In this document: piece after piece, positions 1-64,000 of the stretch
Position numbering within the stretch: position 1 is the first letter of the stretch
Layout of the letters: each line of letters begins with the position of its first letter
Assembly (NCBI GenBank): GCA_013239625.1
Contig: MU053559.1
Coordinates: forward strand, 1,366,001-1,430,000
Direction of reading: 5' to 3'
Length of the DNA stretch: 64,000 nucleotides
DNA from: Lama guanicoe
Lineage: Eukaryota
Translations under genes and position numbers: made by a program
Notes under the pieces: generated by a model
The model's database searches: none
What the model saw: the letters and a program-made list of their open reading frames with translations, nothing else
What the model was told of the DNA's origin: nothing

Positions 1-120
1 AAAGTCCCTTTTGTCATGCAAGGTAACATATTATGAATATTATTAACGTATTCATAGGTTCCAACGATTAGAATGGGGACATCTTTGGAGCGGGGAACTC
101 GGTTATTCAGCCAACTACAC
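1..120 (-). mobile_element. MLT1 (MaLR) LTR 5' end, cut by the window edge
   Basis: Reverse complement reads tgtagttggctgaataac...caaagatgtcc...ctaatc...gttaccttgcatgacaaaagggacttt, the MLT1 start. Confidence 0.8.
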
Positions 121-419
121 TCAGTTACAGGTTAGACTAGCTATGGAGAAGGCAAAGTTCACCGGGTCCTAGGTCCACTGTGAGGCTCATCCAGTTCAGA
201 TTTGTGAAGATTATCTTGCTCTTTGGATGTGAGCCTCTAAACTGCTTGCCTTCCTATCAGATGACTACTTCTGGCCCAGTCATCTGTCCAGGATGGCAAG
301 TGGTACAGAACTCATATGATTAAACCCTAACTCAGGTGGCTCTCTTCAGGGAGAAGCTGAGTAGAAACACTTAGAGAAGGGCCTTGGGGCATCAGGCAAA
401 GTGACCAAGAGTATGAGCT

Positions 420-635
420 GTAGAGGCAACCGCACAGGTTCTAGTCCTAATCCTGCTGGATAGTAGCTGTGGAGCCTTGAATAACCGTCTTAACCACTCG
501 GCCTCAGTTTTCACATGTGTCCAATGGAACAGTATCTTCGTATGATTGTCATGAGATGTGAGTATAAAGTAGTTCACATAAAAGGCTTATTTAACAAAGG
601 GCCTGATGCAGAACAAGGGCTCAATACGTATTGCC
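420..635 (+). mobile_element. MIR SINE
   Basis: MIR core gcctcagttttcacatgtg and tail gggctcaatacgtattg. Confidence 0.7.
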
Positions 636-2345
636 ATTCTTACTGATTTGAAGGCTTGACTGGTCCTGAACAAGTTTCCTGGCCTGTCCTACCAAAGGTT
701 TTGGTCTTCGCTGGCTTCCCTAAGAGACCTAAGTAGCTGTCTTGAAACTGACCTTTAGCCTGGTCTTTTCCAATGTAGTTCTCAGTCCATCTTTGAGGAC
801 TAGGGGACAAGGACACTGGCACAAATTCTGCCCCAAAGATGCAGAATGCCCCGTTTGATCTTGTTCATGGTTATCCCTGTGGGAAAATCTGACTGAAAAG
901 ACCAATGAGCGGCCACGGTACTGCGTAATAGCCAACAATAGCCTCGTGAACACCAGCATTGGATTCACCCCTATGGCCACCTTTCTGCAGAGCTGGAGGA
1001 GGGAGCAGGGCAGAATTAACCAGAGATCCTGTCTGGGAAGGTAGAAGAGAAAAAGTTAGGATGAAAGGAAGTCTGTTACCAGAACCCTGGTGCACACGCC
1101 AGGATTATCTGAAGCAGGCTCAAGTGTGTAACTTTTCCCCCCTAAGTAGCTGAAAGATCTAAAATGGTAACTAACTGCCCAACTTTAAGGGTCTTTCTTT
1201 TTTGAGGCCGAGGCGATTAATTCAATGAGATTAGAAATTTCAAAATGTAAGCAATTCTTAGCAGAAAGTTTTTTCACCATGTGAAAAATGACTATAAAAT
1301 AATGAGACCCATTTTTATGTGTGATTCATGGAACCAGCTTTCATTACATCATGGCAATACTTTAGAAAGCAATGTTGACCAAAAGGCGGTTCTGCAAATC
1401 ATTTCCAAATTCAGATAACTTGCTGTAATGAGTACAGCTTAATCAGCCCAATTCCATCTTTCCAGCTTGTTTATAACCAGACATTCAGTTAAAATAAATA
1501 AAATGGAGAAGGTGGGGTGTTAAGAGTAGTCAGGTAAGGAGAGGGAAATGTAAAGCTTGGGGCTTTAAAGCTGGAATTCTCATATCCAAACCCACCTTAA
1601 CATGATGAGAAATGACGGATGCTCTGAGAGTTTTATCAAGATGACTAATGTATTTAAGGAGCATCAGGTCAAAGAACTCATCACTTTCTGGACAAGGCAG
1701 GGGGCACTGGGCTGGGGCTTGGCCTCACCTCCATCCCAGCTCATTTCAAGGACAAACTATCCTCAAGGCTTCAGGTCATACAATTTGTTCCAATCCATGA
1801 AGTAAAATTAACTGAATTCACAGAAGCCTCCTTCAACAGTGATGAGCTGAGTATTAAAGAGCTCCCTGTGTAGGAGTGATGGCCTCAGGGTAGGCCTTTA
1901 TTTATTAACTAAACGTTATTTTTTTTAAAAAATCAATGCACAATTGCTGCTTTCCATAAAACTTGAGAATAGCTGAATTAAGGTTGTAAAAATCTAATAA
2001 ACATTTGTTATATATTAGATACAGTTTTTGGAAAATATCACATGAAAGTTATTCAGTGGTAAATAAGGTTTTAATCCTATCATGTACTTTTCCTCCATTC
2101 TTAAGAGTCAGCAAGTATGCTGAGGACTGTGAAATCCTGGAGGAAAAAAGTCCCAGGACTGTGCATCCTCTAGTTTATTCTATGAATTTAAAACTTTCCT
2201 CAACACAGAAACAAAGGTTCATCTCTTATTCGGATTATGGACATTAGCATAAACCCCAAGCTTTTGGTGGTTGTAACAGGGTGTGTTTGTAGTTTTAGTT
2301 CTCCAACACTTCACCTAACAGTTCACTGAATCAAAACAGTTATCT

Positions 2346-2418
2346 AGGAAGGAGAGAGAGGAGGGAGGGGAATGCAGGGGGGAGAGGAGGCAGGGGAAGG
2401 GAAGAAGAGGGGGAGGGA
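2346..2418 (+). repeat. GA-rich polypurine low-complexity tract
   Basis: Almost only G/A, with seven runs of three or more G. Confidence 0.85.
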
Positions 2419-2799
2419 CAACCTTATCTTTTAGCTATCTTCACCGTTGATTTACCCAATGACCTTTAGCAAGTTTCTCAAATATAACGAAAATGTTTTT
2501 AATGCTCTCAAATCCCAATGACACTACATAACCCCTGTAACGTTAACATACTCACATGACTCCAAATAGAATAATTATTGTAAAGAATGTACATTTTAAG
2601 TGAGGCCTGCTCTAAGCCTTCTGAACTTTGGCTTTAGATAGGATCCATTTCCCTGAGGTTTTTTATGCTGATTCTAAGGTTTTGTCTTATTAGCCAGATG
2701 AAATCAAGATTTCTGGGTAGAATCCAATTCTCCAGAGTTCTCTTTGGTACCTGGTATTGACATGAATTGTGAATTTGTGCTTTTAAACATTCAATTCCT

Positions 2800-5077
2800 C
2801 CTTCCTTTACCTTTACCCTCTATTTTCTTTAATGAATAAGATTTTTTTAAATATAAAAGGAACATATCTAAGATTTTTAAAAAGCCATATGCCAAAATAA
2901 AAAATTACCACACTGACAGTAGTTAGCAGTTTTCATAATTTAATGAAAAAGTATCGGTAAAAAGGTGACATTTGAAAAAAGACTGAGTTTATCTTGGAAA
3001 ACTGGACTATATAAGACAAAATGAAAAAAAAATTAACAAAGAAGGTTAAGAGGTAATACTTCAAACAACAGCAAAATGTAGCAAATACATTTTGGGGCAA
3101 GTGAAATTTATACAACTGAAGGCTCCTTCATTTACTTAGGAAAATCCTGTAAAAATATTACAACTATATTTCCCTGACTGAAATTATTTTAGTCAATACT
3201 CTCCCAATGGCATTACATATGGAATTTGGCTGAAGCACTTTTTCAATGTTTGCTTTTCTTCCCACTCACTCAGAATTGAAAGGCATGAAAGGCTGCTGCA
3301 CTGGCCTCTAACAGAAGGAGTTTATAACACAGCTCCGTTACAACTTTATTACTGTGAAGGTGTCAAATTAATATCTACCCCAGGAGAATGCAAAAAAAAG
3401 CACAGAAACCCAGTGCATAAACAGAAGAAATTCTCTTCCTCATTTGGATAATTCATAGCTTTGTTTCCATTCAAACAACGTACAGGACACCTACCACACA
3501 TGCTATGGCATTTTCACACACATACACAGGCACAAAAGAAACATTTTGAAGGTGTAGCCAAAGAAGAGGAAAAATACAGGTGTTTCCAGAAAAGGAGGTA
3601 AAAACAAAAGCAAAGGAGCCCATTAACAAGGCTTTACGAGAACAAAAGCAGGTGAGAGAAAAGCTGCTGAGTTTCCCATATTGACGGAGGGAAGAGGGGC
3701 CCCTGCCTTTGCCACAGCTGGGCTGTTTCAGCAGTAAGCAACTTCCAAAGTCTAAAATGGCCTCTTTTGTATGAAAATTCTCACTACGTGTTCCCAAACT
3801 AGAAGAAAGAGAATATTAATTTAAGGCTAAGAAGAAAAGAGAGCAGAGAATTGTAGTCAGCTTCACATTTCAAAAACTGTAACTTTCCTCTTCTTTAAAT
3901 GGGAAGCAGATATGTTTTATCCCCCACGAATGTAATTATTCTCTTCCTCCCAGAAGTTAATCAAGGCTGATAGTTTGGGAACAGGGTATGAGCAACTTCT
4001 GAAAAACGGCTCCAGCCTTTTTGTTTGGGAAATTGGATTCAAAGTTGGTACAAAGCTAAATTATATCCATGTGTTAAACACATGCTTTCAAATTCTGTTT
4101 GACAATAAAAATCTGTTTCAAAATTAAAGCAGGTAAGAATACTTAACCTCTGTGCATTTTACTATATTTTAATTATACCTCAATAAAAATTTTATAAACA
4201 TTAAAGCAGGTATACAAAAACTGTCAGCCAAACTTATTTAAGTCAAACTTATTTGAAAACAATAACACAAAAACCCTGACCTGATAGAAATCCCCCAGAA
4301 ATGTTCTCACTTTGGGAAAGGCTCTGGGATCCTTCGCAAATGCCTAAGCTGAGAGAATCAGAGCATTTTCCTTGGAAGTAGTACTTTTGTAAACACTATC
4401 CACAAGTTAGCCTTTTATGCTTGTTAGCTGGGTGAAATAGTTACAAGTGCGTCCCCAACAAGCAGGTCTAGGAACAGGCACTGGACATTTAGAAGCATTA
4501 GGAGTATTGACTTGGTAAGTTAAGATACTGTGAAAGGAACTCAACCTTGTGCAGAGCACAGGAAGAGGGTAGTGAGTTTGACAATATCTGAGATGTTGGT
4601 CCCTGGTCTCTCCCTAAAGAGGTCCAGGAACCAGTGGAGTCAGAAACTTCCTACAGACATGAGCTCTGGGAGTCACATGCTGCAGCTTCAAAACGTAAGT
4701 AGTTTTTAGTGTCTGATAATCATGCTCTCTTGCAAATCTATTAACAATGCAAGGACTCTTCATACGTATGTGTATCAATGTGTTAAGGTAACTGGAAAGC
4801 TGCTCCAAAGTATTTACTAAGGAAATACTCTTCGGCCCAGCTGTTTTCACTAGCCTCTGGCTAAAAAAGAACTGTTTTGGATAATATGCAATTTCTATGA
4901 GTGTGCTTTGAAAACTAGACTTGAAACCGGTTCAAAAACTGTAAGCCAATTTACTGTGGAAAATTTCATCCTTCTCACTACAATTCCTTCTAACATATAC
5001 TAGAATCCTTTTGGTGTATGGGTTTCCCCAATATATGAGGCAAAGGCAAAGATGGAGCTTTTCTTGGAAGTTTCTGA
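2800..5077 (-). other. JADE3: JADE3 3' UTR (distal end uncertain)
   Basis: AT-rich, nearly repeat-free sequence after the stop. Minus-strand poly(A) hexamers: AATAAA 3345-3350; ATTAAA 2939-2944 and 2828-2833; overlapping AATAAATAAA 1897-1906. Confidence 0.6.
4136..4199 (+). mobile_element. 64-bp L1 3' tail remnant in the JADE3 3' UTR
   Basis: tgtgcattttact...aattatacctcaataaaa flanked by a perfect 13-bp direct repeat ATTAAAGCAGGTA (4123-4135, 4200-4212). Confidence 0.75.
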
Positions 5078-5988
5078 TCACCTATGCATTGAACTGTGCG
5101 AAAGCGGGTATGTCTTGCTTTTACCATGGCAATCCCGTCTGGAGTCATGGGGAGGATTTTCCCTGTCTGAGCTCTCTCTCTTTACCCTGACTTTCTCTTT
5201 ATTCCCATCACTTTCTGCTTCTGAATCACTCAGCTCCAAATCTGGGCAATAGCCATCGTTTTCCTGATATGGAGCGCTCCCTGCAGACCGCCTGGCAAGC
5301 TGCCTACCCCAGAGCTGCTCCTTGGGGTTAATATTCTTGGTTGGCTTCACACAGCACTGGAGGTCCTCTGTGGTCCTCGCCCACCTGTTGGTGGCCTCTT
5401 TAAAGGACCTGCTGAAGTGTTCCATGGTAGATTTTCTAAAGCTGCTCTGACTACTCAAGTGGGAGCTGAGCATCGACTCCTGGTCACAGAACATCTCACT
5501 TGAACTGTCTTTTTGGGTGACATCCCCAGACCAGCTGCCCTCCAGGCCATTGGATTTGGCAAACTTGGAGTTAGGCTGACTTTTCCCATTCCCAATGGAA
5601 GACTGTCCATGCAGGGCAGCCTGAAGGACCAGAGGCTTTCCCAGCGACTGCCCGTGACAGAACTCCGGAGATGGAGTTCTCCAAGCAGGACTGGGATCCT
5701 TTGCTTCACTTCTAGAATGGCCAAGACTGGCCAGAAAACAGTTATTCTTGCTCTCTAGGGGGTGCCTTGGATATGGTTTCATTCTCATTTCTAGTGATTC
5801 CTGAGCCACCTGCATGCTCCTCATATTGCGAACAGGGGAGTTGCCGTCAGGAGAGAGGGGTCCGTGATCAGGCTCTGAGGAGCTGTTTCTGCAGTCTTCC
5901 GGGGCTGATCTGGGCATTTTTAACTTTAAGGTAATTCGTGGCGGTGGGTAAAACAATGAGTTTTCTAGTGCACTTGTCAAAGGAAGTC
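5078..5988 (-). CDS. JADE3: JADE3 last exon, coding part, [24 protein letters not shown]...HSSMHR*
   Basis: Lies within ORF 5078..5998; acceptor tctttctttttgatctcag; TGA at 5080-5078; 911 nt. Confidence 0.97.
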
Positions 5989-8900
5989 CTGAGATCAAAA
6001 AGAAAGATTCATTTTAACAACTGATTTAAATAATGGTGTATGTTTTCATGCAAACAGAAATATAAGAAAGTGAGGGTAGTGATACGCATAACCAGACAAA
6101 ATAGACTTTAAAACAATGGCTATAACAAAAGACAAAGAAAGGCATTCTATAATGCTGAAGGGAGCAATACAAAGGAGGCTATTATACTTATTAATATATA
6201 TGTACCTAATACAGGAACATCTAAATACATACAGCAAATACTGACAGAAAGGGAGAAACTGACAATAATACAATGATAGTAGGGGCTTTAACCTCACTGA
6301 CATAATTGGACTCAGCCTGGGGATCATCCAGACAGAAAATCAATAGGCAACAATGGTCTTAAATGACACAACAGACGAGTTGGACTTAATTGGTATCTAC
6401 AGGGTACTATATCCAAAACCAGCAGAATTCACATTCTTTCCAAGTGCACACTGAACATTCTCTAGGACGGATCACATGCTGAGCCACAAGTCTTAACAGA
6501 TTTAAGAGGACAGAAATTATACCAAGCATTTTTTTCCAACCACAATGGTATAAACTAGAAATCAACTACAGAAAGAAAAATGAGAAGAGAACAAACACAT
6601 GGAGACTAAACAACATGCTACTAAAAAACCAATGTGTCAATGATGAAATCAGAGAGGAAATTAAAAAATACCTTGAGACAAACGACAATGAAAACATAAC
6701 CACAAAAAATCTATGGGACACAGCAAAATCAGTCTTAAGAGGGAGTTCATAGCAATAAAGGCCTTTTTGAAAAAACAGGAAAAATCTCAGATAAACAACC
6801 TAACCTACCACCTAAAAGAATTAGCAAAAGAAGAATGAAAAAACCTAAAGTCAGCAGAAGGAAAGAAATAATAAAGATCAGAGAGGAAATAAATAGAGAT
6901 TAAAAAAGCAATTAAAAAATCAATAAAACCAAGTGCTGTTTTTTTTTTGGAAGAGTAAACAAAATTGACAAACCTCTGGCCAGACTCAGAAGAAAAGAGA
7001 GAGGACCCAAATAAACAAAATAATAAAGGAAAGAGGAGAAATTACAACCAACATACAAAAACCCCCCCCAAAACCCTTGTAAGATAATACTATGAACAAT
7101 TATAGGCCAACAAACTGGACACAACTGAGAAGGACTGGACAAATTTCTAGCAATGCCAAGACTGAATCAAGAAGAAACAATTTGAACAGACTAGTAGTAA
7201 AATTGAATTATAATGAAAAAGCTCCCATCAAACAAAGTCCAGGACCAGACAGTTTCACAAGGGAAATCTATCAAACATACAAAGAAGAACTAATACCTAT
7301 CCTTCTCAAACTGTTCCAAACATCTAAAGAGGATGGAACACCCCCAAATTCGTTCTACGAGGTCACCATTACCCTGATACCAAAATCAAAGATATGACCA
7401 AAAAGGAAAACTAGATGCCAGTATCTTTGATGAATAGAGATGCAAAAGTCCTTAACAAAATATTTGCAAGCCAAATCCAACCATATATAAAAAGGAACAT
7501 ACATCATGATCAAGTTGGATTTATTCCAGAAACACAAGAATGGCTCAGTATCTGCAAATCAATCAGTGTGACACACCATGTTAACAAAAGGATAAAAACC
7601 ACATGAACATCTCTATAAATGTAAAAAAAAGCATTTGACAAAATTCAACATCCATTCATAATAAACACTCTTATCAAAGTTGGTACAGAGGGAATATATC
7701 TCAACAATGAAGACCATTTATGACAAACCCATAGCCAACATTATATTCAACAGTGAAAGTTGAAAGCCTTTTCTCTAATTCAGGAACAAGACAAGGATGC
7801 CTACTCTTGCCACTTCTATTTAACATAGTACTGGAAGTCCTAGCCACAGCAACCACACAAGAAAATAGCATCCAAACTGGAAGGGAAGAGGTAAAATGGT
7901 CACTGTTTGCAGATGACATGATACTTTACATAGAAAACCCTAAACTCTCCACCCAAACACTACTAGAATAAAAAAAATTCAGCAAAGTTGCAGGATACAA
8001 GATTAATATACAGAAATCGGCTGCTTTTCTATACACTAATAATGAACTATCAGAAAGATAAAGTAAAAAAAAATCCTGCTTAAAATCACATCAAAAGGAA
8101 TAAAATAATTAGGAATAAACAACCAAGTTGTTGAAAGACCTATACTCTGAAAACTATAAAACACTGCTGAAGGAAACTGAAAATCACATAAAGAAACAGA
8201 AAGATATCCCATGCTCTTAGATTCAAATAATTAATATTGTTAAAATGGACATACTACCCAAAGAAATCTATAGACAATGCAATTCATATCAAAATATCCA
8301 TTACAGTTTTCACAGAACTAGAACAAATAATCCTAAAATTCATGTGGAATCACAAAAGGCCCTGAATTGTCAAAGCAACCTTGAATAAAAAGAGCAAAGC
8401 TGGAAGTATCATGCTCCCAGACTTCAGATTATACTACAGAGCTACAGTAATCAAAACAGCATGGTACTGGCACAAAAACAGACACACAGATCAATGGAAC
8501 AGAACAGAGAGCCCAGAAATAAACCCATGCACCTATAGTCAATTAATCTACAACAAAGGATGCAAGACTATACAATGGAGAAAAGACAGTCTCTTCAACA
8601 GGTGGTTGCTGGGAAAACTGGACAGCTACATGTAAAATAATGAGCACTTCCTCACACCATATACAAAAATAAACTCAAAATGGATTAAAGACCTAAATGT
8701 AAGACCTAAAATCATAAAATTCCTAGAAGAAAACAGGCAGAACATTCTTTGCAATAAATAATAGCAATTTTTTTTGGATCTGTCTCCTAAGGTCAAAGAA
8801 ATGAAAGCAAAAATAAACAAATGGGACCTAATTAAACTTAAAAGCTTTTGCAAAGCAAAGGAAACCACTGACAAAATGAAAACCTACAGAATGGGAGAAA

Positions 8901-11900
8901 ATATTTGCAAATGATATGATCAACAAGGGGTTAATATCCAAAATATATAAAGAGCTCATAAAACTCAATATCAAAAAAAAATAAATAAAAGCAACCTGAT
9001 CAAAAAATGGGCAGAAGACCTCAACAGACATTTTTCCAAAGAAGACGTACAGATGGCTAACAGGCACATGAAAAGATGCTCAACATCATTAATTATTAGA
9101 AAAATGCAAATCAAAACCACAATGAAATATCACCTCACACCTGTCAGAATGGCTATTATCAAACAGTTTATAAATAACAAATGTTGGTGAGGATGAAAAG
9201 GGAACCCTTGTACAGTGTTGGTGGGAGTATAAATTGGTGCAGACACTGTGGAAAACAGTATGGAGGTTCCTTAAAAAACTAAAACTAGAACGACCATATG
9301 ATCCAGCAATTTCAGTCCTGGGAATACATCCAGAAAAAATGAAAACACTATTTCAAAAAGATATATGCACCCCAAATTCACAACAGCACTATTTACAATA
9401 GCCAAGATATGGAAGCAACCCAAGTGCCCATGAACAAAGGACTGGATAAAGAAGTTGTGGTATATATTTACAATGGAATACTACTCAGCTATAAAAAGGA
9501 ATGAAATTCTGCCAGTTGAGGCAACATGGATGACCTAGAGAATATTGCATTTAGTGAAATAAGTCAGACAGAAGAAGACAAATACTGTATGATATCATTT
9601 ATATACGTAATCTAAAAAATAATACGAAAGAATGTATATGCCAAAGAGAAACAGACTCACAGATATAGAAAACAACCTTGTGTTTATCAAAGGGGAGAGG
9701 GGCAAACTAGGGGTATGGGATTAAGAGATACAAACTACTACATATAAAACAGGCTAAGCAACAAGGATATATTGTACAGGAATTATACCCATTACCTTGT
9801 AATAATTTTTTTGCATATATATTTTTTATTGAAGTATAATCAGTTTACAGTGTTGTGTCAATTTCTGGTGTACAGCACTGTAATAACTTTTAATGGAATA
9901 TAAGCTGTAAAGATACTGAATCACTATGCTGTATACCTGAAATTAATATAATTTTGTAAATCAACTATACTTCAATTAAAAAAGAAAAAAATTAATAAAT
10001 AATGGTGTAGTGCTTACGGCAGAGTGAGTTGTAGACATACACATCACATACCTACTCTTCCAAATGTCTAAAAAGCACCCCTCTTTGATGTGTATGTATA
10101 GCCACTGAAATGAGCTGAACTAGATGCTGGGGCAAGGGATGCTATAAGTGGAAAACTCAGGAATGACACTGTCTGCTGTGTGACTCCCCAACGTTTTCAC
10201 CTCTGCTCTCCCAGTCTGTAAAATTATCACAAAGACTAGCGTGGTGCCTCCTACATCCTTTCTCTGTCCCTTCCATTTCTGAAAAGAATGTCACTAGCAG
10301 CAGTTTAGAACAGGGCTTCCCCATTTGTGTGTCTGTATGTGTGCATGTGTGGGTACTGCACAGCACAAAGGACATGCCTTAAACATAGAGATTTCATACC
10401 CCACCCTCCAGTCTCTTCTGGTCTTCCTAAAGCAAATCAAATACAAACCTGCAAGAATGTAGCACAGGTTTTGCTGGGTGAAGAGTATGTGAGTATGTGT
10501 TTTAACCTGGTATTAGTAGCAGTGTTAGTGGGTGTATGTCCTTAACCTAAAATAACTTCCTCACTATGAATGATCATTGGAGGTGTGGAGTAGGTTTTGC
10601 AGTGGCAAGGCCAGCAGAAAAGAATCATGATGTTCTTGCCAACGGTCTGTTATGGACTTGGCCTGGGGAGCACTGGCAATCAGTTACCTGGTTATATCAG
10701 TCCTACAATCATACTTAGAAGAGGTCTTCTTCTCTCTATTATTTTGAGTGCTCTGAAATTAAAAGGGCACTACCAAACAACTTCTGTGCGTGGACTTGAC
10801 CTTTGCCCATTACTATTTCACTGTAGCCTCACAAAAATGACATATAGCGAGGACAACTACTAGGAGCCCCAATGGGCAGCACACATGCAGTTATGGGGCT
10901 GGCTCCCACTAATCAGAAGCCACATAGTCTAGAGGCCAATTTCCTTGGCACCATAGGGGCTCCTCCTCCTGTCCTTTGGTTCTCCTTGTCTTGTCCATCA
11001 TGATGCCCTTGTGGCTGAGCAGCCTTGCTACCTCTTGCTACACCATTCTGCTGTGACCCATGATATTCACAAATAGTCACAAGCCTTTGATGCCTATCTG
11101 ATACCTCATTTCTGGGTGTCTTCTCTTGTGCTATGGCTGGTCCTTGGCAGAAGCTGGATTCTGTACACCCTGCCCAGTCAGCCCTGGTTGCCCAGGTTCT
11201 GCCACCGACCTCTGTGCTAAATGAGGCATAGGGAGGTTACAAATGTTACTGAATATGACTATCATTATTCCAGCCAAGCTCCTCGTGCTTAGGGCACTGG
11301 AATTATGCTCATTCGTTTCCCTCACCAAGTGGGCAGTGTACTCTGAAGGAAGGAGTTCTGTCTTGCTGACTGCTCTATCTTCTAGCTCAGTTCTTAGTCC
11401 ACAGCGGGTGCTCAATAAACATTAGTGAATAAATCAAGAGACAAGAATCCAGATCTCTAACTTCTGACTAAGCATTTGTTTTAACAGACTATTGTTAAGA
11501 TGAGTAACCGTGGAAGTAAATGTTTTTTGGAAACTAGGATTAGATTCTATCCTACTGATTTCTACATGAATCTGATGATTTTAGAATAATTTCACGGCTC
11601 CAACTAATGGCCTCTAATATCTGTCTGGGACCTAGGTTATCTGCCTTAGACCTACAATTCCCTCAGTCCCACTCTGGGATTTCTTGCCTCATGAGTCGAC
11701 AGTGAAATGGGCCATGTTATATCAGGGCTGGACTAGAACAAACGAATTTAAAAGATTTTTAAGTCAAGCAATTGACATAAAATTTATATAGGTTACCTGC
11801 AGCAATTTCTTGGTTAGCAAGCTGGACTTGCAAACTGAAGATCTGTTCTTGAACTTTGTTGTATGACAGTTTCAGCTTCTCTCGCCTGCTTATCATGTAG

Positions 11901-14900
11901 CACAGGTTTCGGACCTGAAAGCCCAACCCCCATCAAATAGAGATTTTGGTTATGTTACACAGACCTGGCAAGTGAAATAGTTTAGCTAAAATTAAGACAA
12001 CTAAAGTCAGGTGGTGGGGGGGGATGGGGGTGAGGAGAGAAGACAGAACCCAAAAGCTATGTAATGAGAGCCACTCCACAGGAATCCGGGTAGCATGGTT
12101 AGCCATGGCATCATGGTTCTCGTATCAATCAGCGGCACAAGCAAAATGCTCCAAAGCCGCCTCCCGAAGCCTACTCTCCCTGTGGTGTCATGGGCTTGAT
12201 ATTTGTCTGCACAGCCAGGCTGGGAAGGCCAAATGATAATTTAAAGGTCTGCTGGGAAGACTGTAAGTGGCTTTGTTTGCTCACACTTTCAGCTCAGCTA
12301 AGTCTTTGTAGCTGCAAGGGTGAAATCCTCCCTCTCTCATCTCTCTCATACTCCCCCATCTGGACAAATTACTCAACCTTTCTGTGTGCCAGTTTATTCA
12401 TTTGTAAATAGGGATAATAGTAGTACCTTCTTCAGAGGCATGTTAGGATTAAATGAGTTAATATTTATAAAATGCTTAGAACAGTGTTGCCACATAGTAA
12501 GTTGCTATATATGCGTGAGTTAAATTTTTAAAAGTGAGCCAAATCTACTAGTTCCCTTCCAAATTCTGGTAGGAGAGGAAGAAAAAAACAAGCCATCTCT
12601 ATAATTATACTTGATTATAAAATTCTCTAGGGTAAACACAGGGCCTAATTTATCTCTGAATTCCTACAGTACCTAATTTAGTAGATACCTGATATATATC
12701 ATAAGTTAAATTGAATTATCTGGTGCAGAGGCTCTCAATCAGGGGCAATTTCGACTTCCAGGGGGCATCTGGTAATTTGGGAACATTTTTGATTGTCGCA
12801 GATGGGTATGTGGGGATTTGCTATTGGCATCTAGTGGGTAGAGGCCAGGGATGCTGCTAAACATCTCATAGTATCCCCGACAACAAAGAACTATCCAGCC
12901 CAAAATGTCAATAGTACCAAATTTAAGAAACTCTGGGGGACAGGCACAGCTCAGTGGTGGAGCGCATACTTTAGCATACATGAGGTACCTCCATTAAAAA
13001 AAAAAAAGAAACTTTGATCTGGTGCTTTCCTAAACAAAATTCATTCTTTCTTCAGCCTGCAGTCTCATTAAGTGTGTCTGTAAAATACAGCTGAGCGAAT
13101 TTAGGTTCAACAGTGAATAAACAGTAAACCAAATGAAAATTGATTTCAGATTTAAGGTTTACAGAGCATCTAAGTGAGGCCTTTTCTATTCCCTGCATGT
13201 TCCAAAATTTAAACAGCGACCGATGTTTGGGGCCCAATGAAATCCAAAGATAAGCAAGGACACAGAAGCCCAAACTACGAATGCAAATGAGCTGCACTTT
13301 TTTAAAACTGGAAGAGGGGCCTCCATTTCCACGCAGACCCAGACCTGCACACTAGTCAGAGTTGGTCACCTTACCCTCTCTAGGTCTTGCCGTAGGTGCA
13401 TAAACATTCTCATGCGGGTGTGAATACTCTCCTCTTTTGGCTGCACCAGACCATTTTCTTCATCTTCTTTTGGAGGAAATAATGGCTTATTGAAGTTACT
13501 TTTCCTCTTTAGTTTCCAGTAGTTATAGATAAAGTCCACAGCTAGCGTGGGCAGCCCCAGCTCTTTGGCCACATCTTCCACTCGGACCAGGGAATAGAAC
13601 TCCTCCTCCAGCTCCCGAAGCTTCTGTGCCCGCAGGCTGGTCTTCTCGCTTTTGGCCTGGCTCTGCTCTGAAGCCCTGTGGAGGGGGTACTCAGCCTCCC
13701 CGAGCTTCTGCCTGTTTTGGCTGTGCTTTAGGCAGTATGACTTAAACTTCACTTCATCCCCCTCATCTAGGATGGTCTTCATCTCTAGGCTGTGCTCAAA
13801 GGCACATGTGACGTGGAAGGCAGTGATGCAGCTTTTCACCGAGCACTGTGGGAAGGAAAGACGTGTTAAGGCAGCAGGGCTGTGAGGGGAAAGGGGAAGA
13901 CTGGGCCTAAACTGAAAGCTCATAGGAAGCAAAGGAAAGATGGAAAAAGTTGGTCTTAAACTGACCATGACAGGTGCTTTATAAGTAAAGCAGGAAATCT
14001 GCTCTTACAGAAAGCAGTAAAAACAGAAGCAAAAAAAAAATTTTTCAAACTCTCCTTTAAATGTTAGCTCAAGTATTAAGTTCTTCTGAGAATTCTTCTT
14101 CAACTTCTGTACAGAGTCATGCCGTACCTTCTCTGTGACCCCTAAATCACCTTATTATATGCTTTTTATTGGTCCTTTGCCCGCTGTACCTATAGCATAG
14201 TAAAATGTCAAATCCCTGGCCATGGCTCTTACAGACAGAAGCTGTGCCATTTATCTTCGCATTGCCATCAACTATTGAACAAGCTCAACAAGATCAAGAA
14301 ATGCTTATGAACAAATGAAAGAAAAACAAAATCAGTATCACTGTCAGAGCAGCTACTGGTTCTAAAAAGGCCAGAGGAACTCTAATATCTCAGTAACCTA
14401 ACTTCTTGACATTGTTCTTATAGAGCTATGCCATCCAATATGGTACCCAACTGGCCACAAGTAGCTATTTAAATTAAAATTACATACAATTAAAAATTAA
14501 ATTCCTCAGTCATGTTAGCTACATTTCATCCATACTGGACAGCACAGATTTCCATCACACTGCAGAAAGTTCTATTGGACAGTATGGTTACAGACAATCT
14601 GAAATTAAGTTTATAAATAATTTAGAATAATATTCTGCCATTCATAGATGCAACACATTCGTGAAGTATCACTATGGAGCACGCACTGAGGGTTCACAGG
14701 GAGGCAGAGAGAACCTGGCCCATGATTGCCGGATTCCTGTGCTTCAGTTAGTCTCAATTACCGTTTGTTACGGTTAACATGTTACAGCTTTCGTTCCAGA
14801 GATTTAAAATACATGTGTGTGTTTATATGTTTATGCAGAGGAAGGAGGAAAAGCAATGGAGGATTTGTTTCAAAGGATATAGTGTGAATTCCCATGTTTA

Positions 14901-17900
14901 AAGCCAAGTCTCAAATCTTTTGGAAGCCTGCTTCTGGAGGGCAGACTGCTCAATTACCTATGTGTTGGGTTTTTGATAACTAAACATAGACAATACCTCG
15001 GATATGAATAAAGACTAAAAAAGTGCAAACCCTTATAATAGATTATAATAGTCTTCTTAAGAGACTGAGAATTCAACACTTAATACTGGCAACCACCAAA
15101 GCTCTAATGGGGCAGGTTCCATTTAAACTAATTTCATAGGATAAAGATTTCCAGGGATGGAATACAATTTGAAGATCATCTTATCCAGCCTCACATGTAT
15201 TATTGTTTGTACTTCCAATGGAGTACCTAATTTTCTACCTCCACTGCCCCCCACCCCTAAATCCTTCCACTTTTCAGATAAGTGGTAATCTAACCCTATT
15301 GTATTTCCAAAACAGCCCACCCCAACTTAGGACAGCTCTGTTGGAAAAGTTTGTTACATTACACTGAAATCTGTATCCTTAAAAATTCTATGTATTTGAA
15401 AAGCCTCATGAAAATGAGAATGACGAAAGCCCAAAACATACTTTTATCTGGCTATCTTTTGTTATCCCTTGGTTAAGAAACTAGCTGGTCATTAAAAAAA
15501 AAGTAGCAAAAAGCATTCTTTAGTAAAAGATTAAAAGTGTTGGGCATAGTTCTCTTCTGTTGTTTAGTAACTGACAAAAATATGGGAAGAGAAAGCATTA
15601 GGATTGTTTTCTATTCAAGCGGAAGAGTGTGTGACATAAAATTACTACTAATGGGAAGCTAACAACAGATCCTCTCTCCCAGGTCAAATTTACAGAGTAG
15701 AGATAGAAATACAAATTACTCAAAATACTTGATAATACATGAGTAAGAACTGGGTACTTAGATGAAAAGTGAAATGTCCTTAGGAAACTGCTTAAAATCT
15801 CTCTAATTTCAAAAAAAGGTATCATTCTAGGATATTTATAGCTGGAGGTCTATATACTTTGGTGGGAAAGGAGATGCTAACCAAGTTTTGGTGCCAAATA
15901 ACTATTTACTTTTTTCCAAAAACATATTTGACACATTCTATTAAACCAAATGCTTTTATATACATCTCATTTACCCCTACTATAATAATAGGGGAGGTTT
16001 TATTACACCCACTTAAGAAGAACAGCTTTATTGAGATACAATTTACATACCATAAAATTCACCAATTTTAAGTACACATTTCAGTGTTTTTAGTGTATTT
16101 ACAGAGTTGTACAACTATCAGCACTAAGTAACTCCACTACGTTTTCATCACCCCTAAAAAGAAGTACTGTGCTTACTTGTTGTCACTCCCTGTTCTCAAT
16201 TCTAGTCCCAAGTAACCACTGATCTACCCTGTGTCTTGACATTGTTATCAAAGTCCATCTATATTGTAGCACGTATCAGAATTTCACTCTTTAAAATATG
16301 GCTAAATGATATTTCACTACATGGATATACCACATTTATTTATCCGTTCATCAGTCGATGGATATTGGGTTATTTTCACTTTTTTGCTATCATGAAATAA
16401 TGCTATGAACATTCGTGTACAAGTTTTTGTGTGGACATATGTTTTCATTTCTCTTTGGTAATGTGCAATAAAGGATTACTCTTCCTCCCAAAAAGTTTGG
16501 CCTTTCACCCCTAGCTCCTGAGAGGTAACCTCTAAGCCCTTGGGATGTCTTGCCTGATAAGAGTGTCTTTATTTACCTGGAAGCCTTTGGCCATGTCAGA
16601 TAGTCTATGCTAACAATGTGATTTACGGTGGAAGCTTTGGGCCACGTGTTACCAGCCTGACCTCTGGACAGACTGGAGACTAAGGTCAGCCACGTGGGTG
16701 GTAGCCATGTCTGCATGACCAACTCCTAACTAAACGTCTGACGCCAAGGCTTGGGCGGCTTTGCTCGTTGGCAATACTCTGTATTATCACACATCACTGC
16801 TGGGAGAAATAAGCACTGTCCATGAGACTCCACTTAAGAGAGGAAATTGGTAGCTCCATGCCTGGTCTCTCCAGGACCCTGCCCTATGTGCCTCTTTTCT
16901 TTGCTGATTTTATTCTGTATTCTTTCACTGTAACAAACTATAACCATGAATATAACAGCTTTTTTGAGTTCTGTGAGTCCTTCTAGTGAATTATTGAACT
17001 TGAGGGTGGTCTTGGGGGACCTCTAACTGCAGGTATACAGTTAGAAGTGGAATTGCTAAGACCTATGGTGTCTCTATGTCTAATTTTTTGAAGAACTGAC
17101 AAATAGTTTTCCACAGTGGCTGTGCATTTTACATTCCCACCAGCAATACTCAAGAGTTCTCATTTCTCCACATCCCTGCCAATAACTGTTGTCTGCCTTT
17201 TTGATTATTACCACTCTAGTGAGTATGATGTAGTATCTCACTGCGGTTTATTTACTTTTGGGGGGGAGAAATAATTTTCTACTCATTCTTCACAGAAACG
17301 AATTTTTGAAATACTTTCACTAGAGGGAAAATGCTACCCTTACACATTCACATTTGTAAGGGAAGTTGGAGGTTCTGTGGGATAAGAATTGGATCAGATG
17401 GGGTGGTTCGAATAAAAATCTTTGAAAAAGAACACCAGAGACTGATTTAAGAGTTAAATTTTTTCTTGCCTCTTTAAAGAAATATTTTGTCACCTTCAAA
17501 AAGAAAATAGTGCATCCTCCCCAAAAGCAGATGACACCCGCCTGGAACACCAAGGGCCTGGTGCATATGTCCTGAGCAGTTCTTATCCTGCTGCAGGACA
17601 GTGTCCATTTGCTTGCCCTTAATCCCCAATAATCTGTGAATAGACAAATGGGTGGTATCAGAGCAACTTTCTCAAAACCTGGTTACTGAAACAATGTCAT
17701 AAATGGTTCAAGCCAGCCTACAAAACTGATTTAGCCATTATGTACTTAAACTCTAGCACCAGCAGTGGCCACCAAGCCCTTCTGACCTCTTATTCCTAAG
17801 GATCTGTAAAGGTCTGAGGGGAGATGTCATTTGAATGTTATTTAACTTTTCCCATGTTTCTATCTGGTCTCCCCTAATAGGCTATAAACTCCTGAAGGCA

Positions 17901-20900
17901 AGGACCAGAAACACCTTAGAGCAAGAACAATTTATACTAACAAATAAAAATTGGGATATATGAGAAAAATATTAAGGTGCTTTCCCTCTTAATTTTTTGG
18001 GTATCTTTTAATCTCAATATTTAATTTCCTTCTCTACTAGTACCACCTTCATCACTGAGTAGATGTACTTGCATTTCCCCACCTGTTGAAGATTTTCACT
18101 TACATGATCACATCCCTCTACTGTCAAAAGGGGCGCCTACCTCAGCACCAAATGCTTTACGATTCTATTTTGGCTGGACGAATGCTAGGGCTTTCCATCA
18201 GCAAAGTCAGACTGACTCCAGGGAATAATATGAACAATAATAACAATAATATGATATAACAATAATGTGAACAATAATAACAACTAGTAATGCTAATATT
18301 TACTGAGTATTTATTATCTGTTACACACTGTGTCAAGCTCTTCACCACTTTACTAAGTAGGTACTATTACCATCTCTGCTTACAGGTGTGGAAGCTGAGG
18401 CACAGATATGGTAGGTAACCTCTTCAAGACTACATAACAAAGAAGAGGTGAAACCAGGATTTGAACCCCAGAAATCTGGCTCCAAAGGCCATGTTTTTAA
18501 CCACTGTTCTTTCTTTCTTCTCAGGGAAGGCTTAAAACATCTGGACTGAGGTTGAATGAGGCTTGAACATAAGATATATAAAGACCCTACAGGAATTCTG
18601 AAAAAGTGGTAAGGGACTGGGGCCAGGGTCTAGGCAAAATTCAGAGCTGTCTGAGGCATCTGTTCTGAACTCAGTCTTTAGTATCTGTTCCAGGATTATG
18701 AGAAGCCTTCATGCTCAGGAGAAAGGTTCTAGCTCCCAGATACGGTGGCTGTACATATTGGCTAGTCTAGACCCCAAACCCTCTAGTGTTAGATTCTATC
18801 CTTGCCCAGTGAATGTTCCCAAATCAAAAGAAGACAAGAGGTGTGAGTATTCCCACCACTGGGAGACAGGAAGAGTAAACACAATTCAAAGACAGTTAAG
18901 AAATTTCCATAAAGAACTTATAAAGCAAAATACCCAAGATATGGTATTAATCACAAAAACTCTTAAGTAAACCTCTGAAGAACAATGATGCTAATAAAAC
19001 TTTACCCCTACTGAATTATAGTATTTGTTTATTGTTTTTGATTCTCATATAGAGAACAAGATGTTAAATTACTAATCGGTTTGGAATTAACTCAGTGGTG
19101 GTTTAAAAGGAAAGAAGGGTTTTGGTCTCTTTTCCCACAGGAAAACTAGGTGTCAACCAAGGAAAACAAAGACCGCTCTATTAGTATAAGCAGAACGTAG
19201 GTGGGGAAAAATACGACACTTCACAAGGTCACCTGAAGTTCACTCCCCCTCACCCAGGTCTTTAATGCAGCCTGGCACTCACACTGCGCTTCCCCAAACC
19301 AAAACACTATTCACATCTCTTCTCTCCTGAAACCTGGAGACTTCACCCACGTCCTCACTCTCAGCTGATGATCCTGCTTCCTACCTCACTGAGGAAATTA
19401 CGACAATTAAAAGAGCACTCTGCAGATTCCCACCAGCATACCGACCTAATATTGCACCTACACACACTGCCTCCAAGCCTGTTACCTGGGAAGAACTATC
19501 TGTGCTCTTATCTAAAGCCACCCTGCCATTGCACACTTCACTCCACCCTCTCTCACCTACTGAAAAATCCTGCTCCAGCAGTTTTTCCTCTCCACTGGAC
19601 CACTCCCTTTGCATGCATACTGTTGCATTCTATATGTTAACAAGTGTACATACAGCAGTCTCTCAGTATCTGTGGGAGATTGGTTCCAGACTTCCTGTGG
19701 ATACCAAAATCCATGGATGCTCAAGTCCCTTATATAAAATGGTATAATATTTGCATATAACCTACAAACATCCTCACATACTTTAAATCATCTCTAGATT
19801 ACTTCTAATATCTACCTAATACAATGCAAATGCTATGTAAATAGTTGCCTGCACAAGGCAAATTCAAGTTCTGCTTTTTATAACTTTCTGGAATTGATTT
19901 TTCCAAATATTTTCAATCTGCCGTTGGTTGAATCTGTGGATACAGAACCTGAGGATACAGAACCTGAGGATATAGAGAGCCAACTGTACGTATTTATTTC
20001 TTCCATCTTAAAGAACAGACTTCTTTCCCCCACTTTTCTGGACTGCTCCTAATCCATTTCTTTGCCTGGACCCTTGGCAATGTAGCTTTTGCCATCACCA
20101 CTCCACTTACATTGCTCATCCAGACTACCAATAATCTCATTGCTAAATTCAGGGGTCACTCTGTAGTCCTCATCTTATCTCAGCAGTATCTTTATACCAC
20201 TGATCTTTTCCTTCTCCTTGAAATGCTTTCTTCCTTTGATTTCTAGGCTACCACACTCTCTTGGTTTTCCTCTTGTCTCCCTGACGGCTTCTCAGTCTCC
20301 TCTGCTGTCTCTTCCTACTCTCCTAATTTCTCAGCACTGGGACGCTCCCAGCGCTTGGTACTGTTCTTCTCTCTGCCTACACTCACTCACTCGGTCATCT
20401 CACCCAGTCCAGCCCAAAGCTATCTATACGCCAATGACTCCCAAATGTATGTCTTCAGTCCCAAGCTTCCTCCCAAACTCCAAATTCACATAGAGAACTA
20501 CCAGTTTGATATTTTCACTAGGATATTGGGTAGATATCTCAAACTTCAACGTCTAAAACTGAACTCATATTTCCCCCCAATTCTGTTCTGTCTGCAGATT
20601 TTCCTATTCAGTTTACAGCAACTTCACCCTTCTTCCTATCTGGGCCCAAATCTGCAGGCATCCCCAACTCCTATCTTTCTGACACCTCATACCTGACCCA
20701 GAGTTAACCTGCTGGCTCTATCTTCAACATTCATCCAGAAGCCAATCACTTTTCTTCATCCCCAGGGCTACCACTCCAGAGAAAGCCACCACTGCCATCT
20801 CTTGTGGATTACTGTAATAGTCTCCTGTTTTTCCTGTTCCTAACCTTTCCTCCCCTCAGCCTATTCTAAATAAGCAGCCGGAGTGCCTATTTTGTGTTTA

Positions 20901-23900
20901 ATCATTTACTATAAAAATATCTATATAACAGCATAGAGGATACTGTAATAAACCCCATATACCCATTATCCAGCTTCAATAATTATTAATGACCAATCTT
21001 GTTTCATCTTTAACCTCCACAGTACCCTGCCCTCCAGGTTATTTTGGAGCAAATCTAAGATATCATATCATTCCACAGAGTGATCCCTCACAAACATATA
21101 TCAAATCACGTCATTTATCTGCTCAAAACCTGCCAATGGCTCCCCCTTAAACTTCAAGTAAAAACAAAAGCTCTCATAAGGGCCCTAGAAACCCTTCACC
21201 AGGGGCTAGAGAACTATGGCCCACAGACCACATGCAGCCCGCCACCTGTTTTTTTGTGTAGGCCACAAGCTAAGAATGGAGCCAAGGATGATTTTTGAGA
21301 TTTTTAAATGGTAGGGAAAAAAATCAAAAGAAAAAATATTTCATGACACATAAAATAATTTGAAATTAAAATTTAGAGTCCATAAATAAAGTTTTATTGG
21401 CATACAGCCATGCTCGGCTGCCTTGGTGCTACAAAGGCAGAGGAGAGCAGCTGCGACAGAGACTGCATGGCCTGCAAAGCCTAAAATGTTTACCATCTAG
21501 CCACATATAGAAAAAAAAATGGCCAAGCCCTGCCCTAATCAATCAGGTCCCCATGTAATGTCTCTGGTCTTCTCTTCCCACACTCCATTCCGGTCTCACT
21601 GGCCTCCTTCCTGTCACTCACACAGGCCAAACACACTGCTACCACAGGGCCTTTATACTGGCTGATTCCTCTGCCTGGAACATTTTTACCCCAAATATCT
21701 GCACTATCTTCTCTAACCTTCAAGTCTTTGCTCAGATGTCGCCGCTACATTGAGTCCTACTCTGACCACTCTATTTAAACTTGCGATGCATGTCCCCTGC
21801 CCACAATTCCCATCTTCTTACCATACTCCACGTTTTCCCTTTCCATAGCACTTAACCATCTTCTAATGTGCTATGTAGTATCTACTGCTTATTATGTATT
21901 TCTCCTAACCAAAATGTAAGTTCCATGGTGCGAGGTTCTTTGTTGGTTCACTGATAAATCCAAAGTGCCTAGAACAGTGCCTGGCACACAATTAGGCACC
22001 CAAATATTTGTTGAGTAAATGTAATTCCTTATAATCAAATTTAATTTCAAGAGTCTTAATTTGGAAAGACCTTTACAAAATGAAGAATCTAAACTCTAAG
22101 TAATAAAAGTAAGAACCACTCCTCTGCAAATGAAAAATCCATTACAGAATGTTTTAACCATCCATCTGTTCATCCATCATCCATCTATCAATCTAATATT
22201 TATTATCTATCTGCCACATCAGGGGTGTGGAGGAGCTAAGGATGAAACACTCTGAGCTTACAGGCTACTAGAGAAGACTCATAGATAAACAACTACAATA
22301 GAGGGCAAAATGTGGTAATACATGGGCTGTAATGCAAACTCAGGTCTGCTAAGGTCAAGGCCAGCGTCCTCTCTTACCACAGTCATGCTGTCAAGTACTA
22401 ACCGTTGTAAAAAATCGTCCTTTAAAGCAGCAAAAATGAGGGAAAATGCAGGTACCACAATAAGGAAAATAAGTAAATTAATGGATATAGATTCAATGTT
22501 CTATTATAAAATGACTAAATGACAATTATAAAAACATGAAAATATTTTACTTTTTAGTAGGGAGAATGCATATTACCAAACTAATCTATGATACAATTAA
22601 ACATGGATATATTTATTCAATAAATACTAATTGAGCAATGACAATTAATGGGCAGGCACTCTACTTTGTGCTAGGGGAAGTTTAAAGAAGAATCATGCAC
22701 GACTTTGGCCCTCAAGGGACTCACAATGCGGGAAGCAACCAGGACAGAGCTTAGAAAAACATAAACAGGCAATGTCTTAAGGTAATAGACCTCATGGGAA
22801 TAGTCTTCCTTAAAATTTTCCCCCTTATGACTGCTAAAGTGCTGTAGGGAAAGTAAGTAAAATCAGTAGGGAAAAACATTTTTTTAAAAAGGCAAGACAA
22901 AGTGTCCAATTCTGTCAGATGTAAAAATGACTTTAAAAAACTAAAAGGGCTCTTGGGGTCCATACTGTATTCTTTAAATACCATTTCCCAGTAAAAGAAC
23001 CAGGGTTACTTGGAGGAGTGGATAACTCCAGGTCTAGAGCAAGAAATCTACAAGATGATCCAGATATCAAGAAACCTCACGAAACACCTAGAGCCACCGT
23101 CTCTAAGTTATGACATCATATGGCCTTTTTTCTGTGAAGAGGTGAGCAGGCAAACCTAATTCCAACCAGCCTGCAGTTTCCATGCAAGGTCTGGGGAGTG
23201 GAAGGTCAGCCTTTCTTCCCCTCTCACCAGCAGAGCCACCTTATTGCATTTGGAATAAAAGGTGAGATGACATTCTGGAAAGCCAGATTATGAAGGGTCA
23301 ACCCTTCTGCCTTGGCCTGGGGGGTAACTGGCCTCTCTTAGCACCATTCTTCCACCAACTGCTCCTGTTAGGTGCACCAGCTACTACTTCTGTTTCAAGC
23401 AACTGAATTTCTATGCCCTAGATGTCTCAGAAAACTTTACTTGCACTACCATATGCAACAAATGTACCTATGAGAATGACTTTCAAACCTATCCGCCAGA
23501 ATTTATCCATTCACATGCGTCTTTTGCTACCAAAATGAGCTGCACTTAGTCTAGCAACAGGGTCATCTGTTAAATCGTCCTGGAACCCAAGTCATCCATC
23601 CACAGTGGGTAAGCCAAACAAGAACATGGGCCTGGCTGTTTTGGAGTTATGGCTTGTTTCCACCCAGGATGCTATCATCTAGCTTCAGAACTCACCTAAT
23701 TCATCAGATCTGACAACAAAGAACGGAAATTAACTACCATTATGGACAACTGAAAAGAATATGCTGAATGATCCAGAGGGTTCCAGAAATGAACTGTCCA
23801 GTAGCAGAGCCCTAGGAGTGAGTGGGAGGCCTCCAAAGCAACCTTTCAGTCAAAAGGATCCTCTCACTGGGAGGGTGAGTCCAGCCAATTTGCTGTTAGC

Positions 23901-26900
23901 CCACTCCACCACTTCACATGGGGACTTACCTGAATACAAGCTCCTGTCTTCAGTTTGCACAGGTTGCAGACTAAGGCCCACCGACTGGGTGGAATGTGGG
24001 AGACCTTTGTGATTGGTTCCATCCTCTCAGGGCAAGCAATGCTGACCTACAAATAAAACACCACCATAAGGCAGAATGCACCAAGGCATTCCAGAAGTAC
24101 CTTTCACAAGCCATAAATGATGTTACAAAAGCTCAGAACATCAAAACAATGAGGTGAGCCATGTCTCTTAAGGTTACTTTGGAACTAAGAATAAATAAAA
24201 CCTGTCTTGAGCCACTGCTCACATTTTCAATCATTTCCAGTAATTAAACAATTCATATATAGGATGAGAGGGCACAAGTAGAGAACAGACATAGTTATCT
24301 TAATGGATCAAAGATATATACACTTTACTTAGGAATCAAAGAAAGCTACTAAGGAAAGGAGTTAAAATTCACAAAATCAAGCACTTAACATATGTTAGAA
24401 ATGGTGCCACATGCCTTGCAATTTCATTTAATCAACGAAGGATGAAAAACAGGCAGTGACAAGCCTCTCATTTCAGTTTACAAAGAAGCATGATATTGTT
24501 GGAAAGTAGCAGCAATCTGTGTAATGGAAGAGATTGCAGCGTGTAAGCAGAAAGGATAAAGATGATAACATTTAAAAGCCAGTCTTTAAAATCACGTAAC
24601 TATCATTAGCTTACTTTCTCAGCCAAAGTAGCTTTAAAATGAAATTAGTCTTTGAGAGAGTGCTGAAAGGAAAGGAATGCTTAAAAAAAAAGATATAGAA
24701 GCAACCTAAATGTCCATTGATAGATGACTGGATAAAGAAGTGGTATATTTATACAATGGAATACTATTCAGCCATAAAAATGACAACATAATGCCATTTG
24801 CAGCAACATGGATGTCCCTGGAGAATGTCATTCTAAGTGAAGTGAGGCAGAAAGAGAAAGAAAAATACCATATGAGATCGCTCATATGTGGGATCTAAAA
24901 AAAAAAAAAATAAAAAAAAGAAACAGACCAAGAATACAAACTTGTGGTTGCCAAGGGGGAGGGGAGTGGGAAGGGACAGACTGGGAGTTCGAAATTTGTC
25001 GATACTGACAAGCATATGTAGAATAGATAAACAAGATTATACTGTATAGGACAGGGAAATACATACAAGATCTTGTGGTAGCTCACAGTGAAAAAGAATG
25101 TGACAATGAATATATGTATGTTCATATATAACTGAAAAATTGTGTTCTACACTGGTAATTGACACAACATTGTAAACTGACTATAACTCAATAAAAAAAT
25201 GTTAAAAAAAGATGGATTTTTTTTCCATATGAAAATAAGGGGTCAAGCAACTTCTGGTAAAAAGTTTTTTTTTTTAATTTAAAAATATGTACATGAGTTT
25301 CTAAGAGAGAGAGATAACTTTAAAAAGTGAAGGACTGTTGAATAAGGACAGTTAAACTAGTACCAGTTCCACACACATTAAGAAACCAAAAGTAGAAAGA
25401 TCAGAGAGATCTTCAACAGCCCAAAAAGTACTAGAAACCAGGTACTAGAAACCATAAGAGAATGTCAATAGGTGAGAAAGCTTCTTTCATTTTTAAAGAA
25501 CTCGTCCTGAGTCACATTCCAGGCTTTAATATGCTGAGAGAGCCTGCTTTATTAGCTGGGGGATTTGCTGCTGGGAACTAGTGACTCTCTGGCCAGAAAC
25601 CTGAGAGTTCAATTCACATGTCCATTCGCTGGATGTTCTTAGTAAGAAAAAGAAACCACTACTCAAATTAAAAAAAAATTGACTTCTGTATCCTTAAGAA
25701 TACCATACTATGTATCTAGGACTTTGGGTTTAACTCTTGTGAATTTGATTGCTAGACAGACTGGAAGTTAACAAGAATAAAGTCAGGTAGGATTTAAAGG
25801 AGAATGAATTGCTGATATGGTATCAGCTTCCCATGAACTGCATTTTGCAAGTCTCTGTTGCTCAGCAGTTAAAATGACTAACAAATTTTCTGACTTGGAT
25901 AGGTGTCTGGGAGAAAGGATGTGAGTGGGATGTCCAAACAGATTAAAAAAAAAAGGCAGCCATAGGAAGCCAGAAATAAGAAGAAGTAATGACTGAAAGC
26001 CCTTAGGAAATATCAGCAACTAAAGGACCAGGTTAAGCAGTGAGGGATAGTATTCTGAATACAGAAGCTCTTGGAAAAATGTTGAGTCCAAGCTCCGAAA
26101 AAAGCTTCAAAGGTCAAAGGGTAACCATCATAGTACGGGAAAAGAGCTGGTGCTCACTTTATTTTTAAAAGCCTACAACTAGAAACAACTTAGATGTCCA
26201 TCAAAGGAGAATGGATAAATAAATCAACAATACTACTCAGAAATAGAAAGGCATGAATGTTCACACATACCACAGTACAGAGTGCTAGCCAGTCAGAAAA
26301 GAGTACATACTGTATGACTCCATTCATGTAAGCTTCAAAAACAGGTAAAACTAACCTATAGTGATAGAAATCAAAATGGTAGTTACTCTTGGGTAATAGA
26401 GACCCAGACAGGAACAGGGTGTGAGGGATCCTTCTGGGGGGCTCTATTTCTGGGGTATTCCATGTCTTGGTCTGGGTTGCGGACACAGATACATACATAC
26501 CGTAAAAACTTATGAAACGCTACACTGAAGATTTGGTATTTTAAGGTAAGTTTTACCTTAAAACATCTGCTGCTCATATCCTGGTCTTTTGTGCTTCTCC
26601 TCTCATTATCCAGCTGGATACATTTATCCAGAACCACTGGTAGTACCACCTATAAATTAATTAGCATGGACTTACATGCTCAGTTACATCCAAGAAGGAT
26701 GTGAGAGAGCTTAAGTGGAACCGTATCACCTCAGAAACATGGGTAGGCATGAAATATCTCCACGAAGCCTGAGTCAGTCTGAATGTTGTGGGAGAGCAAA
26801 TGGCCTCTCAGGCCCAGATGAGTTCTTACCTCTGGAATCCACAGGGCACAGCTGACATGAGCCCATTTAGTCCCTGTCCGGGTGGTCTTCATGGCTCCAC

Positions 26901-29900
26901 CTTTCTTTGGACATAACAGACATTGTGGATGAATGCCCAGGACACAGGAGCGACACAGCCAGCTGCCTTCTGGGACCTTGAGGATGCCATAGCAGGCCTG
27001 GAGGCACGAGGAGGAGAGCGGGGAACGGTTAGCATCTTTTCACCAGGGTCAGTATCTGCTCTGGTACACAGTCACAGAGTACCCTCTGCTTTTAGGAGAA
27101 AGAGGCAAATAAGGCCAAATAAGCTCATGTCCAGGATTTAGTAGTTTTAAAACACTCAAAAAAAAAAAAGATAATAGCAACTTCCAGCACCTGTTCTAAG
27201 ATCAGCATGTCTGTCTGTGAGGACTGACTTTAAGGATGACAGTATAAGACTAGAAGGAATTATATACAAAGGTTAGCCCAACTGTTATCTGGGTTTGGGG
27301 GTTACATATTTTTTTCTTCTTTGCCTCAATTTTCTAAAGCTTCCTCAATGATTATACATTATAATTAGTCAGTCATATACTTACTAAACAACTCCTACAT
27401 GTCATGCACTATTGTGATCAAGAAAAAAGTGTTAGAACATAAGCAGAATAAAACTTCTGAGGAGCCAATGAGCTAATGCTTAAAGAGCCTAACAGTGCCT
27501 GGTGCATAAAAAACACTCCGCAAATTGTAGCAATTACTCACTTGGGTTGAAGAAAAAGGGACTCATGAATGGATCCTGAATTGAACAGAATATTAGACTA
27601 ATCACAATATTCCAGAGTAAGCTCTGGAAGCTACTTCAAATCCCTTCCAGAATGAAGTTGGACAGATAAATAAATGAATTACTGGGAGGAGGAGGGAGAT
27701 TCATTTGGAAAATTTTCTAGGTTTCCTTGTCACTGCCTCTAATTCTGCCCATCCTTCCCCCTTTACTGCTTACTCTCACCATTAGAGACTATACTTGGGG
27801 GCGCCTGGTGCCCCTTGTGGCCTAGCGTGTCTTCACTGCTGACTGATTTACCACTGTGGCTCCAAAGTCTGTGCCTGCCCCAGAAGGTTCACCCACAGCT
27901 CAGATGCAAGTTACAACAGTTACTATCATGTTATCTCCCCAACTGGCCTCTTTTCCAAATTGTCTCTATCCGTATCACCACCATGCTTCCCAGCTTCCAG
28001 ATCCAAATTCCTGGACTCCTATTATCTGCTTTCCTTCACCTACTGTCCCTTGGGCTTGCTAAAATTCCCTACACAGTGGTCACTAGACTCTGACCTTTCT
28101 CTCCATCCCCATCACAACTGCGCCATCCAAGTCCTCAGTCACATCATGCCTGGATTTATTTCTAAATTCTCCTCCTCCCACTTTACACCTTCAATCTTTT
28201 CAATCTTTTCCTCTATTTGGCTGCCATATTCTTTTTACTAAAATAAAGAGTTTATATCACTGCACTGTAATAAATCCTCTAAAAACTCCTGTTCCCAAAC
28301 CCAATCCCATCTAAAACCAGGGATTGACAAAGTATTTCTTGAAATCTGTTTTTTAAGGCCAACAAGCTAAGAATGGTTTCCATATTTGTAATGGGATGTT
28401 AAAAAAAAAAGAAGAAAAATATGTAACAGGGACTGTATGCGATCCTCAAAGTCTAAAATATTTACTATCTGGCCCTTCAAAGAAAAAGTCTGCTTGCCCC
28501 TTATCTAAAGCCTGCTGCTCTTTCACCTCACTTCTCATGTCACTGCAGCCCCTGTGTCTGCTCCCCTTTCAGACTCCCACTCTTTACTCAGTATGGTTTC
28601 CCTCACCAGGTACATGGTCATATCATGTATTCTCTACTTTAACTGTTATGTTTCATCTCCTCAGTGAGACTGTAAGGTCACTGGGGGGTACGTCCTTTAT
28701 CATCAATTTATCTGGAAAGTTCTCTATGCTGAGCTTGAGAAGTGGTTTGATAGCACAAGTAAATTTCCCTCAAGAACTGAAGATGGATTCCAACTAGGCT
28801 GCTGTCACAGAAGCGGGGCATCATATTATAAGGTCCCTAACCTTCAAAGCTTTTCTTTCTCTGAGATCCAGAAGATTTACCAGGAAATGAAAGCAAGCTT
28901 TCTCCCTAAAATAGAGCCTCTTTCTGACCAGGAGAAGAAAAACCAGTAGCTGGTTCTAGAAATATCCTTTATCACCTGGCCATTTTATTGGGTAGAAAAA
29001 TAATTTACTGAGCTCTCGTGTAGACTTACTCCTGCTCATAAGATCACAGAAGCCTGTATTTCATAGCAGTGGCTCTCAACTTTTCCTAGACCACAGAATG
29101 ATGCAAGCTGGACTCTCTTGAAAAAAACTGCACACATGCACGAACATATGGTTTACATATAATTTCAGGGGGTTAATAAACTTAGTGCCAAACATTATAT
29201 ATACGACAGACATAAAAAACTATGCGCATGTACCTTCAGGAAAATTAATTTAGGCCTCAGTTTGAGTATTCAATACCTGGACTAAGAAGCAGAAAACGGA
29301 ACATATTAAGGGACTTGGAATGGTCCCAATTTTCACACTTTTAAAGGGAAAAAAACTCAGTTCATTGTTAAAATCCAAAATCTATTGATGTAAATAAACC
29401 TCTCTTCTAAAGTACTGACCATAAGTGTATTATAGTTACAGAGGAACAAGCATTTGATATAATATAGTGGCAGTAAAGAAGAAAAATTATATTTAATAAA
29501 TATAAATGTCAAAAATAAATATAAACGTCCCCAATTCTGTTAAGTAAACCAAATCTTCCAAATCATTTAAAGTCATTGTTCAGTCAACAGAGGGAGCTCT
29601 AACCTAAGTATCTCTTCAGAATTCAAGTGACTATACTTTTACATGAAACTTTATGTGGTACCAACATCCAGCTTTAATACATACCAGCTCATATTCTGCA
29701 AGGCCTAGTCAGGTGTTATTGTCATTTCTTTCTATGTGAGGAAAGGGTACCATTTACAGTCATTACTGGATATATTTTCAAAGCAAAATACCTTTAAGGA
29801 GAATTATTATGAACGCTACATTTCATTTCTTAGTCAAAGAACCTGGAAATCACTCATTCATATTTTCTCCCAACTGTAGAGGAAAAACACAGAAAATATA

Positions 29901-32900
29901 TACAGATGTCCTTTGTACTACTCCATTCAAGTCTACTATAGATCCTTAATCATTTATTTGAAAATCCTAGGGTGAGAAACATCAGGAAATTTAGAACTGA
30001 TCAGATCTTAGCTCATCACATACATAGCGTATTATCTAACCTTCCAGTGGGACCAGGGAGAAGTACCATATAATCAAATACATTGATATTTCTCTAACAA
30101 AATATACAAGTATTTATATAAAATGGGATAAAGATTATAAATAGCCTCCTATTGGGTGAGTTCTACTACTGTCCCCAAATCAGTTTTGGTGCCAGACTTA
30201 AGAACTTACTGTTTTCAGAGCCTTAAAATCTTGGAACTGCATAGAAGGGACTGTGGATCTGTTCTGTCAGATATTTAAGTCCATACTTAAATAGTAAAGA
30301 TCTTCTCTCTCATTAAAGATGAGACACAAATGCCAATGACTGGTAGAGTGAAAATAAATTTTCAAAATTCACTCTTCTAAAGGATATAAGTAAAATGAGG
30401 AAAAAGACCCAGTTGATCACAGAATAATTCTAAATACTTTCTAATACAGAGATACCTGTTAGGTGGCCCAGGGAATTAAAATAGTCTTAAGCCCTGGTTT
30501 CTCTCTATCTCCTGTATTATCTAATCATTTCAGCCACTTTGTTGTCAGAATGATCTTTCTAAAATACAAATCATATCCTTCAGGGTTGACAGGACAAACT
30601 AAAGTTTCTTAGTTTGTCACAGAAGGCCCTTCACACGTCCTCATATCCCTCTGTACACTCACTCTCCATGCCTTCCGGGCTCTACCCCACCACTCTCCCT
30701 AGCTCTGCACTGCTCACAGCTGCCTCTGACATACTTTGCCTCCTCTCACTACCCCATGTGAACATGCTCTCCTCTCTGCCTGAACACATACTGCTGTTCT
30801 ATCTGGCATCTCTTTTTGGTCATTAAGACTCAGCTTGGATGCCATCTCTTGGATGTTGTCCCCGACCCCCATCCCTCCCATGCACTTCCATAAAAGCATG
30901 GACTCCTATCTACAAAAACGGCTGGCATACTATGCTGAATGGACAGTGTCCTTGTAGTCTCTATATTAGACTCTTATCTCCCTGGGGGCAAAGACCATGT
31001 CTGCCTCTTTAGCACTGTAGCACATGGATCGTGTTGCGTACTGTCTGCTAGATAAATTAATGAAATGAATGAAACACACAACAGGTTCAGAGGAGTGAAA
31101 AAAATCACTTAGCGTAGGGAAGTTCAAGAAAGGATTTGAACCAGATCTTGAGAGATAATAAAGTTTTGAGAGCCAGAGGTGGGAGAAGTCATTTTAAATT
31201 GGAGTGTGGCTAAAACATGGAGATGACCGCGTCAGGAATATTCGTCACTGCTCAACTAAGTAAACTTATTTTGCTAAAGCACGGGGTCTGGGGGTGGGTG
31301 GAGAAAAGGAAAGAGCTGAAAAGAATGCTGGTATCATCATTATTAATTAAAAAGGTAGTGGGGTAGAGAAAGAATGACAAGCAGCTAGATGTAAGAGCTT
31401 GGGTAAAGTCACTTTCACCTTTGTTTGTATCATCTGTAAAATTCAGGAGTAGCATGGTCTTTTACAATCCTAAATTCTGTGATCTTTAAAAGTGGAGTGG
31501 ACCTAGTTTCCTGGGAGTGGTATATTTGGAAGACAGGGGAGGGCTTTGGGTGTCAGGATAAGGAGTCTGGACTTCCAGCTATAGGAAGTGTAAACTCACC
31601 AAGGTTCCTGACCATGAGTATAACCTGATGATGTAACAGGGACTCTAAGGCAGAGGAGAGACTCTTAGGCTGGCAGCAAGGAGACTCCCCAGGGGACTGT
31701 AAAAGTACCGAACAAGGCAATCTTAATGGCATGGGCATGAAGTGACACGATAAAGACTTGGGTTTAGCCCCCTGGAGTAAAGTTAGTAAGTCAGTCACTT
31801 TGGGGATCATAAGAAGTACTATTTCTAAAGGAATTACTAAAGAACAGCCAGGTCAAATCTTTATTTTCACCCTTAAATGCAAGCTGCTACCGAGATATGG
31901 GTGCTGGAGATCGTCACTGAGCTTCAGAAAGGCTGACCGTGGGGAGGTGGTGGTCTCCACTCTCACTAACCTGATGCACACAGATGTTACACTTATCACA
32001 GAACACCATATCATTCCCTTCTTCACTGTCTGGAGACCGGCACACATCACAGATCACATCTTCATCATACTCTATGCCTAGCCCTTCCTCTGTCTCAATA
32101 GCATGGTTCATATTTTCATGGCAATGGCGTTCCAGGACTTCTACTGTCTTTTCCATAAGATCCTCATCAACTGGCCCACAACCTGCACAGAAATACAAAC
32201 AATCAATCAACCCATCAGTCAGCTGTCATTCCCAAATCATCTACTGTGAGCCCGGTGCAGGGGTTGAGGGATTCTAAAGGATAAAACCATCTCTTCCCTG
32301 ATCTGAGACAACCAGATTTCAACGAATCTTTTACTAGAGCTATTCTAAAATTTATCTATCATTATATATCAGTGTTAGACACATGAAAGAAGAAATACAT
32401 TTCACCACATTCCTTGTAAGTTGTCTTACAGACCCTTTCAATTTGCTGTCTAAATCCTAGCCAGTTTCCTCCTAAATCTATTTTTTCTCTTACCCCCACT
32501 GAGGGAGGACTTTCACTTAACTTTGTAATTATGAACACTTAATTTATAGTATAATAAAATAATTAGAATCACTTAACTATTTGGACATAAATAACAATTC
32601 ATTCTTAGCAAATGAGTCCATCTAATGGCTATACAAGGAAATTTTCATACAAAAAAGTATTAAGCCATAAAAGAAAATTCTAGGTACTGTATATGTGATT
32701 ATATATATGAAATATTTGTTTTTCAAACTTGACTTTTAAAAAAATCCAATAATATTTTCTCATGGCAAACTATAACATAAAATAAACTTAATACCATTCA
32801 CAAAGGTCTAACTGCAAATTCTGAAATTACCATTTTTGCTTCCTGATTCCTTTTCCTTCTCTACTTTTAATTTTTCTTAGTCTTCTATACTTAATAACCC

Positions 32901-35900
32901 AACTATAAGATTCATATGGTGGCTACTGGTAACACCTAAACATTTCTCTTCTTAGGGGGACTAGTGATTTTGTGAGAGCACATATATATTTATTCTAACA
33001 GCTTGTAAACTCAGGAATAATTATAACGATCCAAAACAAATTTACCCAAATATTCCACTTCATTTGTAATATGAGATCCTAAGGAACTTTGGAATTTCAC
33101 ATAAACCACCTTTTCAATGCTGTAGCTACTTATGAAACCAAAAACTATTCAGGTAGTATGTTTCATTTTTCCAGCCAAGACAAATTACACATTTTCTTCC
33201 CCCAGAGTGAAGGAGTGTAGTGTCTGGCTATAAAAGCACTTGGATTCAAATTCCAACTTGACCTCAGATTGGTTATGTAAGCTTTGACAAGTTATCCTCT
33301 TTAGGGCTTAGCTTCCTTATCTACAAAAATAAGGATAATAATACCAAACGCACTGATTTCTTGTGAGGCAGAGATGAGATAATATTTGTACATTGCTTAG
33401 TATAGTGCCTGGTATGCAGTAAGCACTCAATTAAAAAACTCCTTAATCTGAATTAAAAATATGCTTAATTTAATATTGTTTTAATAAGTTTATTTTAAGC
33501 TTTTAGAAGCCTTACTACAGTATCATTCACCCTAAAGGAATGCTTGAGATAAGGTAATCCTCTTTTAAGACTCGTCCAAGCCTAAATGCAATGTGGTATC
33601 CTGGATGGGATCCTGGAACAGAAAAAGGTTGTTAGTGGAAAAACTGGTGAAATCCCAATACAGCCTGGAACTTAGCTAACAGTACTGTACCCGGGCTGGT
33701 TTCTCGGCTTTGACAAATGTATTAAAGTGAGATGTTAACATTAGGGGAAACTGAAATTGCGTGAGGGGTATATGGTAACTGTATTAAATGTGCAACTTTT
33801 CTGAAACCTAAAACTATTCCAAAAAAAAATTCAAGCTTATTAAAAACAAAAACTCATCCAAAGGGAATTACCTGCAAAATACCAAAGGGACCTTGTTATA
33901 AGGTGGTGTCATGGTGAAGGCAGCACTGTAATGACTGTAATGTATACAGATGCTATATGACTCATAAACACAACTGCACATTGAGCCATCAATCCACTTG
34001 ATTATGCCCCCATACTCTCATTTCCCCTCTTGGTCAGTCTTTTATCCCCCTCTTGTTGTGATTCCCACCCTAAATTGACCCCCCCCTCCTTTTAGAAGGC
34101 AGAGCAAGAGAAGACATAAAACAAAACATTTTAAAAAGCAAGGAGTTAAGTACTGGTTACTGGCAGAATAACTGTCACCATCACGCCAAACTGGATTTAA
34201 TAGTTTTAATTTTTTATCCACATACATTCAGATATCAAATCTCAAAAGAAGCAAAGAAAAAAAAAGGGAAGAAAAAGAAAACCACTGACCCTTGTTGTGC
34301 TAACAATGAACAAATGTGATTCAAACAAAAATAAAATTAGATGTATCCTTCACCACATCTCATAGAGACTTAAAAACCACCCACAGTTCCACAGGACCAC
34401 TTGGACCTAAACACGGTCTAGACTGAAGACAGGTCAAGGAAAGCTGTGTGTGAGTATAAGGTGAGTTTCCTTCCAGCCTAGGATTTCTCAGCATTGCCAG
34501 TATGGTACCATATGGCATACATTTACTTTAAAGTCTCGTACTAAGGCATCCTGGTCACATCATGCAGTGGTGATACATGCAGTGGTGCTGCCTAATGCTG
34601 AAGTCGGAGCTTCTCCCCATCAGGTGAAAATGTCAGGGGTGCCACTACCATTGGCCCTGCTCACTGATCAGTGTTTTTCGGGGCTGAGTGAGGAACCAGT
34701 CTAAGAATCCTTCTTAACCAGAAGTCCAATCAGCCATGACTAATCTCATACTCAGAACTGGGAAACAGTCTTGTGAAACCTACATGCCATCACTGATCTG
34801 TGATATTCACCATCAACAAGGAAAGAAAAGGTCAGATTTAAATGATATTGCTCTACTTCAATATATTTATGCATTTCAGGAAATGCCTCATTAAGATTAA
34901 AGAGAAAAATAAACGAAAAGGCCAGGAAAGAAAGGAAGCCATAAGATGAAAGCAAGTTAAATGGTCCTGACAACTTAGAAAAAAATCATGAATCAAGTCA
35001 AGGAATAACTTACTTGTGAGGAAGCAACTTACCCATTTCTGCGAGGTCTTCATTGAGTTCCTGAAGCCAGAAGATGTCCATGTCGTCTAGGTCATAGCGG
35101 CACACAGATGCCGCCAGCTCCATCATGTTGATGTAGCCAGGCTCCGCAGTCTCTGGGCTGGAGCAGTGGATGTACTTTCGGGGCCGGATAAATAGGACAT
35201 CCTTTACCTTGTCGGCTACAACCCTAGAAAAGCGAAAGAAAGACACTGGTAACAATCAACAAATGACAGATTCTAGGCACTGATGGATGGGGCCAACAAC
35301 ACTCAGGCCATGCAGTGGAGTAGAATGCTCTCCCTCTCCACCTTGGGGGAACCCTCTGCTCTGCCATTTGGGAGACATGGCAGATCCTTTTCTAGAAAGG
35401 AAACAGCTCTACAAATCCAGTTTTGTCATCTGCTGTGAACACTCTGACTGCTAATGAAATGCTTCATTTACCCTTATGGCTCCTAGGTACCTACTACAGT
35501 TCATATTAATAAAATATTGTTGCATTGTGTGTTCCTGGTGCAATGGCCACCACATTTATTCAGAACAGGAAATTGTAGAACAGGTGACATCTGTACAATG
35601 GCACAGCCAGATTTCACACCAAAAAGATACTTCAGCTGAACTCATGATTTTCTGCCATGGAGGCAATACCGGATGGTGGTAAAGAGTACAGGCCATAGAC
35701 TCACACGAATCTGTTTTTTTTTTCCCGCTCACTTGCATGGTAATCTTGGGTAATTACTTAATTTCTATAAGGTCAGTTTTCTTAGCTAAAAAGGATGGTA
35801 ATCATAAATAATGATAAAATAATACCAAACTTATAGGGCTAGTATCACAGTTACATGAAATAAAATATATAAACTGCTTAGCTTAGTGTATAGTAAAAAA

Positions 35901-38900
35901 TAGATGATCAATAATGTTATCATTATTATTCTATATCTTACTATTTTCACTATTTATATAGATGGGTTAAAGCCAAGAGGCCACGGATTTATACAAACTT
36001 AAGGCATTTCCCAACCATAAGTGATAGGTGAGCGTAAGTGTTAGCCAGAGTAACACGATGCTATGAAAGATTCTCATTCTTCCATCAAATGATCCAGCAG
36101 CAAACCCATTATCTCCCCTCACCCCTTCTGACGCTTAAGAGCTCAAGGCAAGGAAACCAAGCAAGCAAAGAAACAGAAGTTTCTCATGCCAATGACTTAT
36201 TCTACAATCGATGTTTTAGATACTATATGAAGCATTAGAAAATGTAACCAAAAGGAAATTTGGATTGTTATTCCCTGGCAACTTTAAAGAACAGGGTGGG
36301 CCATCCAAAAAAAAGAGAAAGAAATAGATACAAGTGTCATCATAAAATAATAAAAATTGTTTCTCTGGAAGGCTTCTAGAGCCAGTTTCTTTAGAGTTTC
36401 CATGTATATAGAAGGATTCATAAACATAAATGTATTCATATGAATACATATAAGTATGTAAATATTATAGTCCACTCTGTAAATATGCAGTGAATTTCCT
36501 CCTAAGCATTCTTCCAAAAACTCATGATTCCAAATAATGTATGTTGTATAAAGTTAATAACTATACACATTTGCACATTTAAAATTTCCTACCACATGGA
36601 ATTTTTAAAGCCAATGGCAACAAAATATTGGAGGAAAAAAGTAGAACTCTAAATATTAACTGAAACTAAAAATCTGGGAACTGCTATCAGAGGCTTGCTT
36701 CCAACAGAAATGAACCCAACTGAAAAGGACAAGACAAGCATATGAATTCTCCAGAGACTATGAGATTAAATATGCTGTGCTTTTTTGGTGTATGACCTAC
36801 AAGGTAATCATAGAATATCTAATCTTCCCCCAAGATTCATCTTTTTATAAAAGGAAGAATATTTTGCTTAACTATTCATCTTAATTGCCTCAAATTTTAT
36901 GTGAAACAAGGTAGACTATAAATGTTCTTGAATCAAACTAATATGTTTATTAAGCTTCTGGAAGAAAACAAAGGGGAATATCTTTATGACCTGGAGACAG
37001 ATAAAGATATTTTAAATAAGACACAGAAGCCATTAACCATAAAGGAAGAGACTGAAAAACTTGTTAATCAACAATGTATAATAAACACTTACAAATCAAT
37101 TAGAAAATGACAAACAAGCCAATTAAAAACTGGGCAAAAAGATTTGAATAGACACTTCACAAATAAGATTATCCAGATGGCAAGAAAACTTTTAAAAGGT
37201 TCTCAACCTCATTAGTTATCACAGAAATGCAAACTGAAATCATAATCACCATTACCTGCCAGAATGGCTAAACTTAAAAAGATTGACCAGAAAACTAAGT
37301 GCTTGTAAGGAAACGGAGCAAACAGACCACTGCTGATGGGAATGTGAATTGGTACAGTAATTCTGGCAACCTATTGGGCAGCAGATACTATGGCTGAATA
37401 TATGCATACCCTATGACTTAGCAAACCCGTTCCTCGGAATATACTTAACAAAAAAGTACACGTGCTCATACTTCAAGATGAATAAAAATGACTGTATTAT
37501 AACAGCTGAAAACTGAAAGCAATCCAAGTATCTATCAAGATATCAAGCAGAATGGATTAAAAAATGTGGTATATTCACACAATGGAATATGACACAAGCG
37601 AAATTTAATGAACTACTACATGCAACAGCATGGATGAATCTCACAACCATAATGATGAACAAAACAATCCAGTCTCAGTATGAAGGTCAAAAACTGGCAA
37701 AACTGTCATCTATGGTGAAGGAAGTCAATTGGTGGGCAGGAGCAGAAGGAGGGCTTCTGGGGTGCTGCTAATGTTCTATTTCTTAATCTGGGTGGCAGTT
37801 AAACAAGTGTATTTTCTTTATTGAAGTATAGCCAGTTTACAATGTTGTGTCAATTTCTGGTGTACAGTATCATGTTTCAGTTATACATATACATATATTC
37901 CTTTTCATATTCTTTTTCATTATAGGTTACTGTAAGATATTGAATATAGTTCCCTGTGCTATACAAAAGAAACTTGTCGTTTATCTATTTTATATATAGT
38001 AGTTAGTATCTGCAAATCTTGAACTCCTAATTTATCCTTTCCTACCCTCTTTCCCCTCTGGTAACGACAAATTTATTTTCTATGTCTGTGAGTCTTAAAC
38101 AAGTGTATTTAATTCATGAAAATTCACTGAGTTATACAGTTATGCTTTAGTTATCTTTCTGTGTATATATTACACTTCAATGCACAATTTATAACAATGA
38201 TGATGATGTTATCTCACTCATCTTTTCATATGTATCTTGAATTAAAGGTCTGACTCTAAGGACTGAGTTTATAACAACTAAAAAAATAGAGACTGAAACA
38301 GTAATATCAAAGGCAAGGAAATGCATAGGTAAAAGGTGAAGTTAAGACACATCCACAAGGAGAAATTCTTGAATTTATAATGACAGATGGAAGGTCTATG
38401 ACAATCACAGAGAAATATTACTTCGGGGTTTTTAAAAAATGCAGCTTTAACATTTTCAAGTACATATAACACTGATACAGCTGGAGGATATCCCAGCATC
38501 ATCCCTGGGCGGTCACTATACACTAGGTAGAGGGACACTCTTTGAACGGTCACCAGACCATTGACCAAATCATCAAAAGCTCACAAGCCTAGTAGTATGA
38601 GCAGTTTTGTTAGGGTGATGTAGTAAGTGCAGTTTTTCCATGTACATTCTTGAGTGTAAATGAATGCTGTAATAACTTTCTGGATGACTGACCTTTGGTG
38701 AAAGGACCCACAATCACACCTGCTTAGTTCCACAGAAAGCAAGCCTATCCACCTGCTCCTTAGGGAGGGCCAGCTACTTCTGGCCCATGTGAACACTGCT
38801 GTGGCACTGAGGAGACAACAAAAGGAAGCTGCAACCACTCTAAGCTGATCTATAGCCTCTTCCAGTGTCTTATGCATAGTGAGTCCTCAGTATGTCTTCA

Positions 38901-41900
38901 GCTGATCTAAATATTTAGCAGGTAGAGACAATGTTTCATTTCCTAATGAGTAGATTAGAATCATTTATGAATAGCACAAAATTGGACAAATATCATAACA
39001 TAATGGTTTTTTTTAAAAAGGCTTGAAATAAATGTCTTAAAAGCTAACTAAATAATAATATCTTACAATAATAGCCCTAGGAATAGTTTCCCAAGATGCT
39101 CCTTCTCAATCTTGCCACTCTAGGTTGACTGCTTATCTACAAGACTCCATGTCTCATCTATGAAACAAAAGACAATTATAACCTCTGTGACAGATGATAT
39201 TTTAAAAATCCCACATGTTCTTTTACAATGTGACTCTGCCACTCCCCCATTAAGTGGTGAAGTCTATTTCCCCTCCTCTTGAATTGGGGAGGGCATGTGA
39301 CTTTCCACTTTCCACCAACAGAAAATGGCAGAAGTGATGCTATGAGGATTGCAAGGCTGTGTCATCAAAGGGAATACAGCTTTCACCTTGTTTGCTGGCA
39401 CACGTGCATGTGGAGCCCTGTGCCTGAGGCCTGTAGAAAGACTGCCTGTGCTGAGGTTGCCATGCTATGAGGAAGCCAAACCAAGTGGAGAGGCCCCATG
39501 CAATCTTTACATCATCTCAGTCCAGGTGACAGATATGCTAGTGAATAAGCCATTAGATGATTCCAGCCCCCAGTCACTCTCAAACTTCAAGTCTTCCTAG
39601 ATGAGGCCCTAGACATTGCAGAGCAGAGATTAGCCATCCTCACTGTGCCCTGTCTGAATTCCTGACCCACGGAATCCGTAAGTATAATAACATAGTTGTT
39701 TGAAGCTGCTAAGTTTGGGGGCAACAGTAACTGGAAAAACCACCAAAAGACTGCCTTAAACTTTAAATAAGGTAAATGTGCATATGGAAGTGCTCTTTAC
39801 TGATTCTCATAGCTGAAAGCAAAATGGTAGGCTGCTGCTGCCTAAAATGGAATGGGAAAGGAGATATATGAAAAGTGGGGCAAGGAGAGCAGGGGGAGGT
39901 GAGAGAGGCATGATGATGAATTACAGTAGCAGAGCGGAAGGCAGGCTTGTGCTCCCATTTATCGGTAGGGGCTGTTCTTCCTTTGACTTACTATATGAAA
40001 TCTGGTATCTTTTGAAAGTAGAGCCAAGAGGATCTCCTTTAATATTGAATATGGGGTATGAGGCAATGAAGAATCAAAGATGACTCTAGGAATTTTGGCC
40101 TGAAAAACTGAACAGGAAGGATGAATCCGCGATTAGTTAAACGTAGAAAACTACAGGTAGAACTAGCTTGGGAAGAACATCAGAAGTTCAGTTTGGGACA
40201 TTTTAAGTCTGAGATATCTACTGGACATGCAAGTGAAAATGCTGAATTGGTTGTTATATATTTGAGTCTGGAGTTTACTGAAGAAAGTATTGCTCTCCAT
40301 AACCCAGTTAGTTCAACAGTTACATTCCAAGGAGAAATAGGGGCCTCTCTGAATAGCTTATCATTCTCTCTCAGTATTACTAATGGCTCAGAAGTATATG
40401 ACAAATAAATTGTTAAGTGAAAAAAGCAAGTTATAGAATGTTCCTATTGATTTATACATACATATGTATGTGTTGTATAAGCATATGCACTATAAAGTTG
40501 GTGTTTTATATTCTGATTATTTTGTTTTTACAGTAAGTCATTTTAATTCATCTATAATTTTAAAATCATTCACACACATACATAGTAAATACATCTTTAA
40601 CACTTACAGTGTCATATAACTTATAATGCATGCTTCCTTTCAGCCAAACATGAAGCACTGCTTTCCTTCCATTGGAACCTTATTGCAACAGAAACTAATT
40701 TAAATATACAAATGCAAACCAAAAACAAAAATGAAGCTTGTTTATTATTGAGTAGCATCAAAATCACCCACAGTCTACCTAAAAACATGTAATGAGGTTA
40801 ACATCATCTTTGTTGAACTTTCAAAAATTTCCTTGTGGTAATGAACAAACTGATCCAAGCAGCTGTAACTTAACAGTGCAAGCTGGCCCCATTTCATAAT
40901 TCTCCATACCTTACCCTTAATCATTACATACACACACTACACGACCCTAAACTAAGAGACAAGAGAATTGCAGAAAGGACAATGGAACAGAGGGGGAAAC
41001 CTAGTCGGAAAGCCAGAACAAAAATTCTGAAAGGATGTGCTCCATCTACTCTGTTGTATTTGCCCTCTGCCACTTCCTTTTAGTTATTACAGCATGAAGA
41101 GTAATTCTAGCACCAAGGAATCAGGTCAATTAATTTATATACATCCGGAATTACTTCTGTAAGTCCATTAGGAAATAAAAGTCTAAAGTGTTTTGACAGT
41201 CTTGCGGATTAGGTAATAAATAGTGTTTAGTTTTATTAATATTTAAATTTCTCTAGCTGATTGATTAATCTGTCTGTAGGCACTAAGACAAGTAACTCAA
41301 ATACAAACATTACAAATATTGCTATTGTGATGGATTGAAGATAGTCACAAATCCTTTTAAAGTCCTTCTGTTGAGAGGTAGGGTCTATTTCCTTTCCCTT
41401 TGGTCTGGGAGCTCTCTGAGACTGCTCTAACAAAACATGGTGAAAGTAACACTGTGCCATTTTCTGAGCCCAGGCATTGAGACTAGCACCTTCCACTTCT
41501 TATATCTTGCAATACTCACTCTTGGAGCCTGGAGCTGCCATGTAAGAAGTCAGATTATCCTGCTGAGAGACCATGTGGAGAAGTCTAACACTAAATGGGA
41601 ATCTGGGCAGTGCCAGATTATAGCATCAACTATATGGGTACAGGGGTGAACTTTTACAGTTCAACAATAAAAAGACAAATAGCCCAATGTTTTTAATGGG
41701 CAAAAAATCTGAATAATTTCTCTAAAGAAGATATATATAGGAAGTATGCATGGATGCAACAAGTAAAAATGGGACATTCTAGAACTGCTGTCAGGGGGAC
41801 TTTGTCATCCTGTTCACCAAAGGGTCAGATTTGCAGCGGCCAAAGGCATCCATTCCAAAGTGAGTGTGATAGAACATCATAAAGAGGTGAACTGAGACGA

Positions 41901-44900
41901 TTCACTTTGCAGTTTGAACAATAGTGTTTCACAGGAAGGGAAAACTGACTAAACTGAAAGGAGAAATAAACAATTCTCCCATGAAGCTGGAGACTTCAAC
42001 CATTCTTAGTAAGTGATAAAATAGACAGAAAATCATCAAGGATATAGAAGAACTCAACACCATCAACAAACAGGACAGAACTGACATTTACAGACCACTC
42101 CACCCAATAGCAGCAGCACAGGCATTGTTTTCCAGCACCCGTGGAACATGTACCATAGTACACTGTATCCTGGGCCATAAAGTAAACTTCAACAAGTTTA
42201 ACCAAATTGGAATTATATGGAGCATGTTCTCTAACACAATGGAATCAAAACTAGAAATCAACAGAAAGATAACAAAATATTCAAAAGAAAACTAAAAATC
42301 ACACTTTTAAATAAAAGTCCCAAGGCAAAAAAGGTGAAAGAAGTCTCAAGGGGAAAATATATGAAAGTGAATAAAGATAAAAATACAACACATCAAAATT
42401 TGTGGGACATAGCTAACGCAGTGCTGAGAGGGAAATTTATAACACTTTATGCTCATACTAGAAAAGAGGAAAAGTCTCAAGTCAACAGACTAAGCTCCCA
42501 ACTCAAAAAACTAGAAAAATAAGAGCAAAATAAATCCAAAGCAAATAAAAGGATTGAAATAATAGAGATAAGAGCAGAAATAAATTAAATTAAAAATGGA
42601 AAAGATAATGAAACAAGAAGATGGTTCTGTGAAATGGTCAATAAAAATGACGGACCTGTAGCATGAAAAAAGGAGATAAAATTGCCAATACCAGGTATGA
42701 AAGAGGGGATGCTATTTTTCATTTGCTTTAAGTGTGCCCATAATTTTTCACTGAAACATTTTTATAATGGTTGCTTTTACATCTTTGTTAAGACAATTCT
42801 AATATCTCTGTCACCTTGGTACTGGATTATCTTCGATCAAGTTGAGATCTTCCTGTTTCTTGATGTGAGTGATTTTTTTTTTTACTGGAACCTGGACATT
42901 TTGGTTTTAGGCTATGAGACTCTGGATCTTCTTGAAACCTTCTGTTTTGACTGGCTTCCTCCAGCTCTGGCTGGAGATCAGGTTGGGAGTGAGAGGCTGT
43001 TACCTCATTACTGCCAGGTGATCACAGAAGTCTTGGTTCACCATTTGGCCTGTGCTGACATCCAGGGTTGGGGACTCTCTGTTATTGCTGGGTAAGGCTG
43101 AGAATTCTGGCTCCCCATTAGGCCTCCACTGACACCTTCTTTGCTAGGATTGGTAAGAACACCTTACTACTGCTCCTTGTGTGACCTCCACTGATACTGA
43201 TACCATGGCAGGGAGGATGTGTCCTCATTACCTCTAGGCAGTGGTAAAAGTCTCCTCTGATACTACCCTACATGGGAGGGAGAGGAATGCATCATTACTG
43301 CTGGTTTAAGGTGGAAGTCTAGGCTCCCCACTGTTACTGCTATGGCATATAAAAATACTGACAGCAAGGACACGTAAATGCCTGACTTTTGTGCTCATTC
43401 ATGATACTGCTGTGATTTCTAGGAGGATGGTGTCAATGGCAATGAACTAGTGAAGGTTACGATGTGTGTTGGGCAAGACTGTGAAGCTTTCCTTAACAGA
43501 ACATGGAGAGTCTCTCTGTGGGTAGGACAGCCTGGGCTTGGGTTTTTAGAAGTGATTTGACAAGCATTTCTGGAACATGACTAGGACCTAAGAACCTGAT
43601 GCTAGGGGCCGAGAAATCAAGAATGTGGTCTCTGACCTTTAAGAACTAGTATGTACTAGAAATAGATAGATGTACAATGAAATGCTCAATTTCATTGTAA
43701 CCAGCATGTCCTACCAGCTCCTTTATCTGATGCTATTTCTTCCCTTTCCTTCCTTCCCTCACTCATTCACTCAAACTTATACCAAGCATTTTATTTCATG
43801 CCAGCCTTTGTGCAAAGCACTGGGAACACAAAGACTAGTAAGAAAAAAACGGTTTCCAAAACCAATCATTACCTTTACTACTTCCTCTGGCAAATAAGCC
43901 CTTTCCCCTGTCAACAAAACCAAAGTCCTCTCCTACTTTAACTTTGAGTCTTTGTAAATGAATGCTGTTTGCCTATGGTTAAACCCAATTATTCCAGTTG
44001 TCCCCTTCCATTTCGATTTATGCATTTTATAAACTCTGTATGTTTCGGCCCTCTATTTATTGATGCTGTCACTATGAGGCCCCTATTAAAATGAAGCAAC
44101 TTCTTATGGTGTCCTTTATTAACAGGATTATTATGGGGTTATGTAATTAATGCTCTGTTTCTCTTCAAAAACTAACACGTTACTGATTGTTGAATCAGAC
44201 TTAGAAATCTTGGTCTCCAAAGAAGCCTTATCATAATTTCAGACTGGATTTCAAACAGTTTTATCCTGTGAATAGGACATATATCCCTAAATAAATGAGC
44301 TTGACTTTAACTATTGACCTGTCCTAGCCTGGTATCATCTGCCATTGGTCTGAGTGAATTGCTGAACACGGAATGTGACTCTGCATTATAAACGTATAAT
44401 TAGCCACTCAAAGTCTCTCCTCAAGCAGCACACAGATAACTGTAAGAGCATTCACTCTCTAAATCAAAAGTACAAGCCTGCAAATACCTGAGGGAAGGCC
44501 GTGGAACAGTGTCTGGACTGGCTGGTACCTGGACTCCTTTTTCCCATTCTTCCTTCCATGTATCCGCGAAGAGGTAATAGCTGTCAGGATTAATATGGTG
44601 AGAGTCTGGAATTTTCATGGCACTGATAAGGTCCTTCCGGAATACCTGGGAAGACATTGCACACACCTTGAGAGGACTATCACTATGGAAGTAACACCAT
44701 TTAATGTTCTCCTTTAAAAAAGACCATCCCCACTCAATCTACACTTCAACAAGAGACACAGTGATAACCTTCTGAATTGCCAGATCGACTTCTATTTGGA
44801 AAGGGTTTGAAGTATTGATAGGGAACTCAGCTTGTTCTAGATTTAATAAAGAACAAAGGGGTCCTGCCTGAATTATTTTCTTGGGCCTCCTTGAATTTAA

Positions 44901-47900
44901 ATCAACAATACAGGTTACTCTTAAAAAGTCAGTATAAAACAATCCTTAACTCTCTCATATTAAGCAACAAGTATACTCTGATAGCTTATAACTGTTTATT
45001 TAGTTATCACCTTATTTTTAAATTATTTACTTAGAAATAATTTTAGTCTTACAGAGAAGTTACAAAAATAGTACAGAGCTCCCATATACCCTTCACATAG
45101 TTTCCTCTAATGTTAACATCTTACATAGCCAGAGTACAATAAACCAGGAAATTAACATTGCTACAATACAATTAGCTGATCTACAAACCTTATTCAATTT
45201 TTATTAATTTTCCCCCTAATGTCCTTCTGTTCCAGAATTCAATTCAGGATTTTACATTGCTTTAGTTGTCATGTCTCCTTAGTATCCTCCAGTTTGTAAC
45301 AGTTTTTCAGTCTTTCCTTGTCTTTGAAGACCTTGACACCTTTGAAGACTACTGGTCATGTATTTTATAGAATGTCCATATAATTTAGGTTTGAATGATG
45401 TTTTCTTATGATTACATTGAGGTTATTCATTTTGGGGGCAAGAATACCACAGGAACAGCGCTGTGCTCTTTCATTCCATTATATCAGGAATGTATGATGC
45501 CAATGTCTTACTAGTGGTGACATAAAACTTCATCAGTTGGTTAAGGTATTATGTTTTGCTCGTTTTCTTCACTATTGGGTTACTATATGTCTCTTTGTAA
45601 TTAGTAAGTATCTTAGAGGAGATACTTTGAGATTATAAAAACATCCCGTTTCTCCTCAAACTGTCATGGACTAATTTTAGCATCCACTGATAGATATCTT
45701 GCCTGCAACAGCTTTTCTATTTCCCTCAGTTCTTCTACATTTATTAATTGGAATTCCTCTGTAAGAAAGTTCTGTCCCTTCTTATTCATTCATTCAACCA
45801 TTTATATCATTACAGACTTGTGGATATCTATTTTATTCTTCGGGTTATAATTCAGTATTATTATTTATTTTGATGCTCAAATTGTTCCACCTTTGGTCAC
45901 TGGGAGCTCTTTCTAGTTGGCTGACACCTGTGCTCTTTTGATACAGCCCATCCTTTTTTGATACAGCCCGTCCTACATTACAACATGCCCCAGGCATGTT
46001 TATACCCTCTACCTGATAATAAAAGCTATTCATTTTATATAGCTTCATATCCTGTCACATTACTGAATTCTTTTATAGCTTGAGTTAGTTTTATCATTGA
46101 TTTTCCTATAGTTTTCTAGATCTACTTTCACATCATCTGCAAATAGAGTTTTGCATCTTCTTTACCTAGTTTATATCTCTAATTGGTTTCTCCTGTTTAA
46201 CTGCATTGAATAATACCTCTACTAATATTTGGGACAGTAATGAGGATGGTGAGTTTATCTGCCTTCCTAAAATTAGCTGAAATGCCTCTAGTGTTCCCCC
46301 ATTTAACAGGATACTAAGTTGACGACTACATTATGTTTATTTTATAATGTTAATAAATTATCTTACAGTCCCTATTTTCTTGAATGTTTTATAATGCCTG
46401 GGTATTGAATTTTGTTAAAGGCTTTTTCAGTATATTTTTATATTATATATTTATATATAATTACATACAATATAATTATATTATAGTATATTATAATTCC
46501 ATATATGGAAATAATATAATTTTCCCCTTAGATATATTAATATGCTATATGATAATACTGGATTTCTTAATAAAAACTTGCATTTCTGGAATGAATGTCT
46601 ATTTGATCATGATATGTTCTTAGTATGGTATTGTATTGTTTTCTCATATTTTATTTAATATTCTTGTATCATATTTCTGAGTGATATTTATCTACAGTTT
46701 CCTTTCTTTCTATTTTTTTTGGACTGTCTGGGACTTTTAGGTTTAATTATCAGCACTATGCATGCTTCATAAAAGGAATTAGGATACTTTCCTTCTGTTA
46801 CAATGCTCTAGAATAATCTGAGAATTATTGGGAATATCTGGTCCCTATGAAACCATCTGAACTTGCTGCTTTTTTGTGGGGTAGTTCCTTAATAATTTTC
46901 TCTACCTCTTTGGAAATTGATCTCTTTAAGCTTTCTACCTCCAATGGGGTCAATTTTGGTAATCTATATTTCCATGGGAAGTTATCTATCTTATCTAGGT
47001 TTTCAAACTTATTTGTACAGAGGCTTGCAAAGTATAAACAGTTCCACTTTGCACAGCCGTGTGCACAGGGGTGAGGACAGGAATGGTATGCTTACTGTGG
47101 CAGCCAGGAGGCTCCCAGTGCGAGTGGAAAGGATCCCTAGCTGTGTGGAAAGTTCAAAGGCCAGAGGTATGGGTTGATGACATGGGTACAGCTAAAACTT
47201 ACAGAAACAAAGAGATTCCCTTTAGTTCATTTGCTGCATCCTAAGCACAATTAGGTACTGATAATACGGGAATAAAGAGCCATCTAAAGTTTGATGTACT
47301 GTTATCCTCTGGTTGAAAGGACCTCTGGGTGACTAAGGGGCACAGAAATGTACTCACCAGCCTGGGGAAATGACTTAAATCGCTGTGGCAACCTAGACTT
47401 TGTGACACTGCCTTTTAAATACAGAAAAAAAAGTATGCCATGAATTCTTCAGCTAATGGGGCATTGATTTCAGTGATGAAGGCTTAGTTAATGTCTAAAA
47501 AATGAGGGAATAAACTTTCACATAAAAGCACACATATACTGGTCTATACCTCACCTACTAATTTTTAATTCTCGAAAAAAAATCAAACAACCACTTGTAG
47601 ATTTATGACAAATGTGCCTACATCTCTGGAACATCAAAGCAAGAGATGCTATCAAGCAAACATTTTAGCCTTTAATGCTAATCAAGTTTCTCTGAGGAGA
47701 ACACTGTCCAAGTTATGTGTAACATGAAAGTAGAGGCACAGAGCATGACACAATAAAGCAATTAATTCTGAGTTTGTGCAGTTCTATTTAAACTGACATT
47801 TCACAGAGGACAGGTCTGAACTATCACATAATCAAATGATGTCATTTAAATGAATAAAGACTCATTCCATTTGCTACTCTGCAGAGACAGCTCTGCAAAT

Positions 47901-50900
47901 ACCTGTTGGTTTCATTTAGGGAGGATTTAGAATTAATCATATGCTGAGCAAAGTAGAGAAGGAAACCAACCTTAAATATGCTGGTGACTAGGTGGCAACA
48001 AAATGACCTTCCTACCAAGAATTCTAGCCAATTAAAGTTAGTTGGGTACTGTGGAGGGAGAAAGCTAAGTCTGTAAGAAACAAAAAGTGGTGGCTTATTG
48101 CATAATGCTTTGTGTAAGGAGGTAAGAGAGGATCACAGACATATTTGTTAACACAGTTTGCACAGAGCTCAGTGCTCTGCGTGGCTAGCAGGAGAAACTG
48201 AATCACCATTTTGCTGAATACTCAGATTCATTTCTATAAATTACCAGAGTGCCTTTAATGAGACAGTGGTTAAGAGGCAATGGCAACTGACAATTGTGCT
48301 AAACGACTGTCTTTGGAAAGACAATACCGTGGGGAATCCTACCTTAAATCTGGAAAGAATACTAGAGCCAAGTATTTTTCAACCTCTAAAGTATTTTATT
48401 ATTTTTCATGTAATACACTTCTCAAAATAAATCAACTGATTGCAAAATCGTGCTTTGGGCTTGCTAACAATTACATAGCATAAGCCATGCCTTCATAGTT
48501 AATGCTTATGAAAATCTGTTCTGTTCAATTTCCTTAAGTAGCCTGGAAATATATCGCACTGGGTTGAATGGTTCCCCAAAAGATATGTCCACATCCTAAT
48601 TTCTGAAATCTGTGATTGTTACTTTATTTGGAAAAGGGATCTTTGCAGATATAAATAATTTAAGGATTCTGAGATGAAGAGATCACCCTGGAATATCCAG
48701 GTGGGCCTTAAATCCAATGACAAGTGTCTTTATAAGAGAAAGGCAGAGGGAGATTTGAGAAAGAAGAGAAGGCACTGTGACCACAGAGGCAGAGACTGGA
48801 GTGACTCATTGATCCACAAGTCAATAAATGCTGACAGCTATCAGAACCCAGAAGAGGCAAAGAACAGAATCTACCCCTGTCTCTGGAGGGAGCACAGTCG
48901 GGCTGATCTTGGACTTCTGGTCTCCAGGAACTGTGAGAAAATAAATTCCTGTTGTTTTAAGCCACCCAGTTCGTGGTAATTTGTTACAGCAGCCCTAGGA
49001 AACTAACACACACATTTACCGAACAGAAGAGTAAGTTGAAGACTCTAGAGAAAGAGACAAAAAGCAGAGGCCAATGAAATCTGGCCTTTGTCCACAGCTT
49101 CAGAAATATCAAACCTCCAGGGAACAGGTACTCTGTGAAGTCTAGGAAACCTATGACTACAGAAATACCAATCAACTCATACTCATTTTTCTTAAGCAAA
49201 TGTAGGCTAACTCTAATGACTATTATAATTTTCCTTTCCACCTTTAGAGAAAACTAGCAGACTTATATGGTAAGCTTGATTTCAATTTTACAAACTAGCC
49301 AGATTAAACAGCATCAGATCCAGGATTTCTAGAGAAGCATTTTTCACTCAAGGCAGAGTGCAAGAGTCTGCCTTATCTTGCTGTAGAAGTCAAACATTTC
49401 AAGTATGAGGCAGAACATAAAATGCTGAAGAGGGGATAGGAATGTAAGTTCAGTACTCAGGAAGATATCTGCAAAGTGATATGAAATATATTTACCAGAC
49501 TGGTCTCATGAATCTACTTCTGATAAGAAAAGGCATTTTTTAAGTTTTAAAAATAAGTACAGGCAAACAAAATAGTTACAGAATATCCTGGGTAGAGGTG
49601 TGAGTTTTATACACATACAGTGGCACAGACATACACACATATTTGTTTATATTTTCATAAAGAAATAATAAAAGGATAAACCAAGAACTTCAAAAAAAGA
49701 ATGGTTAACTCTGAGGAAAAGGGAGGAAATAGGGAGTATAGAGACAAAATCTGGATCTCTCTGAATGTATTTTGTTTCACACTTTGATATTTGAAACAGG
49801 CAAATGTTTTACATGGTTAAAATGAAATTAAAAGTCCTTAAAGAAAGGAAAATGGGTCCAAGGACAGACAACCCGAACTGGTCTACTGGTTTCACCGCTT
49901 ATAGTTTTGAGCAAGTTGTCTAAATTCTGTGTGTCTCAGTTTACTATCTGTAAAATGAGGATAATAACACTTACTTCATCCTACGAGGCTGTTGTAGAGA
50001 TTAAATAGGTGAATTTACATAAAGGGCCCAGCATAGTATTGGGCTCATCATAACTGCTAAATAAATTCTAGCTATAGTTATTTTATTATCACCATCATAG
50101 TCTCAGCTTCACTTCTAAAAGCAGAAAGAAGTATATAGCTGAGTTCTCTTATCTAGTCCATAATGTAATTAATTGTTGATGGGGTAAATGAGATGTGAGT
50201 TCATGGCTCAACTAAACGTGCATGGTTTGACTCCCAGAGATAATGTTCCAAAGCAAGAGTCCCACTGAACACTTTGACTAACATTCTACAGATCATGAGG
50301 CAATGCAGAAACTTCATAAAATAAAACATGGCTAAAGATAAAGAACATGGACCTACTGTATAGCACAGGGAACTATATTCAATATCTTGTAATAACCTAT
50401 AAAGGAAAAGAATCTGAAAAAGAATATATATATGTATTTATACACTTTGCTGCACACCTGAAACACTGTAAATCAACTATACTTTAATTTAAAAAAACCC
50501 ACATGACTATTTGTTGTTAAAGATTATGAATGAGGGATCTAGGTGTTCAGACACTGACCTAGGTAATGAAGTTGAGAAGTTTTACAAGTTCTTGATTATG
50601 TGCCTATTTTATATGCACTGGTAGTTTCCCCAAAAGTTCCTGAAACAAAAAGGCTTTGTATTTACCAGATATCTGCTCATTTATGGTCAAAGAGGGGATT
50701 CACAGGCTAACATACAGCCCAGAAGCTATGCCAAGTCCAACAGTGCATGCACATCTTGGCTTCTCAGATGCTCGCAGAAACAAAAGGGGGCCTCACTATG
50801 AATTCAATTAGAATATCAATGCTTAACCTGACAGAGCCACAAAATGAAAATGCCTTTCATGGACAGCTCTGGCTTTTTACTGTTTTCATTAACATCTCTC

Positions 50901-53900
50901 AGTGGGCAGTTTCTTAAAGCATGGCTAGTCTGAACATTTCTGTGACATTTTTTTAGAGGAAAAGCCAAAACACTTACTTCCTGTATGACACAAAGGGGAA
51001 CACTGTCTGGTCCATGTATAATGAAGCAGAGAGATTGATCAATTTTGATTCACAGTCACTAAATCTGAAACTATACATAACTGATGACAAACAGATGTGT
51101 CACCCCAAAAGCCTTAAAAAACATCTGCAAACTTACTTATATGTTTAAACTATATTTAATATAGTTTAAAGGGAATTAACCCTAAGTGATTTTCTTAGAA
51201 TTATACAATCTTAAGACAAGAAAAGATTTTTCAGGTTATCTAGAAGAATCAACCACTTAAAGCAGAGAAGACCTAGCAAAGAACACAAGCTTGTTCTTAT
51301 ATGGTAACAAAAGCACACTGTGTCCCACGTTGATTTTTTTCCAATGAAGCAAAGCTTATTCAATTTCTAAGTTTAAAACTTTAAAAATCATGGAAATACT
51401 TAACAAAAAATTTAAAATAATTCTTAGGTTTCTTATAGAGAATAAACGGGACATTTTTGATGGCTATGGGCTGACATCTTTTGGAACATCAATCATCATA
51501 AAGCAATGTATTCTGCGCTGCTTGGGTAGGGCTGATTATTCCCCTTACCCAATACTATCTCCTCACTGGATACCATACAGAGGCATCTGCGTCCTGGTAA
51601 CGGAGGAGGGGGAGCAATTGAATCTGACCTGAAGATCTGAGCAATTTTCACACAGGAGATGAAAACTGAGGTTTGCTCTGAAAGTTTTCCTCCCATCCTT
51701 CAATGTCCCTTTTTGTGCAATAAGCATGCATTTACAAGGTTGGTAGTTTTTATCTACTGTGGGTCATAAAACCAAACAATCAAGCTTGTTAGAAATACAA
51801 CCAAAGTAATATAAACAGGCTCTACTTGAGGGTATGCAGTGTTCTCTGCTGAGTTAAAATATATGAACTTTCACTCTGTTGCTATGAAAGTCTTAGACAT
51901 AATAAATGAGACTCTGGTCCTACAGAAGATATGCAGTCGATCTGTCACGATAGGTTGATATGTTTTATAGACCAGTCAGACTAATATTAGGTGAAAATAT
52001 CCAGGCTTTTGAGAAAGAATGGAAGACTTCTTAATAATTCAAGTTGGTCATCTAGTAGTACTCTGTGCCTTTTCTAGGGCAGTTGGTTTCTAAAAAACAT
52101 CTTGAAGAACATGAGCCCTTTTGAGAATCAGATGAAGGCTACTAGCTCAGAAAAAAAATACACACAAAAACATTCCCTTAAAAGTCTGTATACAATTTTC
52201 AAAAGGTACCAAAGCCCCTGAACCATATGTGGAATTCACATACGCCTAGGAAACACTTATGTAGAGGATAAATCAGGAGGAGGCACACACACAGGAATCT
52301 CACCAAAGCACTAAACATCAAAGGAAATATTTGTCTATTAATGCAGCCAATTAAGCCCCAATGGAAAAGATCATTTATATTGCATTTCAATGACTAACTC
52401 ACAGTAAAAACATAAGGTTTCATCTCAGACCTGTAGAATCAGAAAAAAAGAAATACCCATCCTTACAAGAAGAAAAAGTCAGGAGAGGCAGCAAATTAAT
52501 GATTTTTTGTGAACCCACTGGAGAAATGAGTCACAGGACAAACGGTCAACTAAAAGAGAGACAAGCAAGCCCACAGGGAGACACAGGACAAGAGCCATTT
52601 GCTTACTTGGGGCAAAAGCCACAGCAGGAACGTTAAACTAGAAATTCTGATATGTCTCTGGGGGCCAAGTAGGGACTACTATCAGAATATAAAGTTTCTG
52701 GGGGCTGTAGCCTCAGGGGGTTCCCACCTTCTTGTAAGCTTTTTCTCCAGCAACCCAGCTGGGCTCTCACAGGGAAGATGGGGGAGACCTGGAAAAAAAG
52801 CTCCCTAGTGGCGCTGTCTGGGCCACTGGTGCTCAGTGTCCTGGCTCCCTTATTGAACAAAAGACCTAGACTGCAGAAGAAGGATATCACTGGAGTAATC
52901 TGACTAGTTCTGGGGGAAGGAAAAAGCACCTAACCTCGGCTTCCCAGTGTCACTCAAGGGAAAAAAACCTTAATCTACAGGAGGACCTCAAGGACATAGA
53001 CTGAGAACACCAGAGGACACCTGCTGCAGGCAGACGGGAGAACAGCAGGCAGGGTCAAAAAAGCTCAATCCCTGAACGCTGCCTCCCTCACTTCACATCC
53101 AGACACAGGACCGCTAGACACTCTGAAGACTGAGACGTAATCAGATTAGAGAGCGCCACCCTTCCCCAAACCCTACCAGCACGCCAAAGTCCCCAGTGAT
53201 GACAACAGCAGCTTACAGCTGGGAGAGCTGCAGAAGACAGACTCTCTGAGGACAAGCACAAAGGGAAAATTCTAAGTCAAGAGAGGAGACAAAAACAAGG
53301 TTACTAGAGGAATTTGAAGTCTCTGGTACCCATAGCAATAACAAATTTCAAACACTTTTGTATACGGCTGGTGGGAGCGTAAACTGATGAAGCCCCTTTG
53401 GAAAACAGTCTGGCATTCCCTCAAATGGTTAGTTACCGTATGATTCAGCAATTCTACACCTAGGTGTTTCTGAAAACATATGTCTACATAAAAATGTGTA
53501 CATGAATATTCACAACAGCAGTGTTCATAATATTTCCAGAAGGGAGATAACCCAAATGTCCATCAACTAATGAATAGATAAACAAAATGTGGTATATGCA
53601 TACAGTGGAATATCATTCAATCATAAAAAAGAAATGAAGTACTGATACATGCTTCAACATAGATGAACCTTGAAAATGTTAAGTGAAAGAAGCCAGAAAC
53701 AAAAGGCCATATATTGTATGATTACATTTATATGAAATGTCCAGTACAGGAAAATCCATAGAAACAGAAATTAGATTAGTGGTTGCCAGGGGCTGGGAGT
53801 AGGGGGATTGGGGACTAACTGCTAATGGATAGGGGGTTTCTTCCTAGGGCGATGAAAATGTTCTAAATTTAGATTGTGGTAGTGGTTACCCACACAACTC

Positions 53901-56900
53901 TGTGAAAATACTAAAACCTACTGAACTATACACTTCAAGTAGATGAATTATATGCTGTAAGAATTCTATTTCAAAAAAGATGTTTAAAACTTTTTTAAGA
54001 AAGGACAATTGTTGTGGCATCAATGGATATCATCTGAGAGGTCATGGCATCCACTCCCACCCTGCAATAACAAGGTGTCCCTCCTCTTCAGTGTGGTATC
54101 AGCAGAGACTGGGTAGGAAGCCTAGACTGTCACCACTGTCCATCAGTAACGTGGTACCCCTTAACACCACCACTCTCCCCTGCTATCAGTGGAGGCAACA
54201 AGGTGGGGATTTCCATTCCTGCCAAGTAGTAATGAGACACCTTTCCCTTTCCCAAAGAGATAACAGAACTAATTTCCTAGAGAGATAACAGAACTAGGAT
54301 GGGGAGCATAGGAATTCTGTAACTGGTATTAAAAAGTCAGAACCCCTCTTCCCCACTGGCCTGATTATCATGGAGGCTTGCTAAAACAGATTTAAATAAG
54401 GCTTAGTGTCTGATAACAGAATACCAAAAAAAAAAAAAGCCCAGGATTCAACAGAAAATCACTGATAATACTAAGAACCAGGAATGAGAAGAGACCATCA
54501 ATAGACACTAACACTGAGATGACACAGATGTTGGAATTATCTGACAAGGATTTTAAAGCAGCTATCATAATGCCTCAACAAGAAATTACAAACACTTTTG
54601 AAACAAAAAAATGGAAAGTTTCAGCAAAGAAACAGAGGATATAAAGAATAACCAAATGGAAAATTTGAAATGGAATAATATAGTAATGGAAATAACAAAC
54701 TCATGGAATAGGCTCAATAGAATAATGGAATTAACAGAATAAAGAATCAGTGAAAAAGAGAAATCACTCAATCTAATCAACAGAAAGAATATATGCTAAA
54801 AAAAAAGTCTGAAGGACCTGTGGGAAAATAACAAAAGACCTAACACTCATGCAACTGAAGTCTCAAAAGAAGAGAAAAAAGGTGGAGTTGAAAAACAGCT
54901 AAAGAAATAATGGCTGAAAATTTCCCAAACTTGGCAGAAGATAAAACTTAGATTCAGGAAGTTGATTAAACCACAAACAAAACAAACCAAAAGAAATCCA
55001 TGACTAGGCACATGAGGATCTAACTCTGGAAAACTATAGACAAAGAAAAATATTGAAAGCAACTGGAAAAGAAATGACTGATTACCTATAGGAGAGTAAC
55101 CATTTGAATGAGAGTAGATTTCTCATTAGAAACCATGCAGGCCAGAAGGAAGAAGCACATTTTTCAAGTGCTGAAAGAAAAGTTGTCAAATCAGAATTCT
55201 TTATCAAATGAAAATATCCTCCAGGATGAAGGTGGAACCAAGACATCCTCAAGTGAAGGAAAAACTAAGACAATTTATCACCAGCAGACTTCCCCTGAAA
55301 GAATGGCTGCAGGAAGTTCTTCAAATAGAAGGGAAATGGACAAAAGAAAAGATGAAACATCAGGAATAAAGAAAGAATAAGAAAATTAAAATATTGGTAA
55401 ATACTATAGACTATCCTTTTCCTCTTGAGTTTTATAATAATATTTGACGGTTGAAGCAAATATTCTAACATTATCTAATGTACTTATCAATGTACATATA
55501 GAAAATATTTAAGATAATTATAAAGGTGAGGGGTGGATAGATGAACCTAAATAGTGGTAAGGTTTCTTTACTTCACTCAAAGTGGTAAAATGTAGAGACC
55601 AGAAGACCGATTAAGTTACGTTTGTAAAAGGAAGGTCCTCCCTTTTAAAGATTGCTTCCCAAGAGCTACCACTAAAAATCTAGAGAAAGATACACCCTTA
55701 GAACTACTATCGAAAAATCAACATGGAACTTTAAAAACTATTCAAGTAATCTCCAGGAAGACAGAAAATAAAAGAGAAACAAAAAAATAGAGAAAACATA
55801 AAGAAAAACAAAAAAAAAGCAGACCAAACCAAACTGTACCTAAAGTTAAATATAAATGTTTTAAATATGCCAATTAAAACACAAAGATTGGGAGGGGTTG
55901 AGCCAAGATGGCGGGGTAGAGAGACTCACAGTTCGCCCTCCCCTACAAATACCCCAAGAAGCATATCTACAAACCCATTGAATCACACAGAACACCTGCT
56001 GAACTCTGGCAGAGTGTCTCTCATTTCGAAATACAGGAGGATTCTCACAAAATCCGATAAACAAGTTTATACTGTACAGCACAGGGAACTATATTCAATA
56101 TCTTGTAGTAATTTATGGTTAAAAAGAATATGAAAACAAATAATGTATGTTCCTATATGACTGAAGTATTACGCTGTACACTAGAAACTGACACAACATT
56201 GTAAACTGACTATACTTCAATAAAAATAAATTTAAAAAATACAGAGATTGAAAGAGTAGATTAAAAAAGATGCAACTATATATCATCTATAAGAAACACA
56301 TTTCCAGTAAAATCATATATATAAACTGAAGGTAAAAGGATGGAAAAATATACCATATACCATGTAAACATGAATCAAAAGAAAGCCAGAAACTCTATGA
56401 ATATTAGATAGATAGTGCAGACTTCATAGCAAACAAAATTACCAAAGACAAAGAAGGACATTACATGGTGATAAATTCACCAAGAAGATGCAGCAATCCT
56501 AAATATGCATGTACCTAATAATAGAGCTTCAAAATACACAAAGCAAAACTGTTAGATCTGAAAGGAGAAATAAACAAGTCCACAATTACAGTTGGAGGCT
56601 TCTACAGCCCTCTCTGAACAATTGACAAAACTATTAGGTGGAAAATCAGTCAGGATACAGAAGAATACCATCAACCAACGGGATCCAATAATAGCAGAAT
56701 ACATATTCAAGTGCTCATGAAACATTCATCAAGATAAACCAAATCGTGGGCCATAAAACAAACCTTGACAAATGTAAAAGAACGGAAATCATATAGACTA
56801 TGTTCTCTGACAAAAATGGACTCAAACTAGAAATCAATAATAGAAAGGTAGCAAGAAAGTCTCCAAATGCTTGGAAACTAAACAACACACTTCTAAATAA

Positions 56901-59900
56901 TCCACGAGTCAAAGAGGAAATCTGAGGGAAATAAATATACTGAATTGTATGAAAATGAACATATCAAAATTAATGGGATGCAGCTAAAGCAGTATTCATT
57001 CAGAGGGAAATTACAGCACTAAAATCCTTGTATTAGAAAAGAAGAAATCAGGAGTTTGGGATTAACATATACACACTACTATATATAAAACAGATAAACA
57101 ACAAGGACTTAACTGGATAGCACAGGGAACTATATTCAATATCCTATAATAACCTATAATGGAAAAGAATCTGAAAAAGAATATATATATGTGCGTGTGT
57201 GTGTGTATATGTATAACCAAATCACTTTGTTGTAGACCTGAAACTAACACAGCATTATAAATCAACTATACTTCAATAAAAAGAAAGAAAGAAAGAAAGA
57301 AAGAGAGGAAAAATCTCACCTAAGCACCCATCTCAAGAATCTAGAAAAAGAACGAAGGAAAACTAAAGCAAGAAGGAAGTAAATAATAAAAGTAAGAGCA
57401 GAAATCAATGGAATTGAAAAGAGAAAAATAACATGATTTCACTGATTTATAGAACAATTTGAGTAACACAATAAATTACGTAGTATTGGATTATAACCTA
57501 AAGTATAAAATAAATACCCATGAGTCCATACTGATATAAATAAGCTATTAAATAAAAATTGTAAAAGAAGAAAGCATCCAAGGAGATTCTTACAATTGCT
57601 TAATTTTGGGAAACAATCAGATTATCTAACATAAAGCTCTTGCAACATAAAATTTCAACAAACAGTAGCTATGAGAGGTAGGTGTGATGATGTCCATGTT
57701 ATAATGACAAAAACAAATTATTTCAGAGAAATGAAATATGCCAGCAAGGCAAAACATGGAATTAATCTCTTCTAATGCTGAGGCTAGTTTTGTTCTATAA
57801 TATCATATTTTCTCTCTTGTAACAGAATGTGACATATAAACGAAAAAATTTGCTCTCAGTAGCCCAAGTCCTCTATCTCTTGCAATAAGAGACTAATATT
57901 CTCACTGACATGAAGGCAGCAGGACTTAAGACCCAAAGCTCTAGAGTCACTTTATGTTCTAGGACTAATTGTTCTAAATGCAAAAGAAACAAGGTTTCTT
58001 TCTCACCATTCTGTAGTCAAAACCTCCTCTGGACAGATGGAAAATCTGTTTTTCTGCTCCTATTTATGTGCATTTTATTCCCTAAGTTTTTCTGCATGAT
58101 ACAGACATGTATAAATACACTGTTATCTACCATGCCCAGAAAGATCCCTAGCAAAAGATGGAAATAAAAGGAGACCTCTGAGAAAGTGACAAATGCTCTC
58201 TCTGGCTGACACACTAAAGCTACACCCCTCCACTTGCACGAGGGCAGGTGGAACCTGTGACTTGTTTCTAATCAATAGAATATGGCAAACATGATGATAT
58301 GTCACCCTCTTGATCCGGTTATGTTACATGGCAAATGTGATGGGATGTCATTCTTATGGTTACGTTATATAAGACTCAGGCTTAGCAGAATGGAGAAAAG
58401 ACCGTCCCCTTGCTGGGTTTGAAAAAGTAAGTTGCTATGTTTTGAGAGGATCTATGGAGAAGGCCACATGGTAAAGAACCATAAGCAGCCTCTAGGAGTG
58501 GAGAGCAGTCCTCTACCAAAAGCCAACAACAATAACAACAAAAATAGGGACCTTAGTCCTCCAGCTGAAAGGAGATGAATTCTGCCAACAACCAGAATGC
58601 ACTTGGAAATGAATTCTTCCCTAGTCAACCCTCCAGATGAGAGTGTAGTCCAGCCAGCACGCTGACTGCAGCCTTGAAAGATGCTGAACAGAGAACCTAG
58701 TCATGCTGCAACCAGACTCCTGACTCACAGAAACTGAGATGATAAATGTGTGCTGCTTTAAGGCACTAATTTTGTGCAACAGTTAACTAATATATTCTCT
58801 TTTCCTTTGCAGCCAAGGAAGACTACTTATAGTCAAAGTGAAGATACACAAAGTCAGTTTCTCATCATATAATTATCACAGAGGAAAGTCTACAGGATCC
58901 ACTAAACCATTACCAAATCCAAGTGCAACCCTGACACTTTGCTGCCCTTGGGGCAGAAAATGACTGGTTTCACAAGGATTGACTCATTTTTCCTGGGCTG
59001 GTGGTAGCGCTCTGAAGGCTGTGAGGACCCACCACAGCCCACAGCCCTGATCTCCAACCTAGTCTTTTCCTTCTCTGTCTACAACTTCCTCATCTATCTT
59101 TTCCTGCACTGTGTCCCACCTGCCAGTTGGCTCTTTCCAATCACAGGCCAGATCTTTGAATCTTTGGGTCCTTCCCAATTCTCCACGTCTGGCTCCCTTT
59201 GACTTCTTGGCTAGGGAAGGCTTTATATTCTAAAGCCAGGCACTTAAGTATCATCACCAAAATGAAAGTGAAGATTACTGTTTTCCGCAAAGAAAAAGAA
59301 AATGGAATCTGTCTTGAAAAACAAAAAAGTTCATCAGAAAACAAGCCTATCCATTGGTACATGGTTTATTCCTTACATCTCCAAATCTGGGTATGTAGGT
59401 ATATAAGCAGAAGGCAGCTCTCTGTCTATTTTTTTAAGTCTAAAAATTTAATATCTGATCTCACCTCAGCAGGTTTCTTGTGTTCATTTGGAATTTTTGA
59501 CTTGTTCCTATACATTGAGCCAGAAGTAAAGGAGGTGGAAGGACCTGCAAAAGATAATTAGAAAAAATACTGAGACTTATTACCTGCTAATATAACTAAA
59601 TGTCATCTAAGGGAATATGAAAGATATGACAGAGAAGAGCACAGCGACCTCATATCACTGAAGAAAATAGTTAAACTGCAACCAAGAAAGCCTCATAATG
59701 GGGTTTAACGACATTTACAGGTGACCTCCCAGGGTGTAAAAGCTTCAGCAATGTTAATGCTGAGGAGATTCAATTCGGTGTAATCATACCTCATAACAAC
59801 TTGAAATAACACAATTCATGTTCCATCTGGAGAGAAAGTATCTGCAAAAGCAACTGAAAAAACTAAAAATGTGAAGCAAGTAATCTCTGTATCCTTCAGC

Positions 59901-60373
59901 ACTTCCCCAGATGCTACTGTTAATAAGGTTGTTGTCTTTTACAAATGATGACTCACCGAGTCAAACACTTGGTACCTGAGCTACAAATAGAATTGCAGGG
60001 CCTACAATTTATGCTAGTCTCATACTTTTCTTCCTTTCTTGAAAAGTACTTTTAAATCATTGGTAGATTTGGCTTTTGTTGTTTGGGTAAATAAAAAGTG
60101 GAAAACAAAATGCTATAGGTCACACAATGCCAATTCTCTCACCTAACTTATCTACTTCTTATGAAATTTAAATGAATAAGAAAAATGGTACCCCAAACTT
60201 TCCTTCCTAGAAACATTGTTTTTTTAACCATTGAAGGAAGCATGAAACAGCCTGTCCTCAAGTCAAAGAAAAATCCTCAAGGAGTACAGATACAGAGGTT
60301 TACCAGCTGGTGGGCGGTTCTACTCACTCTCGTCTGAACTGTCACTGCTGCTGAGAGTTCTATGGCGTTTCAT
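5078..60373 (-). CDS. JADE3: JADE3 (PHF16) full coding span, 10 coding exons, 823 aa; EPC-N domain, PHD-Zn knuckle-PHD (PZP), domain II, disordered C-terminus
   Basis: Hand-spliced exons total 2472 nt in one open frame from [15 protein letters not shown] to ...PLSHSSMHR*. The sequence closely matches recalled human JADE3, and all introns are GT-AG. Confidence 0.98.
6041..9995 (+). mobile_element. 5'-truncated LINE-1 (decayed ORF2 from endonuclease through RT and C-terminus, 3' UTR, A-tail)
   Basis: ORF2 fragments [90 protein letters not shown]; 14-bp TSD TAAATAATGGTGTA (6027-6040, 9996-10009). Confidence 0.97.
9806..9878 (-). mobile_element. Short L1 3' tail nested antisense in the host L1 3' UTR
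   Basis: T-run + tttattgaagtataatcagtttacagtgttgtgtcaatttctggtgtacagca, flanked by TGTAATAA (9798-9805, 9879-9886). Confidence 0.85.
11797..11914 (-). CDS. JADE3: JADE3 exon 10, [39 protein letters not shown]
   Basis: Translated by hand; acceptor ctttcag, donor gtaacc; 118 nt. Confidence 0.96.
12370..12515 (+). mobile_element. MIR SINE
   Basis: cagtttattcatttgtaaatagggataatagtagtacct...aggattaaatgagttaat...gcttagaacagtg. Confidence 0.85.
12726..13016. mobile_element. MER20 (hAT) non-autonomous DNA transposon, interrupted by a SINE
   Basis: tggcatctagtgggtagaggccagggatgctgctaaacat core; perfect 8-bp TSD ATCTGGTG (12718-12725, 13017-13024). Confidence 0.9.
12936..13005 (+). mobile_element. 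tRNA-derived SINE, camelid type, internally deleted
   Basis: A-box region agctcagtggtggagcgc, ttagcat anticodon loop, acctccattaaaa tail; TSD AAGAAACT(C/T)TG (12925-12935, 13006-13016). Confidence 0.8.
13375..13845 (-). CDS. JADE3: JADE3 exon 9, [16 protein letters not shown]...[11 protein letters not shown] (end of PHD2, domain II)
   Basis: Lies within ORF 13366..13968; acceptor ccacag, donor gtaagg; 471 nt. Confidence 0.97.
14423..14590. mobile_element. MER3/MER33-like hAT MITE
   Basis: tccaatatggta...ggccacaagtagctattt...gcagaaagttctattggacag. Confidence 0.75.
16020..17255 (-). mobile_element. Old L1M 3' region, split by an LTR
   Basis: ctttattgagatacaatttacataccataaaattcacc...ttacattcccaccagcaat; the L1 sequence resumes in register after the LTR. 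Confidence 0.9.
16462..17031 (+). mobile_element. Solo ERV LTR (MER21-like)
   Basis: TG...CA ends, 5-bp TSD GGTAA/GGTAT, motifs gcctgataagagtgtcttt and gttctgtgagtccttctag. Confidence 0.8.
18290..18505 (-). mobile_element. MIR SINE
   Basis: tacaggtgtggaagctgaggcacaga...ccaggatttgaacccca...tctggctcca. Confidence 0.85.
19653..19986. mobile_element. MER2 (Tigger-type) MITE
   Basis: TA|CAG...CTG|TA ends; ggataccaaaatccatggatgctcaagtcccttatataaaatgg. Confidence 0.9.
21200..21532. mobile_element. MER58 hAT MITE
   Basis: cagggg...actatggccc...ccacctgtttt...aagctaagaatgg...ggcctgcaaagcctaaaat...gccctg. Confidence 0.8.
23930..24046 (-). CDS. JADE3: JADE3 exon 8, [39 protein letters not shown] (start of PHD2)
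   Basis: Translated by hand; acceptor tttgtag, donor gtaagt; 117 nt. Confidence 0.96.
24695..25200 (+). mobile_element. Relatively young L1 3' end
   Basis: gactggataaagaag...ttgtaaactgactataactcaataaaaaa; flanked by ttaaaaaaa(a)gat on both sides. Confidence 0.9.
26170..26560 (+). mobile_element. Old L1M 3' fragment
   Basis: tacatactgtatgactccattcat...aaaactaacctatagtgatagaaatca. Confidence 0.75.
26830..26997 (-). CDS. JADE3: JADE3 exon 7, [56 protein letters not shown] (end of PHD1, Zn knuckle)
   Basis: Translated by hand (absent from the ORF track); acceptor ctccag, donor gtaaga; 168 nt. Confidence 0.96.
28315..28500. mobile_element. MER58-like fragment
   Basis: aagctaagaatggttt...aaagtctaaaatatttactatctggcccttca. 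Confidence 0.7.
29935..30262. mobile_element. MER96B-like DNA transposon
   Basis: tgggataaagattataaatagcctc...ttttcagagc...aagggactgtggatctg. Confidence 0.65.
30540..31075 (+). mobile_element. L2 3' fragment
   Basis: cagaatgatctttctaaaatacaaatc...ttaagactcagct...tgaaatgaatgaa tail. Confidence 0.7.
31971..32182 (-). CDS. JADE3: JADE3 exon 6, [12 protein letters not shown]...CDVC...[10 protein letters not shown] (start of PHD1)
   Basis: Lies within ORF 31914..32210; acceptor gtgcag, donor gttagt; 212 nt. Confidence 0.96.
33210..33430 (+). mobile_element. MIR SINE
   Basis: ttggattcaaattcc...ttccttatctacaaaaataaggataataatacc...gtgcctggtatgcagtaagcactcaat. Confidence 0.85.
33585..33845 (+). mobile_element. 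L1ME-like 3' end
   Basis: aaatgcaatgtggtatcctggatgggatcctggaacagaaaaagg...gatgttaacattaggggaaactg. Confidence 0.75.
35033..35223 (-). CDS. JADE3: JADE3 exon 5, [17 protein letters not shown]...[21 protein letters not shown] (EPC-N)
   Basis: Lies within ORF 35010..35255; acceptor ttttctag, donor gtaagt; 191 nt. Confidence 0.96.
35660..35925 (+). mobile_element. MIR SINE
   Basis: tcttgggtaattacttaatttctataaggtcagttttct... Confidence 0.6.
36900..38190 (+). mobile_element. Old L1M ORF2 C-terminus and 3' UTR with a nested insertion
   Basis: [15 protein letters not shown]; aatgtggtatattcacacaatggaata; gcaacagcatggatgaatctcac. Confidence 0.85.
37815..38094 (-). mobile_element. Younger L1 3' end nested antisense
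   Basis: Perfect 16-bp TSD TTAAACAAGTGTATTT (37799-37814, 38095-38110); tttattgaagtatagccagtttacaatgttgtgtc. Confidence 0.92.
39186..39735 (+). mobile_element. MLT1 (MaLR) LTR
   Basis: gtctatttcccctcctcttgaat...ctgaattcctgacccacggaatccgt...ctaagtttgggg. Confidence 0.8.
39990..40290 (-). mobile_element. L2 fragment
   Basis: aagaatcaaagatgactctagg...agttcagtttgggacattttaagtctgagat. Confidence 0.7.
41325..41600 (+). mobile_element. MLT1 LTR fragment
   Basis: gagaggtagggtctatttcctttcc...gagctgccatgtaagaagtc. Confidence 0.7.
41941..42710 (+). mobile_element. L1 ORF2 endonuclease-region fragment
   Basis: ggagacttcaac; [16 protein letters not shown] in ORF 42334..42522. Confidence 0.85.
42711..43335 (-). 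mobile_element. Old L1 5'/ORF1-proximal fragment with degenerate subrepeats
   Basis: Reverse complement resembles 54000-54620 in this window; recurring cctcattac and ctccactga units. Confidence 0.65.
44488..44645 (-). CDS. JADE3: JADE3 exon 4, [17 protein letters not shown]...VPRPSLR
   Basis: Lies within ORF 44421..44666; acceptor cccag, donor gtattt; 158 nt. Confidence 0.96.
45020..47030 (-). mobile_element. Old L1MC/ME fragments
   Basis: cttacagagaagttacaaaaatagtacagag; tgctcaaattgttcca; catcatctgcaaatagag. Confidence 0.75.
48555..49008 (+). mobile_element. MLT1C/D-like LTR
   Basis: ccccaaaagatatgtccacatcctaat...gttttaagccacccagttcgtggtaatttgttacagcagccctaggaaactaacaca. Confidence 0.9.
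49880..50075 (+). mobile_element. MIR SINE
   Basis: tgtgtctcagtttactatctgtaaaatgaggataataacac. Confidence 0.8.
50335..50497 (+). mobile_element. Short L1 3' tail
   Basis: ggacctactgtatagcacagggaactatattcaatatc...aatcaactatac; flanked by ACATG(G/A)CTA. Confidence 0.85.
52420..57560 (+). mobile_element. Mosaic of old L1 (5' region, ORF1, ORF2 endonuclease) with nested L1 pieces at ~53355-53990, 55891-56235 and ~57050-57303
   Basis: ORF1 remnant ([11 protein letters not shown]; aataatggctgaaaatttcccaaactt); endonuclease remnant (atcctaaatatgcatgtacctaat). Confidence 0.8.
55891..56235 (+). mobile_element. Bipartite mini-L1: 5' UTR start fused directly to the 3' tail
   Basis: Starts ggaggggttgagcCAAGATGGCG, ends tatacttcaataaaaa; 15-bp TSD with 2 mismatches (55876-55890, 56236-56250). 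Confidence 0.85.
58220..58790 (+). mobile_element. MLT1E/F-like LTR
   Basis: acttgtttctaatcaatagaatatggcaaa...gaattctgccaacaacc...cagactcctgactcacagaaactg. Confidence 0.85.
59465..59544 (-). CDS. JADE3: JADE3 exon 3, [27 protein letters not shown]
   Basis: Acceptor ttgcag, donor gtgaga; 80 nt; frame-compatible with neighbours. Confidence 0.96.
60328..60373 (-). CDS. JADE3: JADE3 first coding exon (exon 2; exon starts at 60384 with 11 nt of 5' UTR), [15 protein letters not shown]
   Basis: Acceptor ttgttctctttcccag, ATG at 60373-60371, donor gtgagta; 46 coding nt. Confidence 0.95.
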
Positions 60374-61409
60374 CCTGGAGCATCCTGGGAAAGAGAACAA
60401 CACTGAATAAAATAGTCAACATGCACACACCCATCCCAGAGGGTAGTCAATACTGCCCAAGAAGCAGCAGCAGGCGAATCACACAAATCAAATGGCTTCT
60501 GTTAAGAATATTCTCAAACGACCTTAGAGTGATGGGAGAAGAGTACTACCAGATTCTCCAACATAGAGTATGTCAAAGCCTGGGTGACATGGCATATTAA
60601 CTTTAGGAGGAAACCCAAGCAGCAGTGGATGAATGGTACAAGATTGGCTGGAGCCTTAGATGTGGCCACACGACCACTGTCCACCCAAAGATGGGCAGCC
60701 ACAGGGCCATCATCAGCCAGGTATCCCCAATAAGGGAAGAGTAGGAAAGAAAAAAACAGTCACAAACGCAGAGCTGTCAAGGGCCAAGTTTAAAACGCAT
60801 GAGACATAGCTGGCTGAAGAAAAAACAAGTGAGGCATGCCCCACTTTTAAAAGCACAACCCACTGCTTTTCTGCCTGCCCTTTCTCCCTCTGTCTCACCT
60901 TCTCCCTGTCCCCATTCCACAAAACACTAGCCTAATTTAAAATTATCTATCTTATTGCAAGAAATGCTACAGAAAGCTCCTATATTGTGAAAAATACATA
61001 ATATTTTAAACTAAAACTTCTAATGGTTTAAGCATCATCCCATGGTGTGTGCGTGTGTCCAATCTGTCCAATGACAGATTAAAGAAGAAGGCACCACCTT
61101 TCTGGGAACACATTGGCAAAAGAAGGTAGGAAAAAAGGAAGACAGAGTTAGACACTTTAAGTCACAAAGGAAGTGCTCAAAATATAAACTAGAAAAGACA
61201 GTGATACAGTCAGTAACGGACATTCTTTCATGTGCCACGGTATACAAAATGCTAGTAGGGGCAATCACAATTCCACAAGGAATAAGGTCAGGGCTACTGC
61301 TTCCAAGCCACTCACAGTCTACCAAGGAGACAGAAATCCAACTACAAGGCCACTATGACCAATTAGGAATAACAGAAACAAAACTGCATATTAAAAAGCT
61401 ATTAAGAGT

Positions 61410-63190
61410 TCCATTTCTGGCATGACAACGTGAAGCACTTTATGGACCCACTCCTCAGTGAAACTGGTGGAAATTATTCTAAAAATAAACAAAAACCCCT
61501 CATTTAAAATCTCTAGAAATGGTCCTCAGGGCAAACAGCAAATGAAGAAGTATTTATTAAAGAAAATCTACTACAACTCAGTACATAAAGAAAGAGTCTC
61601 TGCTATTTGGACCTAGACCCACTCCCTCCATCCCCGCTCCCAGCACAGATCTCCCACCAGACTGGTGCAGCCCAGAACACAAGAGCTCCCTCTCCTCCAG
61701 CTCCCAGTTGCAAGGCTTTCTTCCTGGGAGGAGCAGACTGTCTCTGTTTCTCATCCTGTCCCCAACTACTATCTGTTGCTGAGGCTAAGTTCCAGACAAG
61801 TATGGCTGAGAGATGGGGTTTCCTTCTTCCAGGTGGCCCCAACTCCTGAGATGGAGGCTAAGCCTTGGCTGTGGTACCACCAATACTGAGGCCCCAACTG
61901 TCCTGGCCCCAGCTTGCAGAGTAGAGGTTGTACATTAGGAGAGGCAAACTTAGCAGACCTGGGGCTGCCACTTAGAGGGAAACACATCATTGTCCCCACC
62001 CTCTGGGCAAAGTCTCTGAGCCTAGCAGGAGAAGTAGGCCATAGAACAGAGGGCTCAAAATCTTCCCCCAATGGAACTGACTTCATTTTCAACAGTGCCT
62101 TGGCCTAGGCTAGCATGCTGGAGAGAATCAGGGAAAGAAACAGCTGGGAAGAACCATCCTGGGGTCAGAAGAAATCTCTAATACTGATCTCAGGAATCCC
62201 TTCAAAGGAGCCCTAATTTGACTAGATCAGTTTGGGGAGCAATTTGTGCCCCAGGGCATTATTAAAAACAACAATGCAATCAGCCAGCAATTAGTGGAGT
62301 TCAACACTGTGAAAGAGTCAGAACGGGCCCTGCCCAAACCAGTCACCCCAGGGTGACTGTGGGCATACCAAAGGCTGCATCCCTATGAAGCAACATCGAG
62401 ACTTCACACTGCAGGGCAAGGGGGGAGAGTATTAAACAGACTTCAGTAAAATAATGCAGCCAGTCACTAAAAAAGTAAACAAATAAATAACAATAAAGAG
62501 CCTTGGGGGTGGTAGGTAGTACAGTAGGACTGTACTGAGTTGCTACATTATATTATATCAAAGGTTCAGTTTCCAACAAAAAATTATGAGACATACAAAG
62601 AAATAGGAAAGTATGACCCATACACCGGCAAAAAAAGCAGGCACCAGAAACTGCCTGTGAGTACAACCAGATGTCAGATTTAATAGGCAAAGACTTCAAA
62701 TTATCCATATAAATATGTTCCTAGAACTAAAGAAAACCATGAACCAAGAAAAAAGATGAAGAAAAATGAACGAAGCCTGAGAGTAATGTTGGACACCATT
62801 AAGTACACCAACATATACGTAATGGGAGTACCAGAAAAAGAGAGAGGAAAAGCAAAAAAAAGAAATATATGTATCTTTCTTAAATGGCTGTAAACTTCCC
62901 AATTTCACTGAAAACATTAATCTGTACAACCAGGAAGCTCAACAAACACCAAGTAGTTTACACTACCACCACCACCGCTACTACACCATACTACTATTTG
63001 CAAAGAGATGCACAAATAGACGATATATCATGGTCAAACTGCTGAAAGCCAGATAAGGAGAAAATCTTGAAAGCATCAAGGAGAAAATGACTCCTCACTT
63101 ATAAGGAAACCCCAGTAGGATTAACAGGTAGCTTCTCATGAGGAACAATGGAAGTTAGAAGGCAGTGAGATAATATACTCAAAGTGCTCT
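61410..63190 (+). mobile_element. Old L1 5' UTR/ORF1 region
   Basis: ggacaccattaagtacaccaacatatacgtaatgggagtaccagaa; gagaaaatcttgaaagca. Confidence 0.7.
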
Positions 63191-63844
63191 GTAGAGACGT
63201 TGGCACATATCAGTGAATGTATTAATAAGAATCATGAAATTGTACACTTTCAATGGGTGAATGGTATGGTATTTAAGTTATAGCTCAATAAAGCTATTAT
63301 TAAAAAACTAATAGGATTAGCACAAGTATCAAAATCATTAATCAATGTTCTATGTGTCCTACTGTCAAAGTCAATTGAATATTTCTTTTTTTAACTGCAA
63401 TATAATTAACACATAACACTGTTAGTTTCAGGTTTATAACAAAATAATTCAGTATCTGTATATATTGCAAAATGAAGAATATTTCTTTCAATAGGATGTT
63501 AACCTCCCATCATATAAATTTTGGGGGCAATATTTGGCTTCCAGTGCAAAACTTAAAACGTTCACTCTTCAGAAATGCAAACAAAAACAACAATAATAAC
63601 AAAACACTTTGCATCAAAAAGTAGCATGTAGTTTAAAGTCACAATGAAGGTATAAATTTAAAAATAAAAGTAATGTATTTTCTAATTATTCCCTACTGAA
63701 CGCACAAACATACCTAGAGTAGCACTTTAGTTTTCTGATATCATCGAGATGTTCCATATATGTAAACTTTCCACATAAATGGTGTGTCCAAACATTTAGA
63801 ATCCTATTTGCATTGGGAATATTTTTGAAATACCCATTTACTAG

Positions 63845-64000
63845 TAGTCGATTGCTGCAGTAACAAGTTACCACAAACTCAGTGGCTTAAAACTACACAA
63901 ATTTATTATCTTACAGTTCAGTGAATCAGAAGTCTGACACAGGTATTACAGGGCTAAAGTCAAAATGTCAGCTGGGTTGCAGTTCTTTCTGGAGGCTCTA
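63845..64000 (-). mobile_element. MLT1 LTR 3' end, cut by the window edge
   Basis: ttgctgcagtaacaagttaccacaaactcagtggcttaaaac...ttcttt ctggaggctcta. Confidence 0.85.

Follow-up and report, generated by a model that had tools for sequence, protein, structure and literature searches.

Human SpIREs derive from L1 RNA that was spliced from a donor near its 5' start and then retrotransposed; they are put at 131 of 6,609 full-length human L1s in the accessible part of Larson et al. 2018 (PMC5860796), where spliced human L1s are described as able to retrotranspose and are judged dead ends. Long introns from 5'UTR donors have also been recorded for SpORF2 and other spliced human L1 RNAs (97 to 1837, 290 to 1920), as far as the available sections of Belancio et al. 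2010 extend (PMC2896524). Bov-A, RIME, RTESINE and the Vingi derivatives are presented in the excerpted text of Kojima 2018 (PMC5786205) as bipartite, ORF-less, non-autonomous LINEs, and within that excerpt the examples are confined to RTE, Ingi, Vingi and R2, their origin being ascribed to internal deletion. The same excerpt includes HAL1, a non-autonomous, L1-derived element that keeps ORF1.

We identify, in the window (the whole 64,000-nucleotide stretch of DNA analysed here), an element that joins an L1 5'UTR start to an L1 3'UTR end, has no ORF, and is a real, old and very probably spliced L1 retrocopy. Like SpIREs, it appears to be L1 RNA spliced from a 5'-proximal donor and then retrotransposed; unlike them, it has its acceptor in the 3'UTR, has lost both ORFs, uses a donor at base 166 (97 in SpIREs) and belongs to a different L1 lineage. 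In the published SpIRE classes the acceptor lies within the 5'UTR or ORF1 and ORF2 is kept, whereas here the acceptor lies 128 nt past the ORF2 stop. With the bipartite LINEs it shares its small size, a build of LINE 5' and 3' ends only with no ORF between them, and the need for an autonomous partner, and it differs from them in being L1-derived with splice-type ends and in being known here as one copy. HAL1, too, derives from L1 by internal shortening and is mobilised in trans, but our element keeps no ORF, and ORF1 is gone with the rest. A long intron from a 5'UTR donor recalls SpORF2, although SpORF2-type RNAs keep ORF2 and have been seen as RNA. Processed pseudogenes are copied in trans by L1 proteins from spliced poly(A) RNA, with a target duplication; in contrast to these, the parent RNA of the element would be L1 itself, and part of the internal promoter is carried along. 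Processed pseudogenes are mentioned in the accessible part of PMC5860796. A tRNA- or 7SL-type SINE, transcribed by RNA polymerase III, was considered and rejected: Rfam returned no matches at E up to 1, and the head is L1 5'UTR rather than a derivative of tRNA, 7SL, 5S or snRNA.

A spliced L1 form with a 3'UTR acceptor would fall outside the two published SpIRE classes, and we found no earlier description of it in the searchable literature. Searches over titles and the beginnings of abstracts returned no 5'UTR-to-3'UTR spliced L1, and acceptors close to the 3' end of L1 may be listed in Belancio 2006. Such an element is likewise absent from the available passages of the camelid repeat surveys PMC8605555 and PMC6675863, the TE family table of PMC3183009, 10.1101/2025.02.02.635956 and PMC2896524; Repbase/Dfam and the supplements of camelid libraries may hold it.

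The 345-base element is one insertion with a target duplication and an A-tail, inside ORF2 of an older L1. Its target duplication is 15 bp long (55876-55890 and 56236-56250, both +), with 13/15 positions identical and two mismatches; extension to the left adds five mismatches in five bases, and the two copies are followed by different bases. The left copy begins at an L1-endonuclease-type site, as judged against the endonuclease consensus given in the accessible part of PMC5860796, and the first A's of the right copy are indistinguishable from the A-tail. Target duplication, A-tail and endonuclease-type site, the retrotransposition hallmarks of SpIREs, are all present. Between the duplications lie a first exon of 166 nt, an L1 5'UTR start with a complete 5' end (55891-56056, +), and a second exon of 179 nt, an L1 3'UTR end with poly(A) signals and a decayed A-tail (56057-56235, +). 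We take the motif CAAGATGGCG at 55904-55913 (+), which starts at the 14th base of the element, to be YY1-type, a predicted site whose binding is putative. The sole ATG of the head opens a three-codon frame and no ORF is kept in the 345 nt; the tail carries AATAAA at 56219 and 56225, followed by a short, decayed A-tract. Both breakpoints, at the junction 56056/56057 (+), fall where a donor (G|GT AGG, inferred) and an acceptor (AG|) would lie on the 5' and 3' sides. The anatomy reported in the initial annotation, with its coordinates, 15-bp duplication, 166-nt head, 179-nt tail and missing ORFs, was recovered.

The host element runs in the same orientation. Remnants of its ORF1 lie at 54892-55315 (+; Pfam PF02994, E 5.7e-06; PF17490, E 0.012), and the endonuclease region of its ORF2 resumes right after the insertion, at 56251-56352 (+), with a weak match to ORF2p residues 34-62 (E 0.053) in which the right flank aligns from about residue 28-29. 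The best 9 of 11 matches to this flank are L1 ORF2p or ORF2p variants, and the left and right flanks share one reading frame. Since there is one target duplication and the host frame resumes behind it, head and tail came as a single unit by target-primed reverse transcription. Some 800 bp downstream, the old host L1 also contains a second, 5'-truncated L1 tail (57049-57300, +), which belongs to a different subfamily.

The window holds no second L1 head, and the donor was placed with relatives from elsewhere. Five unspliced heads, L001-L005, came from a head-motif scan of metagenomes and are of a type that we take to be whale L1. The element head aligns to all five, at 60-62% identity to L001, L002 and L005, which also carry the CAAGATG core of the YY1-type motif, and at 50% to L004, owing to an internal duplication. 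In L001, L002 and L005 the stretch preceding the search motif outscores 1000/1000 shuffles, and by this comparison 55891-56056 is a genuine L1 5' start. All five DNA heads read GTAGGG where the element head ends, and in a multiple alignment 56056 falls on the G that immediately precedes this hexamer. Pairwise register tests under 72 scoring schemes made offset 0 outright best in 47/72 for L005 and in 0/72 for the other four heads, which preferred offsets of -1 to -3 or scattered shorter ends.

The closest relative is P0002, a single Logan-derived protein that is the translation of an unspliced L1 head and was retrieved by a protein search with the junction-spanning frame. It matches the element ungapped at 29/40 residues up to codon 55 and at 1/25 thereafter. 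Codon 56 starts at 56056, where the element reads G|AT and P0002 reads Gly-Arg; the glycine sets the donor +1 base as G. L003, read in the frame of P0002, likewise encodes Gly-Arg, with G|GT AGG as its DNA, and the match between P0002 and L003 continues beyond the donor (E 1.7e-07). P0002 thus decides the register left ambiguous by the pairwise tests and puts the predicted donor exactly at 56056. The T at +2 is taken from relatives and is presumed for the parent: it stands in 5/5 DNA heads and, as Val (GTN) at the donor site, in 116/119 more distant head translations among the matches listed. The deleted part would therefore begin with GT, as in SpIREs, with its G drawn from P0002 and its T from related heads rather than from DNA of the same subfamily. 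The initial annotation had tied its reading to a GT following the base that matches 56056, and this dinucleotide is there in all five related DNA heads.

Several further features of these heads were observed. Within the unspliced head of L004 a segment of about 43 nt is duplicated in tandem (801-870). In this L1 lineage the first ~160 bases frequently lack stops in one frame and are called as small proteins (P0004, P0006-P0123); such calls on L1 heads may reflect noise in gene calling over young repeats. The residues W-V-G at the donor site are nearly invariant, occurring in 111/119 of the listed head translations. P0037 departs from the L1 sequence about eight codons before the donor, at a different junction.

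The tail of the element is 82-84% identical to the L1 tails at 25026 and 37977 and 76-77% identical to those at 57093 and 50340, and it groups with the 25026/37977 subfamily at 7/7 diagnostic columns. Where the two closest tails differ, the element splits 21 to 19 between them, which places its parent between the two. As in SpIREs, the deleted part ends in AG with a usable branch point, although the pyrimidine tract is weak. AG directly precedes the homologous join point in 4/5 other tails of the window, the fifth (near 9750) being ambiguous by one base; the initial annotation's claim of an AG at the junction in other L1 tails is borne out to that extent. A TACTRAC box, judged against the U2 branch consensus, occurs in both closest tails with its branch A at -19 from the junction, as TACTGAC in the reference unspliced tail at 25003-25026 (+), which ends in the acceptor AG, and as TACTAAC in the one at 37985-38008 (-), where no other AG lies between the box and the junction AG. 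Two AGs stand between the box and the junction AG in the 25026 tail, and the other three L1 tails of the window have no TACTRAC box. A box so placed precedes 19/9016 AGs in the window (0.2%), a frequency to be read knowing that the box was sought after the sequence had been seen. The pyrimidine fraction before the acceptor AG is only 0.29 and 0.41 in the two closest tails, in agreement with the initial annotation's caveat that a tract is missing; the branch box 19 nt upstream of the AG offsets this weakness. In the 25026 copy the ORF2 stop lies at 24896-24898 (E 1.2e-05 to ORF2p residues 1236-1274), and the homologous join point, 128 nt beyond it, is in the 3'UTR. A short L1 tail at 50336-50490 (+) starts just a few bases before the same acceptor AG and apparently has a separate target duplication; its appearance is that of an ordinary truncation rather than of a second splice.

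No further copies with the same junction were found within the window. Junction-pattern scans and head-motif scans both gave 0 in viral contigs and 0 in prokaryote genomes, and a tail-motif scan of viral contigs also gave 0. None of the five loci from the metagenome head-motif scan is spliced (0/5). Protein searches with the junction-spanning frame gave no candidate in one case, four hits including P0002 and P0004 in another, P0002 only in a third, and in a fourth 200 hits, among the best 120 of which 0/120 run on into an L1 tail. Since all these collections apparently contain next to nothing of this lineage, such negatives carry little weight. PDB sequence searches with pieces of the L1 found no match.

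The element differs at 10/129 columns where both close tails agree, and its duplication at 2/15, which together indicate that it is old; by these differences its age is probably tens of millions of years. Contigs of 14 runs from four coded organisms, ~2,000 million letters per run, contain 0.81-0.88 of the words in 55200-57000. Because an empty site would give at most about 0.79, these word shares suggest that the insertion is probably common to all four organisms. RNA runs gave word shares of 0.06-0.35. The locus is decayed and bears no sign of function.

We propose, with a probability of roughly 0.6, that full-length L1 RNA is spliced repeatedly in this way and copied in trans, and that the copies are mostly dead ends. 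A full-length L1 would be transcribed from its internal promoter, and the spliceosome would join the donor near the cap (G|GTAGG, 166 nt into the RNA) to the 3'UTR acceptor (TACTRAC at -19, then AG). A single intron, removed co-transcriptionally, would take out the remaining 5'UTR together with ORF1 and ORF2, leaving a capped, polyadenylated, non-coding RNA of ~345 nt. The ORF1p and ORF2p of another L1 would then have copied this mini RNA, in the manner of a processed pseudogene, by target-primed reverse transcription into the ORF2 of the older L1; we infer action in trans because both ORFs are lost. Full-length parents would give rise to minis repeatedly, each mostly a dead end. As a 345-nt RNA should be easily copied whole and long L1 RNAs are usually 5'-truncated, minis could become common relative to full-length L1s with no amplification of their own. 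What the sequence shows directly is the anatomy, the hallmarks of insertion and the placing of both breakpoints at donor and acceptor; splicing in vivo, proteins supplied in trans, recurrence and a dead-end fate are the proposed part.

A possible but unlikely alternative is that minis form an ORF-less family driven by RNA polymerase II, which arose from L1 by splicing and has since multiplied from source copies of its own. The intact 5' end with its YY1-type motif and the two AATAAA signals suit such a family, and ORF-less bipartite families of like build are on record for RTE, Ingi, Vingi and R2 in the excerpted text of PMC5786205. However, the element retains none of the GC-rich 5'UTR past base 166 (>700 nt in L001, L002 and L004), and the accessible part of PMC5860796 reports that human SpIREs with partial 5'UTR loss have reduced promoter activity and that L1 proteins favour their own RNA. 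The RNA fold is at chance level (z -0.22), Rfam offers no match, and high copy number alone would be no proof of re-amplification.

An improbable alternative is a one-off internal deletion, arising either when the reverse transcriptase jumped between template sites or when a full-length L1 was later shortened in the genome, with ends that fall at GT and AG fortuitously. The single copy found, the weak pyrimidine tract and the one G shared at the junction are all compatible with it. Against it, both ends lie at splice dinucleotides, for which chance gives 0.033 x 0.066 = 0.2% at random ends, or about 0.4% with a one-base slide, and a branch box at -19 is present for only 0.2% of AGs. Microhomology at the junction is 1 nt, the single shared G, which makes template switching unlikely. 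The AAAAT microhomology put forward in the initial annotation as a deletion or template-switch explanation does not hold, as it stops short of the junction, where only 1 base is shared. A jump at AAAAT should moreover have left the AG of the tail, and the element instead carries the CCG of the head, confirmed as head-derived by a Ser codon in P0002. Overall, we consider a splice origin of the element very probable. The splicing part of the earlier interpretation stands, given the donor at 56056, the branch box and the failure of the microhomology, and its proposal of a SINE-like family is not shown by these searches, which found no second copy.

Highly improbable is late splicing in cis, in which the RNA is translated, loaded with ORF2p on its poly(A), returned to the nucleus and spliced before reverse transcription, or trans-splicing of two L1 RNAs; both fit the same breakpoints and the former would explain how an RNA with no ORF is copied efficiently in the face of cis preference, yet splicing is normally co-transcriptional. 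Trans-splicing onto L1 is proposed in the available portion of bioRxiv 10.1101/2025.02.02.635956.

Under repeated splicing of full-length L1 RNA with copying in trans, one intron would strip away all L1 coding capacity, an extreme case of L1 splicing itself out. If such events are frequent, they may offer the host a simple means of curbing L1 through its RNA, and copies left in the genome would form a dated record of the splicing rate of each L1 subfamily. Spliced minis are likely annotated as two adjacent L1 fragments and hence overlooked. Re-amplification, should it occur, would open a path by which an autonomous L1 could give rise to a parasite of SINE size that lacks a polymerase III head. 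A self-amplifying family, if real, would supply an L1 counterpart to the RTE, Ingi, Vingi and R2 list in the excerpted text of Kojima 2018 (PMC5786205) and a counter-example to the view of spliced L1s as dead ends.

Two other stop-free stretches were seen in the window. One, at 5081-6013 (-), is a frame of 311 codons with no Pfam match. The other, at 13369-14004 (-), matches a PHD-like zinc finger (PF13771, E 2.6e-08) and is probably a host-gene exon or a retrocopy.
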